Shown here one piece after another: positions 1 to 64,000 of a DNA stretch of 64,000 bases. Numbering within the stretch: the stretch's first letter is position 1; each line of letters starts with the position of its first letter. Both the position numbers and the translations under genes were made by a program. Below the pieces are notes generated by a model. The model was given only the letters and a program-made list of their open reading frames with translations, did no database searches and was not told the DNA's origin. The stretch lies in NCBI GenBank assembly GCA_964106645.2, contig OZ067039.1; one strand, 5' to 3'. The stretch is from Podarcis pityusensis. Its lineage: Eukaryota.

Positions 1-48
1 CATGCCATTTCCCACTTAAAACAGCCCTTTCATGCTGCTGTTTGCTCT

Positions 49-133
49 TAAGGACATCAGAAGAGCCCTGCTGGATGAGGCAACAGACCCATCTAATCCA
101 GCATCCTAAACTCACAGTGGTGAGCCAGATGCC
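49..133 (-). mobile_element. CR1 LINE 3' UTR terminal fragment
   Basis: Reverse complement GGCATCTGGCTCACCACTGTGAG..AGGATGCTGGATTAGATGGG..ATCCAGCAGGGCTCTTCTGATGTCCTTA matches the lizard CR1 3' end; the same motif is on the + strand at 28370-28450. Confidence 0.7.
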
Positions 134-138
134 ACCAT

Positions 139-180
139 TAAGGAAGGACCATAGCTCAGTGGTAGAACATTAACCTTGCA
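139..180 (+). repeat. 42-bp direct repeat: duplicated tRNA-like head of a Squam3 SINE (other copy 1001-1042)
   Basis: taaggaaggaccatagctcagtggtagaacattaaccttgca vs taaggaaggatcatagctcaatggtagaacattaaccttgca, 2 mismatches; contains the Pol III A box TAGCTCAGTGG. Confidence 0.9.
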
Positions 181-382
181 CTATTCATTATATTGAACTG
201 TAGATTTCAACAGAAGTAACTCAAAGTTCAACGAAAAAAGTAGAAGACCCAGTGGATCAGTTCATTCTCTAATCAGTTTATGCATAAGGTCCATATATGT
301 GAAAGTGTCTGTTCCACCTGTCTGTTCATAAAGTCCAGCAATCCACACGCAAGGTTGTTGCAGTTCCACAGAATCCCTTCAC

Positions 383-456
383 AGAGTCTAAGACAAGGAT
401 TTCTGGAATAGTAGCCTTGTTTCGCCGTCTTGGGCTTCATCAGTAGTACAAACTCT
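383..456 (-). ncRNA. Putative type I hammerhead ribozyme
   Basis: Minus strand: AGAGUUUGUACUA-CUGAUGA-A-GCC(CAAGAC)GGC-GAAA-CAAGG(16 nt)CCUUG-UC^UUAGACUCU. Conserved core, stems II and III and GUC cleavage triplet are present; stem I is imperfect. Confidence 0.7.
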
Positions 457-492
457 AGGTAATGCAAATAAATACAATATCGTAATCTCACA

Positions 493-892
493 GAAGGCTG
501 ATCACCGAAGAATTGATGCTTTTGAATTATGGTGCTGGAGGAGACTCTTGAGAGTCCCATGGACTGCAAGAATATCCAACGCATCCATTCTTAAGGAAAT
601 TAGCCCTGAGTGCTCACTGGAAGGACAGATCCTGAAGCTGAGGCTCCAATACTTTGGCCACCTCATGAGAAGAGAAGACTCCCTGGAAAAGACCCTGATG
701 TTGGGAAAGATTGAGGGCACTAGAAGAAGGGGATGACAGAGGACGAGATGGTTGGACAGTGTTCTCAAAGCTACAAACATGAGTCTGACCAAACTGCGGG
801 AGGCAGTGGAAGACAGGAGTGCCTGGCGTGCTCTGGTCCATGGGGTCACGAAGAGTCGGACACGACTTAACGACCAAACAACAACAACAACA
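493..892 (+). mobile_element. Bov-B (RTE clade) LINE, 5'-truncated 3' fragment
   Basis: Encodes RVPWTAR.SN.SILKEISPECSLEG..LKL.LQYFGHLMRR.DSLEKTLMLGKIEG.RRRG..WRALVHGVTKSRTRL; in-frame TGA at 734-736; (ACA)n tail; 9-bp TSD aatctcaca at 484-492 and 893-901. Confidence 0.97.
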
Positions 893-1002
893 AATCTCAC
901 ACATTTTCACAGCAAAATTAATATAAACACTGTCAACAACTGTACATACCATATATGATATCACACGACAGTGTATCTTACAGCATAATAGTAGCTGCTG
1001 TA

Positions 1003-1190
1003 AGGAAGGATCATAGCTCAATGGTAGAACATTAACCTTGCATGCAGAAGGTCCCAAGATCAATCTCCAAATACAACTGGGAGTAATCCCTTTCCTGAAA
1101 CCCTGGAGAGCCACTGCCAGTCGAGGTAGACAGCGCTGAGCAAGTTGGACCAATGACCTAACTAGGTATAAGGCACCTTCCCATGTCCCC
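1003..1190 (+). mobile_element. Squam3-type tRNA-derived SINE
   Basis: tRNA-like head (TAGCTCAATGGTAGA..TTGCATGCAGAAGGTCCC), body GAAACCCTGGAGAGCCACTGCCAGTC..GTAGACA, CR1-like tail GGTATAAGGCACCTTCCCATGTCC. Confidence 0.85.
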
Positions 1191-3760
1191 TGTAGAATGC
1201 AAAGAAACACTCTTCCCACTTGCGATTCTCAGCAACTGGCCATCACACTGCCTCCAATGGTGGCCACAAAGTCATTTGTGACCAGGAGTCATTGACAGAG
1301 AAACTCCCGAATGGTGAGGCTAATACCAGCAGGGCTTATCCAGCGGATCTTAGTAAGCCATGTTCACATAGGTGCGCACTAAGGTATGCAACCAGATGTG
1401 CTGACACAGCACCCATCTAGCACCAACAAACCTCCATGTAGGCATGTCCTCAGTTAAGGCACTTAACACATGTAATTGGATTTTAATGGCTCAAAGGCCT
1501 CCACACTGGAGATACTGAAGTATGGCAGATCAAAGAGGCTAAGGAAAGCACTGTCCCTTTAATCCTGCATCAACTAATATCTTCAAGGTCTACAAGTGCT
1601 TAGATATTTTATTTATGCAAGTGGCTGCAGGGCACTTGATGGATGCAGCAGCTGCTGTCCCTCTGTGACTCATAGGTGCCTCCCCTCAAGACGTTTGATA
1701 TTCCTGTCATCCCCTCACTCCTAAGGCTGCAAGTGTTGGCAAGCAGACAACTGAGAAGAATTCAGAGTGTTGAGAGGCAGGAAGTGGGCGCCGAAGAGGC
1801 CCTTTCAGGAGGAGGGAATCCTAGTCCCTGCCATACCAAGAATATCACAGCTGCTCCCCCTGGAAATGCTTCTCCTCTTATCACAGGCTCTAATCAATGA
1901 ATCGGTTGAGGTCCGTTGGCTTCCACAGCAGCCACCCACCCAATGACACCTAAATATTTCCCTCCTCCAGGAGACAAAGAAGAAGGAAGTGGGGCCTGGT
2001 TCTTGTCAAGCAGCTGGGCTGACAGCTTTACAACCACACTTGGGAGAGGAGCTGAAAGGAGGAGCATTAGATTTAATCAGTGCTGACAGGGATAGGTGAT
2101 GAATATTTTTATAGTGGAGGAAATGTATCGAGCAGGGGAAATTAGACCGAAAGATGATAAGGATCTCAGCCTGACAAAGCCAATTAATTGCTGTTTACAA
2201 ATGACCGAACCTGATAGATCAAAGGCAATGCACTTCTTTTGTACTGGAAGTCTTGGCTTTCCAGTGTTGCTCGCAAGGCTTCCATTCCAGGAGGAATGCT
2301 CTAAATGCTCAAATATGTGTAGCCTGGTATTTGAGGGTTAATCTGTCTATGAATAGTGGTTCTTCAGACAATGCCTGGAGGATCTGAACTTTACCCAGGC
2401 ACCGAGGAGACACTGAAGAAAAGCCCCACAGAGTCCTGAAATGCAGGATAAAATTTTAACGTTGAAAATGCATGCAGCGCTGGGATTAATGTGAGCATCT
2501 CATATTGAGAGGTACAGCATGAGCATAAACAAATGCAGAATGTGTGAGACTGAATACAGGCAGCAGGGGGGAAAATATGTGGAGATACAGGACGATATAT
2601 CACTATATATGAGGATGGATGGACAGAGTGACAACATTAATTAACTGATGGGTATAATTTTGAGCTAGCTCATTAATGAATAATGAAAATGTGGATTTTA
2701 AGAAGCTTAATTGCAACAACTCTCAGTGAAAAGCTGTTCAGTGCTGACAGCATTTCACAGAATCTCCATGCATCCCTTGATCTTGGAAACATGTTAATGA
2801 AATTATTGGATTTCTATCAAGCGATAGTGACATTTTATCTTTATAAATATGCTCAGAATCTCACCTATGTTAAGGTCCATGAAGTACTCATGTCTGAAAT
2901 GAGGCTATGCTATGCCCAATCTATACATTATTTTAGCATAGATTCAGGGATCTATGCGGTATTACACAGGCAGTTTGTCCCAGGGAAACAATACAGGATA
3001 GATAGGTATAGAATAGATCACTTGGTACCTGGAATGAAATTTCCTCTATGATTCTGTAATGCCCTTTGAGCTAAAAATATTTGTTGGCAGGTTATTTTAT
3101 ATTAACTTTTTTATTAGACTGCTAAGTACTTAACTAGGAAGTAAACCCCATTGGACATAATGGAACTTACTTACGAATAAGCATGCATAGGATTGCATTG
3201 TAAATTCCCTTTATCTTCTCCAAACTTAAATGGGCTGAACAATGCAATTTTTAAATTATTATTTTTATTTGTTACCTAGAAAAGAATTATTCCACCACCC
3301 CAATTCCAAAAACTTGTGACATATGGTTGCACCGACATTGACATAGGAGATATTATTTTGCTCAAGTCTCTACTGCTTTCCACTGCTCAGATGCTGAATG
3401 CGTGAAATGCACCCTCCATGACTATATTCTACTTCTGAAAAAACTGCAGCCTTTTGAGTGTGGGCTCCTTGCCAGAGATGGTAAATCACCTTTAGAAGAC
3501 AGCTCTCTGTAACAATAACTGCTGCTAGCAAAATCTATCCATAGTGTTGCAACACCATTTAAGAACATCGACTATAGCTTATCACACAAAGCACAATATA
3601 AGCAAGAGCAATCTTGATGTCACCAACAATAGAGGCCAGATCGGCCAATTTGAAGCTGAACAAGGGAGTTCTCAAAGTCTAGAACTCATCAAGATTACAA
3701 CCCCAATGGCTTTTATACGATACATTAATCCATAGAAAACTTAAGAGCCCAAACAGAAAG

Positions 3761-3943
3761 GAAGGGTTGTAGTTCCATGACAGAACATCTGTTTTGTGAG
3801 CAGAAAGCCTCTGGTTCAATCCCTGATATTTCCAGGCAGGACTGGGAATGTCCCATATCTCAAACCCTGGAGAAGGCAGCAAATATAGACAACAATGAGC
3901 TAAGTGAGCCAGTGGTATGATTTGGTATAAGGCAGCTTCTTAT
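3761..3943 (+). mobile_element. Squam3-type SINE, degenerate
   Basis: B box GGTTCAATCCC, AAACCCTGGAGA body, GGTATAAGGCAGCTTCTTATG tail; colinear with 1003-1190. Confidence 0.75.
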
Positions 3944-4088
3944 GGTGCAAATTTGCATGGTTATTCATCAACATTTCCCAGCTTCTATTTTTATTATTTA
4001 AAAAATCCCTAATTTGAGATGTTAGGGCAGTTCGATCTGCATTTTTAGCTTTCTGCTGACTGTTTCTCTTTTTTTTTACACTAATAGA

Positions 4089-4156
4089 AAAAGAGGAAAC
4101 CTCCTTTAGACCCTCCGTATATAAAAGAGGAAACCTCCTTTAGACCCTCCGTATAT
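4089..4156. repeat. Perfect 34-bp tandem duplication
   Basis: aaaagaggaaacctcctttagaccctccgtatat x2. Confidence 0.95.
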
Positions 4157-4642
4157 ACCAGGTCAGTGTCTTGGGAAGAAAAAAAAGCACCTCCTTAAAG
4201 GTGACCTAATGAAATCTGAGCCAGTGTGTTTGAGGAGAGAAGAGAGGCAGCAAGGACAATCATTAGATGCCTCAAATGAACTAAGCCTCAAGCTATTCAA
4301 CCACTTGATTGTGAGTGAGATGCTTTGATAATCCGGGGTTGTGAACTACAGTCTCTGATCCAAAGTTACCATACTTAATAAAATATACTTTGATAATAGG
4401 AACCTTATACAGATCAGCCATCAATCCATAGCCCCTTCAGATCTTGTTAAGAAAGCTCTAATGATCATAGCCAATAGCTAGGGATGATAGGAGTTGTGCT
4501 GCAGCAACAACTCATCAGCTATCCCTGATCTAGCCCATTAGTACCTACTCTGACTGGACTCTCCAAGCTGAGGGATCTTTCCCAGCTTGGGTATCTGAGA
4601 TGTTTTTAACTGGAGATACCAGAAACTGAACTTGGCCCCCTG

Positions 4643-4801
4643 CATGGGGATAGCCAGGAGGGTGCAGGAGGAGGGCAGCTGCCCCTCAAAATCAAGTAAA
4701 TAAATAAAAATACTTAACTGACCAGTCGGGTCACAGATCTTGGTTCTGCCCCCCCCAACATAAAGCATGCTCCCACAACATAAATCCTGGCTATACCCAT
4801 G
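4643..4801. mobile_element. hAT-type MITE inserted in a decayed minus-strand Squam3-like SINE
   Basis: 17-bp TIRs CATGGGGATAGCCAGGA / TCCTGGCTATACCCATG (1 mismatch); 8-bp TSD gccccctg / gcctcttg. Confidence 0.75.
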
Positions 4802-4818
4802 GCCTCTTGCATATTCAC

Positions 4819-4821
<3 letters not shown>

Positions 4822-4852
<31 letters not shown>
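4822..4852. repeat. (TG)n microsatellite
   Basis: Direct inspection. Confidence 0.95.
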
Positions 4853-4854
<2 letters not shown>

Positions 4855-7136
4855 GGTACAGCATAGCTGCTTCAGTTTCAACAGAATTTACCTTCTCAGT
4901 GCACAAGCATCTGTTCTTACCAGAACATAAAAGACCAGGAAGGAGGGAGTGTTACAAAGAGTCCCAGTGGAAGCATGACAGGGGTAGGGGAGGAATTTAA
5001 CACTCCTGGAATTAATAGCTAGGAAATGGGTGGAGGGGTGCAGCTGATGTCATCATAGTCTGGAAGAAGGAAATTGGTGAGTGAAATGAAAAGGTCTCCA
5101 ATACTGACCCTGTCTGCATAGAGGCTCAGAATAGGCCTAAGAGCATAGCTTGAGGTAGATGACTAGCATCCCACCTCTCTACAGATTTATCTCCTTACTA
5201 CACCTAAAAGCAACATCCAGAAGCTCCTATGTTTAGAAGAAATACCAATAACAAAACAACAGCAAACTCTTATTAAGCCAAATCTGAGTCAAGCGCCCTT
5301 TTTAAAAAGTGTGTTTGGCAGCCTTTCCTGAAGACTAGGTGAGATGTAACCACATGGTTCTCCTTTGGGAGATAATTCCACAGATCTGGGTGATAGCAGT
5401 AAAGGACAGAATGACAATTTTATCTCATGTAATGATCATACTTTGAGAGAAACCTATGTTAGAGATCTTGACAGGAGCTGGAGCCCATGTCAGCATAGAC
5501 CCACATATTAAGAAGGCAAAAACTTAGGCAGAAATCAGAGGCCTAACCTGCTGTAAAGAAAGAAGGGGCAAAAATCTAATGGTTGTCAAAGTGGCTAAAA
5601 CCAGCCCTGCACATTGGTATTTATTAAGAAAGCAATTTATCATTAAAATTACTAAAGGCAAATTCAGGATAAAGTAGGTAATTTGAATATTCAGCCTATT
5701 CCCACATCAGACACTACCAAAAAGGGGGGGGGGGGACAGAATTCAGCATAAACTTTGAATATGTTTACATATAGTTGTAAGGTTAGAAATGATTGCAATA
5801 ATTTAAATAGAAATACAATGCATCTCACCATAACAGAAAGAGCTTTGACCAGGTGACTTGCTGGTGTGTCGTCCAAGTGCCACTTCAAGGTTCCTGCTCT
5901 CCTTTTCATCAGGCTTAAACAGGCTTGGACCAAACAGCCTTCAAATAGAAGCCCATGGCCACACCACTTCCTACTCTGTGCACATTTGTTAGGCAGGAAT
6001 GTGAATGTTGCATCAAAACATGAATGGGCAGAAAGCAAAACCCATTGTTGTCGAGTTGCCATTTTTTAAAAAATACGAACATAATATCAACCTACTGTGA
6101 GCCACACTGGTTTGTCTGAAGCCAAACAGCTGCCAATTATTCAAATGAAAATCCTCATTACCTTAGTAAGCACTTTGGTTTCTTGGAGACAGATTTGACA
6201 CGCCAATTCATTTGCTTGCTTCTTTTGTATAATGGTACTCCATTTCGAAGACCAGGCACAAGAGCTTTTCTACCTGAGTGGAAAACCAGGCTTTGAAGAA
6301 AAGAAACAAAACTGGGATTGTTATCTAAACTTTCTTATCTTTGAACGAGCCCTCCTGAGCACAGTTAAAGAGCTATTCTATTAAAAAAACCCAACTTTGT
6401 ACAGTTACACTTTGCGAGGGAATGTATGGCACTGGTTTAGAAAACAGGGGAGGGAGGTGTGATTAAAGTCACTTGCTGATTCCAGAGAATTGTTGTTCAA
6501 TCCAGTCCTTAGGGTCATTTTAGCTACAGCTCTGGGAATTTATGTCACTGTAGCTAAAGCAAGTATCCTGGATGAGGCAAGTGGGGCTATTAAAATTAGT
6601 CCTTTAAGGCTTTGTTACTTAAAGTGATCCTCAGCATAGGGATGCTGTACTAGTAGTGCAGGAAGTCTGGAGTTTCACTGAGGAGTCTTAAAACTTTACT
6701 CAGTGAGCTATTGATAGACACACCCTAAAAGCCAAGAAAGCTTCCTTGAATTTTAGAGCTGCTGTACCCTCAGTAGAAGGTCAGGTCCCTAACACAAGCA
6801 GGAAGAGACGGCCTTCCTCTGCATTGCTCTTGCGCACAACAGCTCATAGCATTAACTCTCCCAGACTTGCAATGTTCAAAGTTTGCAAATTTCATACACA
6901 AACAAACTGCAAAAACCTCCTCTCACACCCATTAAATCTTTACAGCTTCAATAGATTTGGTTTGTTGGTTTTGCATTTACATAATCAGAAGATTATGGAC
7001 TTCATCTTATGCCATCTTTAAGGTGCCACAACACTGTCTATAATCAGAAGAATCACATCCAGCGTTCAGAAATGAGGCAGTTGGTTTTTTTCCTCCCTTG
7101 TTTGTTTCTTTGAATATGAGCAAAAATCTACCATGG

Positions 7137-7140
<4 letters not shown>

Positions 7141-7167
<27 letters not shown>
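7141..7167. repeat. (CAG)9 trinucleotide repeat
   Basis: Direct inspection. Confidence 0.95.
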
Positions 7168-8288
7168 TCCATAAGAGTTTCCAAGGGGGAGATATGGAGA
7201 TGGGCATTTGTTCAGGAAGTAGGAGGGATGGATTGCCTCTAACAATTACCGACAAGACAATTGTGTGTTAATTTGCATTTGCTGGTGAGTATCCCTTCAC
7301 AACAGAGAGAAGGAGAGAGCTCATTAAGGATAGATTAGGTCTGACATGACTTTACAGCCCACAAAGCAAGAGGAGCATTAAGTCCATGGAAACGTGCAGT
7401 TTGATTGCTACTTTCACATTCTTTTCACCAGCTCACAGTGTTCCCCACGAACATCTGCCTTTCAATATTCTCATCTGAATAACTTGCCTTCTCCTTCCCT
7501 CCCCCTGTTCAGGGTGTGCTGATTGTCTTTGATACAGACACAAATCTATCCAAGCCTGTGTGCTTTAGGGTGTTTTGTACCTTCTTAATGGGTTAAATAC
7601 TGGAACTAAATGTGCAAATGACAACATAAGGATGTATAGAGTTGCCAACCTTTTTTCATTTCCTTGCAAAATATTTCTCTTGCTCATGTGCCTTTAAAAG
7701 CTGCCTGATGCGCAACAATCCATCAGGCGAATCTTTTCCTACCATGGAGATGAAGCGAAGGGAAAAGCTTCACATCTTTCATTTCTTGAGTGGGTGTTAA
7801 AGCCACAGGAGTAGGGCAGGTAAAAATGTTAGGTACCTAAGGCTATAGCATTCACCTGAGATATATCATACACCTTTAACATCAGAGAGCTACTGGTTCT
7901 TGCCATAGGCAAGGCATTTCAGGTCATCCAGCTTATCACTCCAGCATCTGCAGGAATACTCTGCTCCAAGTGTTTTAAGGTTTTTATAGTACTTGGGAAT
8001 GGGTCTAATGGGGAAACAGCTCTCTGAGAAAACTGGCAGGGGTATAACAATCAACGCACACCTACTTATGGATAGTTACTTTAGAATTACTGTTTCAAGT
8101 CATTTTAACACTTAAAAAAGCCCAGTCAGAGAAAACACAAATATGCAGAAGACATACAAAGTAGTCCTAAAAAAATATTTGGGTTTTAGACTCCCAAGAC
8201 TGAAATTGAATTTCACATTGCAGCAAATCCAAGCTGAATGCACAAATTTTATTTTCATATTGAAAGTTTTTGTTTTGTTTTAAGGTAA

Positions 8289-8549
8289 GAAGAAGAGGAG
8301 GAGGAGGAGGAGGAGGAGTTTGGACTTGATATCCCGCCTTTCACTCCCCTTAAGGAGTCTCAAAGTGGCTAACAATCTCCTTTCCCTTCCTCTCCCACAA
8401 CAAACACTCTGTGAGGTGAGTGAGGCTGAGAGACTTCAGAGAAGTGTGACTGGCCCAAGGTCACCCAGCAGCTGCATGTGGAGGAGAGGGAAGTGAACCC
8501 GGTTCACCAGATTACGAGTCCACCACTCTTAACCACTACGCCACACTGG
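8289..8549 (-). mobile_element. Squam2-type tRNA-derived SINE, full length
   Basis: Minus strand: CCAGTGTGGCGTAGTGGTTAAGAGTGGTGGACTCGTAATCTGG head, GGGTGACCTTGGGCCAGTCAC core, L2-like end and (CTC/CTT)n tail; homologous to 48611-48844. Confidence 0.9.
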
Positions 8550-11127
8550 TTAGTGTCAGCACATGAGAAGGGCTTTCTCCCAGATGCTGCTACATATGCA
8601 AAATGTATTTCCCTCAAAGGCTAGGTCATTTTCTTTATTTGTGTTCTGCTGGAATTTGAAAGGTTTCCTTGTTAAAGCAAGCTTTTGATTCCGTAGCTGT
8701 TTAAGGACCCTTCTAGTTTCTCTTCCACATGCTACCACATGATATCCTTAGTGCTCCACTGCTATTTTGGAATATTGCAACTGCTCTTTCTTCCATCACA
8801 AGAATTCTGAGATTTGTGCAAGGTCCAGAATGGTTCTGCAATCTTTTCATTGAGTGGAAGGCGTTTTACGCAATTTCTCACTTTTATGTCTATCAGGGTG
8901 TTTCGTACAATCACCCTCCAAAACACGGCAATCTGTTCTAGTGCTATAAATGGTATATCTGGAAAGGTCCTCATTTATTATGAGGGCTGCTCTTTGTTTC
9001 TTCACATTTTGTGGCTATTTTTTGTTTGATAATCTGGGGTTTATTGTTTGGATTGTTATTTTTATGCTTCCATTTTTATTTGTAAACCACTTATTGTATG
9101 GCAATTCTTTTATGCAGGGAGAAAGCAGGATATTATTTTTTAACACAATGAAATAATAAATTAATATAACAAAAGGGAAGGGAGCCCATACTTGCCTTCT
9201 TTAAAACCTCTAACCATTTAGACCCCCTCAGGTGTACTAACAGTAAACTAGCATCTGAGCTCATAATTCAGCAAATATGCTGAACTGAGTAACTCAGAAG
9301 TCATCACTCATGTGTGGACCAATGCATGTGTAGCTCCACCCCCAACATCGCATGTTCCAACTAGCTCCACTGCCAGCATCTGTACATAAAGCATGAATGT
9401 CTGCAGGGACATTCACATGTACACAGAAACACAGAAGCTTGGTCTCTGCAGCTGCTCATACCGTATACATGAATGCCAGGGAGCAGGGCTAGTCAGTACA
9501 CACCATGTCACAGGTAGGGCTAGCCATAGTCCCACTTGTTGGTCTACATGTCATGATAACTTCTGAGCAGGACCATTCATTGGTGATTTGTTCAAACAAT
9601 TGTCCCATAAGATGGGTTCCAAAATGTATTTCCCCAGGACCTGAGCATGATCTCCTCACTCAAGGGAACTCTTTTATATGTTTGCGTAGACAAGGTATAA
9701 CCTGAAGAAATAGATCAGCCAGCCTCTTACAAGTAAAAAAAAAAAAAAAAGTGGGGGTGGGGGGAGATGGAGGGAGAGATATAGTCTGAATGGCAACACA
9801 CACATTTCCAGATTTCCAGATTTTCGAATCGGAGTTCTGAGTGTGAACTTGCCTCTACGTCCTACTCCTGTCTCGACAGCTTTTATCCCGGCAAGATTTG
9901 TGGCTAGATAATTCTAAATGACCATCTCCCCACAACAAAGCCACCTCCTTTAGATATGTGCAGATGATATAGAAAATGGGTGGTTCAGGCCGATTTCATG
10001 AGGCCCTAATAAATCTTCAGTAAATTAAAGCTCATCCCCTCTCCTCCTCTCCTCAGGCCTTTGTCTTGCTAATACACATTAGGCCTTGGCTGGCTACACA
10101 CTTTGAGGCCTTTTCGGAGGTGAGGCCTGTACAAAGCTGCAGATGTGGGGGCCTTCAAGGACCTTTGCCCCCAATGTTAGCCATTAACATCAGCCATGCC
10201 AACACAGGAATTTCATCATGGTTCTCTCTCCTCAAAAAGGACTTAGAGTAACAACTTTAGCTTTTGAGGGCTGAGAGAAGGCGGGGGGGTGAGGGGAGGA
10301 GGAGGAGAAAAGAAATGGGGGGAGGGAGAAAAGAAAGAATGAGAGAGGGGGTGTAAGGGAGTAAAAGAAAGATTTCAAGGGAGGTTTGTCCCCTTGTAAA
10401 GTCTGGCCTTCTCTTTAAATCACTGGCTGTTGCTGAAATGGTTTAAGAAAATGGTGACTCTCTTTCAGATGTTGGCACCAATAAAAGCATTTACTGGCGT
10501 ATGATCTATCTTCTTTGCCTCTGCCATTTTATCACCCTCTTAGAAACAGGCCACACAACAGAGGCCCAGAGCAGCTTGGCTCTTTCATCCCACACTTATG
10601 GTCCTTTTGGTTCCCAAAGTCTGAATGTAATACATAACTAGTGCCTAAACTATGGTAATAGGAAGTAGTGGTTTGCCCACCCAGAGTGTCGGGAAGGACC
10701 TAGAGTCTCTAGATTTAAGTAACAGTTATAAGTAACTCTTCATGCTCTCTAGAAACAACATAGCAACCTATCTGACCTGACAAAAAGTTGACCTAACTCC
10801 AGAGTTTCCATGTTGTTCACTTTCCAGTTGAGAGTCAATTTAGCCATTGTGAAACCCAAGCAAACTGGGGAGAAAAGTAGAATAACTATCTTAATTAAAC
10901 TGGTGACATCCTTGCAATATTACGCGTAAACTTGTTTGTTGTACAAGGTGGTAAAACATTGTGGGCGGGATTCAGCTAATGAGTCACTTCAGTGGAAGCT
11001 CAGCACAAGGACTTTCACTTGCAAAATGATGCTCTCTACTTCTCCTCCCCCGGGGGCCATCCCAAGATTGGCTCAGGGTCAAATGGGGGGGGGGGGAAGC
11101 AGATGGTTCTGTCACTGTCTGGCAAGC

Positions 11128-11250
11128 AGAGGTAGGTTAGGCTAAGAGGCAGTGACTGGTCCAAAGTCACCCAGTGAGCTTCACGGCCAAGTGGGGATTT
11201 GAATCCTGACCTGTCAGGTCCTAGTCTGACACTTTAAGCACTACACTACA
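11128..11250 (-). mobile_element. Old Squam2/MIR-like SINE fragment
   Basis: GTGACTGGTCCAAAGTCACCCAGTGAGCTTCA..GGGGATTTGAATCC..TTAAGCACTACAC; a similar fragment lies at ~40850-40972. Confidence 0.7.
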
Positions 11251-13379
11251 CAAATCATAAAAAATATCCCATTTTGGTTGCCCACTTGTGTAGTCTGGAA
11301 CGCATCATAGTGTCACACCCTCCTTTGTGTGAAATGTCCAGGTCACATTTAGAAAGTAAAGGAATATGGAGAGATAACAGTTAATACATAATATATAAAG
11401 GGTATGAAGTCCATGTGTGTATTTAGGTCAAAATCCAAAGGTTTCTGAGATAATATTACAGACAGGTATCATAGATTGGTTCAAGCCGCAGTTCTGTTGA
11501 GCTGTAGGTAAAATAGCAAAATCCTATAAGCTGAAATACTACGCAGCCACACCTGTACAAGTGTCTTTGAAATCAACAGAATTTTGTTGGGCAGAGCTAT
11601 GGATAAGATTCCAGGTTTAAGCCGGATGGGCTATTTGCATGGCTGAATTTTTCTCAAAATTTCTTTTTCAGAGTAGCCCCAGTTAAACATGGAAGTGACT
11701 CTTCAAAATGTGTGTGGATTTGGCATGAGAAGCATTTTTAAAGGGGAAACTGAAGGAAAAGAAAATTTCCACTGTAAAACATCTTGCAGCACATCTTATT
11801 GATTTTGCTGGGACAGCATCAAAGGGGGGTGGGTCTTTTTTGGATTCAACTCCCCAAAAGGAAAGGCAGTGCACACACATTTGGGGCATTTGTACTTGCT
11901 TATATCACTAATATTCAAAAGTTCAGAAGTTCAACGTCTGTTGTGTTTACGGTGTAGGAAAGGAATCAGTCTGTGAGTTTGAAGTGTGCCTATAAAACAT
12001 ATCTAGTGCTTTCCCAATTTCCCACCCACCCATTGGGAAAAAATATGTATGCTAATTTTAGATGAAAGCATAGTCTTTACTATAGGGAATTTTTGATGCT
12101 TAGAATGTTACTGCCTATTATGCAAGACAAGGTGGTTCTCTCTCCCTATATAAGAATCATGTGCTTCCACTAGAAGTGTCATATTAATTTTTAAAATATT
12201 TTTGTGGTTTATGAATACTGAGTGTATTGTAATGATCACCTCATTTTAAATTTGAAAGTGTGCAGGAAAAACAAACAAACCATGTACTGATAAGACTGGA
12301 TCATTTCCCTCCCATAAATCCCATCATTGAAAAGGTTTCTTTGATACCTTATGTCTTGGGGTGAGTGCTAGGTACATGGACGCACATAAATGGCTACTCA
12401 ATTCCAGCCAGCTATGCCAGAGTTAAATTTTGTTAACTCTTTGGAAGTGAAGCCAGAGAGCCTTTTCCAAATGGTTAAGCAAAGCCAGATGCTTCTTATG
12501 GCATCAACGAGTTAACAAGAAACTGCACAGTGGCACAATTAATTATGAGGCAGAAACAGGAAATCTTCTTATATATTAATTCCACAAATCAAATCAAAAT
12601 CTACCAACATCCAAATCAGGTCAGCTATTTATCTAGTCGTGCTCATGTAAACTGAAAACTTAATGAAACCTGTCATGTCCTATGTTTTCTTGGTAAGACA
12701 ATTCTCCAAAAAAGCAAGCGTCCCTTGGGGATCGTATCACTTTTTACATATTCATTTCCTGATAGCTCACCTATCATATCATATCATATCATATCACACA
12801 GGGTGAGCTGTTGTCTGCACACAATTCAGACCTAAAACTGTATAATGCATGGTGTACAGAAAGCTTTAGCTGTGTAGGTAGAGCAGTTGGCCCTCCTGAC
12901 TGGGAGAGGTGGGGGAGGGTGAGAGAGAAAGCCATTCCTCATTTGCATATGTCTGTCTGCTTTAAAAAAGGCAAATGAAAAAGCATTGTTGATGATAATG
13001 TCAAAAAAGAGGAAACCACGGACAGGCACTTGCCTCAGCCATCTTGTTGTGAGAAAACATCTGCACAACCCAGAAATATCAACATTGTCTTATACACAAA
13101 CACCATTAACATGTGCCCTTGTGTAATTCCTATCAATTTCAACAAACATTCCTGTAGGATTGTGTCCAGCAGATTCCGTGTGTTTTCAAACAGACTTTCA
13201 CAATGGAGGGCTCAATAACTTCCAAGAGCAATATTGTTTCTATTTCATGAGCTCTCCTGAGGAAGCGACACATGTTGTCTTACAGCCATGTCAGGCGTCA
13301 CATCCAGCATCCTTGGGCCATTGCCAGGCCCCAAAATAGATGCCTGCCCTGTGCCCTCCTTCTCCAAAATTCATTTGAG

Positions 13380-14690
13380 CAATTTATTTATTCCTTTATA
13401 TAAAAAAATCTGTATATTGCAATTTCATTAAGAAATATAAAGCAGTTTACAACAATTTAAACACAATCAAGAAAATCACAAAGTGAAAAGAGCAAAGCTA
13501 ATATAGAAGGCACCTGCTGAACCTCTATGGGAACAGCATTCCACAGGATTGGGCCAAGAACCCTGACCACTCAGTTTTGTACTGGTGTTAAATGAGCCTC
13601 AGGAGACAACCAGCAACACAGATGATCTCTGCTGGTTTCAAGCAGCCCCTAAGGTACTCTAGCCCAGGGGTCAACAACCTTTTTCAGCCGTGGGCCGTTC
13701 CACCATCTCTCAGACCATGTGGTGGCCAGACTATATTGGGGGGGGGGATGAACAAATTCCTATGCCCCACAAATAACCCAGAGATGCATTTTAAATAAAA
13801 GGACACATTCTACTCATGTAAAAACACGCTGATTCCCGGACCGTCTGTGGGCCAGATTGAGAACGTGATTGGGCCGCATCTGGCTCCCAGGCCTTAGGTT
13901 GCCTACCCCTGCTCTAGACTGAAGTTGTGCAGGTTTTTGTACATTAATACAAGGTCCTTGAACCCAGCTACAGTAAGTAGCAGATGGGCAACCAGTGGAG
14001 ATGTTTTAACAACGGTGTCGCTTGTAGCAAGCTTTGTGCCACGGGCAGACTTTGGTAATCTTTTTTAATATGGCGCCCTGTGCAAAGCCAAAATTTGGCA
14101 CCCCAGAATGGATCTTCTCAGTTATGGATGTTCTCAATTTTGAGCCCCCTCGGCTTGGTGCCTTGAGTAGGGGGAAAGTTTGCACTGCCATAAATCCAGG
14201 GCTGCTGGTGCCCCCTTATCAGAAGTCTGGCTGCTGCATTCTGCACAAGCTGGTGCTTCTGGAGCAAGCCTAAGGGGAGCCCCACTGTAATCCAGCCTTG
14301 AGGTTATTTATTTATCTTGTTTATTTCGTAAAATTTATATAGTTTGCTTGTAAAACTCCCAAAGTGGTTTACAAAAAGAATAAAGCAATAACATTTTACC
14401 AGTGCATGGACTAGAGCGCTCAGGCTATCTATATCCAGTGATGGTTGTAGCTGGTGAATCAGATGTAGCTGGTAAAAGACGCTATTAGCCACAGAGGACA
14501 TTTGGACCTCCAGCAACAAAGATGTACTCCCAAGTTACGCATCTGGTCCTTCAGAGAGAATGCCACTTCATCCAGAACAGGTAACTTGCCTATTGCCTAA
14601 ACATAGGAACTACCTACGCCAACAACCTCTGTCTTCCCAGGATACAAACATCGTTTAATGTACCTCATCCTATCCACCACTGCATTCAGA
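13380..14690 (-). mobile_element. Old, fragmented L2-clade LINE interrupted by MITEs
   Basis: Residual RT C-terminal peptide VFYQLHLIHQLQPSLDIDSLSALVHALV (ORF 14304-14519) homologous to the L2 at ~20500-20700; boundaries approximate. Confidence 0.7.
13665..13911 (+). mobile_element. hAT (Charlie-like) MITE, copy 1
   Basis: TIRs CAGGGGTCAACAACCT / AGGTTGCCTACCCCTG; 8-bp TSD ctctagcc / ctctagac (NTCTAGAN-type target); same family as 61483-61732. Confidence 0.92.
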
Positions 14691-15215
14691 CAGGGCATTG
14701 CAGGAAACAGAAATGACAGCAAGCTACCTGGTCCTCAGGAGTGGCTGGTGCTGTGAGGCAGCACTGTGCTGCCACCCTTCCAAGCAGTGGCACTGGTATC
14801 ACTTGCTGGAACAGTGAAGGAATGGGTGGCAGTAAGGTCAAGGCAGAGCCACATTGGGCGTTCCCATTAGTGCACCCACATAGCCCCAATCTCACTGCTG
14901 CACTGCCCCAGTAATCAGCAGCAATGCCACTGCCAGGAGAGTGGGGACACAGCACCACCCCGTTGTGCTGGCTGCTCCTGCTGGTACTTATGGGAATATT
15001 ACTGCTGCCCACCAGTCACTAGTTAAGCTCCTTGTTACATGGAAGAGTAATTTATACAGAATCATTGGTTGGACTTTGGGTTCTTTGACTATGGTTTGGT
15101 TCGCACTGCAAGCACATTACTTGCACATCTCTGCACTTGATCACAGGTGATGGATGACTGCAACTGATTCAGTGGGAAGAAAGCATAACATTGCATTTGA
15201 AGTGATGTGACATCA

Positions 15216-15563
15216 GCCTCAGCCCAGTATACCTGAAGGAGCATCTCCACCCCCATCGTTCAGCCCAGACACTGAGGTCCAACTCGGAGGGCCTTCTGGT
15301 GGTTCCCTCACTGCGAGAGGTGAGGTTACAGGGAACCAGGCAGAGGGCCTTCTCAGTGGAGCCCCCCCCCCCCCGCAGTGGAACACCCTCCCATCAGATG
15401 TCAAGGAAATAAACAACTATCTGACTTTTAGAAGACATTTGAAGGTAGCCCTCTTTAGGGAAGTTTTTAATGTCTGATTTTTTATTGTATTTTTTTATAT
15501 TTTGTTGGAAGCCAACCAGAGTGACTGGGGAAACCCAGCCAGATGGGCGGGGTATAAATAATA
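15216..15563 (+). mobile_element. L2-clade LINE 3' fragment
   Basis: Encodes PVYLKEHLHPHRSAQTLRS..LQGTRQRAFS; ends GGGGAAACCCAGCCAGATGGGCGGGGTATAAATAATA; followed by (CAT)n at 15570-15608. Confidence 0.9.
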
Positions 15564-18131
15564 CACCCTCATCATCATTATCATCATCATCATCATCATC
15601 ATCATCATGAAAAATCAGTCTGCAAGATTTAGAATCATCCATTCAAGCATGGAAGTCATCACCTGGTGTTGCATGTGTGAACCTGTTCTCTGACTTGGGG
15701 ATACACAGAACAAAGCTTTATTTGACATTATGTTCTGCCCTACTTCAACCCAGTTAAACACCACACTGGAAAACTGACACATTCCCCTCCCCCCCACACC
15801 TTCAAGTCATTTCTTTGACTTTGAACAAATGCTTTAAAATGTTTTGCTGGACTCTGTCTTACAGCCCAAAGTGGCTGCATTCTGCAATTCATCAGACTCT
15901 TATTAAGATAAGGGAACCTTTCTCTGTGGATCCTTCTTCTTCCTCTCATTGAAACCTGCTTTATTGTGTCCCCACTGAGCAAAAGGGTTTTCAATCAGTG
16001 ATTTGTGGCTTGAGGATGCGACCAGCTCTGTCCTTTCCCAGTTATTTTAGCAGCCCATGGGGAAGTGAGGGTGTCAAGATTAGATAAATCGGAATTCTTC
16101 CTCCAGCCTATCTGATCTCTGCTTGGGTTACAACTAACATCCTATTGAAACAAGGTTAACAATGAGTTGTGGAGCAAGCAGCTCTCTGTGAGGGAGGATA
16201 AAGTACATCATGATAGACTGTGTTAGTTTTGCTTCTCAGGCAAGTGACAGAATTTATGACTGGAGAAGATAAGGATATATCAGTTGCTCGTGGAAGACAA
16301 AACAGCTTTTCCACACACACAAAATGAAGAAAACGTTCTGATGACTTAGGATGCAAGTGAGGAAGTAGGAAGAAAAGCTGGACAAGCTCCAGCATCATTT
16401 TGTAACTAACATGATCAAGCAAAGTGACCCTTGGTTTGTGATGGAATTCCACCACCACTCCTCCCAGGTTTTGACATGCAGCACAGCCTCCCACTTCCAG
16501 AATGAGTAAGAGTTAGCTGTTTCTATTTTCAGGCTTAATTACGTCTCTGCCATGCCCACAAGCATTTATGGAAAGCAAGAGAGCGAGACATACTCAGAAA
16601 CCCAAGGAGGAAATTTTAATTGATACAAAGGCAGCCAAAATTGATTCTGGTTGGCACGCAATGTGCGGAACTCATCATGCAAACCTTGGGCCGCCTCAGG
16701 CTTGGATTTAAAGCTTCGAGGTATCATTGAAAAAGGTGGGTGCTCTGGCCAAATAGCTATTTTGAGGGCTTTGCAACAGCTCCCTTGTTAGCTTCAAGAA
16801 TGCTCTGGCTCCTGCTATGGCCAGCCTACATCCCTATTCTGGTTCTTAAAGGCTGCAGTCTGCAAAAGGGAGTTATGTCAGATCATATGATAAGGAGCTG
16901 GCTGCACCTTTTGGTCAGTTTCCACCCCTGAACCCATGTTCCTTATCTTTCGCTTAGCCTGTATTGAACAAAGTGTTGGACTAAAGGAACCTTCAACCAC
17001 CAAGTTCTAACACAACCTATATGTTCACAAATGTTAGTTTTAAAAGCCTGAGTTGCCATGCCTACATAAGTCATAGGAAGAACCTTTCCCACTATTAGAT
17101 TTTAAAAAAATTATTATCAGTATCCACCTCTTGGCTTGTTTCTACCTGTTTTTTTGTTTTGTTTTTTGGAAAGTTTTCAATTATGAATCTCCCATTTATT
17201 TACCCCCAGGAGAGAGCAAGCAACCCATCCTGTTTGTATTTGCATCAATGCAGTCTATCCAACTGTAGATTATTACTGATTTCCCCCCTCTAGATGAAAA
17301 CAGAATTCTCCACAGGATCTTAGATACACAGAAACCTTCACACCCACCCTGTCCCCAATGCATCATCTGCCATGCTACACAGATTCCTCTACCTAAAACA
17401 CCATAATTGCTAATCCCCTTTGGGGTGGGGTGGGGGGACGGACAGGCTTCTAAGTAGAGAGAAATAAAATAAATGAAATGAAGGCGATCTCTGATTACCA
17501 TACATGAGCTGGCCTCCTTCTCTCTCCTCCCTCCCCTTTCACAGACATCCCCCTGCAACAATGCAAGAGACCGGAAAGGAGAGCAAGCACCCACCCTCTC
17601 CTTTTCAGGCCTAAAGAAATCACACTCCATTTCAAGAGCCCTGGTTGCCTAGTTCTCTTTGGGCCTAAGCACATTGTTCTGGAAGAAGGCGTTTGCAGTT
17701 CAAATGCCCGGAGCTCAGTAAACCAATAAACTTAAGTCACAAGAGAATCCTGAAGAAGTTGAGCCACTTGCGCAAATAAGAAGCCCCCCTCCTCCTCCTC
17801 CCCACTCCTCCTTTCCCCCCTTTTTGCTGGGAGTTGCAGAGCAGCCACTAGACAAGAGAACGAGAGAGCACTTGTGGGGCTGAGAGCTTTTCACTCAATG
17901 AAGTCCAAACAAACATATCCACCCCCCTCCCTTTTAGGTGATGCCTTTCTGCAAACACACTGAATGTCCACACAGAAGGGAGGGTGCAAATTTACTTAGG
18001 GAGCCAGACCTTGCTCCCTTTTCCCTACCTGCCTTCTGCATAATGTTGACCCAAGATATTTTGATGCAAAAGAGTGGCCTTCTACATGGCGCCCACAGTA
18101 GAGCTGAATGAACCAGGGCTGTTGTTTAGTT

Positions 18132-18266
18132 CAGGCTTAGGCAAACTCGGCCTTCCAGATGTTTTGGGACTACAACTCCCATGATCCGTAGCTAACAGGA
18201 CCAGTGGTCAGGTATGATGGGAATTGTAGTCCAAAACATCTGGAGGGCTGAGTCTGCCTATGCCTG
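18132..18266. mobile_element. Palindromic hAT MITE (URR1-like)
   Basis: TIRs CAGGCTTAGGCAAACTC / GAGTCTGCCTATGCCTG; internal arms CCAGATGTTTTGGGACTACAACTCCCAT / ATGGGAATTGTAGTCCAAAACATCTGG; 8-bp TSD gtttagtt / gtttaatt. Confidence 0.88.
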
Positions 18267-19995
18267 GTTTAATTCATTGGCTGCTGGTTTTAAAATGAGG
18301 ACTTTAAATCACAGTTGTTCCCTATATAATTTTTGATGACACTCTTGACTTAGTCACTGCCTTTAAACTGCCTTGCATTAATCATTTAGTCAAGCAAAAT
18401 TATTTCAAAGTGCTTGAAAAATAATCACCTATGTTAAATATAAAGTCATTATTTTTAGACTAACTGTGTTATGGGAAAGTCGTTATTTTTGCCAGGTTCT
18501 TTTGTACAGGATTGTTGTGAGGTGAAAATACTTCTCTTTGGAGGAAGGCTGGGTACAAAATAGGCAAACTCAACAAGCGTCTAACTCTTATGGTGACAGC
18601 TCAGATTCTTCTCCCCTTGTAGAACCACACAATCTACCAGTCTGCCATGGCACATGGGTGTGTGATAAATCATGAATTTATCTGTTTCATAAAACTATAC
18701 TCTACCCAATGCAATGCAAAGATTCAAAAATACTTTTTGTCGTGACAAAACTTTTCAGTTTGGTTCTGGGGGGATGAATCCCCTTTTTATTAAAGATTTA
18801 CAGTCACCCCATATAAATTCATCTGTTCAATCAGCAGAAAAACCTGATCTATTGGGCTGGAAAAATTAAAGGCTGGTGATTGAAGGCCACATTGCTCACA
18901 TATCATAAGCCATAGTAGAAAATCCAGTGTGCTTGAAAACACATGGATTTATCTTAGTTCAAGCTGATATAGTTGTAGCTGGCCAGGCAATCAGGAATCC
19001 CTAAAGCTTGTTGCTTTGAGTTTTGATTAGTTTTACATGATCTGTTTGTTTCCAGTCTGGAATGTCAAAGGTAGATTACAATTATTATTATTATTACAAT
19101 ATCACAAATTTATACTACTGGCAACAGAAATTCACCCGCCTTCACAATAGCACAGTGATCTGTTAAGGCTTCCACTAGGACAAACTTATGGTATGTTTAG
19201 GAAGTGCAAATGTATCATTCTTTATCTTTTTTAAAATGGATAATTTTTCTCCCCACACTCCAGCCTAGAACTGATGACTTTTCTTAATTGAAGTGTTAAA
19301 AAAAACACCAGAAAATAGCCCCCAAAGCTACAGCTAGGCAGAGGAACGGCACAATTTGTGTTGGCTTCTTTGCAAACACAAAAGTTAAACTACAAAAGAA
19401 AACATGGTCTAGCAAGAGCTTTGAAGGAGAAAGGCAGTTCACATGCTCTTCTGAATGCATCTCCAATAGCTGAGTTGTTAAGACATTCAGCACCATTAAT
19501 GGGTAATGTACTGTCAGGCTCCATTGTAGCCTACCCTTTAATCCCAGGCCTGTCAGATTTGAAGGGAAACTAAAGAAGAGACAGTAGTGCAGCAAATGGA
19601 TTTCCATTGTGTACTCCCTTTTCCTCCACCCTCCTTTAGCAGAAAGAATAAGTTCCTTCCTAAAGGAAACTCTGTCCCACATTAGCCAACCCTCTTCCCC
19701 ACCCCCCACCTCTACAAGGCCTGGCTCAGTGGGAAATTTGTTAATGTGTGGTTACAAAAATCTTGGTGTCTTCCCTTGCAAACAGGAGGCGCAAGAATAA
19801 AAACATGGCATCTGCAGCTCCAAAATTTGATCCCAGGCACATGGGCCAACCCTATGACAAAAATGTGGAGGAAATTAGATGGCGCCACAACTCAGGTGAA
19901 GCTGCCCTCAGACGTAAAAGATTTATCAGTATATTTGCTAGACAACACAGAATGCTCATCATATTTGACATGGTTCTGCTCCTTCACATAATCCT

Positions 19996-20920
19996 TAATA
20001 ATAATAATTATAATTATAATTATAATTTATTATTATACCCCGCCCATCTGGCTGGGTTTCCCCAGCCACTCTGGGCGGCTTCCAAGAAACACTAAAATAC
20101 AGTAACCTATTAAACATTAAAAGCTTCCCTAAACAGGGCTGCCTTTAGATGTCTTCTAAAAGTTTGGTAGTTATTTTTCTCTTTGACATCTGGTGGGAGG
20201 GCGTTCCACAGGGCGGGTGCCACTACCGAGAAGGCCCTCTGCCTGGTTCCCTGTAACTTGGCTTCTCACATCGAGGGAACCATCAGAAGGCCCTCGGCAC
20301 TGGACCTCAGTGTCCGGGCAGAACGATGGAGGTGGAGACGCTCCTTCAGGTATACTGGACCTAGGCCGTTTATGGCTTTAAAGGTCAGCACCAACACTTT
20401 GAATTGTGCTCGGAAACGTATTGGGAGCCAGTGTAGGTCTTTCAAGACTGGTGTTATATGGTCTCGGCGGCCGCTCCCAGTCACCAGTCTAGCTGCCGCA
20501 TTCTGGATTAGTTGTAGTTTCTGAGTTCAAAGGTAGCCCCACATAGAGCGCATTGCAGTAGTCCAAGCGAGAGATAACGAGAGCATGTACCACTCTGGTG
20601 AGACAGTCCGCAGGCAGGTAGGGTCTCAGCCTGCCTACCAGGTGGAGTTGGTAGACAGCTGCCCTGGACACGGATTTGACAGCTGTGAGTCCAGAATGAC
20701 TACCAGGCTGCACATCTGGTCCTTCAGGGGCACAGTTATCCCATTCAGGACCAGGGAGTCCTCCACACCTGCTCGCCTCCTGTCCCCTAAAAACAGTACT
20801 TCTGTCTTGTCAGGATTCAACCTCAATCTGTTAGCTGCCATCCATCCTCCAACCGCCTCCAGACACTCACACAAGGACCTTCACCGCCTTCACTGGTTCC
20901 GATTTGAAAGAGAGGTAGAG
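19996..20920 (-). mobile_element. L2-clade LINE, 5'-truncated, with RT C-terminal pseudogene
   Basis: Peptides CLEAVGGWMAANRLRLNPDKTEVL, VVHALVISRLDYCNALYVGLP, HITPVLKDLHWLPIRFRAQFKVLVLTFKA with frameshifts; (TTA)n tail. Confidence 0.95.
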
Positions 20921-21077
20921 AACCAAACTCTTGTATTAGAGTTATTAGAGCCACTGGGAAACTTCTATTGCAGCTGTTTCAACTGCCATCATCCTTCAAG
21001 GTCCTTAGCCAGTGTGTGTGCAAACGCTGCCCCCCCCCAATACAAAAACACCCTCCTGCTTCTTTTCATTTGATTAT

Positions 21078-21152
21078 TCATAGAATCATAATGTTGTAGA
21101 GTTGGAAGGGACCACAAGGGTCATCTAGTCCAACCCCCTACAATTCAGGAAT
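21078..21152 (-). mobile_element. CR1 LINE extreme 3' end
   Basis: TCATAGAATCATA..GAGTTGGAAGGGACC..GGTCATCTAGTCCAACCCC (reverse complement of the CR1 terminal stem-loop plus ATTCTATG repeat); similar ends at ~39604-39685 and ~50919-51015. Confidence 0.85.
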
Positions 21153-21899
21153 AGGAATGTAATAAATAATCACCATATCATCTTATAAATATAAAATATT
21201 CATAATTTTATTGATTAGCTTTTTACAAAAAAAATCATATATTGCTTTTCCCTCTCCACAGAGCAGTTACTCAAACTGAAGAGCAAATAAAGAGGAAGCA
21301 TGTTTCTTACATTAGAACATAAATTACCATACTAAAAACAGCAGCAAAGAGTCAGCACTGCAAAGAGTCAGCACTAACAATAAATACTTAAACTTTACAG
21401 CAATTTTAGCACACCCTATCTTGAGTACTTGTGGCTGGTTGTTCACCACATCAGCATAAAATTTAAAAAATACAAAACTGTTTATTGTTAACTATTGTTT
21501 TAAATATTGAATAGTAAGATTAAGTATTCTCTGTTGACACTGCCACCGCTCATAGTTCTATAGAGAAACCCCACTTCCCTAGAAAATCCTCACCTCTTGA
21601 ATGACTCTCCATATTTCTTACCTAGAGGAGTGCTTCCACTCTCTGTAAGTCACAATCTTCCCTTCCCTTCACTAAGGCTTTTCAGCTTTCTCCAAAACAC
21701 ATCCCTCTCACATTCCCTAATATCTACAGTACCCAAATACATCATCGCCTTTACATTATTCATGGCATCAGCCCACCCTTCAACTGTCTTTGTATATTTC
21801 CTAGGTCTAGGACAAGGATATACTAATGCAGAACCCCCAACAAATGTTCAGGACAGTCTTGTGAGGTGGAGGAGCTATATAGCAATAATTGTGCTTGAG

Positions 21900-22268
21900 C
21901 TAAACGGCCTCGGTCCAGTATATCTGAAGGAGCGTCTCCACCTCCATCGTTCTGCCCGGACACTGAGGTCTAGTGCCAAGGGCCTTCTGGCGGTTCCCTC
22001 ACTGCGAGAAGCCAAGTTACAGGGAACCAGGCAGAGGGCCTTTTCGGTAGTGGCACCTGCCCTGTGGAACGCCCTCCCACCAGGTGTCAAAGAGAAAAAC
22101 AACTACCAGACTTTTAGAAGACATCTGAAGGCAGCCCTGTTTGGGGAGCTTTTAATGTTTGTTGTATTACATTATTTTAATATTTTTGGAAGCTGCCCAG
22201 AGTGGCTGGGGAAGCCCAGCCAGATGGGCGGGGTATAAATAATAAAATTATTATTATTATTATTATTA
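21900..22268 (+). mobile_element. L2-clade LINE 3' fragment
   Basis: LNGLGPVYLKERLHLHRSARTLRSS..GTRQRAFSVVAPALWNALP..FRRHLKAALF; (TTA)n tail. Confidence 0.95.
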
Positions 22269-22822
22269 GCTTGATTTCTTTATTTCTTTCTCATCAGTGT
22301 GATGGGTGTTGATGGGTGGGTTGAGGAAAACAACCTAGAAACTTTTCAAATCATGGGATTAGACAAGAGTTATAGGCCATGAAGGCAAACATGTCTTGTT
22401 CCCAAGAAACCAGCCCCCCACTTTTGGCATGGATTTTTGTTCTTCTTCAAAGCGGTGCAGTTTATAATCTGATAATGCTGCACTCGCATCGATTCCCATA
22501 TATTGTAACTGCAGGTGACCTTTGGCAAAGACAAGACAGAAGAAGCACAGTGTGTTGTATACCTGGCAGGTCAGATGTGTGGCTATGGATGCCTCAGAAA
22601 TGTCCTGCTATTTACAGTGTGAGGAGGAAGTGTGTTCGTTCAAGGTGTACCCTGGTCATTCCTGCCAAGAATGACATATTAGTTAATAAAAAGGGGGATT
22701 AAGTCATCAGGATTCATGGATGGAGAAGTAGTGGGAGAGTGAGCAATTTTCACAGGATATTGGATCATTCATCCCTCCATTTTTCTAGCCTGGGAAGATC
22801 TGCTTTTTAAAAATACAATTGG

Positions 22823-22827
<5 letters not shown>

Positions 22828-22862
<35 letters not shown>
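22828..22862. repeat. (TG)n microsatellite
   Basis: Direct inspection. Confidence 0.95.
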
Positions 22863-22863
<1 letters not shown>

Positions 22864-24567
22864 AATCTTTAAAGATAAACATCTATGGCAGCAGAAAGAG
22901 GGGTAGGAGAGGGGACTAGGGAGTCTAGGGAAAAAAGAGTCTATTTCACAGCATTTTTGAAAGCTCTAGACAAATAAGAATGCAAGGGGAAGAAAAGACA
23001 AGCCTTTCTTCACAGTAGGGATCCTGATCTTTGCTTGGCCCTCAGCTCCTCAAGGCTGACGTGGGCCTAGAACTTCTCAGAAGTATAGAAAAGAAAGCTT
23101 CTCTTCTTTTGTTTTGTTTTGCTTTGTTTTGCTTTAAGGGACCAGACAGATACTGAAGGGGTTAAAATGCAAATTCCTTAATTTCCCCTTTTTTAGGGTA
23201 GAGGGATCAAGGTTTGCTGATTTCTTCCTCCTTTCCCCCACTCCGTCCTCCCCACCCTAGTTTTGTTTAGGACGGGACAGTAGATGGAAGGGAGGTCTTT
23301 GTGTGGGGCTTTCAGTACTCTGAAAAGGACTGAGCAATCCCAATGGAGGGAACAAACTTTTGGAGGTCAGTTTGGTCAGCTTAGAATAAATGTGTTGCAT
23401 TGTTTGTATTAAGGGTAGGCTCTCAGCAGGGAGCCCTGGAGCCACTGCACACAACACCGGGGACTATTTATTCAACACTGAAATATAAGGACTCTGCTAG
23501 CAAGGAAAACATAAACTGCCACAGTAAAGAGGAACGTCTTTTGCCCCTGGGGAGGTACAAAACCCCTTCATATTTATAGTTCCTACATAAATATAAATGC
23601 TTGCGCTTGCCCGGTGACACATCTTCATAAAGAATCATTATAACTGAAACTTTTGTGCCTTTTTTTTAAAAAAAGGACAATCCCTTGCACCACAGATAAA
23701 GAGAGATCAAGTCATTAAAGGGTCTAAGAGAGAAACAGTTTATTTTTGCAGTGTTTGAAAACAGGCCTTTGTTTCCATGGCAAACATACAGGCCCCTCTT
23801 GGTTTGTCTCCACCAAACAAGTGTCACAGGCCCCAGGGGGTCCCAGGGGGTGAGCAGGGGGTGTCAGTGAGAAAGGAATGCGGCTTTGGGCGCCTGAAGG
23901 CTGGAGACAGGCAAACATGAAATCAAACTGGAAAAGGGACACAAAAGGCGTGAAAGTTACCGCCACACTGGCACTGGCTTCCCCACAGCTACATACGATA
24001 ATAGGCGCCCCCAAGTATGTGAGCAGGGTGAGGAAGGAGCCATTCTCAATGTCTCACGCATGAGGAGACTTTTCGCTGGGATCCTGACTGCCAAAAGATC
24101 TTTCTCTGTCTGCACAAGGTTCTGTGCGTGTGTGTCCATCTATGTGGTGCATTTTAGAGGTGATTTCATTTTACGTCATCTCTTGTGTCTGAACACTCAT
24201 TTATTCAGCAAAGCTTCTTGGAGGGCAAAGTGCTTCATCATCTGTATGTCATTCATCACTGCAGCAATCCTGTGAGGTAGGTCTGGAGGATTATTCTCTC
24301 CCCCCCCCCCAATATTTTCCTCCCTTCTCATCTCCCCCTCCTCTACCCCGGGCACCATTTTACATAAGGAAAGAAGAGTTTGAATGGAAGAACCTGCTTC
24401 CACCTTGTAGCACTAGCCTTACAAAATTGTTAATTCATTTAGGAAGGTTGTTTTTGGTGGTAGTCGATGTAAGAAACGAACAAATGATACTTTTTGGTAC
24501 CCTTCATATCTCATTCCAAACATATATTTAGTGTATAATAAAACTCTCTTTCGAAACAAAATAAAAA

Positions 24568-25123
24568 AATTCCTTCCAGTAGCACCTTAGAGACCAACTA
24601 AGTTTGTTATTGGTATGAGTTTTTGTGTGCATGCACACTTCTTCAGATACACTGAAACAGAAGTCACCAGACCCTGATATATAGTGAGAGGGTGGGGAGG
24701 GGTATTACTCAGAAGGGTGGTGGGAATGGGTGATTGGCTGATAGGTGTGGTAAACCTGTTGACGACTGTTAACGACTGCAATTGGTCTTACAGAAAAAAG
24801 CAATAGTGAGATGGCTAAAAATAGCTTTATCATGTATAATGAGATAAGAATCCAATGTCTCTGTTCAGACCAGGTCTCTCCATGGTTTTAAGTTTGGTAA
24901 TAAGTTGCAATTCAGCAACTTCTCTTTCCAGTCTATTTCTGAAATTCTTTTGTAATAAGACAGCTACTTTGAGATCTTGTATAGAATGTCCTGGGAGATT
25001 GAAGTGTTCTCCTACTGGTTTCTCTGTCTTGTGATTCCTGATGTCAGAGTTATGTCTATATATCCTTTTGGCGTAGGGTTTGTCCTGTTTGTCCAATATA
25101 GAGAGCTGAAGGGCACTGTTGGC
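24568..25123 (-). mobile_element. Penelope-like retroelement (PLE), 5'-truncated: GIY-YIG endonuclease remnant plus pseudo-LTR
   Basis: QQCPSALYIGQTGQTLRQ (1-nt frameshift) RIYRHNSDIRNHKTEKPVGEHFNLPGHSIQDLKV..LEREVAELQLITKLKT..PGLNRD; the downstream non-coding region has a hammerhead motif and the GTTGGTCTCTAAGGTGCTACTGG end. Confidence 0.93.
24613..24650 (-). ncRNA. Degenerate minimal PLE hammerhead ribozyme
   Basis: GUAU-CUGAAGA-A-GUGUG(CAUG)CACAC-AAAAA-CUC-AUAC; the expected GAAAGCUC reads AAAAACUC, so it is probably inactive. Confidence 0.75.
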
Positions 25124-25827
25124 CCTATATTGGACAATATAGGCATGCACAGAAGTGATATCTGGCGCCATGGACATGCACAGACGTGATTTCCGGTGTC
25201 ATGCTGCAACAGTCCGGCCCACAGACGAGCTCCATGGGAGTGATCCTGCCCATGGCCGGTAAACCTTGTCGACCCCTGGTCTAGTGAATGCTTTGATGTT
25301 TTCAGCCTGGATCTGCTGAGGAAAGCTCTGCCTGAAGTCTTTGTAGCTGTGTTTATGATGGGGGTGCTGGATACTATCCTCTTCCCATTGTCCTCTGTTC
25401 CCCAGAATCTCCCCCCCCCCATACATGCCAGAGTCTGGACTGTAATTATTTCCATCACTTCCTGTGGTGGGGGTGGAGGAACTCTTGCTTTGTGCTGTTC
25501 TAGCCAGAGACAATGCAGTCTTTAAAACTTTTTAGTATCCAGCCCAAAGCAGAGCCTACCTGGCCTCCAAATGAAGGCATGAGCACTGGGCTAATAGTCA
25601 TTTCCATTTGAATGAGGGTGATTATCCCATTGAAAAGCTCTTAAGTGGTGTTAATTGCTAGCATAGGCCACAGGACTTGGCAGAATTAACCATTGACAAA
25701 TGGAAGAAAATCTCTAAAATGTAAGTATTAATCATAGAAAATGCAATCTGTTCAGGTGTGAATCGGGGGACAAGTGACTATGGAGCAGAGCAGCCTTTGA
25801 AGAGCAAAGGACTACCATGTGATTATA

Positions 25828-25836
25828 TAGATAGAT

Positions 25837-25878
<42 letters not shown>
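25828..25878. repeat. Compound (GATA)n(GA)n microsatellite
   Basis: Direct inspection. Confidence 0.95.
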
Positions 25879-26719
25879 TGTTAAATAGGTTGTGCTAGTT
25901 GATTTTTTAAAAGGAAATGCTGTTTCATTTAGTTATGCTGTTGACAATCATCTTTAAGATACAGTACTATGATTGTATCACTTAGCACAGTGTAGATCCA
26001 GAAATATACAGCATGCACGCATTCTGAAGAAGTGGGGAACAGTCCATCTCACAGAGTCTTTTTCAGCCTGACAGAAAGGAAGTTGGTACACTGTTATATG
26101 AAACTTTAATTTTTTTTGTACAAATGCAGAATATGCAGTTACAAGGGCAGATGAATCTCTCCTGCTTTGCAGACATAGGATTAAGTTGCAATGGTGTAGC
26201 TGTGCTGAATCCAGGGTTCTAAGCAACTGCAAGATCCTAAGTAGGCATGCCACAACACAGGTCCACTCCTCCCCATTTTATATGATGCCCAAGACTAGAC
26301 CTCCCTTTGCCAACTGGGTTGCTGTTCTAACCACACTTACTTGGAACTCAGTCTCTCTGAACTGCATGGGGTTTTCTTCAGAGTCAACAAGCATAGGGGC
26401 TGGGTGTGGGACACAGTATAAGTTGCATTAAGAAGAACTCTCCTGGATGAGACTAAAGTCCTTCCTCATCCACAATCCATCTTGCTCTCCCAGTAGCCAG
26501 CCAGATACTCCTGGAAATCCAGCAAGCTGGGCATGAGCATAAAGAATCCTGAAAATGGGTATTTGTCCCTCACAGAGCTACAATTCCCAACACTCTTAAC
26601 CATGCAAAGTTCCTGGGATTCTTTGGGGGAAGTCATGTGCTTTTAAAGTATAGTGTGTACACAGCCCTGGTCAGCTGCTGCCAATTCACATCCCATATGC
26701 ATATATGTGAAGTTAGGAT

Positions 26720-27010
26720 GTTTGGTCCCAATGCGCATCACTTTGCACCTAATTACATCAAATCACATTTGCTATTTTCATGTTCATTCAGTTCACTCAC
26801 TTTGAAGAGACCCTTTTGGAGCCTCTCAGGATCTCCTACTTCCCTAAACAATTTGGTGTCATCTGCAAATTTGAATGGTTCATGGCTCACCCCCAGCTTT
26901 AGATAATTTATGAACAAGTTACAAAGCACAGGTCCATGGGGGACTCCATTTTTTGCACCCCACCATTGTGAAAATAGTCCATTAATTCCAACACTCTTCC
27001 TGCTCTTTGC
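26720..27010 (-). mobile_element. Old CR1 LINE internal RT fragment
   Basis: Reverse complement of AATTTGGTGTCATCTGCAAATTTG encodes KFADDTKL (CR1 RT catalytic motif), preceded by a GPVL..LFINYL-like segment; boundaries approximate. Confidence 0.75.
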
Positions 27011-28309
27011 ATAGTTACCTCTCCTTTTATTCCATGATTGCTAAGCTGCAATATTGTGGCATTAGCTCAGATACAAGGCTGCTGTATCAAACAGTTACAA
27101 ATAAATCTGAAACAGCTTTATGGCAAGCAGTGGTATACTATCCTGACACACTGTAGCCCTATATCACAACTATCAATAAAGCTGTGATAATTCAGCTAGG
27201 AAATATAAGCCATATATACAGCCATATATACAATTACAGTCATAACTGTAATTGTGACTTATTCTTCTTCCATAATTATTAAAAAAATGATTGCTTCAGC
27301 ATCCTCCCTCCAAAATTAGTACACATTTGACAAGCTTTAAAATAAATAAAAATAAATAAATTCTATGAAATGAGAGGGTGGGGGGAGAGAATCCTTTAAA
27401 ATCAATTATGATTTCGCCCTGGATTTCTTGGAAGGTGATAATGTCAAGGCTACATCATGAAGCCACATTGCAACTTCATAGAAAATTACCCTTTCCCTCT
27501 TTAATGTCATTTGATGGCCTTCAACTCCTAAAAGCTCAGGAGGAATTGATGGCTGATTGTGTATGCCTGCCATTGAGTCACTTTCCTGCAGAGCTTCCTG
27601 ACCTCTAAATGGAAGTCACTGACCTTAAGAAGGTGCCATACTCTTCAGATGCGGCTGCTATGTCATTCAAGAGTGTTTTCTGCTCTTTGGTGTCCAAGCA
27701 TAGATCTCTTTCATTCCCTTAAAGGACAGTCAAAGCCACCAGAGGGTGGGGTGGAAGGGGGACTCTTTCCCCTCCTGAATCCTAAATGTATTTACTTTAA
27801 TGTGCGCACACACACACACACACACACACAAACAAACAACTAGCTAGTCAACAAGAGGTTTAGAGTGATCAGAGAATGGCTGCCAGACTTTTCTGGAGGA
27901 GAGCCTTCCTGAGCCAACAAGTAGCTCAGCTGAATGTTACTTGTTCAGATCTATTGATGCTCCTTCTGTAAATGTTTCTAAGGAAAGCTTAGAAATGCAA
28001 TGATAAGTTAAACAAAGGAGTTGTGGTGCCTTTTTGTGAACAGGGGAGGAACCTGTAGGTGCTGCTGGACTCACCCCTACTTTCTGAGGGACAGGTAGGC
28101 GGTGAGTGGCCAAGAACTAAAAGTGCTGACCAGGTTCTCAAGAAATGGATAGTGAAAAGCATTTTTCTTGAGAAACAGGAACTTATTGCTCCCATTTTGA
28201 TTGGCCGAAGGTTGAAAGAAAAGTGCAAGTCTTTCCAAAAGCACTCAATGTGTCTCAAAAGAGACACAGAATGTCCAAGTAGAGTGTCCACAGTTGGTCA
28301 CAGCAGTAC

Positions 28310-28530
28310 TGGAAAGTATGGGAAGGGAGAGGGCTCTTGTGTTCAACTCCTGTTTGTGGGTATCTTACTGGTATCTGGTTGGCCACTGGGAGAACAGGAT
28401 GCTGGACTAGATGAGCCATTGGCCTGATCCAGCAGGCTCCTCTTGTGTTTTTCTCTTCATAGGCACCTGATTGGCTAAGAACAGGATGCTGGGCTAGATA
28501 GGTCTTCATCTGGTAGGCCTCTTCTTATGT
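28310..28530 (+). mobile_element. CR1 3' UTR fragments (two tandem partial ends)
   Basis: GGTATCTGGTTGGCCACTGGGAGAACAGGATGCTGGACTAGATG..GGCCTGATCCAGCAGGCTC, then a second AACAGGATGCTGGGCTAGAT..CTCTTCTTATGTT. Confidence 0.7.
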
Positions 28531-28566
28531 TAACACATGATATAGGTGAGGGTAAGCTGCTGAGTT

Positions 28567-28922
28567 GGGACACGGGTGGCACTGTGGGTAAAACCTCAGC
28601 GCCTAGGACTTGCCGATCGTTAGGTCGGCAGTTCGAATCCCCATGGCGGGGTGCGCTCCCATTGCTCGGTCCCAGCGCCTGCCAACCTAGCAGTTCGAAA
28701 GCACCCCCGGGTGCAAGTAGATAAATAGGGACCGCTTACTAGCGGGAAGGTAAACGGCATTTCCGTGTGCTGCGCTGGCTTGCCAGATGCAGCTTGTCAC
28801 GCTGGCCACATGACCCGGAAGTGTCTTCAGACAGCGTTGGCCCCCGGCCTCTTAAGCGAGATGGGCGTGCAACCCCAGAGTCGGACATGACTGGCCCGTA
28901 CGGGCAGGGGTACCTTTACCTT
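28567..28922 (+). mobile_element. Sauria SINE (Squam1), full length
   Basis: tRNA-like head with GTTCGAATCC B box, CCTGCCAACCTAGCAGTTCGAAAGCA core, Bov-B-like GAGTCGGACATGACT, (ACCTTT)n tail; TSD taagctgctgag at 28553-28564 and 28923-28934. Confidence 0.95.
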
Positions 28923-29169
28923 TAAGCTGCTGAGAGCCTTGAAGAGAAGAACAAAGAGTTTGTGTCAGATACAAAGGGGAAAGGATCTGAAGAGATTGTT
29001 GATGACTGATGTGGCTGAACAAGCAGACAAATGGGATCATTTTAACAAGAGAGTTGTGGACAGAGATAAGGGGCTAAGGAAAGGGCATGGAAAGAGGATG
29101 AGACAGTCAACTGAGAAATAGTTCCTGGGAGGTGGAGACACTGCAGAAACCTGCAGAATATCAGCTATA

Positions 29170-29558
29170 AGGTTTTTGAAAAAGTAAAGGTAAAGGACCC
29201 CTGGGTGGTTAAGTCCAATCAAAGGCGACTATGGGGTTGCGGCGCTCATCTCATTTTCAGGCTGAGGGAGTTGGTGTTTGTTCTCAGACAGCTTTCTGGG
29301 TCATGTGGCCAGCATGACTGAACCGCTTCTGGCACAACGGGACACCGTGACAGAAACCAGAGCACATGGAAATGTCATTTACCTTCTTGCTGCAGCGGTA
29401 CCTATTTATCTACTTGCACTGGTGTGCTTTTGAACTGCTAGGTTGGCAGAAGCTGGGACAGAGTAACAGGAGCTCACCCTGGGGATTTGAACCGCCAACC
29501 TTCTGATCAGCAAGCCCAAGAGGCTCAGTGGTTTAGACCATAGTGCCACCCGCATCCC
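29170..29558 (-). mobile_element. Sauria SINE (Squam1), different subfamily
   Basis: Same core on the minus strand; AAAGGTAAAGG tail; TSD aatatcagctata (29157-29169) / aatatcaactata (29560-29572). Confidence 0.93.
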
Positions 29559-30901
29559 TAATATCAACTATATTCTGTTTTCAAAGTCTACCTTCCATGT
29601 GAACATAAACTTAGGATACTTATTGCTGCCACAAGCCTGCTAGTAACATATTCTGGAAGTCCAAAGTGGTCTCACATCTAGGCATTGATCAGACTGTGGG
29701 CTCAGCCACACTTTCCCTTAAATCCATACCTTTTTGCCACATTTTCAATTTTGTCTGGGGCTGGGTGTTCCCACTTGTGATTTTTGCCCCAGATTTTACT
29801 TGGGGAAAGACCCCTGAAAACCGGTGTTTTCTCATTCATATTTCCTATAATCAACAGTCTGCTCTTTGTGTTGTCTCCACCTTCAGCTCCACCCACCTGT
29901 GGCAGAGAATCAGAAAACCAAATACCGGTAATCAGAAAACTGGATAACCAGACTATCAGAAAGAACCAGGACCATTCCAATGCATATTATTAAAGCCAGA
30001 AAATAAAGCTGTGATTAGAACCACTGCCATCAATCCAAACAAACAAGCAGGAACACACACACACACATTTTGCACATATATTGTTCAGTCACAATTTTTA
30101 TGAGTGCTAAACGGGGGGGGGGGGGGGTAAGCACCCTGAAAATCTGGAAGTGCACTTCTTGAAGCTGGGGAGACAACTGGAAAATAAAATCTTTCCGGGG
30201 GACGTAGGGAAAGGAGGAAAGGAGCTGGGAGCAGACCACCCCCAACACAACTTCCAGGAAAACACATGAAATCTCACCCAGAAGACTGGTTGAGACTGGT
30301 TTTTGGACTGGTTCAGAAGAGGAACAAATTATTCTTTGTGTTTTCCACGTGTCGGTGTTTGTTTTAATTGAGCAGTAAACAGCTGGCTTTCCCAGGGAAA
30401 GTGTCAGGAGAAGAAGAATAAACCTCCTGGGCTTGTGATAATCGATTGATACAAAATACTAGAAATCACAGGACAAATGAAACTGTGAATGGACCCTGAG
30501 ATCAGCTTAGCTTTAGGAAGTTGTCTGTATCCTAAGGAGGAGGAATGGAAGATGGATGAACCACTGCACCCTGTGTGAGTGGGATAATTTGAAGGATGAA
30601 GGACAATGAATGGGGTGGCCATATGAGAAGAGGAGAAAATGTGTATGTGGGATAGAAAATGCTAGCTTTAGAACAGCACATGTTAAAAAAGAACTGCCCC
30701 ACTTCCCCCCACCCCAGGTTTTCACTTGACAAAGTGGCTTCCTTGCAAAGCTGGATTCATCATGAAGCTCCTGAAATTCGCTTTTTAATTTGACTAGAAA
30801 GACACAGCAAATCTATGTGCCCATGAGATTCTTATACATGAAAAGCCATTTGGTACCTTGTTCTTCTTAGTAACTCCAATAAAGTGGCCATAACTCCAGT
30901 A

Positions 30902-31143
30902 CAGTGGCACCTCGGGTTACATACGCTTCAGGTTACAGACGCTTCAGGTTACAGACTCCGCTAACCCATAAATATTACCTTGGGTTTAGAACTTTGCTTC
31001 AGGATGAGAACAGAAATCACGCAGCCGTGGCGCAGCGGCAGCAGGAGGCCCCATTAGCTAAAGTGGTGCTTCAGGTTAAGAACAGTTTCAGGTTAAGAAT
31101 GGACCTCTGGAACGAATTAAGTACTTAACCCGAGGTGCCACTG
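30902..31143 (+). mobile_element. Tigger/pogo-like MITE (242 bp), copy 1
   Basis: Perfect 18-bp TIRs CAGTGGCACCTCGGGTTA; TA TSD; internal CTTCAGGTTA repeats. Confidence 0.93.
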
Positions 31144-32037
31144 TACAATGGTCTGACTCAGTCACTCGCGTTCTACAAAGCCTTAGTTCCAAATGTGCAG
31201 TGTTCAAGATTTTCTTTCATTTTTGAAACATTTTCTCAAAAGGAAGCCCCACGTTCAAAGCAGCCCTAGTAGCCAGCCTAATATGGGTGCCTGTACATTG
31301 CCCCTCTTTTCCACACCACCATAAGTTTGTTTGAATAGCCTTGGGGAATTCCTTCCGTTTGCTTGCCTTTCCAAGGAGAACAGCAGGATATGCCTTAGCA
31401 GACTAATAATATTACTTTGCCAAAAACTTTTTAAAAGCAGGATATTGAATTTCTTTTTAATTGCCTACAGACTTCAAGGCACAGTAGACATTGACCTGTT
31501 GGCACTAGGCTTCCATATTTACCTGGTGCCCCTGCAGTTGGTCTGATTTCCATAAAAATTATCTGGTTTTGTGGATGATTGAAACACAGAATAAAATAAA
31601 TAAATAAAAATAAAAATTCTACAAATCAGCCCCACAGTCAAACGCACTCTTCTGAATATTTATTTGGACATATTAAAGACCAGGAGAAATGATCAAACCA
31701 TTAAGCCAGCATTTCAGTACAGTATTTAAGGGGCTTGAGTATTAAAAGAGAGAGCATTTTCTTTATGTAGGTGTGAGGTACCTCAGCTGCACCGTTGAGA
31801 TGGAATGGGATGTGGGCAGTTGTCAGTATCACAATAGAACTGCAAGATGGTCCCATGTGGCTCCATGATTTGTCCCCTAAGCATGTGCATAACTTGTAGC
31901 TTTCCTTTCTTACACATATTGCTGGAGTTTTGTCCACAATTGGTTGCAACCAGTAGTGAACCCATTGGAATTAATGGGCATGATTGACATAGATCTATTA
32001 ATGCCAATAGATCTACGCTAAATGGAACTTAGATATA

Positions 32038-32256
32038 CAGTCGTACCTTGGTTTTTGAACAGCTTAGTTCTCAAACGTTTTGGCTCCCAAACTCCACAAA
32101 CCAGGAAGTGACTGTTCCAGTTTGCAAACTATTTTTGGAAGCCAAATGTCCAACGGCTTCCTGCAGCCAATCAGAAACCACGCTTTGGTTTCCGAATGTT
32201 TTGGAAGTGGAATGGACTTCCAGAACAGATTCTGTTCGACTTTCAAGGTACGACTG
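32038..32256. mobile_element. Tigger/pogo-like MITE, second family (219 bp)
   Basis: 13-bp perfect TIRs CAGTCGTACCTTG / CAAGGTACGACTG; TA TSD. Confidence 0.9.
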
Positions 32257-33824
32257 TACACATTTTGTCTCAATCTTCTGTGATGATGTTGACTACCACT
32301 TTTATTTGCATTCCTGAGCTCAGTTGGATGGTTGTCTTTCTGGGTTGACCAGTGTGGGTGGGTGGGTCAGGGGTTGGCGATGTGGCTTGAGCACAACTGT
32401 GCTGTGAACAGTGAAATATCTCTTACAGAGCAACAGGAGAATCTCATGTGTCTTTCATCTGCAAGGCTGAAGTGCTAGATTCTGTTCCTCTAGTTGCCCT
32501 CAATTCTGCAGTTTGAAATCTTTGCTTTGTGGCATTTCAGCAGTAAGTCAGCAGTCTCAGTGAGCACTCGGATAAAACTAAATCCCAACACGTACTCATA
32601 ATTATATGCACACATATTACTAAGGGGGAGGCAAATTGTGGCATAAATCCAAAGTGTGTGTCAGAATTCCTGAATTTGGAAGCACAGCAATGTATTTTTC
32701 TGTTTATTAATAATATTTTACTCTCACCCCTCATCCTTACATAGACCAGGGCAGTATACATAGGACATGACTGATTCATCACACGAAATTAAAATACAAT
32801 AACACAAAAAAGAAGATAGCAGGTAAAAGATCAACACTTAAATTGCCTAGAAAAATAAAAAAGAGAGATGATCTTGGCAAGGTTATACAGTTGTACAAAA
32901 TTGTATAGAATAATAGAGTTCAACATAAAACAAGATTCAATGGCCACTTAAAATGGCAGCTTTTTGTCCAGTTTTGGGTGTTACCACCCACACCCACAGC
33001 TCACAACCAAAACCCCCAAATTGCAAAAAAATAAGGTTCCATGCTTTATTATTTAAAGCCTCAATTTTCCATTTGTAGTGCTTCCAAATATCTATATAAA
33101 CAGAGGTTTGGACAACACTGACATACCTAAAGATCCCCAAAGTGAATGCTCATAGATGTGACCCAAATGAAATTTTGATAACTAAGCCAGCAAGGTTCAC
33201 AAAATGTTGATTCTAATTGAATGTGCCCAAATCTATACAAATGCCTTATTTCCAAAGTATAAAATACCAGGGTTTTTTTTAAGAACCTTCTTCTCAAAAA
33301 TCCATGGTGAGATGAAATGGAAAAACTGGCAGAGCTTCTCACCACACTCCATTCTTGTTGTTAATCAAGCCTAACTTTAAGCAAAGATTGAAACATTTTT
33401 ATTACAGCTTTTATTTGTGGATCAGGTTCTTGTTTGTGGGCATCTACACACTCCACACTCAGATTTTGGTCAGAAATGGGTATGCCTCAGTAATATGAAA
33501 CTATCCTCTCTCTTGAGCCAACTGAGTAGTACATCTAGAAATCAGGCATGAATTCTGAGCTAGTGAAGTCTAAATACTTTTGGATACAGTAGGAATAAAC
33601 ATCAAACCATATGAGCTCTACCAGGCAAAAACAGCTGAATGCCATTTGCTTTTAATTAGAGCATGTTAAGGAGAACCATTTGTTAGCAGGATATGCCTCG
33701 CTCTATGTGCCCAATGAGCTCTAACCAAGGGTGGATCAGTAGTGAAGCAGCAAATTCAGAAATGCAGTTCCTTCATTACAGTTACAGCACATTCACTCAA
33801 ATACACAATTTTTGTGTATTTATG

Positions 33825-34156
33825 TATAGGCTAAGTAGGCTGAAGCCTAGGGCCTCTAAATCTAGGGGGCCTTGCCAGCCCTCCAGCTCCCCAGCGGGCA
33901 GTCTGCCCTCTCCCAAAATTGCAAACCCAAGACTTCATGCGAGGGGAGGGCAACTTGGGCCCAGCAACTATGACTCTCAGGGCTAGCCAGTGGGGCCCAA
34001 TTTGAAGCAGTGGGGCCCAACTCGAATTCTTTTTTGTAGGGCCCCAATTCACAGCCACAGTCTGCAAAGATTGTCCTGGTGTGGGGGGGCCCCTCAGGAG
34101 CAGCCGGCAGGGCTCAATTTGGCCCAGTTGCTTCAGTTGCCTTGAGGTCAGCCCTG
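33825..34156. mobile_element. Degenerate GC-rich hAT-like MITE(s)
   Basis: GGGCCC-rich interior; ends CAGGGCTAGCC (33978) / GGTCAGCCCTG (34156); TSD not convincing. Confidence 0.45.
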
Positions 34157-35170
34157 ATGAGATTGTGCAGGGGTTGGAATGAGAAGCCCCGCACCTTCTA
34201 GGTGCCTGGTGTCACTATTCAAAATACAGACTCAAGGACTTGTTATGGTAATAAAGGGGGAGCACTTATTGGAAATCAGTTTTGTCACCTTTCTCCCCCC
34301 ACCAAACCCTGGGACGATGAGCCCAGCCACCTTTTATTCACAGTCGCATAAGCACTACACTACCTGCAACATACTTGAGCAAACCTGCTCCTCCTTTCAC
34401 AAATATTTTGTTGCCATTTGCAACTGCAGCTGCCTCTGATGAGGTATCATTTATCTTTTTTTGGGGAAATTACCATCACACGTCATGTGCATTAAAGTTA
34501 CCGAGTCAATTAACCAACTAGAAGGGTTACTGTTAATAGCACCAGTTTTCCTATATCTTGATACTGCTGGATAGTTCTGATGAACTGCAAAAGCATTTCT
34601 AGTTTGCTTTCTGTTGCCACCCTGGAACTTTTCTTTATTAGTGCCACTTGGTTTTGTACGATTCCTTGCAGATGAAGGAAAACAACATTTCTGCTTGTAT
34701 ATGTTGATAATATAATTTTGGTTTCTGAAAACAAACAAGATTGTACAGAAACAAGATTGGGGTCCATCCCTGAATGCTACTTTTCAAGAGTTGGCAACCC
34801 TGCAACAGGCACAGAAGTATGGCAAAACATCTAACACATGATGTAGCAAAACGACCACCTGCATCCTCCCAAAGATATTGCTGGAAGAATGGGAACATAG
34901 TGTTGTGCCTTCATTAGGGTCCATTGCTACATGTTAGATGTGCTTTCTTGAATGTGCCCCCTGCCCCCAGCACATTTGTATTTTGTGGTACCTTTCTTCT
35001 TTCTTTCTTTTTTGTTTTCTTCGAGTCTATCAGACATGCATTGTATCTTCTGCACTGTGAGGAGTTTTCTCAGAAAAAATTGCATGACTGTCCGGGCCAC
35101 GGCTAGCTAGCTCAGCCAAGATACATTATGAGAGGAGATGCCTTCATGCAAGTCATTGTTGAGTTTGAAG

Positions 35171-35186
35171 TGCCCTCTGGTGGTGA
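35171..35186 (-). promoter_or_regulatory. Candidate CTCF binding site
   Basis: Reverse complement TCACCACCAGAGGGCA(C) fits the CTCF core CCASYAGRKGGCRS in non-repetitive sequence. Confidence 0.55.
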
Positions 35187-36155
35187 ATGCTGATATTTCG
35201 ATGAGAAGCAACAATAAGAAGAAGAGGAGGCTGTTTTGTGCTGGTGTCGCTTAATATTGCGGCTCTCCAGAGAATGTTCTGCCTTACTGCTTTAAGTTAG
35301 AAGTGTTTGTAACAAATGTAAAAATTCAAATAGAAAATAAATAGTAAACAAAGGAAACCTTTTAAAAAAGGTTTTGTACTCATTCTAACCTTAGCTATAG
35401 AAACAGCATCTAGTTAAAGCACATGACTTTCCCCAAAGAGTCTTGGAAACTGTAGTCTGTGTTAGGAATTGTAGCTCTGTACTTTGCACTAACATAGAAA
35501 ATATAGTGTGTGTTTTTTCTTTGATGTCAACCACTCAGAATGCTCTGTGCACAGAAGCATGCCAGCACTGCCTTGTTTGGGTCCAATATGGAACAAAAGC
35601 CTTATTGTGAAAAATTGTACTTCTTTAATTTGAAATAATGTGGTTAGGAACAGTGAGCCAGTGATTTTATACCGCAGAAAGAACAGCCATCAGTTTGCAG
35701 TAGGTATAAGTCATATGACTTTGAAGCATGTGTTTGAGCTGGAAAAAGGAAGATACTTTGTTACGTGGCATTAATTGTTCTCGTGGACTAGCTACTTGTG
35801 CTGACCTTACCATTCTCTTGTCTGCCACAAGGACTAATGGGCATCAACCAGGAGTGGACTTTGGTCTTCCCAACTTCAGTGGCGCCCTGAGCAAGGATGA
35901 GCAATTTGCCACCTTTATGCCTCTCACCTTCCATTCTGCTCAATTCACGACTTCATAGTTGCAGCACCCTGTGGAGCCCCCTAGACTTGGTGCCCAGCGT
36001 GGCTGCCCTAATTCCATCAGCCCTGGCAACCGCTTTGTGGCTTTCAGGCTTCATGGGACCAGATTAACTTTCTGAACCGACCTGCCCCCCAATTCTTTTT
36101 TTCTTTTTAAGCCGACTTGTTCTTCTGTCATATGGACAACACTAAAGATCCCTGT

Positions 36156-36515
36156 GAGACGCGGGTGGCGCTGTGGGTTAAACCACAGAGCCTAGGGCTT
36201 GCTGATCAGAAGGTTGGCGGTTTGAATCCCTGCAACGGGGTGAGCTCCCGTTGCTCGGTCCCTGCTCCTGCCAACCTAGCAGTTCGAAAGCACGTCAAAG
36301 TGCAAGTAGATAAACAGGTACCGCTCCAGTGGGGAAGGTAAACGGCATTTCCGTGTGCTGCTCTGGTTCGCCAGAAGTGGCTTAGTCATGCTGGCCACAT
36401 GACCCGGAAGCTGTATGCCGGCTCCCTCGGCCAATAAAGCAAGATGAGCGCCGCAACCCCAGAGTCGGCCATGACCGGACCTAATGGTCAGGGGTCCCTT
36501 TACCTTTATCTTTTT
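36156..36515 (+). mobile_element. Sauria SINE (Squam1), full length
   Basis: CpG-rich head, core and tail intact; perfect 13-bp TSD taaagatccctgt at 36143-36155 and 36516-36528. Confidence 0.96.
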
Positions 36516-39500
36516 TAAAGATCCCTGTACCTGATTTACTTTGAATATGGCCTTTTTAAAACATAGGTCAGCTGAACTGTCTATGGAGCAGGGGGAGAAA
36601 AAATATGGATGTATGAAGGATGTAGCAGTGTGCAGAAGGGCATTATCACATCCTCTGTTTTGTCCTCCCCCCCCCCAATCCTTGTCTTAATGGTTTTTAA
36701 TGTGCTGTTTACCTTTTATTTCTTTCTTTTTTTGACAGCTGCAGCACACCGAGGTGATGTTCCCCAGCTACCTACCTCAGATCTCTTTCTGGAATGGCAA
36801 CACACATAAACACAAACACACAGAGTGTGGCTGATTCCTCCCAGCGAGCTGCCTTTAGGTGAGCCTATGTTCCAGCCAGGCACAGATCTGATGAGCAGAC
36901 AGTAAAAGGCTTGCTGAGGAGGAGGAAAGCCGTCTGCTTTCTTCTCTGTTGGTGTTTGGCCTCGGGCAGCTCATTCAGTGCCTCTCCCCAGAGAGCCCAG
37001 CAGGCATGAAGGCACAAAGACTAAAAAACACACAGCCTAGACGGAAGATCTCCCATTTGATGGGAAACACAGGGGCTTGTCTGGTAAATATTTAACCCAG
37101 GGAACTCCCCTCCATATGGATCTAACTTGCTGAGGTAGCAAAGGGCACTGAGCCCTGGGGAGCATGCCAGCACTTTCCAATACAAATACCCATCACAATG
37201 ATATAAACCATCAAGGCAGCCGAGTGGCATGTTGTCATCCCAAGTTGGGCTAAGGGGTCTGGTAGAGCAATGGAGGGAAATGTGCCTGCAGCAATTGCAG
37301 CCCTCCTTTCTGCACTTTGCATGGCTCTTGATAGTAGCCACGGAAGTGGTGAGCACAGATGCCCAGCACTCATAAGAGATGTGTGTTGTTTCCTGGCATG
37401 GATGTGAAGACTTCTGCTGGGAGAAGGAAACCAGTGTACATGTTGACTTCCCCAAACACATGAATGAAGAGATTCACACAAACACTTGGATGAATAATGG
37501 AACAGGACTTTATTGATTCATCAACAGGATCTGCAACTTGAACTGTTCATCCGAACCCCATCTTCCAGGGCAGGTACTATGGTGAGAGAGGATGTCAGTG
37601 GAAGCATCCTCCATCCATAATATGAGCCCAGGTGGATCAGATCAAAGGCCTTAATCTAGCATTGTGTTTCCCACTGTGGCCAACCAGAGTGGAAAGTCCA
37701 CAAGGAGGATGTAAGCCCAAGAACACTTGCCCACTCCTGTTCCTCAACAGCGGATGTGTTGTAAGCAAAATGTGCTTGAAGAACTTCAATAGGGCTCCTA
37801 TGAGTGTGAGATTGTGACAGTGCTCCTCCAGGGGGCCTATTTATTCAGCATCCATCCCCGGCTCATCTTGATTTGCTTACACAAAGCTTACATGGTGGTT
37901 AGTCTACGTCTGACATTCTTTCTGATTTGCTTGCAAGGTGTTTGCATGTCTTCCCATTAATCACTCCTGTTAACTGCTTTGAGGTTTTGTACAATTGCAT
38001 TTTTATGCAATTAGTACACAAACCCCACACTATTCAGTGCATTTCCCCATCACTTTCCTAACTGCAAAAAGTACCCCCCCTTATTTGCTTTTGTTGGTTT
38101 GATGTGGATTTGTTGCTTCATTTTATTTGCGCAAACGTAATATCTGGTACGCACATGAATGCATCCTGCAAAATTGTGGCAGTCTGGAGGCACCTACAGC
38201 CCACTCAGTACCTGCCTCACATTGACTGCCTTTCATGAGGCAGCAGAATGTCACAGCCCCGTGTTTCGGCTGCCTTCCTCTTCTTCCTCTTTCTTCTCCT
38301 TCCCTGTGAACACAATCACCAACCCCTAGTCGTGCTCCATGAGGGAACAGAGAAGAAAACACAATGCACAGTGAAACTGATACTCATTTGCTGGTCACGT
38401 CCAGTCCTTTTTGCCTTCCTGTGAGTTGGCTTGCATGTGGCTTAGCTTGTTCCCTGGAGACATCTGGAGCTATTAGCTCCGCTGGTTCCCAATAAAAAGA
38501 GGAGAGTGGCTGAACTTTGACTGAACCTCACCTAGGAGAACAGATTTCAGATCCTAGTTCAGCTGCCTTTGCAATGAGTTGCACACTGGACAAATCATTG
38601 CCCCTCAATCTTAATTATTGAACTGTAGAATGGGGAGAAAAGGTACTCAGTGCTTTTTGCTCACAGCTATGTCTTAAAGGGCTGTTTTCTGTTTAATGGT
38701 TGTTACCTAAAGTGCCTGTGGTGGGATACAGATGGAAATAGGGGTAAAACAGGACTATGTATCCCATTTCCCCACACCTTCATAAATCTCCTTTTAGTGC
38801 CCCATTTCAATGTTTGAAAATAACCAATTTGTTTCAAAACAGCCTAAAAATAAGCTCAAAATGCAGAGAAATGGGTGGGGTGGGGGAGGTGGCCAGAACG
38901 ATAAATATTTCATGTTTCAATCTGGAGTTTAGCATGAAAAGGAGTAAATATTTTAAACTCCAGCAGCAGTTATGGTGGCTGGAGAGAAAGCAACACTGTT
39001 GAATATTTTAACATCTGGAGCCACTTAGTGGCAGGGAAAAAAGCACTTTTGATCTGAAGAGATAGGGCTAAATTTCTCTTGCTGTGCATAATGCCCACTC
39101 TATTAGCCAGACAACTTTGTCTTGGAATTCTGGGAGGCTCTGGCTGTGCTCAGGGATGTGAATATTTTGTGCATCTGTGTGAGAGCCACTTAGTGCGTAA
39201 TCTGGAACATGGTGTAGAAGTGATCTGAAAAATCTCAGCTCTATATATTTTTTTGATTACAAGAGGTGGGGAGAAGAAGAATCTAGCCCTCATGGTTTCA
39301 GTGCAGTGTTTCCTAACATTTATCCTGTTTTCAGTAAAAACAACAACAAAACAAAAATGATAAAGTAGTATGTGCCCTAGGCAAAGCTTGCAGTTAACAG
39401 GGCACAAGTTTTCTCTTTCCTGTTCAGAAGTCCTGCTTTGTGACAATTCATTTTGTAGCTTTGAGTGCTACTCTCAGTGTGTTAGTGGACATGCTATTTT

Positions 39501-39687
39501 ATGTAAAACTAGGATGTCTTCCCCAGCTTAGTGCTCTTCAGATGTCAGTGAGCCCATCCCCCATTTTGTCTGGGGCCGATGGGAGTTGCAATTCAAAATA
39601 TTCCATAGAATCATAGAATTGTAGTTGGAAGGGATGCCAAGGGTCATCTAGTCCAACCCCTGCAAATCAGGAATCTCAGCTAAAGTA

Positions 39688-39946
39688 CCGTATTTTTTGC
39701 TCTATAAGACTCACTTTTTCCCTCCTAAAAAGTAAGGGGAAATTTGTGTGCGTCTTATGGAGCGAATGCAAGCTGCGCAGCTATCCCAGAAGCCAGAACA
39801 GCAAGAGGGATTGCTACTTACACTGTGCAGCGATCCCTCTTGCTGTTCTGGCTTCTGAGATTCAGAATTATTTTTTTCTTGTTTTCCTCTTCCAAAAACT
39901 AGGTGCGTCTTGTGGTCTGGTGCGTCTTATAGAGCGAAAAACACGG
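39688..39946 (+). mobile_element. Tc1/mariner-superfamily (Tc2/pogo-like) MITE with internal hairpin, copy 1, inserted in a CR1 3' end
   Basis: TIRs CCGTATTTTTTGCTCTATAAGAC / GTCTTATAGAGCGAAAAACACGG; TA TSD; internal inverted repeat 39787-39857. Confidence 0.92.
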
Positions 39947-41646
39947 TAACTATGACAGATGTCACCAGGAGGGCACCAGGTTGGGGAATTTTGATCTAAA
40001 TAATCAGGGAGTGAAGGACCATCCAAGCAAAATGTTCACAGTGCTAAATATTTGCACAGATTCTTCATGGTAATTACATTTTTTAAAAAAGCTCTGAAGC
40101 TACCAGTATATTGTTACGAGTTTCCAGCTAAGCCCAAGCAAGAGATAGCAGTGCAAGAAGGCATCTCAAGCCTTGGGTTTGGCTATATTTCTTTTGGGTT
40201 CAATTGATTAGTCTGGCTAATTAAACATATAACACATTCTATTATCAGACACTCACCGACTCTATTTTATAGCTCTTGCAAATATGCTTTCTATTACCCA
40301 GCTCTGACATAACACATAGAGCCATTAGGGAAGCCTTTGAAGGAGCTATTCTTTATAGATGGCTCTTTGCTAAATTGACTGCTTAATCAGGGTTTTTATT
40401 AAAGCTCTTCTCTCTCCCCTCCTCCTGTCTGGTTACATCTTTGGACATTCAGCACAGCATGGAACAAAGATGCCATCCATAGCTCTGTCGTACGTGGCTT
40501 TCTATCACATGCTCACAGTCCCTTGATTTAAATTTATCTCCCACCAGAGAACCATAATCCGGAAGCACAATTAGCTTCTAGCGCCTCTGGTAGAAGACCA
40601 GGTTCTTTGCAGTCAACACAGGCCTAACTGCATTTCAGACTGCACTCACCTAGTGTGGAATTATTAAAATCTAATTAGTGAATTTGTTCAGTTAATTAAA
40701 GGAGAAGGGAGATGTTAAGCTCCCAGTTTGCTGAGTTTCTTTGTAGCCAATGCCTTAAGGTCCGCTCATCTGTTCACTTATATGGTCGTTCATTTCTGCC
40801 CCAGCTTTCCTCCATGTGGTTCTCTCCCTCCCCCATTAAATTCTCACAAAGACCCTGTGAGGTTAGACTGAGAGATGGTGCCTGGCTTAAGGCTACCCAG
40901 TGAGCTACATGGATGAATGAGGATTTGAATCCTCGTGCCCTAACCCAACACTCTAACCACTATTCCACACTGACTGTTTCTGCCTAGTGGTTTCAGCAAA
41001 ACCTGAAACAAATGACATACAGGTTTTGAATCATCAAAGAACACCGGCAAATTTTCCATTCGCTTATTTTATATGCCTGTCAAGTATTCAGTTTCTGAGA
41101 AATATTTCAATCACTGAAAGAGATGAGTAAATTGAACATTTAACATTCAATACGGGGGAAGTAGAATGTTAACCCTTCAAACTTTGTCAAACCTGTTCTT
41201 ATTATGGAGTAATTAGACTTCGTTCATGTTGAGCCATTGGCCATTGGCAATGGGCATTGTATGAGCAAGTGGACTGATCTGAATTGAACTGAGGGTTTCA
41301 GGATGACTGGAGGATGCAGAAAAATGAAAACTGTGGTAAATTCAGAGTTATTCTGAGGAATCTTTTGGAAGACTGTCTGTCTCTAAGCACAGCAGCTATA
41401 GTTGAACTTTTCTTCTTCCTTTACAAGTAGTTTGTGTTTTGAAAATGCATCTTCTGTCTGATCACATGAGTAAATAAGTGAATATCTCAACTGAAAGATC
41501 AGGACACACAAGATGTGACTGGAAATGCACATAGTGCACTCACAAATTCTGTTTAAACAGTTGTGGAACATTACAGCCAGAACTGAAGAAGAATGTAGAT
41601 ATAGTTAACTTAATCTGTGTGATACTAAAATCTCACAATTTATTTA

Positions 41647-41904
41647 CAGTATTTTTCGCTCTATAAGACGCACCAGACCATAAGATGCACCTAGTTTTTG
41701 GAGGAGGAAAAGAAGAAAAAAATATTCTGAATCCCAGAAGCCAGAACAGCAAGAGGGATCGCTGCACAGCGAAAGCAGCAATCCCTCTTGCTGTTCTGGC
41801 TTCTGGGATAGCTGCGCAGCCTGCATTCACTCCATAAGACACACACACATTTCCCCTTACTTTTTAGGAGGAAAAAAGTGAGTCTTATAGAGCAAAAAAT
41901 ACGG
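41647..41904 (-). mobile_element. Tc2/pogo-like MITE with internal hairpin, copy 2 (inverted relative to copy 1)
   Basis: TIRs CAGTATTTTTCGCTCTATAAGAC / GTCTTATAGAGCAAAAAATACGG; TA TSD; 35-bp internal stem 41731-41809. Confidence 0.92.
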
Positions 41905-43123
41905 TATTTTTTACAATAAAAGACACGGCTCAAAATATTTACACACTCCTCCCTGGTGAACTCTGAAGAAAAGCTCACTCAAGGCAAGCCTGATTTCCCA
42001 CACTAAAATCCTCCTCTAAGTTGCCCCATTTCATAACATCCCTGGCATTATATAATTTCCTGGTATGCCAGAGATAAGAGGTGCCTAAAAGCACATAATC
42101 ACTCTGATATTAATATGAGATATTTTAAATTGCCTTCAGGCACACATTTACTTAAAAAATAAAACCAATTTGTACACAATGTATACATGTGAAATTCCCA
42201 AATCCTTCCAAAATTCACAAAATGTGCCGATCATATTTTACTATTAATGTGTGCTCTTTACAGTTCCTGAATATCCATAGCTGTTGTCTATCAATGCCTA
42301 TGCTCTGAAAGTAACGGAACCATCCAAATTTTAGTCTCAGAGAGACCTTGACAGAGGAGTGAACTTTTAGATGTATAAAAATGTATGCTAAACATGCCCT
42401 TTTACTATCGGTTTTATGTTCCCAAAAATTCTTCAGCGCTCAGGGTTAATTATGCTTGGCTGGAGAGAAAGCTAAGGAGAAGATCCTCCCAAAGCCCACA
42501 CTTACTTATCAGTGAGCCCAGCAGAACTTCCCATGGACACTCTCATTGCATAGCCCTGAAGGGTGGGATGCTTCAGCACCATGGCTAGAGCTTGGAAGAT
42601 GACAAGTTTGGGAGGAGAAGGAAAGCAGCCATGACTCCTAATGATCCATTCATTGATTTTCACAGATGGCTGCAAACTCCTGTAAAGGGCTTTCCCCTTG
42701 GACTTCTCCTGTGTGGCAAAGGGATTCATGGGATGTCTACTAGCCATCCCAGGCCTGAGTCCTAGCAGAAGGGGTCACTAGGAATTAGGGCTTGCGATCA
42801 TGAAAATCACAGCAAGGCTTTGCAACTTCTGCCCATGTAGTATAATGAGCATCTTACTTCAAAATTGAACCAGGGGCCACCCTGAGATTATACTTGGTAA
42901 GTAGTGCAGCCCTAGGAGTCCACATCAGTCCTGATTTTTTTTTTTTAAATGCAGTTTTAATAGATAATTCTTCAGCTTTGATATGTCTACCTTCAACCCA
43001 ACTCCACTCATTTCCAAGTTATGCCCATAAACCTGATGGGACTATCAAGCTTATTTGTTGTTTATATGGTTTGTGAGTGTGTATGTACGTGTTTAAACTT
43101 GGGTGCCAACATGCAAGTAGAAT

Positions 43124-43438
43124 CAGGGCCGTCTTACCCATAGACGCTAGGGGTGTGGGGCACCCGGGTGCTGGGCTCTCAGGGGCACCAGGCCGAGAGT
43201 CCGGGGCCTGAGAGTTGAGTCCGGGGAAGAGCCCACCTGTTGGCTGGAGCGCCACAGCGGGCTCTTCTACTGTGGGCGGCTCTGCACTGCGAGTTCGGGA
43301 GCGACCGAGCCAGCAAGATGCTAAGGCGGCCGGCCAGCTCTGCCCTCCTGTGTGCCTGGGACTGGGCAACCTGGGGGGGGGGGGCGGTGCCGGGCGGATC
43401 TTTGCACCCTGGGGCTGCATATGCTTAAGACAGCCCTG
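43124..43438. mobile_element. GC-rich hAT MITE
   Basis: TIRs CAGGGCCGTCTTA / TAAGACAGCCCTG; 8-bp TSD agtagaat / agcagaat. Confidence 0.88.
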
Positions 43439-44199
43439 AGCAGAATACAGCTTGTGCAATTGATCCTTCTCAATTACTCTCCCCAAAAACCTCTTCAAAG
43501 GGTCAGGGGACCTGCTACAAATTACAGGTTGTGTCCTACATGGCTGTAGTGGAATAAGGATATTGCATAAAAGCAGACACAGGAATGTTGTGCTGCTTTT
43601 ACAGGTTTCCTGATTTGTAGTGGTTCTTCCATTCCACTACGGCCCTGGAAAATCCAATGCCCAGCAGTTACCCTGACTCTCTGAAGTAGGGAATTGGGGA
43701 GGGCAGGGAAAAAGACATGCAAGTGTTATGTGGGATACAATTTCTTGTATTTACATTGTATTGGCTTCATTTTGTTAGCTGTCTTGAAGCGCAGAAAGGC
43801 GAGGGGTAAATCTGACAATTAACCAATTAATCCAAATCCATTCTTTGGCACCTTTCTTTGTTCTGTTTTACTGATTTGTTCGGTTTCTTTGATAGAACCA
43901 GCACAACATTTGCTTGCATGTTTCAACCCAAACAGGAAATTTCACTAGATGATAGGCCTGGAATAGTTCAGTTCAACCTCCTCTCAAAGGTGGAATCCAT
44001 CCTGACTGTAAAAAATATTTCTAATTTGTTAGTCATTGGGACAGATCAAGATATTCCATTTCAAGGAGAAACTTCATATATTGAGTGACACAAAGCCAGT
44101 TGATTGAAGCAAACTTGCCCAGACTCAGGCCTTTCAAACTAATTACACAAAGGCACAAATCACCATTGCTTTAATGCTTCTGAAAGAAGGCTATTTTTA

Positions 44200-44305
44200 T
44201 ATTGATGTTTCTATTATGTTTTTAGATATGCTGTAAGCCACCCAGAGTGGCTGGGGAAACCCAGCCAGATGGGCAGGGCATAAATAAAATTGTTGTTGTT
44301 GTTGT
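44200..44305 (+). mobile_element. L2-clade LINE extreme 3' end
   Basis: AAGCCACCCAGAGTGGCTGGGGAAACCCAGCCAGATGGGCAGGGCATAAATAAAA plus (TTG)n tail. Confidence 0.85.
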
Positions 44306-47300
44306 GGTAATGTGTAAAAGCCTTTCTATGTACCAAGTAAAGCACTTACTGGCATCCTTAGGCAGCAAAGCACTTGCATTTCTCTGATACTTAAGAGCAC
44401 ACATAATGTTGAATAGTAACAAAGGTGCTCAGCTGAATTTGAACCTAGAAATTTTTACACTTCCTATTTGCCTCCCTTGCTTTTCTTGATATTTGTGCTG
44501 TTTCTTCATATTTTTCTCTCCTCTCCCTACTTACACAGAAGCCCTAAATTCAGGATAAGAACACAAATCCTTCCAAAGAATTAGCTTTTTCCTGCTGTAC
44601 CAGAGAGACATCTTTCAAGCAAAAGGTGGAAGATGTGAAGTAACAGATGCAAAAGAGGCTGGAAATTGCTAATCTCTCGTTGCTGTTTAGTAATTTGTTT
44701 TTGGCCTTTGGGATATTAAAACGGAAACATTTTGTGACTGGGCTTTCATAAAAAGGCTTTAACTCTTTGATTGACAACTTCCGTAATAACTTTTTTTCCC
44801 TTTTAATAAGGCATCACATTAAGTTAATCTTTAAATGAAGTCAATTACAGCTTGTATCTCAGAGATCAAATGCTGCTTTAAATCCTGTGGGGTGTGAGGG
44901 CACAGGAAGGACAGCCTTTATGTAAATATAGCCATTGGCTCTGGCTGGAAATGGATAACACAAAACACTAAAGGATAATGTCACTTATAATATCCCAAGA
45001 TTATGTGATCAAAAATCATAGGAAGGATACCTTTGGTTGGGGGAGGGAATACCCCCAAACATGGTTTTGCCTGTAGTAGAGAAGGCTTCAGTTCTTGTAG
45101 AGATGAGCAGCTGCTTTCATGTTTTGAAGATTTGCTTTCAAGTTGCAGTCAATTCCCAACTTCATACTCACCTTTTAAAATGTTTCAAGTATTACTGTAA
45201 CACTGAAGCTTTTGTCAAGATCCTCCTGTGCCTAGCCATAATTTGAACATGGCATATTCTTGGCCTTATTACTTCCCATTTACATGGCCACAGGAATTAG
45301 TGCCAGTGGTGAATTGCAATCCTAACCATGTCTGCTCAGAAGTAAGCCAATGGGGTCAACTGCCATGTCTGTAGGGTTAGGGCTGCAGCTTTAGCGGCTT
45401 AAATAATATGTGCAAATTGGTGCTAGAGGGAGTATATGCAGCATGTACATAATCAGCAGTAGTGATAGAACTCACCATGAACTCTTCACTTGTTCTCTTA
45501 TCATGGCAATGGCACCCACCTGAGAGGTGCCAGAACAGAGTTCCAATGAGTTCCAGTCCCAGGACACTGAGATCTTAAGGAGGAGAACAGAATTCCTCCT
45601 TATTCCTACCAATTCCTACTCAATATCACCTCCCCAAGCTGCTTCTCCTGGAGTTCTAGATCCATACTGACACTTGCCAGATCTTGGCGCTGGTGCTCCT
45701 GGTTCTCTGCACAAAGACTATGGCGTACTGTGTTATGACTGAGCTCCCAGAAACATTTTACCATCTTCAGGTTGGTGACGTTGCTTACCTGCTCCTCTCC
45801 TCCGTAGGCGAGGGAACGCCACCTTTTCTTCAGCCACGTTTTGTGAGGAAGCGAAACCACCCACCTCCTTTTTCGTCCAGACAAAAGGATGGGACAGACC
45901 AGCCTTCTCCTATTACAATCAGACTCCTGAGAAATTTCCAGTCTGGCCTGTCTCTGGGGACTGCACTGTTTTTCTTTCAAGTAATGGTATATCATTAGGA
46001 GAAGCCGTGGCAGCACCTAGGATTAAGGAAGGCTGTATTCATCGCTCCCTTCCCTGCTGTTCCGGGCAGATTTGCAGCAGGTGCCTGATTCGGCATTCCA
46101 CCAGGCCCTTCCTTGGACGCCAGCCAGTCTGAAGGCAACAGGGAGCAGCTGTCCATCCAGTCGCTTTGGGCTGGGGGAGGGTGGAGGCCCTTGAGCACCA
46201 GGAAGGACAAGCTTCGCCTTGGCCTTAGTCCTAAGCCAAGCTAATTCTCTTTTAGTAAGACGATCACATTTGTATATGCACAGCATCAAGAATCTGGCTA
46301 AGCTCAGGTTTTGGTGGTGTGTGTGTGTGTTTTCTAGTTAGAATTGAAAATGCAACTCTTAAAAGATACATGCATTTAGCCAGCCTGGTGAAACTGCCCT
46401 GGAACTCCTAGCATGACATCTCTCCCCCCCCCCACCCCAAACAGGACATTTCAAGGTATTCAGGCACCTGGTGTCTATCAAGGCAGGCTTCAAAGCCCCA
46501 TCTTCTGAATGTCAACATAACAAAACTATTTTGGAGATTTGATCTTTGGAGGTTTTTCTTTGCCACCATTTTCTTTGGGATTTTGTTTCCCCTTTAGCTA
46601 GGTGGAAACAATTGGGAATTTTGCCGCCGATTAGAAAGGACAAAAGAAAACAAATGACACTCGCAGCACTTAAAACCCACCTTGAAATTGCTACATTCCA
46701 ATGGGAAATGATATGCATGCATGTATTTCTAGCTGAGAACGATGCACAGCGATCCATTTTCGTTGTTTTAAGGAGATGCTAGATATATTGACTCAGAGCT
46801 TTTGGCTCCAGTGCTTCTCAAACACTGTCACTGGATTGCAAGACTGGGTGGAACTAAGTGGTGTATGGACTGCCAGCACTTGCATATGATTCATAAGTGC
46901 TGGGATTCCTCATACTGCTTTGCTGCCCCAAAGATTTGTAATACAGTACAGTACCAGTAAAGACCAACAAGTTTATCCAGGTGTGAAATATTCCCCACTC
47001 CCCAGCTATACAGGTCTGTAAAGTGTGTTCTTGTCTCCAGGACCATAATTCCCCCTCCCAAAATTTAGATTTCATATACCCTGCCCTATTCTTGTTCCAT
47101 CAGTTAGATTTCTATTTCAGCTCTTCCTTGTTAACTTCACCAAGTATATACCTTCTCCTTTCTTCTCTCGTTTTGTCTGCGTGTGCTAAACAGCTTTTTT
47201 TTTTTTTAAAACCTTTAGAACTTTCTGGGCCAACCAACTGTCTATACTGGATAGAGTAGTAGGGCAATTAGACGTATGGTAAATAAGGCCCCAGAAACAT

Positions 47301-48334
47301 TTAAACCATTAAAAAAAATCAGAGGTAAATATCGGGGGGGGGGGGAAATCTTATTTAAAAAAATACTTTTAACAATTTCTCATAAAAACAAGAGAGGGTA
47401 ACGACTCTGTCTCTCAACCTAGATAAGATAATTTCACTAGTGAGGCTTGCAATAATCACTTTCTATCCCTTACTTCAGTTTTTGGGTGGCCCAGTCCAGT
47501 TCCTCCCCTCTCAGAGTCATGCACAAACACTTTTCAGCATTTTCACTCTTTTTAATTCTCCCCTAATATACTTATTAAATCCCCTTATATCATTTCAACT
47601 CCCACTCCCAAACTCTTGCCCAGTCAGAAGAGGAAGAGAGTCCTGGAAAAGTTTCTGTTCCCCAAGACCTGTTAGGTTTCTCATTCCTTCCCTGATGCAG
47701 GGGAGTTTCCACGTGCTTTAGGTTTGTGCTCCCTGTAATTGTTTGCTTCTTTAATTTTCAAGCCCCACTGCCCCTGAACTAGCAGATTTCTAGGCTAAAC
47801 GTTTGACCATGCTGTGAACTTTTGAACCTCCTGGTCAGAGCAAACCACTTAAAAGAGAAGCAATCATTTAACCAACAAAAGAGAATACAAAATGGCAGGA
47901 CAGTTACATTTCTTCGCAATGTGGAACAGTATGTTTCTGTGGCTCTATCTCATGCAATTCATGTAATGACACAAACCTAAGAAGTAACTTATGTCTTGTA
48001 AGTCCATTAGTCCATTAAGTATTGTCTACTCTGATGGACAACAGATCTCTGGGATTTGTGACAGCCTGATAAACTTGGAGATGCCAGGAAGCTTCTGTGG
48101 GCAAAGTGTGGACTCTTCCATTGAATAGGGATGTAACAAGACAAGTTATGTTCTGTTCCTCACACGCAGCACTGTTCCCATTCTTCTACAGTTCTGCTTC
48201 TGACAAAAACTGCATTATTCGGCTCACTGTCTGCTGTGGTGGAATTTTATGTAGTTAATTACAAAATTAATTAGATTTTCATTGCATTATTCCACACTAT
48301 TCATTTCAATGCAAAGGAGAGCAAGCAAGGAAGG

Positions 48335-48338
<4 letters not shown>

Positions 48339-48407
<69 letters not shown>
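48339..48407. repeat. Compound (GT)n(GA)n microsatellite
   Basis: Direct inspection. Confidence 0.95.
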
Positions 48408-48410
<3 letters not shown>

Positions 48411-48610
48411 CTCTTAGGTCACATCCACACCAGCTGGAGTTTATAGTCCTAAATCTGGTTGGCTACTGTGAGAACAGGATGTTTGACCAAATGGGCCACT
48501 GACTTGATCCATCAGTGTCGTCTTATGTTTTACCTGGTTCACATTTGGTATAAATGTCAGTAAGCTTCCTATTTTCTAATGCAAAGTTACATGCGAGCAA
48601 GTCCTATTGA

Positions 48611-48844
48611 GAGCCAGTGGGGTGGACTCGTAATCTGGTGAACCGGGTTCTCGTCTCCGCTCCTCCCCAGGCAGCTGCTGGGTGACCTTGGGCTAGTCAC
48701 ACTTCTTTGAAGTCTCTCAGCCCCACTCACCTCACAGAGTGTTTGTTGTGGGGGAGGAAGGGAAAGGAGAATGTTAGCCTCTTTGAGACTCCTTCGGGTA
48801 GTGATAAAGCGGGATATCAAATCCAAACTCTTCTTCTTCTTCTT
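48611..48844 (+). mobile_element. Squam2-type SINE with the A-box region deleted
   Basis: Homologous to 8289-8549 but lacks most of the TGGCGTAGTGGTTAAGAGT segment; (CTT)n tail. Confidence 0.9.
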
Positions 48845-50122
48845 GAAATCAATGGAACTTCTGACTAGACAAGTATAGGATTGAACTCCTGGATAGCTCT
48901 TACTCTGAAGGAGCCCCACCTCCAGAACCCTGGACAACTAGATCGATCCTGTAACCTTTTCAGATAGCATGCAAGAGGTTTCCTTCTCATGTCCTCCATC
49001 TCTTACATTAATGCAACTTCAGAATAGCCTGCTTTTAAGCCATATCATAGAAATAACAGGTTGCTGCTGAAGAATGTAGGTGAGGTTTCAAAACAAAAGT
49101 CCTCTGCTTGATGGCATTAAGCCCCAGAGCCCTAGGCTTCCTTCAATAACATTGTTCTTGTTGTTTCTATCACAGCTTCCTTGGCTCTTGGCAAGACACT
49201 CAACATGCCTGACACTCAACTCTGGCCCCAGGCTCTCCCTTCCCCATGACATCCCTCATGGCATTTCCACTGAAGTTTAGATCTCAAAAATAAGTAAATA
49301 AATAGGTAAGCGAGGGCCCCATCGCCTGGCCTCCCCTCCTGCACCAGCACTCTCATCGCATCCCCTCTGAATGCTGCTTCCCAGAGATAAGCCTCTGGCA
49401 TTTTTCCTCCCAGCCTCCAATCAGGCATTATCATAAGAAAGTGCAAGGCATCTATCAGCCACACAGCTCAGTGATTTATGTTCAAAGTTAGGATTATCTA
49501 TTCTGCTCCAAATCCCTTCAAACAGCAAACTGGATAAGAGAGAATCACATTCACCAGATAAAATTGGAATATAGGTTCATGTAACAGAATGACAGGCAGG
49601 TCTTTATCTATGAACTGCTCCAACCACCTCATTTTGTCAGGAATTGTTCTTTAGCCCCAGCATGGGACTCTTCCAGTGACCTTAATGACACCCTTGCAGC
49701 TTTCTCCCTCTGTGCTCTGCACAGCTGGCTGTTTGCAGAGTTCCTTTCCAAGGAAAGGGTAATATCCCAGCAATAATTCAAGAGCTGAAGGGTGAATGAG
49801 AGAGAGGTTTCTAGGCACAGAGCCAGGACAGAGGGACCTTGCCATTTTTGCAGTCAGGCTGCATAGCAGTACCGCTATTCTCAGCCTGTTATGGTAAACT
49901 AGAGGGATCCATGTAATGTGCCATGGGTGCAGAGGTGCCCTGCCCTAGATTCCATGAGTTGATGCTCATCTGTGAAGTTAGCCTGACTCTCAGCTGACTA
50001 TCGGGCCTGGGAAAACTAGGGACAGGAGTGAAGGTGGAGCATCACCTTTCAGTCAGCCTCCCAAGCTAAGCGCATCATTAGGATTGATGCTTATGTTTTC
50101 TAAAGGTTGCAATCCTAAGCAG

Positions 50123-50198
50123 GGGAAGAGCCATAGCCATAGTGGTAGAGCATCTGTTTTGTATGCTGAAGGGCCCAGGTTCAATCCTCAACCACTTC
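50123..50198 (+). mobile_element. Squam3-type SINE tRNA head fragment
   Basis: CCATAGCCATAGTGGTAGAGCATCTGTTTTGTATGCTGAAGGGCCCAGGTTCAATCC. Confidence 0.7.
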
Positions 50199-51994
50199 AC
50201 AATGTCATCACCTGCAGACCTGCCCCAAGAACTCTCCAGGCTGGAGAAAGGCATCAGAGTTGCATGCTGAACTTCCCCTTGCCACCTTTTAAGTTGACCC
50301 AAGTATGAGAATCAGCACCTGGAACCATTGGACAGCACCCAGGGCTCCAGTGCCTTCACAGTGTCCACCACTGTCTGCACTGGAGCTCCCCATGGAAAGC
50401 AATCCTGATGCCTGCACTCCAAGCAGCCTGGAGCAAGTGGGTCTAGCTATCATTCAAATTTCCCACAATGCCTCTTACACAATGTAGCTCTGGGAAACTT
50501 TGAGAATAAAATGGTGGCTGTTTAGGGAGATGGTGCCTGCTCCCAGGTAAGGATGCTAGGGCCCGTTGATGGAGGAGAGGGCCTACTGATGGGCATTTTG
50601 CACAGCATCCTCTCAAATCTGGACAGATGGAAAATGATTGGTTTTGCAAGCAGGATAGCTGCTTATCATTACTGGACGGTCTGATTCAGTCAAGGTAACT
50701 TGTACCACTGCAGTTAAACTACTAATGTGGGTAAGTGAGGCAGAGCCTTCTGCAAGGCAAAAAAGCAGAAGAAGCCTAGCTATATTTAACCCATTGGTAG
50801 CAGAAAAGCCATGTACCTAGTGGGTTTCACCAGCTTTCAGTACAGTAGGAAAAGGCAGCACAGGACCAATTTATAGGGCAATGAGCATGAATAGGGAACA
50901 GGATTGCCAGTCTGCTGGATAGAATCATAGAATTGTAGAGTTGGAAGGGACCCCAAGGTTCATCTAGTCCAACTCCCTGCAACACAAGAATCTCAGCTAA
51001 AGCATCCATGGCAGATTGATCTGGCCCTTTAGTCTGATCTGATGCTACCTCTCACTGTATTCTCTAAATATCAGACCAGGGACCTTGTTTTAGCTCTGCA
51101 CCCACTGTCCTATATCTTTTTCTCAGCTCTACAAGTATCTCCCCTCCCCTCACTCACCCAGGCAGCCCCTTCAAGATCTCAAAGCTTTATGCCTTTTAAA
51201 AGTTATTGCAGTATTATCCCAAATAAGCAGGATGGTATGTGTGCTGTTTTTTTTTTTATTAAAAAAACAACACTTTTTTGAAATTGTGCTTGATTGAAGA
51301 CGCTTGGGAGAAGATTAAGTGAAGTGGTGTTTCACTACAGTCAGCTTTGAGCTTTCCGAGATAAGAGGACAGGTTCATGGCATGAGGGGTCTATAATTTA
51401 TACTGTGCGACATTAAGCCTTGGAAGAAGCCGGCCCGGCTTCAGAGTGGATCTCACTGTGGTTTGGAATGTTTCTCATAGACTCAAAGAACAGGGAGCCC
51501 ATCAAAGTGAAAGACAGGGTGATGAAGTCGCAACCCCCCCCCCCACTTTCCCTTGAAAATTTGTCTAAAGACCCACAAAGAGAACTAGAAAAGTGGTAAA
51601 CAAAAACAGATGCAGCTGGGCTCTGCTTCTTTTTGAAAAGGTACCAAACCAAGCAGGAAATTATGAAGTACAGATTCCACCATGACTGTTTTGCCATATC
51701 CACACTGCTTCTGTGGACTTCACTCCCAGGGAACTAGATATGGACTTAGGATGGCTGCAATGATCCCTAGCACCACAATGACTGCAGATGGGGAGGGAGT
51801 TGGATGGAATTTATTTATTTAAAAGAAAACATGAGGGAGGGGCTTCTCTGTGGTTGCACCCAGAATCTGGAATTCTCTTTCTCCCTCTTTAATAGCCTTC
51901 TGTCATGATGTTAAAACAAGAAAGTTAGAACGGGCTTTTAAAGGCCTGACCCAGGCCTTTCTATTATTGTGTTTTATATTACAGTGTATATATA

Positions 51995-52236
51995 CAGTGG
52001 TACCTCGGGTTAAGTACTTAATTCGTTCCGGAGGTCCGTTCTTAACCTGAAACTGTTCTTAACCTGAAGCACCACTTTAGCTAAAGGGGCCTCCTGCTGC
52101 TGCCGCACCGCTGGAGCACAATTTCTGTTCTCATCCTGAAGCAAAGTTCTTAACCTGAAGAACTATTTCTGGGTTAGCGGAGTCTGTAACCTGAAGCGTA
52201 TGTAACCTGAAGCGTATGTAGCCTGAGGTACCACTG
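51995..52236 (-). mobile_element. Tigger/pogo-like MITE (242 bp), copy 2
   Basis: TIRs CAGTGGTACCTCGGGTTA / TAGCCTGAGGTACCACTG; TA TSD. Confidence 0.93.
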
Positions 52237-52304
52237 TATTGTATATTACAGTACATATATAACAATATATTGTGTTTTATATTACAGTATAAAACACAAA
52301 CTAC

Positions 52305-52628
52305 ATAATAAAAATAAGAACAGAAACAAACCAATAACCCCCCTTCAACAACACATTTAAAAGGGCATCAAATGTCAAGCAACCGAAGGCCTGGTTAAAG
52401 AGGAAAGGTTTTGCATGGCGCCTAAATGAAGGCACCAGATGACCCTTCCAGGGAGAGCATTCCACAAATGGGGTGCCACTGCAGAAAAGGCCCGTTCTCA
52501 TGTTGCCACCCTCTAGACCTCTTGTGGAGGAGGCATACCGGGAAGGGCCTCAGAGGATGATCTCAGGGTTCAGGTAGGTTTATATGGAGAGAGGTGGTCC
52601 TTGGGGTATTGTGGTCCTGAGCTGTTTT
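52305..52628 (-). mobile_element. Older L2-clade LINE 3' fragment
   Basis: Minus strand encodes ATxERAFSAVAPHLWNALP..SFRRHAKPFLFNQAF-like L2 C-terminus. Confidence 0.75.
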
Positions 52629-53602
52629 AGAAGAAGAGGATTGTTCATCAGAGCAAGGCCCTTGGTTTGCATCGTAGCCAGATATCATCCTGTCAGTCCA
52701 CATCAGAAAGGAAGTGTGGACAACAAGTTACCCACAGAAGTTCTTCATCACCAAATTCAGAGATTACTCTATTCTCCCCCATCTACAATGAGCATACATG
52801 GCATGAGAGGCCTACTGGCTCAATTTAGCTCAATTCAGAAGACAAAAGTGGATGCGTATAGGCTTCTTTGCATTACTTGGTGTATAGTTCATATAAATAT
52901 AAGATCTGTTCACAAAGACTGTTTGAGTAGGTGTAGGGAAGGGAAGGCCAGTTGTTGGTACAATTCCAACCCTCTCCCTGCACATTTCACTCTACATGCT
53001 ACTTTGTGTGTATAGAGGCTCTGTGGCTTTCACACTTCCACAACAGACATTTCTCAGTATGGAGACGGAGTGATAGCTGAGAGCACGTGTTGCATTTTGA
53101 CATGTTACAATGTCACTAATGTCAGTGTCAAGGCACATCTGTTTGAGAGCGCTTGTGGAGGAAGAGAGACCCCCGATTGCCGCTTCTGCTGTTAGTAATT
53201 GTCATTCAGTGATTTGATGTTGTGCATTTTTAATGCACTGTGGTTTTAATGGATTTTACATATTCCTATCTACTTGTTTTTATTGTAAGCCGTCCCCTGT
53301 GGCCTGTGCAAAGGATGGTATATAAATCATTTGCATAAATGAATAAAAGTCAGAGCACCTCAATCAGAGAGAAGGGAGGCAATCTGAACTTCAAGCAAAA
53401 TAACTTTCCTGTGGAAAAATATTTCCTGGTGTGCTGTATGCATGTCAGCACATGTAAATGGGCAAAGTCGTTTCAGTGGCCCCTTGGCAATCTGGGTATA
53501 CTATCAGGAATCCCTTTATTTCTATATGTATTTTTTAAAAACCCACTTAAATACTGGTATCAGATATGCTCTTTTTCAATATAAGTTGGAATCAATGTTA
53601 TA

Positions 53603-53844
53603 CAGTGGTACCTCGGGTTACGAACTTAATTTGTTCCAGATGTCTGTTCTTAAACTGAGACCGTTCTTAACCTGAGGTGCATTTTCGCTAATGGGGCCTC
53701 CTGCTGATGCTGCACTGCTGGCGCGCGATTTCCGTTCTCATCCTGGGGCAAAGTTCGCAACCCGGAGCAACTACTTCCGGGTTAGCGGAGTTCATAACTC
53801 GAAGCGTTTGTAACCTGAAGTGTTTGCAACCTGAGGTACCGCTG
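53603..53844 (-). mobile_element. Tigger/pogo-like MITE (242 bp), copy 3 (more diverged variant)
   Basis: TIRs CAGTGGTACCTCGGGTTA / CAACCTGAGGTACCGCTG; TA TSD. Confidence 0.92.
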
Positions 53845-54055
53845 TACCTCGCTTTGATTTATGAACTCTAATCATGCTCCCCATTCAAACCACAGGCATG
53901 CAGTGTTGTGCTGACTTGAATGGTTGTTTTGTATCAAGTATACAGCTAGCTTAATTATTACCTTGCATGACCAGTCACTACTTTATTTCATCAATCTGAT
54001 GATAACATTCTCAAACCTCCAGCTTAACCAGGGCACTTAGTCACAACAGCAACTA

Positions 54056-54328
54056 CAGGCAGACCTCAGCTTACATGGGGGTTACGTTCCAAGGCACCAT
54101 GTGCATTGGTGAAATTGCACATAACTGAAACCCACTGGAAAAGCTTGTGAACACCATATTCCGCCCCTGTCTCCATTCTGCCCTTTTAGTGACGTTTCAG
54201 TGATGTCTTTATGACGTTTCCAGGTCAAGTCCAGGTTTGGCACAATGCATGCACATATTGAACATGCATAAACGAGGTGTCGAACGGACTCCCGGAACAG
54301 ATTAAATTTGAAAACCAATGTACAACTG
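54056..54328. mobile_element. Tigger-like remnant, apparently chimeric
   Basis: TA-CAGGCAGACCTCAGCTTAC left end; right end ..CCGGAACAGATTAAATTTGAAAACCAATGTACAACTG-TA resembles the 32038-32256 family. Confidence 0.6.
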
Positions 54329-55030
54329 TAGTACAGAAAGCACGAGGCTATGAAAGCTTAAGGAAGGCCTTGCATATAATTGATTCTGGCATACACTTTC
54401 CAGGATGAAGGGCACCAGCAGAGCAGTGGAAGGGAGCAAGAACTTTTCAAGCAGTGGGTACTAGCATACTGCATGTTCACATAAAACTGTGGGACTGGAA
54501 GGCAATGCAACTAATCACAGTTTGCTTTTAACTATGGTTTAATGTGAAGTGTAGGCCCGGCCATTGTTTCTGAACTTCATAGGACTAGATAGGGCCTCTA
54601 ACAGGAGCAGGCAATTCTGCACGAGGTGTGGAATAAGCCCACTGGTTCAGGACAACAAAGAAGAACTGTGCCCTCTGTTACCATGTGCCCCGCTCTATAA
54701 CATTTCCCCACTAATCAGATTTATATCTATTTCTCCTCCATCTGTTTTTCACCCAGGTTTTTATGGCATTTCTTTCCTGCCAATTACCTGTATCAATTAT
54801 CTGTCCTGCAACACACCATGCCTGTAATGAAATATGGGACTGCCATCTTGGCCTTTCCAGACCCAATGCAGTTAGTCAATTTGATGTTTGTTGCTGAATG
54901 TAACCCTGTTGGGCAGAGCAATGTCTTACAGTTATTCACCTCTTGTTCCCTTCCCTGGAAGCCAGAATGAGTCTGTAGAATGAGCCCCGGAATTGCCGGC
55001 TTTCACACCATAGACAAAAACTAGCATTGT

Positions 55031-55063
<33 letters not shown>
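55031..55063. repeat. (GTA)n microsatellite abutting an L2 (TTA)n tail
   Basis: Direct inspection. Confidence 0.95.
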
Positions 55064-55066
55064 ATA

Positions 55067-55109
<43 letters not shown>

Positions 55110-55471
55110 TATACCCCGCCCATCTGGCTGGGCTTCCCCAGCCACTCTGGGCGGCTTCCCAAAAAATATTAAAATACAGTAACGCATCAAACATTAAAAG
55201 TTTCCCTATACAGGGCTGCCTTCAGATGTCTTCTAAAAGTCTGGTAGTTGTTCTCTTTGACATCTGGTGGAAGGGCATTCCACAGGGTGGGTGCCACTAC
55301 TGAGAAGGCTCTCTGCCTGGTTCCCTGTAACTTGGCTTCTCGCAGTGAGGGAACCGCCAGAAGACCCTCGGCACTGGACCTCAGTGTCCGGGTAGAACGA
55401 TGGGGGTGGAGACGCTCCTTCAGATATACTGGACCGAGGCTGTTTAGGGCTTTAAAGGTCAACACCAACAC
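55067..55471 (-). mobile_element. L2-clade LINE 3' fragment
   Basis: VLVLTFKALNSLGPVYLKERLHPHRSTRTLRSSAEGLLAVPSLREAKLQGTRQRAFSVVAPTLWNALP; (TAA)n tail. Confidence 0.95.
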
Positions 55472-57152
55472 TATATGTGTGTCAGTGTGTTTTCCACTTG
55501 TTTTCCACTTCCATTTGTTTGGAAGAAATGGCCCAGTGTGCTCTTGTGCCTTTAAGAACAGCTTGATGCTGAAGTCAGTAGGTGAAGTTTTTCACAGCAC
55601 GGAGACATGCATCACTATCTGCCAGGATGTGCAGATCAAGCTGCTGTTCAAGCCACAGCTACAGCGGCCGATCAAAAAGTTGGCATACCCATTTCAAATG
55701 CAAGAAGAGGCCTTGGACTGGAGCGGAACAGAACACGCTGCCAAAACATCTTCGCTTCCCATCTGACCACACAATTCTTGAATTGCTACAGTAAGGCTCT
55801 GTTACATGTGCAGAAAAGAAATACTGTTACAACAATTATTTATACCTCCATAAATCTTCATTCTCCCCCACTCCTACCCTTCACCCCTTCCTGGCCTAAA
55901 AAAGATAAATAGGTCTTCTTGGCTCCAGAACCTGAAGTTTCTCTTTGGTTTGGTCAGAGTCCCTGATACATTTTGCTCCCATTACTTTTTTATTCCCCTT
56001 TCTTGCCCGGCACACAAGAAGGGGCAGGAGAATTTAAAAGCAGTTAATCATCCATCTGAAATGGAAGATAAGCACTTTACGTTTATTGCAACTTTCAGGT
56101 GCAGGATCACTTTACTCCTTTTGACTATGATCTGATGCATTTGATCTTTCTGTTTAATGCCTGCTTCCACCATTAACTTCTTAACTTCTGCAGGCTACTG
56201 TGCTTTGATATGAAACACACAGACACACACACACACGAGTTCATTTTCCGTACTTCAGAGCTTCAATTTGAAAGGGCCATTTCAGTTGTCATTTTAAAAA
56301 GATACACACACACACACACACACACACAACCCTTGCCCCCAGTGTATATACACATTGTTCATAATAAGCCTCTGAAAGCTTGGAATTAAGACCTCTTCCC
56401 TTTGCAAAAGTGTCCTTTTCCGTTTCGCATGAACCACCACCTCCTCCTCCTTTTTTTCTAGGAGAAGGAACAGCGGGAGTAAGAACAAATTTGACCAATG
56501 TTTTCTTAGGATTTCTACCTGATTTTCTGTTAGGGCGGAACAAAAATACTTTATTATTCTTGGGAAATGAAGAGAGAAGTAGAGAGTAAGTCTCTGGCCA
56601 GCAAATTTCCTCATAATTTTAGAGTTCTGGCAGCAGCAGAAAGCCCACTCCTCTTTCCTTTGTAAATTGGGGCATTTCAGACCATAAATCTCATACGTAC
56701 CCCTTCGATAAGATGAGAGAGTTTTAAGAAGAAAGAAAGAGAACCCCACTGGTTCTGCAAGAGGAAACAGCAATTTACGGTTGGGATCTGCCATTTACAA
56801 ATGATGTTACAGGACTTGTAGATAAATAGGCCCTGGCTACTTATGAGCGGTTCAAAGAAGCAGTGAGAAGTACGAAGGCAGCCAGCCAGCCCAGCAAAGG
56901 ATATCGAAGTCGAATCTGGGCTTTTAACCAAGTTTATTTAGCTTTCCAAAACACACACACATACACACAAACACAACACAGAGTAAGAAAGGTAGTAAGA
57001 AAATAGACATTTTCTGGCACATGACTTCCCCCAAAATAATAGCAGGAGCTGCAGACCTCCAATTCCCAGCACCTTTAACTAACTACTGTTCAAGGGGTTT
57101 GTGTGTGTGTGTGTGTGTGTGTGATGTGCTTTAAAGGTCTGATGTGGCTACA

Positions 57153-57394
57153 CAGTGGTACCTCAGGTTAAGTACTTAATTCATTCCGGAGGTCTGTGCT
57201 TAACCTGAAACTGTTCTTAACCTGAAGCACCACTTTAGCTAATGGGGCCTCCTGCTGCTGCCGTGCCGCCGGAGCAAGATTTCTGTTCTTATCCTGAAGC
57301 AAAGTTCTTAACCTGAAGCATTATTTCTGGGTTAGCAGAGTCTGTAACCTGAAGCGTATGTAACCTGAAGCATATGTAACCCGAGGTACCACTG
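57153..57394 (-). mobile_element. Tigger/pogo-like MITE (242 bp), copy 4
   Basis: TIRs CAGTGGTACCTCAGGTTA / TAACCCGAGGTACCACTG; right TA intact, left flank CA. Confidence 0.93.
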
Positions 57395-59065
57395 TATTTA
57401 AAGGAGCCTAAGTCAGGAACCACTCAGCATCTGATTTCTCAGAGAAGCCTGATTTTCCGTTGCGGCAAAATCAACAGTCTCGTCACACCTTAGCAGTTGG
57501 AAAAGGGTGGTTCCATAAGCTAGAACCCACTTTGGCTGATGCATGAAGTGTTATCCTAAATTGGTAGACATACCCATGAATAGCGGGGCCAAAAAACCAA
57601 AAGCAGCAAGAAGTACAAGAAGATGTATGTGTATGACAACATACTATTGAGGTCGTTCAGGGCTCCTGCTCCTCTAATTAAAAACTTCCTGCTTACAAGT
57701 CCTGGCCTCTTTTTTGTTGTCCCCTTTTGAGCCTGGTAGCAGAATTACTGATGACAGCCTGGTTCATTGCCCCTTGAATATCCTCTCCTAGTTGTTCTTT
57801 ATTCTCCTTGCTATCCCAGTTGGGGATAACTGTCTTGGATCTGGATTGATTTTATGTATGCGTTGTTGCTGTTTTAAACTGTTTTCATATTGATAATTGT
57901 TTTCTTAATTGGTTTTACACATGCAATTGTTGTAACTGTTTTTATATATGTCATTATAAATGACACATATAAAAACTGTATATGACTGTAAAGAGCTTTG
58001 GAGTTCCTCATGAGAAGTAATTCATTAATGAAATAAATAAATATCGATGGCAATAATTTTCTGTGGAAGGGGGAAGCTTATTTCTTCCCATTATTTCCTT
58101 TTCTTTTCAGTTTTACATAGCATGTAATTAAGGGGCATAACCTGCAAGCAATAAACTTTCAATTTATGTTGGATCTTTGCTGAATGGGACTTATAGCTGA
58201 GTATTGTGGCCAAAGGGAAGGTCAGTGCTGGATAACTTAGCAATATTTTAATTCTACTTCCCATGGAGTGAAGAAAGGCAAGACCCTAACACAGTGCCAA
58301 AGGACTCTAGTATGGAAGTAACCTTAAAGTCTGTGCAGCCACAGCATTCTGGGATAGGATAAGGAGTGTTACCCATTTCTGATGTGGCTGTGATATTTTG
58401 GGACAATGGACAACTCGGATATAGAAGCACCTACCCAATAAGGGATATGTGGCAACCTTGCTGGCATATAGATTCATCAATCCACATCACACATACAAAT
58501 CAATTCATCCCTCCATCCCAGCTTCACTTTCCTTCTTGTGTATAGAAAATTGTGTCCCTGTGATAGGAAATGACTGTTTCGTTCACATTAAGACACCCCC
58601 CAGGACAGATCCATACCTAAGAGAATGCATGTAGAAGCAAAGCAACTTGTCCCCATGCAGCAGATGACAAATGAAAGGAAAGAGCATTCATATATCTATA
58701 TCTATCTATATCTATCTATTTATAACTGAGAGCATGGGATTACAAGCTTTGCCAATTATGAATAAAGCAATCCTACTAGTGTTCATTGTATCAATTTCAA
58801 ATTTTTCATATTGTCAGCTTTCTTGGTTCTAAGTGTGTGTTGAACAGAAAAGCGGTTAACCAGAGCAGACAGATTTAGCTCTCTGCTTCTTTTTCAGCAC
58901 TTCAGCAAACACCAGAGTTGAGTGTTGCAAAAGAATGTACATGCTGGATGGAAAAACCCATGTGAAGTCAGCGGGCGGCCCAGAGCTTGGATGAAGAACT
59001 GTGAGCAGATTGAATGCCTTTGTAGCAGGGATTTATGGTGTGCCAACTCTCCATTCTGATGAAAG

Positions 59066-59069
<4 letters not shown>

Positions 59070-59116
<47 letters not shown>
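59070..59116. repeat. (GA)n microsatellite
   Basis: Direct inspection. Confidence 0.95.
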
Positions 59117-59121
<5 letters not shown>

Positions 59122-59734
59122 GTCATATCATGAGGAATATCTGTTGTTGGTCATTGGGGATTTGATGGCATTCCCCTGCAGAAGTGCAAAGGAATTCCGA
59201 GACAGTCTTTGGGGGCAAAATAGTTGCTTTTGTCCAGCATCACTTTCCATTGTTGGCCATTCTGCCCAGGTGAGACCTTGCTCTGGTTCCAATAAAGTTC
59301 TCACTCTCTTACATCAGCTGTCCGTGGAATTATTGCAGACCCAGTCACCAGGATGTGTGATGTATGTATCTATGCATATAACTCTAAGTGGGTCTGCAAG
59401 AGCTGGTTTCTCTTTCTTCCTTATGCTTGGGTAGGGCCCCTGTCTAAATGTGGACCCTGGAGCTGAAGCAGTGTGAAACAGAGTTCTTTGAGAGTTAGTG
59501 TGCTCCTTATGCTGGGGAGAAATCTTGCCTTCATTCTTTATATCAGCTGTGCCCAGGATTTCTAAATGTGGTTAACTTTGCATCAGGAGAAGAGGGGGCA
59601 TAAAACACTCCCATCAACCATTGTTCACCATCTATCTTGAACTAGATGCAGCCACTACAGGTTGAAGAACACTCTGAGAGGAGGATTCAGACACGGCACA
59701 TATCCTAAGAGAAGAACAAAGACCTCCATTCTAT

Positions 59735-60094
59735 CAGTTTCGGATTTATGTATAAGCTAAACAAGCTATAGCTTAGGGCCCTACTCTCTTGGGGGGCCCA
59801 AAAAAATTAAAGGAAAAAAACAACCTGGATGTACATTTCAAAAATGTAAGCTAAAAAACAAATAAAATAAAACCTACATACAGCAACAGTGGTTTGTGTT
59901 GTATAGGCTCCTACAGGTATTTGTTATGTGCAAATGGCTTTAGATACCTATTAGGTTCATAAATTACCATACAGCATATATTCAACACAAAAAAAAACAG
60001 CGACAATTTGTTGTTGACAAAGGACAGGTGGACATATAAAGGGCCCCATTACCTTCAGTAGCTTAGGGCCTCATCAAACCTAAATCTGGCCCTG
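59735..60094. mobile_element. hAT MITE (360 bp)
   Basis: Perfect 8-bp TSD cattctat (59727-59734, 60095-60102); imperfect TIRs CAGTTTCGGATTTA / TAAATCTGGCCCTG; subterminal TAGCTTAGGGCC repeats. Confidence 0.88.
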
Positions 60095-61482
60095 CATTCT
60101 ATTGTCTTGGAAATGGTCCTACAAGAAAGCTTGACCCAATGAAATGGAGCCTTTCTTTTCAATTGCATTTATTTATAAAAGTGGTCTACAATGAAGGCAC
60201 ATGAAAATAGTTCCTGTTCGAAAAACAAAATAGACCAACACCAAAGTCCAATAACAACAAACCAAATTCTTGGTTTGTAAATGTTTTTTATTGATTTTTT
60301 TGTATTTTGCTTTATGCTTCTTGTACATCACCCTGAGCTCCTGTGGAGGAAGGGTGGTTTAAAGACACTTTAAATAATATTTTGCAGCAGGGATAGGGTA
60401 CCTCTGATCTAAAGTCTACTTTTGGACTCTAACATCCATCAGGAGGATGGGAATTGCAGTCCACAGGTTCTCCACTTCAGTTTTACGGTCAGTAGTATTT
60501 TACCATCCCCTCCCCAACACACAAAAAGTTGAAGTAAGTAGGATTAAATCAATTTTAATTGAAATAGTTTGGTTTATGGGCTGCGCTGTCTTAATCTAAG
60601 GGCCACTTAATCTTGCCTGTATCAAAATCAATGCAAAGAAAGTTTTATATAAACCACATGTGAGAACGATGAATCAAGCCACACCAATTTGGGAATTATA
60701 AACTTTTGTTACAAAGGGTGATGTATCCTTAGCAACATGCATGGCTGGGCCACTGGAACAAATAAGAGAACGATGATAACTTTGCAATTAATCTTTGGAT
60801 CCTTTTTCAGAGCTTCTCTAATTTGTACCAATTAGTCACGTTCCTGCACTTAGGAGACTTGGAGAGCAAGGTTTTTAATATGTTCTTATCTCCCCCTTTC
60901 TGGGACTTCTTTAGGTTTACGGCTATTGTGATCTTTACTGCCCCATTTCTTGTTCGGATTGGAATAATTTGTCATCAGCGGGCAGATAGTTCTTTCACTG
61001 TTCCTATGTTTGAAATAAAAAAGAGCCACTGTTGCTTGGAAGGTTATCTCCGGGGCCTCGCAAAGCAGAGAGCTACTGAATACTTAGAAGTTAAAGATGG
61101 GAAGAAAGCTGCCCTAGTGTGACCCATAAAACCTGAGATACCAGCTTTTTATAGGGAGGGAGGGAGAAGGAGACAGATGCTCTCAGAGCAGTTTTATTCC
61201 ATATGTGGCAGATGAGTACAGCATTCTGATGTAATCCCCCCCCCCATGGGCTTTCTTCTACAGAGAGTCTGGAGGTGGCCCAAAGTGCTGCACAGATCCT
61301 ACAAGGCTCCCTCCAGTAAGGGAGGGAACAGCAAAAGGACATTTTCTCCCCTGTCACCTCCTCACCTTCTGCCCTGGCTGGCCTGATTACCAAGGCTGCA
61401 GGTGTGCTGCTGGCTGTACCACTCTATCAAGCCCTCCTCCTGCCCTCTAGGGATTTGGATTGCAGCCTCAGGTGATCTATGT

Positions 61483-61732
61483 CAGGGGTCAGCAAACCTT
61501 TTCAGCAGGGGGCTGGTCCACCGTCCCTTAGACCATGTGGTGGGCCGGACTATATTTTTTGGGGGGAAATGAATGAACTCCTATGCCCCACAAATAACCC
61601 AGAGATGCATTTTAAATAAAAGCACACATTCTACTCATGTAAAAACATGCTGATTACTGGACCGTCCGTGGGCTGGATTTAGAAGGCAATTGGGCCAGAT
61701 CTAGCCCCCAGGCCTTAGTTTGCCTACCCATG
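61483..61732 (+). mobile_element. hAT (Charlie-like) MITE, copy 2
   Basis: Perfect 8-bp TSD atctatgt; TIRs CAGGGGTCAGCAAAC / GTTTGCCTACCCATG; colinear with 13665-13911. Confidence 0.93.
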
Positions 61733-62029
61733 ATCTATGTGGAGTTCTTGGAACTTAGGAAACGATTCTATGTTAACACTAGGAGCACAATTTTTCCTTC
61801 AATGAGGGTGCAATGGGTGGTGTTCAGTCAAGTTCTACTCAGAGTAGAGCCACTGAAATTAATGACTCTAACTAAGTCATGTTCTTTAATTGCAATGGGT
61901 CTCCTGTGAGTAAAACTTGGGTACCACCCAATGTCTTTGTGCTGAGTAACCCCCAGATTCCTTTCTTGTTTTCCTCCACACTTGGCATGCTCATATGAGT
62001 TGGTGTGTGTCAACATTATACCAAGGCAG

Positions 62030-62155
62030 CAACCTTGGGTTCCTAGATGTTGTTGGACTGCCACTCCCATCATCCCCGAATGCTGCCCCTGATGGCTATG
62101 GATGATGGGAGTAGTAGTCCAACAACGTCTAGGAACTCAAGGTTGAGAAAGGCTG
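62030..62155. mobile_element. Palindromic URR1-like hAT MITE
   Basis: Arms CAACCTTGGGTTCCTAGATGTTGTTGGACTGCCACTCCCATCATCC / GGATGATGGGAGTAGTAGTCCAACAACGTCTAGGAACTCAAGGTTG. Confidence 0.8.
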
Positions 62156-63465
62156 GTCTAAGGAATGGGAAGTCTGTGCCAGCCTCTTCATTGGCAAATT
62201 ACCCAAGCTTCAGAGCATGATACAAATTCCCCCTCCTCCCCCCCAAAAAAGTTAGCTGTTTAACAGATAGCCCTTTGTGTTGCCTGGGAACATGCCTGCC
62301 CGTGTCCACATGCCAAATGGGGGAAGAGGAGAAAACAAGAGTCTGTGACCCATGGAGATCCCACTGCCACCCTCGCACGAGCTGGGATTGCGCCCTACGT
62401 ATTTTCGTTGCTGCATTAAAAGGGCTCCGTTGCTCTTCTGCTGATGCCCTCAATCATTAGCACTCCATCCGCTCTTGGGACCACCAGCTAAATGCATCCC
62501 AAAGCAATCCAAACAAAAACATAGGATGTGCCTGCAGGGTGAGGGGACGTTGCTTCAGGAAAGGTCAGGGAGCCCGGTCACTTTCTTGTGAATGTTGCTG
62601 TTAGGCCCAATCAGCCCTCATTGAAAGGAGGCAGCCGTGTGCATCCCCCTTGGAGAATAAACTTGCGAGGAGTGTGAACAACCGCAGGCTGCCAGCCTTT
62701 CCGCTCTCCCCATCCAGCCCATCCGTCCTCTGCTCTGTCAGGCACAGGGAAAGATGGATGGCGCTTGATGATTTCTGGTCAGGGAGGGGGAGCAAGGGCC
62801 ATCTGTTGCTGACTGGGAACATCTACTGAACAAAGAGGGAATGAGAGGGGAGCTCGGTGACTGTCCCCCCAGGGGAGTGCCAGCACTCATCAATCACCAA
62901 AAGCAGCTCAGCAAGATGCATATGCCTGAGTCAGAGGCCTCGACCAACCCACCAAAACCTGGATATGGGGAATATCTTGTGCAAAGGGATAGTTATCCCT
63001 TCCCTAATATTCTTTAATTGGAATCAATCCATTGGGCTTTCCTAATCTCCACCACCTCCCCAAGTTAGGTGTGTTTAAGCCTATTAATGCAGAAGCCAGT
63101 TAGAAGTGTGCTTTATGAGCTGGCCATAACTTGGGAATGCCTTCTTTCTGACACTCGGTGGTGATGAGGACGGACAAATGTTTGCTGATATGGCAGCAAA
63201 CAACAAATGGGATCGTGTGTGCTTGGCTGCAGGGCAAAGAGCCACCCGTGTTCTGTTTGGAACCACAGTCCAAGGGATGTAGGTATAGAGTAAGGTAGTG
63301 CCACAAGGAGGCATGTTACCAACAGCATCCTCATCGTGGTCCCTTTTGTTCTAAGGAGGCAACAACAAGGAATGAACAATGAATAAAGAGCAATAAGTGA
63401 TGCCTCATTCTCAAATTCTCCCAGAGTAACCTCTGCAATTTGCTGCTGCCTCTACCCTGTTCTAC

Positions 63466-63818
63466 GAGATGCGGGTGGAGCTGTGGGTTAAACCACAGAG
63501 CCTAGGACTTGCCGATCAGAAGGTCGGTGGTTTGAATCCCCACGACGGGGTGAGCTCCCATTGCTGGGTCCCAGCTCCTGCCAACCTAGCAGTTCAAAAG
63601 CACATCAAAGTGCAAGTAGATAAATAGGTACCGCTCCGGCGGAAAGGCAAACGGCGTTTCCGTGCGCTGCTCTGGTTCGCCAGAAGCAGCTTAGTCATGC
63701 TGGCCACATGACCCGGAAGCTGTACGCTGGCTCCCTCGGCCAATAAAGCGAGATGAGCGCCGCAACCCCAGAGTCGGCCACGACTGGACCTAACCATCAG
63801 GGGTCCCTTTACCTTTAC
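63466..63818 (+). mobile_element. Sauria SINE (Squam1), full length
   Basis: Highly similar to 36156-36515; TSD ctaccctgttc at 63452-63462 and 63819-63829. Confidence 0.96.
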
Positions 63819-64000
63819 CTACCCTGTTCACTTCCCCAGGGCAATACGCTTCCTAGTCCCCCTTCCTCTCTTTTCGCCACTCTTCATTTTGGTCTTCTAG
63901 CAACTAACCAGGTCCTGGTTTCTAGTACTCCCGATTTGCATCTTCCTTGGGCTTCATAATGTAATCAGGCTCTTCTCTTCTCATATTCTGTTCCCAAGAG

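Follow-up and report, generated by a model that had tools for sequence, protein, structure and literature searches.

Near the start of the 64,000-nt window of Podarcis pityusensis DNA analysed here (the window denotes this entire stretch), a short non-coding insert interrupts an old tRNA-derived SINE and lies between two copies of the SINE head. This arrangement raises the question of whether the insert is a small self-cleaving element in its own right or a fragment of a larger one, and how its flanking duplication arose. A repeat search identified positions 139–180 and 1001–1042 (both on the plus strand) as the longest direct repeat within positions 1–3000, with 40 of 42 nt identical (95%), and the flank-repeat score of the locus was 34 vs. 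at most 8 for mismatched-flank controls (60 draws). The local duplication proposed in a preliminary description of the window was thus reproduced. Since TAAG at the right junction (1001–1004) is compatible with the element and the target alike, the length of the target duplication is 38–42 bp; element and target overlap by 4 nt at the right junction and by 1 nt at the left junction.

The head of the old SINE, which we take to be Squam3, occupies ~142–180 of the left copy, and the remainder of the SINE target follows the right copy at 1043–1190 (plus strand), with 71–75% identity to SINE pieces at the loci L113, L034, and L008. A paralogous SINE head at 3763–3834 matches the tRNA model of Rfam, and ARAGORN detected no tRNA gene in the window. 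Between the two copies of the duplication, the 5' part (902–1004) and the 3' part (181–492) of a pseudo-LTR, identified below as Neptune-type, are found on the minus strand. They are separated by a nested, later retroposon fragment of 400 nt (493–892, plus strand), presumably Bov-B, which is flanked by the 9-bp duplication AATCTCACA at 484–492 and 893–901, so that the whole nested insertion spans 484–901. No tandem repeat was found within window positions 1–3000. Removal of the nested repeat leaves 411 nt, the length already given in the preliminary description, and this remainder aligns unbroken to other copies in the genome.

A search of the same genome (1.5 billion bases) with positions 181–492 returned 454 candidates, the best 40 of which were scored and showed 87–95% identity. 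Other copies extend past both ends of the insert, by 87 nt at one end and into a frame for a GIY-YIG endonuclease and a reverse transcriptase (RT) at the other. The insert is a piece of the 3' UTR of this element and begins ~325 nt after the endonuclease stop codon. Longer copies enter the endonuclease frame with a CxxCxxC linker, CPC, and two histidines: the linker CGHCTSC and CPC...H...H (CCHH motif) are present in L033, L039, L041, and L051, and the linker reads CGSCNVC in a young family described below. In the accessible part of the study by Craig et al. (2021; PMC8557442), a CxxCxxC-type linker marks either Neptune or Nematis. Because a more distant Penelope-like element (PLE) family likewise has such a CX2-5CxxC linker, this feature alone does not fix the Neptune clade. 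The broken frames of the longer copies are 39–52% identical to an intact 749-aa RT plus GIY-YIG frame in the same genome (40% for one endonuclease fragment), and RT was located by tblastn in the older copies L083 and L084. For the intact frame, Pfam RVT_1 scored above the cut-off and GIY-YIG slightly under it (21.6 vs. 22.6 bits), and the single database homologue found has the same two domains. A Pfam scan of four old-family fragments matched neither RT nor GIY-YIG, the window copy itself contains no ORF, and the old family yielded no intact master copy. A head-to-tail tandem of pseudo-LTR, ORF, and pseudo-LTR was seen neither in the 78 loci compiled below nor in L083, L084, and L124, with only ~3 kb covered per locus.

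To judge from these sequence features, the insert is a copy of an old Neptune-type PLE that consists of 3' UTR/pseudo-LTR only, and not a self-contained element; the clade is assigned by linker and domain features, of which the linker also fits Nematis. The window copy is most likely inert. The expectation of a protein-free, hammerhead-bearing unit derived from a PLE, with a partner encoding RT and GIY-YIG, was borne out, as the partner frames were found by extending the copies. The proposal of an undescribed mobile system was not: the insert is the pseudo-LTR of a Neptune-type PLE, which the preliminary description had itself named as an outcome that would speak against it (catalogue status aside), and thus an ordinary member of a known PLE kind.

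The pseudo-LTR of the family bears a predicted type I hammerhead motif, a feature of EN+ Penelope-like elements. Within the insert, where a hammerhead had been announced, the motif was found by pattern and conservation on the minus strand at 383–453. It comprises CTGATGA (443–437), a single unpaired A, a 3-bp stem II, GAAA, a 5-bp stem III plus core pair, and GTC; the core occupies 443–437 and 423–420, stem I is weak, and cleavage is predicted between 392 and 391. The assignment relies on pattern and conservation, because the hammerhead families of Rfam gave no match at 383–453, neither at the gathering score nor at E values up to 10. The minimum-energy fold of 365–465 is not the hammerhead (z = +1.16), and covariation in the stems was no higher than in shuffles (182/500). 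The core is invariant across 13 aligned copies, including older subfamilies that are only 65–70% identical elsewhere in the UTR, and paired cells amount to 100% in stem II and 88.6% in stem III. Across the 78 loci, copy ends do not coincide with the predicted cleavage site, and two hammerheads on the same strand were not found in any locus (0/78). A flank sequence used to query RNA runs had no match in any of them.

These 78 loci were compiled from a first genome search (29 of 30), a second one (8 of 30), a junction search (4 of 10), and 37 fetched regions, leaving aside same-place duplicates, L019 (a segmental duplicate), and the second search's older subfamilies. Near-identical flanks were observed for L016 and L019, a segmental duplication on contig C19, and for L090 and L106, an unplaced duplicate on C268; L106, which repeats the flank of L090, was dropped only in the analysis of ends without a called duplication. 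The outer 3' ends correspond to a long terminus in 49 loci and to a short one, ~36 nt further inside, in 24; four loci end elsewhere and for one no end was found. Two RT start sites explain the 3' tail in the accessible part of a previous study (Frangieh et al., 2024; PMC11167929). Alignment of the genome copies showed that the window copy has neither terminus and lacks the last 87 nt (51 nt if counted from the short terminus). Of the insert ends originally given, the right one proved to be a true family boundary, whereas the left one (181) is not a family end, as normal copies run 51 or 87 nt further. The 87-nt clip is without a clear parallel among the loci, L021 and L025 being split by nested inserts; L008 is probably deleted internally and would therefore provide no parallel either. 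Bov-B-like fragments recur in the family: in L021, L028, and L103 they are located at an AT-rich spot that matches window positions 181–183, the site of the clip, and they are also present within the copies L001, L003, L025, and L026.

Inverted 5' pieces occur in 25 of the 78 loci, 23 of these together with a duplication, while head-to-tail tandem copies, for which the preliminary description had recommended a search, are absent (0/78). Duplications were called at 36 loci and 42 loci gave none. Apart from the 42 bp of the window, all 35 are 11–18 bp long (mode 14, with twelve of exactly 14 bp), and a gapped search in 400-nt flanks identified no other duplication of at least 20 bp at the remaining 77 loci. 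An unusually long target duplication is thus not a trait of the family, with one locus in 78 reaching 20 bp, and the window copy is an outlier twice, in its 42-bp duplication (1/78) and in its missing last 87 nt.

The 5' ends are spread across the 78 loci, indicating 5' truncation, and 31 loci begin at reference positions 842–862, a region that was not included in the searches that picked most loci. The window copy is among them, with its start at ~1000–1004. This cluster lies ~25–30 nt below a TATA-like CATATAAC present in longer copies and, judging from that position, likely represents the RNA start. A variant that lacks ~80 nt internally and never reaches the ORF accounts for 23 of the 31 cluster loci (24 of the 78 overall); the window copy retains this segment. 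The variant measures 390–420 nt, has been amplified, and carries its deletion just upstream of the hammerhead (L017, L018, L021–L023, L028, L029, and 17 more). It can be considered a candidate non-autonomous PLE subfamily, and its source may be a master element that encodes no protein or, alternatively, the upstream pseudo-LTR of an autonomous master.

A preference for tRNA-like targets, as had been suspected, did not emerge from these loci. Only the window copy is located in a tRNA-derived head (1 of 36 called sites), and one further site is found in a SINE body (L008). SINE-like sequence accounts for at least 0.3% of the locus sequence and 0.8% of the window sequence, and two SINE sites are slightly above this lower-bound expectation. 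The SINE-element junction gave no other scored match (41 matches from the best 40 of 295 candidates); a chimeric SINE-PLE family was considered and rejected, as the junction was found once among the scored matches. The SINE head contains TGCATGCA, and its presence suffices to explain the insertion at the window site.

Modelled empty sites of the family are palindromic outside the duplication and follow the pattern TG[CAT]N-(14 bp)-N[GTA]CA. In the twelve 14-bp sites, G at position -3 and C at +3 are found in all twelve, T at -4 in ten, and A at +4 in 11. The motif TGH-N16-DCA is present at 20 of 35 sites and missing from 15, compared to a mean of 0.5 and a maximum of 5 for random pseudo-sites (2000 draws), and other spacings in the range from 10 to 26 gave 0–7 sites. 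The positions of the signal played no part in calling the duplications. Among 40 ends without a called duplication, TGH was found 34 times at offsets 15–20 vs. 12.5 expected, which is a broad peak at offsets chosen post hoc. Two copies (L013 and L017) had inserted at one identical spot in paralogues of one older repeat, and this spot corresponds to the TGCC that ends the fragment of the repeat at ~57–133 of the window. A young Neptune-type family, ~45% identical to the old one in protein, shares the signal: seven repeats called in 17 loci comprise six of 14–15 bp and one long repeat, and G-N18-C is present in five of the six short duplications. When the 14-bp sites of both families are pooled, G is found in 32 of 32 half-sites. 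For the more distant PLE family, 17 duplications of 10–13 bp were called in 20 loci, none of them with the TG[CAT]N signal, and a weaker AC/GT bias was observed (13 of 22 half-sites at each position).

The copies of the young Neptune-type family (L123, L125–L140) are more than 99% identical and exhibit two termini, a short hammerhead motif in the 3' UTR, and a 749-aa open frame without a clear start or N-terminus; the family has probably been active recently. In L123, a Gypsy-like gag hosts a young copy, on either side of which lies one unit of a 180-bp repeat (92% identity; 1541–1720 and 4887–5068); many of the differences are at CpG, and a canonical TGCT-N14-GGCA site marks the beginning of the repeat. 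This may be a second long duplication or the product of recombination between paralogues. A third, abundant young PLE family (L145–L164) has frames of 921–951 aa, duplications of 12–13 bp, and weak AC/GT symmetry, and an endonuclease-end fragment of it occupies window positions 24833–25121. Positions 16919–17068 of the window align weakly by tblastn (30%, E 5e-4) with the GIY-YIG region of the young family and may represent a remnant of an old PLE.

A palindromic landing signal with a 14-bp gap suggests a dimeric endonuclease that makes coupled nicks. A broader model can be proposed, for which we see about equal reason for belief and for doubt: Neptune-type PLEs would integrate by means of a dimeric, sequence-reading nuclease, each GIY-YIG subunit of which would read TG[CAT]N and nick beside it with a fixed 3' stagger of 14 nt. 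Each nick would prime RT at one or the other start site, yielding inverted and one-tailed insertions. Spacing would be family-specific (13 bp with the weaker AC/GT bias in the distant family), the rule is perhaps general, and the window copy would represent a case with a missing partner half-site. With a 3' stagger of 13–14 nt, the two nicks come to lie on the same face of the helix, separated by one turn more than in the 2–3-nt overhang of GIY-YIG homing enzymes. Such a same-face stagger would suit the dimer predicted for PAc, the Poseidon element of Anolis carolinensis (Frangieh et al., 2024; PMC11167929). In the main texts of openly accessible articles, which the literature search covered, a palindromic target consensus for PLEs was not found, and relative to these texts the palindromic target signal with fixed spacing is new here.

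For the window locus, we regard it as quite probable that a pseudo-LTR-only copy of the old Neptune-type PLE arrived, likely by target-primed reverse transcription at a half-site in the SINE head, and that an aberrant second join likely gave the 42-bp duplication. This retains the earlier reading of a retrotransposed insert as the most likely one, the right end being a true family boundary. In this scenario, the RNA would have started at the pseudo-LTR promoter and its hammerhead would have been left uncut. The GIY-YIG endonuclease would have nicked the plus strand after position 180 and before TGCA, the canonical right half-site that today lies directly 3' of the duplication (1043–1046, plus strand; score 4.77, equalled at 1.7% of window positions) and likely was the site of the priming nick. 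From the plus-strand end at 180, cDNA of the element, which lies on the minus strand, would have grown, with RT priming ~50 nt inside the usual start and running off at the 5' end of the RNA. Because TAGA, at the partner position 14 bp away, matches the half-site poorly, the second strand would have been resolved further upstream, either at a TGCC half-site (133/134) with 5–9 nt trimmed or by annealing at TAAG. The second retroposon would have inserted later. This TGCC (130–133, plus strand) is the best-scoring left half-site of the family signal (6.07), closes the older repeat fragment at ~57–133, and, as the strongest upstream half-site, lies 5 nt beyond the edge of the duplication, a location that would make it a candidate position for the second nick.

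The window copy differs from the family majority by 4.0% vs. a median of 4.2%, and two differences in 42 between the copies of the duplication are compatible with the age of the family (P = 0.35). Against the proposed course of events stands that at the left edge, whether placed at 139 or at 143, there is no half-site (scores -7.4 and -7.1) and that a weak paired site at 134–147 (TGCC/ACCA, 6.07 + 1.0) is present but was not used normally. In addition, since L123 has both half-sites and a 180-bp repeat, a long repeat would need no missing partner, provided that this is a true duplication. The left junction is bridged by contigs of the related organisms B, C, and D (33–49 letters) and E (29 letters), which implies that the insertion predates the split of B, C, and D. 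No empty allele was seen among the listed joints in the contigs of the relatives, and the pre-insertion state is thus a reconstruction; joints that skip the insert have sides shorter than 30 letters and probably derive from paralogues of the SINE. For the right junction, no listed piece of a relative bridges it by 31 letters. Microhomology priming from a subfamily bearing TGCA was also considered and rejected: L015 has TGCA before the break, but of the listed variants a single 2-nt gap is all that it has in common with the window copy. The contigs of organisms D and E lack a 244-bp repeat that lies directly upstream of the window (L001:900–1143) and represents a presence/absence marker.

Two other explanations retain the PLE origin of the sequence. 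DNA repair might have copied a piece of a genomic PLE into a break in the SINE, i.e., a templated insertion with a local tandem duplication in which the enzymes of the element took no part. Such an event would fit a copy with both ends atypical, combining the 3' clip with a long duplication at one locus of 78, and the 4-nt and 1-nt overlaps at its right and left junctions. Against it stand the 5' end within the 20-nt cluster of the family, a half-site after the junction that is equalled at 1.7% of positions, and a copy age in agreement with family activity; no near-identical donor was found among the best 40 of 454 candidates (top identity 95%), and we consider repair improbable. The long duplication might also be secondary, if an initially normal insertion with 14 bp duplicated later underwent rearrangement, with deletion of the 3' end of the element and duplication of the SINE head through replication slip or repair. 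Here, a paired TG-N18-CA site at 130–151 overlaps the left edge, and L021, L028, and L103 each carry a nested insert in the same AT-rich stretch of the element. Yet, a duplicate that abuts the element at both ends requires two extra events, the junction after 180/1042 is accompanied by a half-site of its own, and the left junction was already present in the contigs of three related organisms, which renders a later rearrangement very unlikely.

The original view of a separate, retrozyme-like family of ~410 nt, with circle replication, tRNA-like targets, and long duplications, is largely refuted and appears barely tenable. It could build on the hammerhead core, which is intact in 43 of 60 spanning copies, on the fixed 5' end, and on the internally deleted sister variant (24 of 78 loci): because the latter never reaches the ORF, short protein-free units have been amplified. 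But the unit is continuous with an RT-endonuclease element, tandem hammerheads are absent from the 78 loci, copy ends differ from the cleavage site, duplications measure 11–18 bp, and the SINE junction was found once. Insertion of a PLE pseudo-LTR by target-primed reverse transcription, followed by an aberrant second join, remains the preferred explanation.

As a dead PLE stub, the insert is ordinary in itself; the target signal matters more. Regarding the cutting and joining of both strands by PLEs, the cited papers, as far as their text was accessible, give variable duplications, target preferences that are either moderate or for AT-rich DNA, and the prediction of a dimer. With its fixed spacing, the palindromic site common to two families provides a direct substrate for an in vitro test of coupled nicking, and the genome also offers young copies with a 749-aa open frame. 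Furthermore, the signal could help curators to call PLE ends and duplications correctly.

In its hammerhead, the family resembles the minimal type I motifs of PLEs in the unpaired base between core and stem II and in the G10.1-C11.1 pair, and those of metazoan PLEs in a weak stem I and in mostly single motifs in truncated copies, as described in the accessible part of Cervera and de la Pena (2014; PMC4209133). Unlike the metazoan motifs in that text, it has a short stem II (3 bp) and a long, near-invariant stem III (5 bp plus core pair), the loop of which looks palindromic, and this stem III is closer to the large-helix-III variants of fungi and protists (PMC4209133). With the animal non-LTR retrozymes, according to the available part of a preprint (bioRxiv 10.64898/2026.07.22.740005), the protein-free units share a type I hammerhead and an origin from a PLE pseudo-LTR, and monomers occur among those retrozymes as well. 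Animal non-LTR retrozymes are tandem repeats with one hammerhead per unit in this source, whereas none of the 78 loci has two; the family fails the tandem definition because no locus carries two same-strand motifs and the ends lie off the cleavage site.

The order of RT and GIY-YIG, the CX2-5CxxC linker, the CCHH motif, the hammerhead in the pseudo-LTR, the 5' truncation, the inverted 5' pieces, and the optional 30–40 bp tail are all features of the Neptune-clade EN+ PLEs in the accessible part of Craig et al. (2021; PMC8557442). For these elements, the same text gives a variable duplication length, a moderate target preference, and a microsatellite bias; in contrast, the duplications of the family described here center on 14 bp within a palindromic signal in non-repetitive DNA. 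Similarities to PAc, as presented in the accessible part of Frangieh et al. (2024; PMC11167929), include two RT start sites and, as proposed for the present family, cutting and extension of both strands and the use of uncleaved RNA as template; a dimer was predicted for PAc by AlphaFold2, with a contact at the N-terminus. That part of PMC11167929 reports no fixed spacing of paired nicks for PAc. The hammerhead of PAc overlaps the ORF start, whereas that of the old Neptune-type family is located ~475 nt downstream of the stop codon, and PAc prefers AT-rich DNA (ATT), whereas the family described here prefers half-sites that contain G/C (PMC11167929 for PAc).

What the first reader, a model, noticed from the sequence alone, without database searches (positions are those of the whole stretch)
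383..456. Near-canonical type I hammerhead ribozyme in unannotated sequence
Seen: the minus strand reads 5'-AGAGUUUGUACUA CUGAUGA A GCC CAAGAC GGC GAAA CAAGG [CUACUAUUCCAGAAAU] CCUUG UC^ UUAGACUCU-3'. All core nucleotides are present (CUGAUGA, GAAA, GUC triplet; predicted cut between 392 and 391). Stem II is GCC/GGC with a 6-nt loop, stem III is 6 bp (ACAAGG/CCUUGU), and stem I is AGAGU/ACUCU plus CUA/UAG around a UUGUA bulge. Established: type I hammerheads use a stem I bulge to dock on loop II, an extra A after A9 is a tolerated variant, and animal hammerheads occur in Penelope pseudo-LTRs and non-coding retrozymes. Inference: unlike the minimal Penelope hammerhead at 24613-24650, which has almost no stem III, this one has a full stem III and could fold as a monomer, so it belongs to a different element family. 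Caveat: proximal stem I has one extra U after the cleavage site, so this copy may be impaired.
Basis: partly seen in the sequence, partly recalled or inferred. Interest (0 to 1): 0.8.

Follow-up and report, generated by a model that had tools for sequence, protein, structure and literature searches.

The report
Hammerhead-like motif in lizard repeat
The hammerhead-ribozyme-like sequence is really there and sits in a roughly 411-base non-coding repeat present in many copies, most likely a decayed Penelope- or retrozyme-type mobile element, but nothing here shows that it cuts RNA.

Summary

The support for a working ribozyme is thin.
- No Rfam hammerhead model matches, even when only 85 bases are searched.
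- The hammerhead fold is 5.4 kcal/mol worse than the minimum-energy fold.
- A motif this good arises by chance about 0.002 times per window, or roughly 0.6 times over the 336 windows with notes in this genome.

The new information is the context. The motif lies mid-way in a 411-nt, 37% GC element (minus strand 1000..902 plus 492..181). A later BovB LINE insertion splits the element, and a 42-bp duplication of a SINE head flanks it. Public DNA contigs show many paralogues. Where they differ from this copy, the listed differences fall in loops II and III and on the 5' side of stem I, not in the core or stems II and III. RNA reads cover the family at 30-45x with no pile-up of ends at the predicted cut.

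The extra A after A9 is a published hallmark of Penelope-element hammerheads. Best reading: a relic of a non-autonomous Penelope- or retrozyme-like family, which is a known kind of element. A chance motif remains a serious rival. The scan noted the same insert on this window before (s1-725643).

The parts
383..456 (-). Hammerhead-like motif, type I topology (both ends in stem I)
   Evidence: Sequence read. It is the only descriptor hit in the window.
437..443 (-). Core CUGAUGA (C3-A9). The AUG at 440-438 opens a 55-codon ORF with no recognisable homologue.
   Evidence: ORF. No homologue.
436..436 (-). Unpaired A between A9 and stem II
   Evidence: An unpaired base at the 5' end of stem II is described as usual for Penelope-element hammerheads in PMC4209133.
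424..435 (-). Stem II GCC/GGC (3 bp) with the 6-nt loop CAAGAC. The family majority differs from this copy at 430 and 427, both in the loop.
   Evidence: table 3.
420..423 (-). Core GAAA (G12 A13 A14 A15.1)
393..420 (-). Stem III ACAAGG/CCUUGU (6 bp) with a 16-nt loop. Family variants at 404, 411 and 413 all lie in the loop.
391..392 (-). Predicted cleavage site, after C17 (392) and before U391. It lies at position 200/201 of the 411-nt element.
   Evidence: Position inferred from the motif. No excess of RNA read ends and no dip in depth at this site (tables 2 and 6).
181..492 (-). 3' 312 nt of the repeat element. The repeat family is seen in public DNA and RNA runs.
   Evidence: 7-43 contigs per listed variant site (mostly 13-43). 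Summed depth is 1,900-25,000 against about 25 for single-copy contigs in X1.
902..1000 (-). 5' 99 nt of the same element, separated from the rest by the BovB insertion
   Evidence: Paralogous contigs that lack BovB run on past 492 with letters matching 902 onward (table 7, X1 '492 behind'). Junction geometry.
493..892 (+). 5'-truncated BovB-type LINE 3' end that inserted later. Its 9-bp target duplication AATCTCACA lies at 484-492 and 893-901.
   Evidence: Depth about 10^6. The name BovB comes from my memory of the sequence.
139..180 (+). Left copy of the 42-bp direct repeat (head of a tRNA-like SINE plus 3 nt of flank)
   Evidence: 40 of 42 positions identical to 1001-1042. Other SINE copies continue past 180 with the letters found at 1043 onward (table 7).
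1001..1042 (+). Right copy of the 42-bp direct repeat. The SINE continues to about 1190.

Best explanation
The motif is part of a dispersed, non-coding, AT-rich retroelement of about 411 nt, oriented on the minus strand. The element inserted into a SINE head and was later split by a BovB insertion. The hammerhead-like sequence was inherited from the family's source element. It is most likely a Penelope-derived (retrozyme-type) type I hammerhead that carries a hairpin as stem III. In a source transcript it would cut after C392, leaving a 5'-OH and a 2',3'-cyclic phosphate, to process the element's RNA before reverse transcription in trans by a Penelope-like element's enzyme. This solitary, diverged copy is probably inert.

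Shown here: the motif, the element's boundaries, the repeat family, the transcription of family members, and the lack of read ends at the predicted cut.

Inferred: the Penelope or retrozyme affiliation, the descent from a true ribozyme, and any cleavage.
For: - Family membership: one search gives 7-43 paralogous contigs per listed variant site in two DNA runs. Fewer contigs reach the minus-strand 5' side (8 continue past 492), as expected for 5'-truncated retro-copies in the same sense as the motif.
- Variant pattern: the differences listed between this copy and the family within 383-456 are at 404, 411 and 413 (loop III), 427 and 430 (loop II), and 448, 449, 452 and 454 (stem I bulge and distal 5' strand). 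None is listed in the core, stem II, stem III or the 3' strand of stem I.
- Element traits: 411 nt, 37% GC, non-coding, no poly(A) or microsatellite tail, and a 42-bp target duplication against 9 bp for the BovB at the same locus. Published animal retrozymes are about 170-400 nt, low in GC, and have target duplications larger than 4 bp (PMC7229834).
- Unpaired base: the unpaired base at the 5' end of stem II is the usual Penelope-hammerhead trait (PMC4209133). The minimal motif on the minus strand near 24613-24650 also reads CUGAAGA-A before its stem II.
- Known distribution: retrozymes and their dispersed monomers, related to Penelope pLTRs, are reported in 4 of 5 reptiles sampled (bioRxiv 10.64898/2026.07.22.740005).
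- Chance for this single window is 0.0019.
Against: - No Rfam hammerhead model matches at E<=10, even in an 85-nt search.
- Over the windows with notes in this genome, about 0.6 chance motifs of this quality are expected.
- Stem II has only 3 bp and stem I is irregular. The hammerhead fold is 5.4 kcal/mol above the minimum-energy fold.
- The variant evidence is incomplete. One search left 54 variant sites unlisted. The listed variants at 452 and 454 break distal stem I pairs, and no partner change is listed.
- RNA reads at 30-45x show no ends and no dip at 391/392.
- No sequence link to any Penelope ORF or pLTR was obtained.
- A 42-bp target duplication is not a documented Penelope trait; 8-10 bp is reported in rotifers (PMC3846280).
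- Published vertebrate retrozyme hammerheads have a very short helix III and occur in tandem copies, unlike this one.
Confidence: 0.5

Rival explanations
1. Chance motif. The repeat family is an ordinary non-coding interspersed repeat, and its sequence happens to match the short hammerhead core with three weak helices. It never functioned as a ribozyme.
For: The expected chance rate is 0.0019 per window, about 0.6 over the 336 windows with notes in this genome, and the first-stage readers looked for this motif (62 hammerhead notes). No Rfam hammerhead hit. Fold z-score -0.36 and an alternative stem I register favoured by 5.4 kcal/mol. Stem II has only 3 bp. No compensatory changes, and variants 452 and 454 break distal stem I. 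No RNA ends at the predicted cut.
Against: The motif lies in the sense orientation of a retroelement-like family. It carries the unpaired base typical of Penelope hammerheads together with G10.1-C11.1, U7 and C17, the commonest natural choices (the last point is from my memory). The listed family variants avoid the core and stems II and III. At the listed variant density of about 0.115 per site, about 4.6 variants would be expected in those 40 positions, and the probability of none is roughly 0.01, subject to the unlisted sites. Animal type I hammerheads are known to sit in exactly this kind of element.
Confidence: 0.33
2. Efficient monomeric ribozyme. The family carries a type I hammerhead whose stable 6-bp helix III lets it cleave as a single unit, unlike the dimer-dependent hammerheads of other vertebrate Penelope elements and retrozymes.
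For: The core is complete and stem III is predicted in the minimum-energy fold. Fungal and protist Penelope elements have large-helix-III hammerheads that work as monomers (PMC4209133). The short stem II (3 bp) and short proximal stem I (3 bp) are at least matched in length, which could let loop II meet the stem I bulge (my inference).
Against: RNA reads show no dip in depth and no pile of ends at 391/392 at 30-45x. Stem I is irregular next to the cut in most of the family. Stem II has 3 bp. The hammerhead fold is not the favoured fold. No covariance-model support.
Confidence: 0.12

Closest known systems
Hammerheads of Penelope-like elements (min-HHRs; Cervera and de la Pena 2014, PMC4209133; Poseidon of Anolis, PMC11167929)
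   Same: Type I topology. Unpaired base at the 5' end of stem II. Short and poorly defined stem I. Location inside a 5'-truncated, non-polyadenylated retroelement, about 200 nt from its 3' end. An AUG within or next to the core. No RNA-seq ends at the cut site, as was also reported for the experimentally active Poseidon hammerhead.
   Different: Published metazoan examples have a long stem II (6-8 bp) and almost no stem III. This motif has a 3-bp stem II and a 6-bp stem III with a 16-nt loop. No RT/GIY-YIG ORF, pLTR pair or 30-40-bp tail was identified, and the ORF after the AUG has no Penelope homologue.
Animal non-LTR retrozymes and their dispersed monomers (PMC7229834; bioRxiv 10.64898/2026.07.22.740005)
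   Same: Non-coding, low GC (37%), and a unit just above the reported 170-400 nt RNA size and inside the 51-972 bp range of family consensus lengths. Target duplication longer than 4 bp. Type I motif. Family members are transcribed. Such elements are reported in reptiles, and monomers are dispersed along chromosomes.
   Different: Retrozymes are defined by tandem copies, each with a hammerhead, that release circular RNAs. Only one unit and one motif are present here, and no circular RNA evidence was obtained. Vertebrate retrozyme hammerheads have 1-2 bp in helix III.
Large-helix-III type I hammerheads of fungal and protist Penelope elements (PMC4209133)
   Same: Stable helix III. Helices I and II of irregular size with no recognisable loop-loop contacts. 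Possible action as a monomer.
   Different: Those sit in endonuclease-deficient, telomere-associated elements of fungi and protists and have measured activity. This one is in an animal genome and is untested.
Rfam Hammerhead_1 (RF00163) and the other Rfam hammerhead models
   Same: The conserved core letters and the order of the helices.
   Different: No match at E<=10 in any of four scans.

Membership tests
Hammerhead ribozyme, type I | Conserved core: C3 U4 G5 A6 N7 G8 A9, G12 A13 A14, A15.1-U16.1, and H17 that is not G | tested here: met
   All are present, with one extra A between A9 and G10.1.
Hammerhead ribozyme, type I | Three helices around the core, with stem I pairing from positions 1.1-2.1 | tested here: inconclusive
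   Stems II (3 bp) and III (6 bp) form in the minimum-energy fold. Stem I next to the cut needs an unpaired U or two mismatches. The favoured fold uses a register shifted by 5 nt, at -15.1 against -9.7 kcal/mol.
Hammerhead ribozyme, type I | Match to a curated covariance model (Rfam RF00163 and relatives) | tested here: not met
   No hammerhead family at gathering score or at E<=10 in searches of 64 kb, 351 nt and 85 nt.
Hammerhead ribozyme, type I | Helices supported by covariation among relatives | tested here: inconclusive
   Only the variant table was available. Listed variants avoid stems II and III, none is compensatory, two break distal stem I, and 54 sites were not listed. Paralogue sequences themselves could not be fetched.
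Hammerhead ribozyme, type I | Mg2+-dependent self-cleavage 3' of H17 | not testable with these tools
   The only indirect evidence is the lack of excess RNA read ends and of any dip in depth at 391/392 at 30-45x. The same was reported for an active Penelope hammerhead (PMC11167929).
Penelope-like element or non-autonomous derivative | Sequence relation to a Penelope pLTR or ORF (RT plus GIY-YIG) | tested here: not met
   The 55-aa ORF that starts in the core has no Penelope homologue among 1.84 billion representative proteins and no Pfam domain. No repeat library was available for a DNA comparison, so the pLTR relation remains untested.
Penelope-like element or non-autonomous derivative | 5'-truncated insertions without a poly(A) tail, with a hammerhead near the 3' end | tested here: met
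   Contig counts fall toward the minus-strand 5' side. The 3' end has no A-rich or microsatellite tail. The predicted cut site is 211 nt from the 3' end.
Animal non-LTR retrozyme | Tandem units, each with a type I hammerhead, giving unit-length linear and circular RNA | tested here: not met
   There is a single unit and a single motif in 64 kb. No RNA joints were seen. At most this is a dispersed monomer of such a family.
Animal non-LTR retrozyme | Short, non-coding, low-GC unit with a target duplication larger than 4 bp | tested here: met
   411 nt, 37% GC, and a 42-bp duplication with 40 of 42 positions identical.

The most novel reading that the evidence does not exclude
A squamate family of dispersed 411-nt non-autonomous elements carries a type I hammerhead with a stable helix III and a 3-bp helix II that cleaves efficiently as a monomer. 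It would be a vertebrate counterpart of the monomer-competent hammerheads of fungal and protist Penelope elements, and it would integrate with unusually long (about 42-bp) target duplications.
Probability: 0.12. Interest if true: 0.5.

Novelty: new member of a known kind. Interest (0 to 1): 0.27.

Why it matters
If the motif descends from a true ribozyme, it adds a lizard family to the known link between type I hammerheads and Penelope- or retrozyme-type elements. Its helix arrangement (long helix III, short helix II) has not been described for vertebrate members. That would bear on whether vertebrate elements always need two ribozyme copies to cut. If it is a chance match, the case is a useful calibration. 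A full hammerhead core with three short helices turns up about once per 500 windows of this composition, so such motifs need family-level or biochemical support before they are called ribozymes.

Tried and rejected
- Rfam scans at gathering and at E<=10 on 64 kb, 351 nt and 85 nt gave no hammerhead hit.
- Looking for paralogues inside the window by blastn with short words found none.
- Exact-pattern scans of the metagenome and viral contig collections with the core-stem II-GAAAC stretch gave 0 hits. These collections probably hold little or no lizard DNA, so the result says little.
- The search of earlier findings by sequence came back blank.
- I tested whether the AUG inside CUGAUGA opens a Penelope ORF, as it does in Poseidon of Anolis. 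The 55-aa product has one spurious hit to a Cys-patterned repeat protein (E 7e-4) and no Pfam domain. I rejected that idea. The blank also shows that the protein collections hold no ORFs called on paralogous copies, so I did not try to fetch paralogue DNA through protein look-ups.
- I first took the 42-bp duplication for a Penelope hallmark from memory. The papers I could read give 30-40 bp for the element's 'tail' and 8-10 bp or no target duplication in rotifer elements. I therefore do not use it as evidence for Penelope, and it remains unexplained.
- Solo LTR is rejected: no TG..CA ends and the wrong duplication size. MITE or DNA transposon is rejected: no terminal inverted repeats.
- A BovB-mobilised SINE is unlikely. 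There is no microsatellite tail, and the duplication is 42 bp against 9 bp for the BovB at the same locus.
- I built no family consensus. Only the positions where other copies differ are described.

Full report
**1. Observation**

It has a 13-nt 5' strand of stem I, then CUGAUGA and one extra A. Next come GCC, the loop CAAGAC and GGC, then GAAA. CAAGG, a 16-nt loop and CCUUG follow, and the motif ends with UC and UUAGACUCU.

I wrote an independent type I descriptor. It required CUGANGA, a 0-1 nt insert, stem II of at least 3 bp, GAAA, stem III of at least 3 bp closed by A15.1-U16.1, and H17. It finds this site and no other on either strand of the window.

**2. Is it more than chance?**

In 5260 dinucleotide-preserving shuffles of the window, the loose motif appears 0.15 times per window. 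A motif as good as the observed one appears 0.0019 times per window. "As good" means stem III of at least 6 bp and at least 3 contiguous proximal stem I pairs, allowing one unpaired base.

That is rare for one window. However, notes exist for 336 windows of this genome, and 62 of the scan's notes mention hammerheads. About 0.6 chance hits of this quality are therefore expected in the part of the genome already read. The motif alone cannot carry the claim.

**3. Tests of the motif as a ribozyme**

- No Rfam hammerhead family is matched at gathering score.
- None is matched at E<=10 in the whole window, in 250-600, or in 378-462, where the search space is only 85 bases.
That leaves five extra unpaired bases in front of C3.
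- The fold is no more stable than shuffles (-15.1 kcal/mol, z = -0.36).
- Stem II has only three pairs.
- Next to the cut, stem I needs either an unpaired U or two mismatches.

**4. Context**

On the plus strand, 493-892 is the 3' part of a very abundant LINE. Summed contig depth there is about 10^6. I recognise the sequence as BovB from memory. It ends in (CAA)n and is flanked by the 9-bp duplication AATCTCACA at 484-492 and 893-901.

With that later insertion removed, one sequence remains: minus strand 1000..902 joined to 492..181. It is 411 nt long and 37% GC. It has no internal repeats, no terminal inverted repeats and no A-rich tail.

Paralogous contigs that lack the BovB run straight across this junction. 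Their letters after 492 match 902 onward (table 7).

The 411-nt sequence is bracketed by a 42-bp direct repeat at 139-180 and 1001-1042, with 40 of 42 positions identical. The repeat consists of the head of a tRNA-like SINE plus about 3 nt of its flank. Other copies of the SINE continue past 180 with the letters found at 1043 onward (table 7). The element therefore inserted into a SINE and duplicated 42 bp of its target.

The predicted cut lies at position 200/201 of the 411 nt.

**5. The element is a repeat family**

I laid two DNA runs (Logan contigs) and two RNA runs (raw reads) on 130-620 at 80% likeness.

- Region 181-486 collects 7-43 distinct contigs per listed variant site, mostly 13-43.
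- Summed depth there is 1,900-25,000. Single-copy contigs in X1 have a depth of about 25.
- Only 8 contigs continue beyond 492. This fits 5'-truncated retro-copies oriented on the minus strand, the sense of the motif.
- The window holds no second copy.

**6. What the paralogues say about the motif**

Within 383-456, one search lists these sites where other copies differ from this one:

| Site (plus strand) | Location in the motif | Share of other copies that differ |
|---|---|---|
| 430 | loop II | nearly all |
| 411 | loop III | nearly all |
| 404 | loop III | about 70% |
| 427 | loop II | about 60% |
| 413 | loop III | minority |
| 448, 449 | stem I bulge | minority |
| 452, 454 | distal stem I, 5' strand | minority |

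- No base change is listed in the core, in stem II, in stem III or in the 3' strand of stem I.
- The listed variant density is about 0.115 per site. About 4.6 variants would then be expected in those 40 positions, and the probability of none is about 0.01.
- Three cautions apply. The tool left 54 variant sites unlisted. The motif as a whole is no better conserved than its flanks, with about 12 variant sites per 100 nt inside it and 10-11 outside. The variants at 452 and 454 break proposed distal stem I pairs, and no partner change is listed.
- No compensatory change was seen. The evidence for selection on the fold is suggestive at best.
- No base change is listed at 383-391. The only differences there are minority indels in RNA reads: an extra base behind 389 (9 of 40 reads in X23) and a 6-base deletion at 384 (4 of 25 in X24). 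The irregular stem I next to the cut is therefore shared by most of the family and is not private damage to this copy.

**7. RNA**

Family members are transcribed, at 30-45 reads deep in two bulk RNA-seq runs of organism H, in both read orientations.

Depth is flat across 391/392, and the tool reports no place where molecules begin or end. This argues against efficient cleavage in those samples, but it is not decisive. The libraries may be unstranded. Many reads may come from host introns in either sense. The experimentally active Poseidon hammerhead of Anolis likewise showed no RNA-seq ends at its cut and needed its own protein to cleave in vitro (PMC11167929).

**8. Comparison with what is known**

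- Metazoan Penelope-element hammerheads are type I. They have an unpaired base at the 5' end of stem II, a short and poorly defined stem I, a long stem II and almost no stem III (PMC4209133).
- The extra A here is that hallmark. The minimal motif on the minus strand near 24613-24650 of this window also reads CUGAAGA-A before its stem II.
- The long stem III and 3-bp stem II depart from the metazoan pattern. They resemble the monomer-competent variants of fungal and protist Penelope elements described in the same paper.
- Animal non-LTR retrozymes are RNAs of about 170-400 nt from low-GC, non-coding repeats, with target duplications larger than 4 bp (PMC7229834).
- Retrozymes occur in 4 of 5 reptiles sampled, leave dispersed monomers, and are related to Penelope pLTRs (bioRxiv 10.64898/2026.07.22.740005).
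- The element here fits that description as a solitary monomer. It has no tandem partner.
- I could show no sequence link to a Penelope element. The 55-codon ORF that starts at the AUG inside CUGAUGA has no Penelope homologue and no Pfam domain.
- A 42-bp target duplication is not a documented Penelope trait. The literature gives 8-10 bp or none in rotifer elements, and 30-40 bp for the element's own 'tail'.

**9. Verdict**

| Reading | Probability |
|---|---|
| Relic copy of a non-autonomous Penelope- or retrozyme-like family whose hammerhead-like motif descends from a real ribozyme; this copy probably inert | about 0.5 |
| Chance motif frozen in an ordinary repeat | about 0.33 |
| Efficient monomeric ribozyme with a stable helix III, the most novel reading still open | about 0.12 |

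Even the favourable readings make this a new member of a known kind. The decisive steps are a family alignment from the assembly, a comparison with a repeat library, and a cleavage assay. None of these could be run here.

**10. Limits**

- Run and organism names were coded, so I do not name the species. A squamate origin is inferred from the BovB and tRNA-type SINE content and from the mir-5408-like hairpins.
- Both read tools were used once each, as allowed.

Noticed in passing
window 139-180 and 1001-1042: A 42-bp target duplication (40 of 42 identical) flanks the 411-nt element. That is far longer than the 9-bp duplication of the BovB at the same locus and longer than the 8-10 bp reported for rotifer Penelope elements. 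The integration mechanism it implies is unexplained.
   Followed up: partly
window 24613-24650, minus strand: The minimal Penelope-type motif reads GUAU-CUGAAGA-A-GUGUGCAUGCACAC and is then followed by AAAAAC-UC. The position where G12 is expected appears to be A, so this copy may be catalytically dead. No Rfam hammerhead hit here either.
   Followed up: partly
window 18157-18241 and 62046-62129: Hairpins of about 84 nt match the Anolis mir-5408 precursor model on both strands at about half its gathering score (41-48 bits against 90). They look like palindromic MITE-type repeats and not bona fide miRNA genes.
   Followed up: no
window 41732-41808: A long inverted repeat with a 7-nt loop (about 35 paired positions per arm in the alignment shown) was picked up as a sub-threshold MIR2646 match (42.5 bits against 245).
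   Followed up: no
window 3763-3834: A tRNA-like sequence reaches the Rfam tRNA gathering score (37.7 bits) but has several mismatched acceptor-stem pairs. It is probably a SINE head or a tRNA pseudogene.
   Followed up: no
window 440-486 (run X24): One expressed subfamily or locus carries linked variants at 448, 449, 452, 454, 458, 465, 482 and 484. Three of them (454, 465 and 482) are seen only in reads whose first mate lies on the plus strand; the others also occur in the opposite orientation. The variant-bearing reads make up about 20-24 of 22-29 first-mate-plus reads, which suggests a strand-specific transcript of one family member in that tissue.
   Followed up: no
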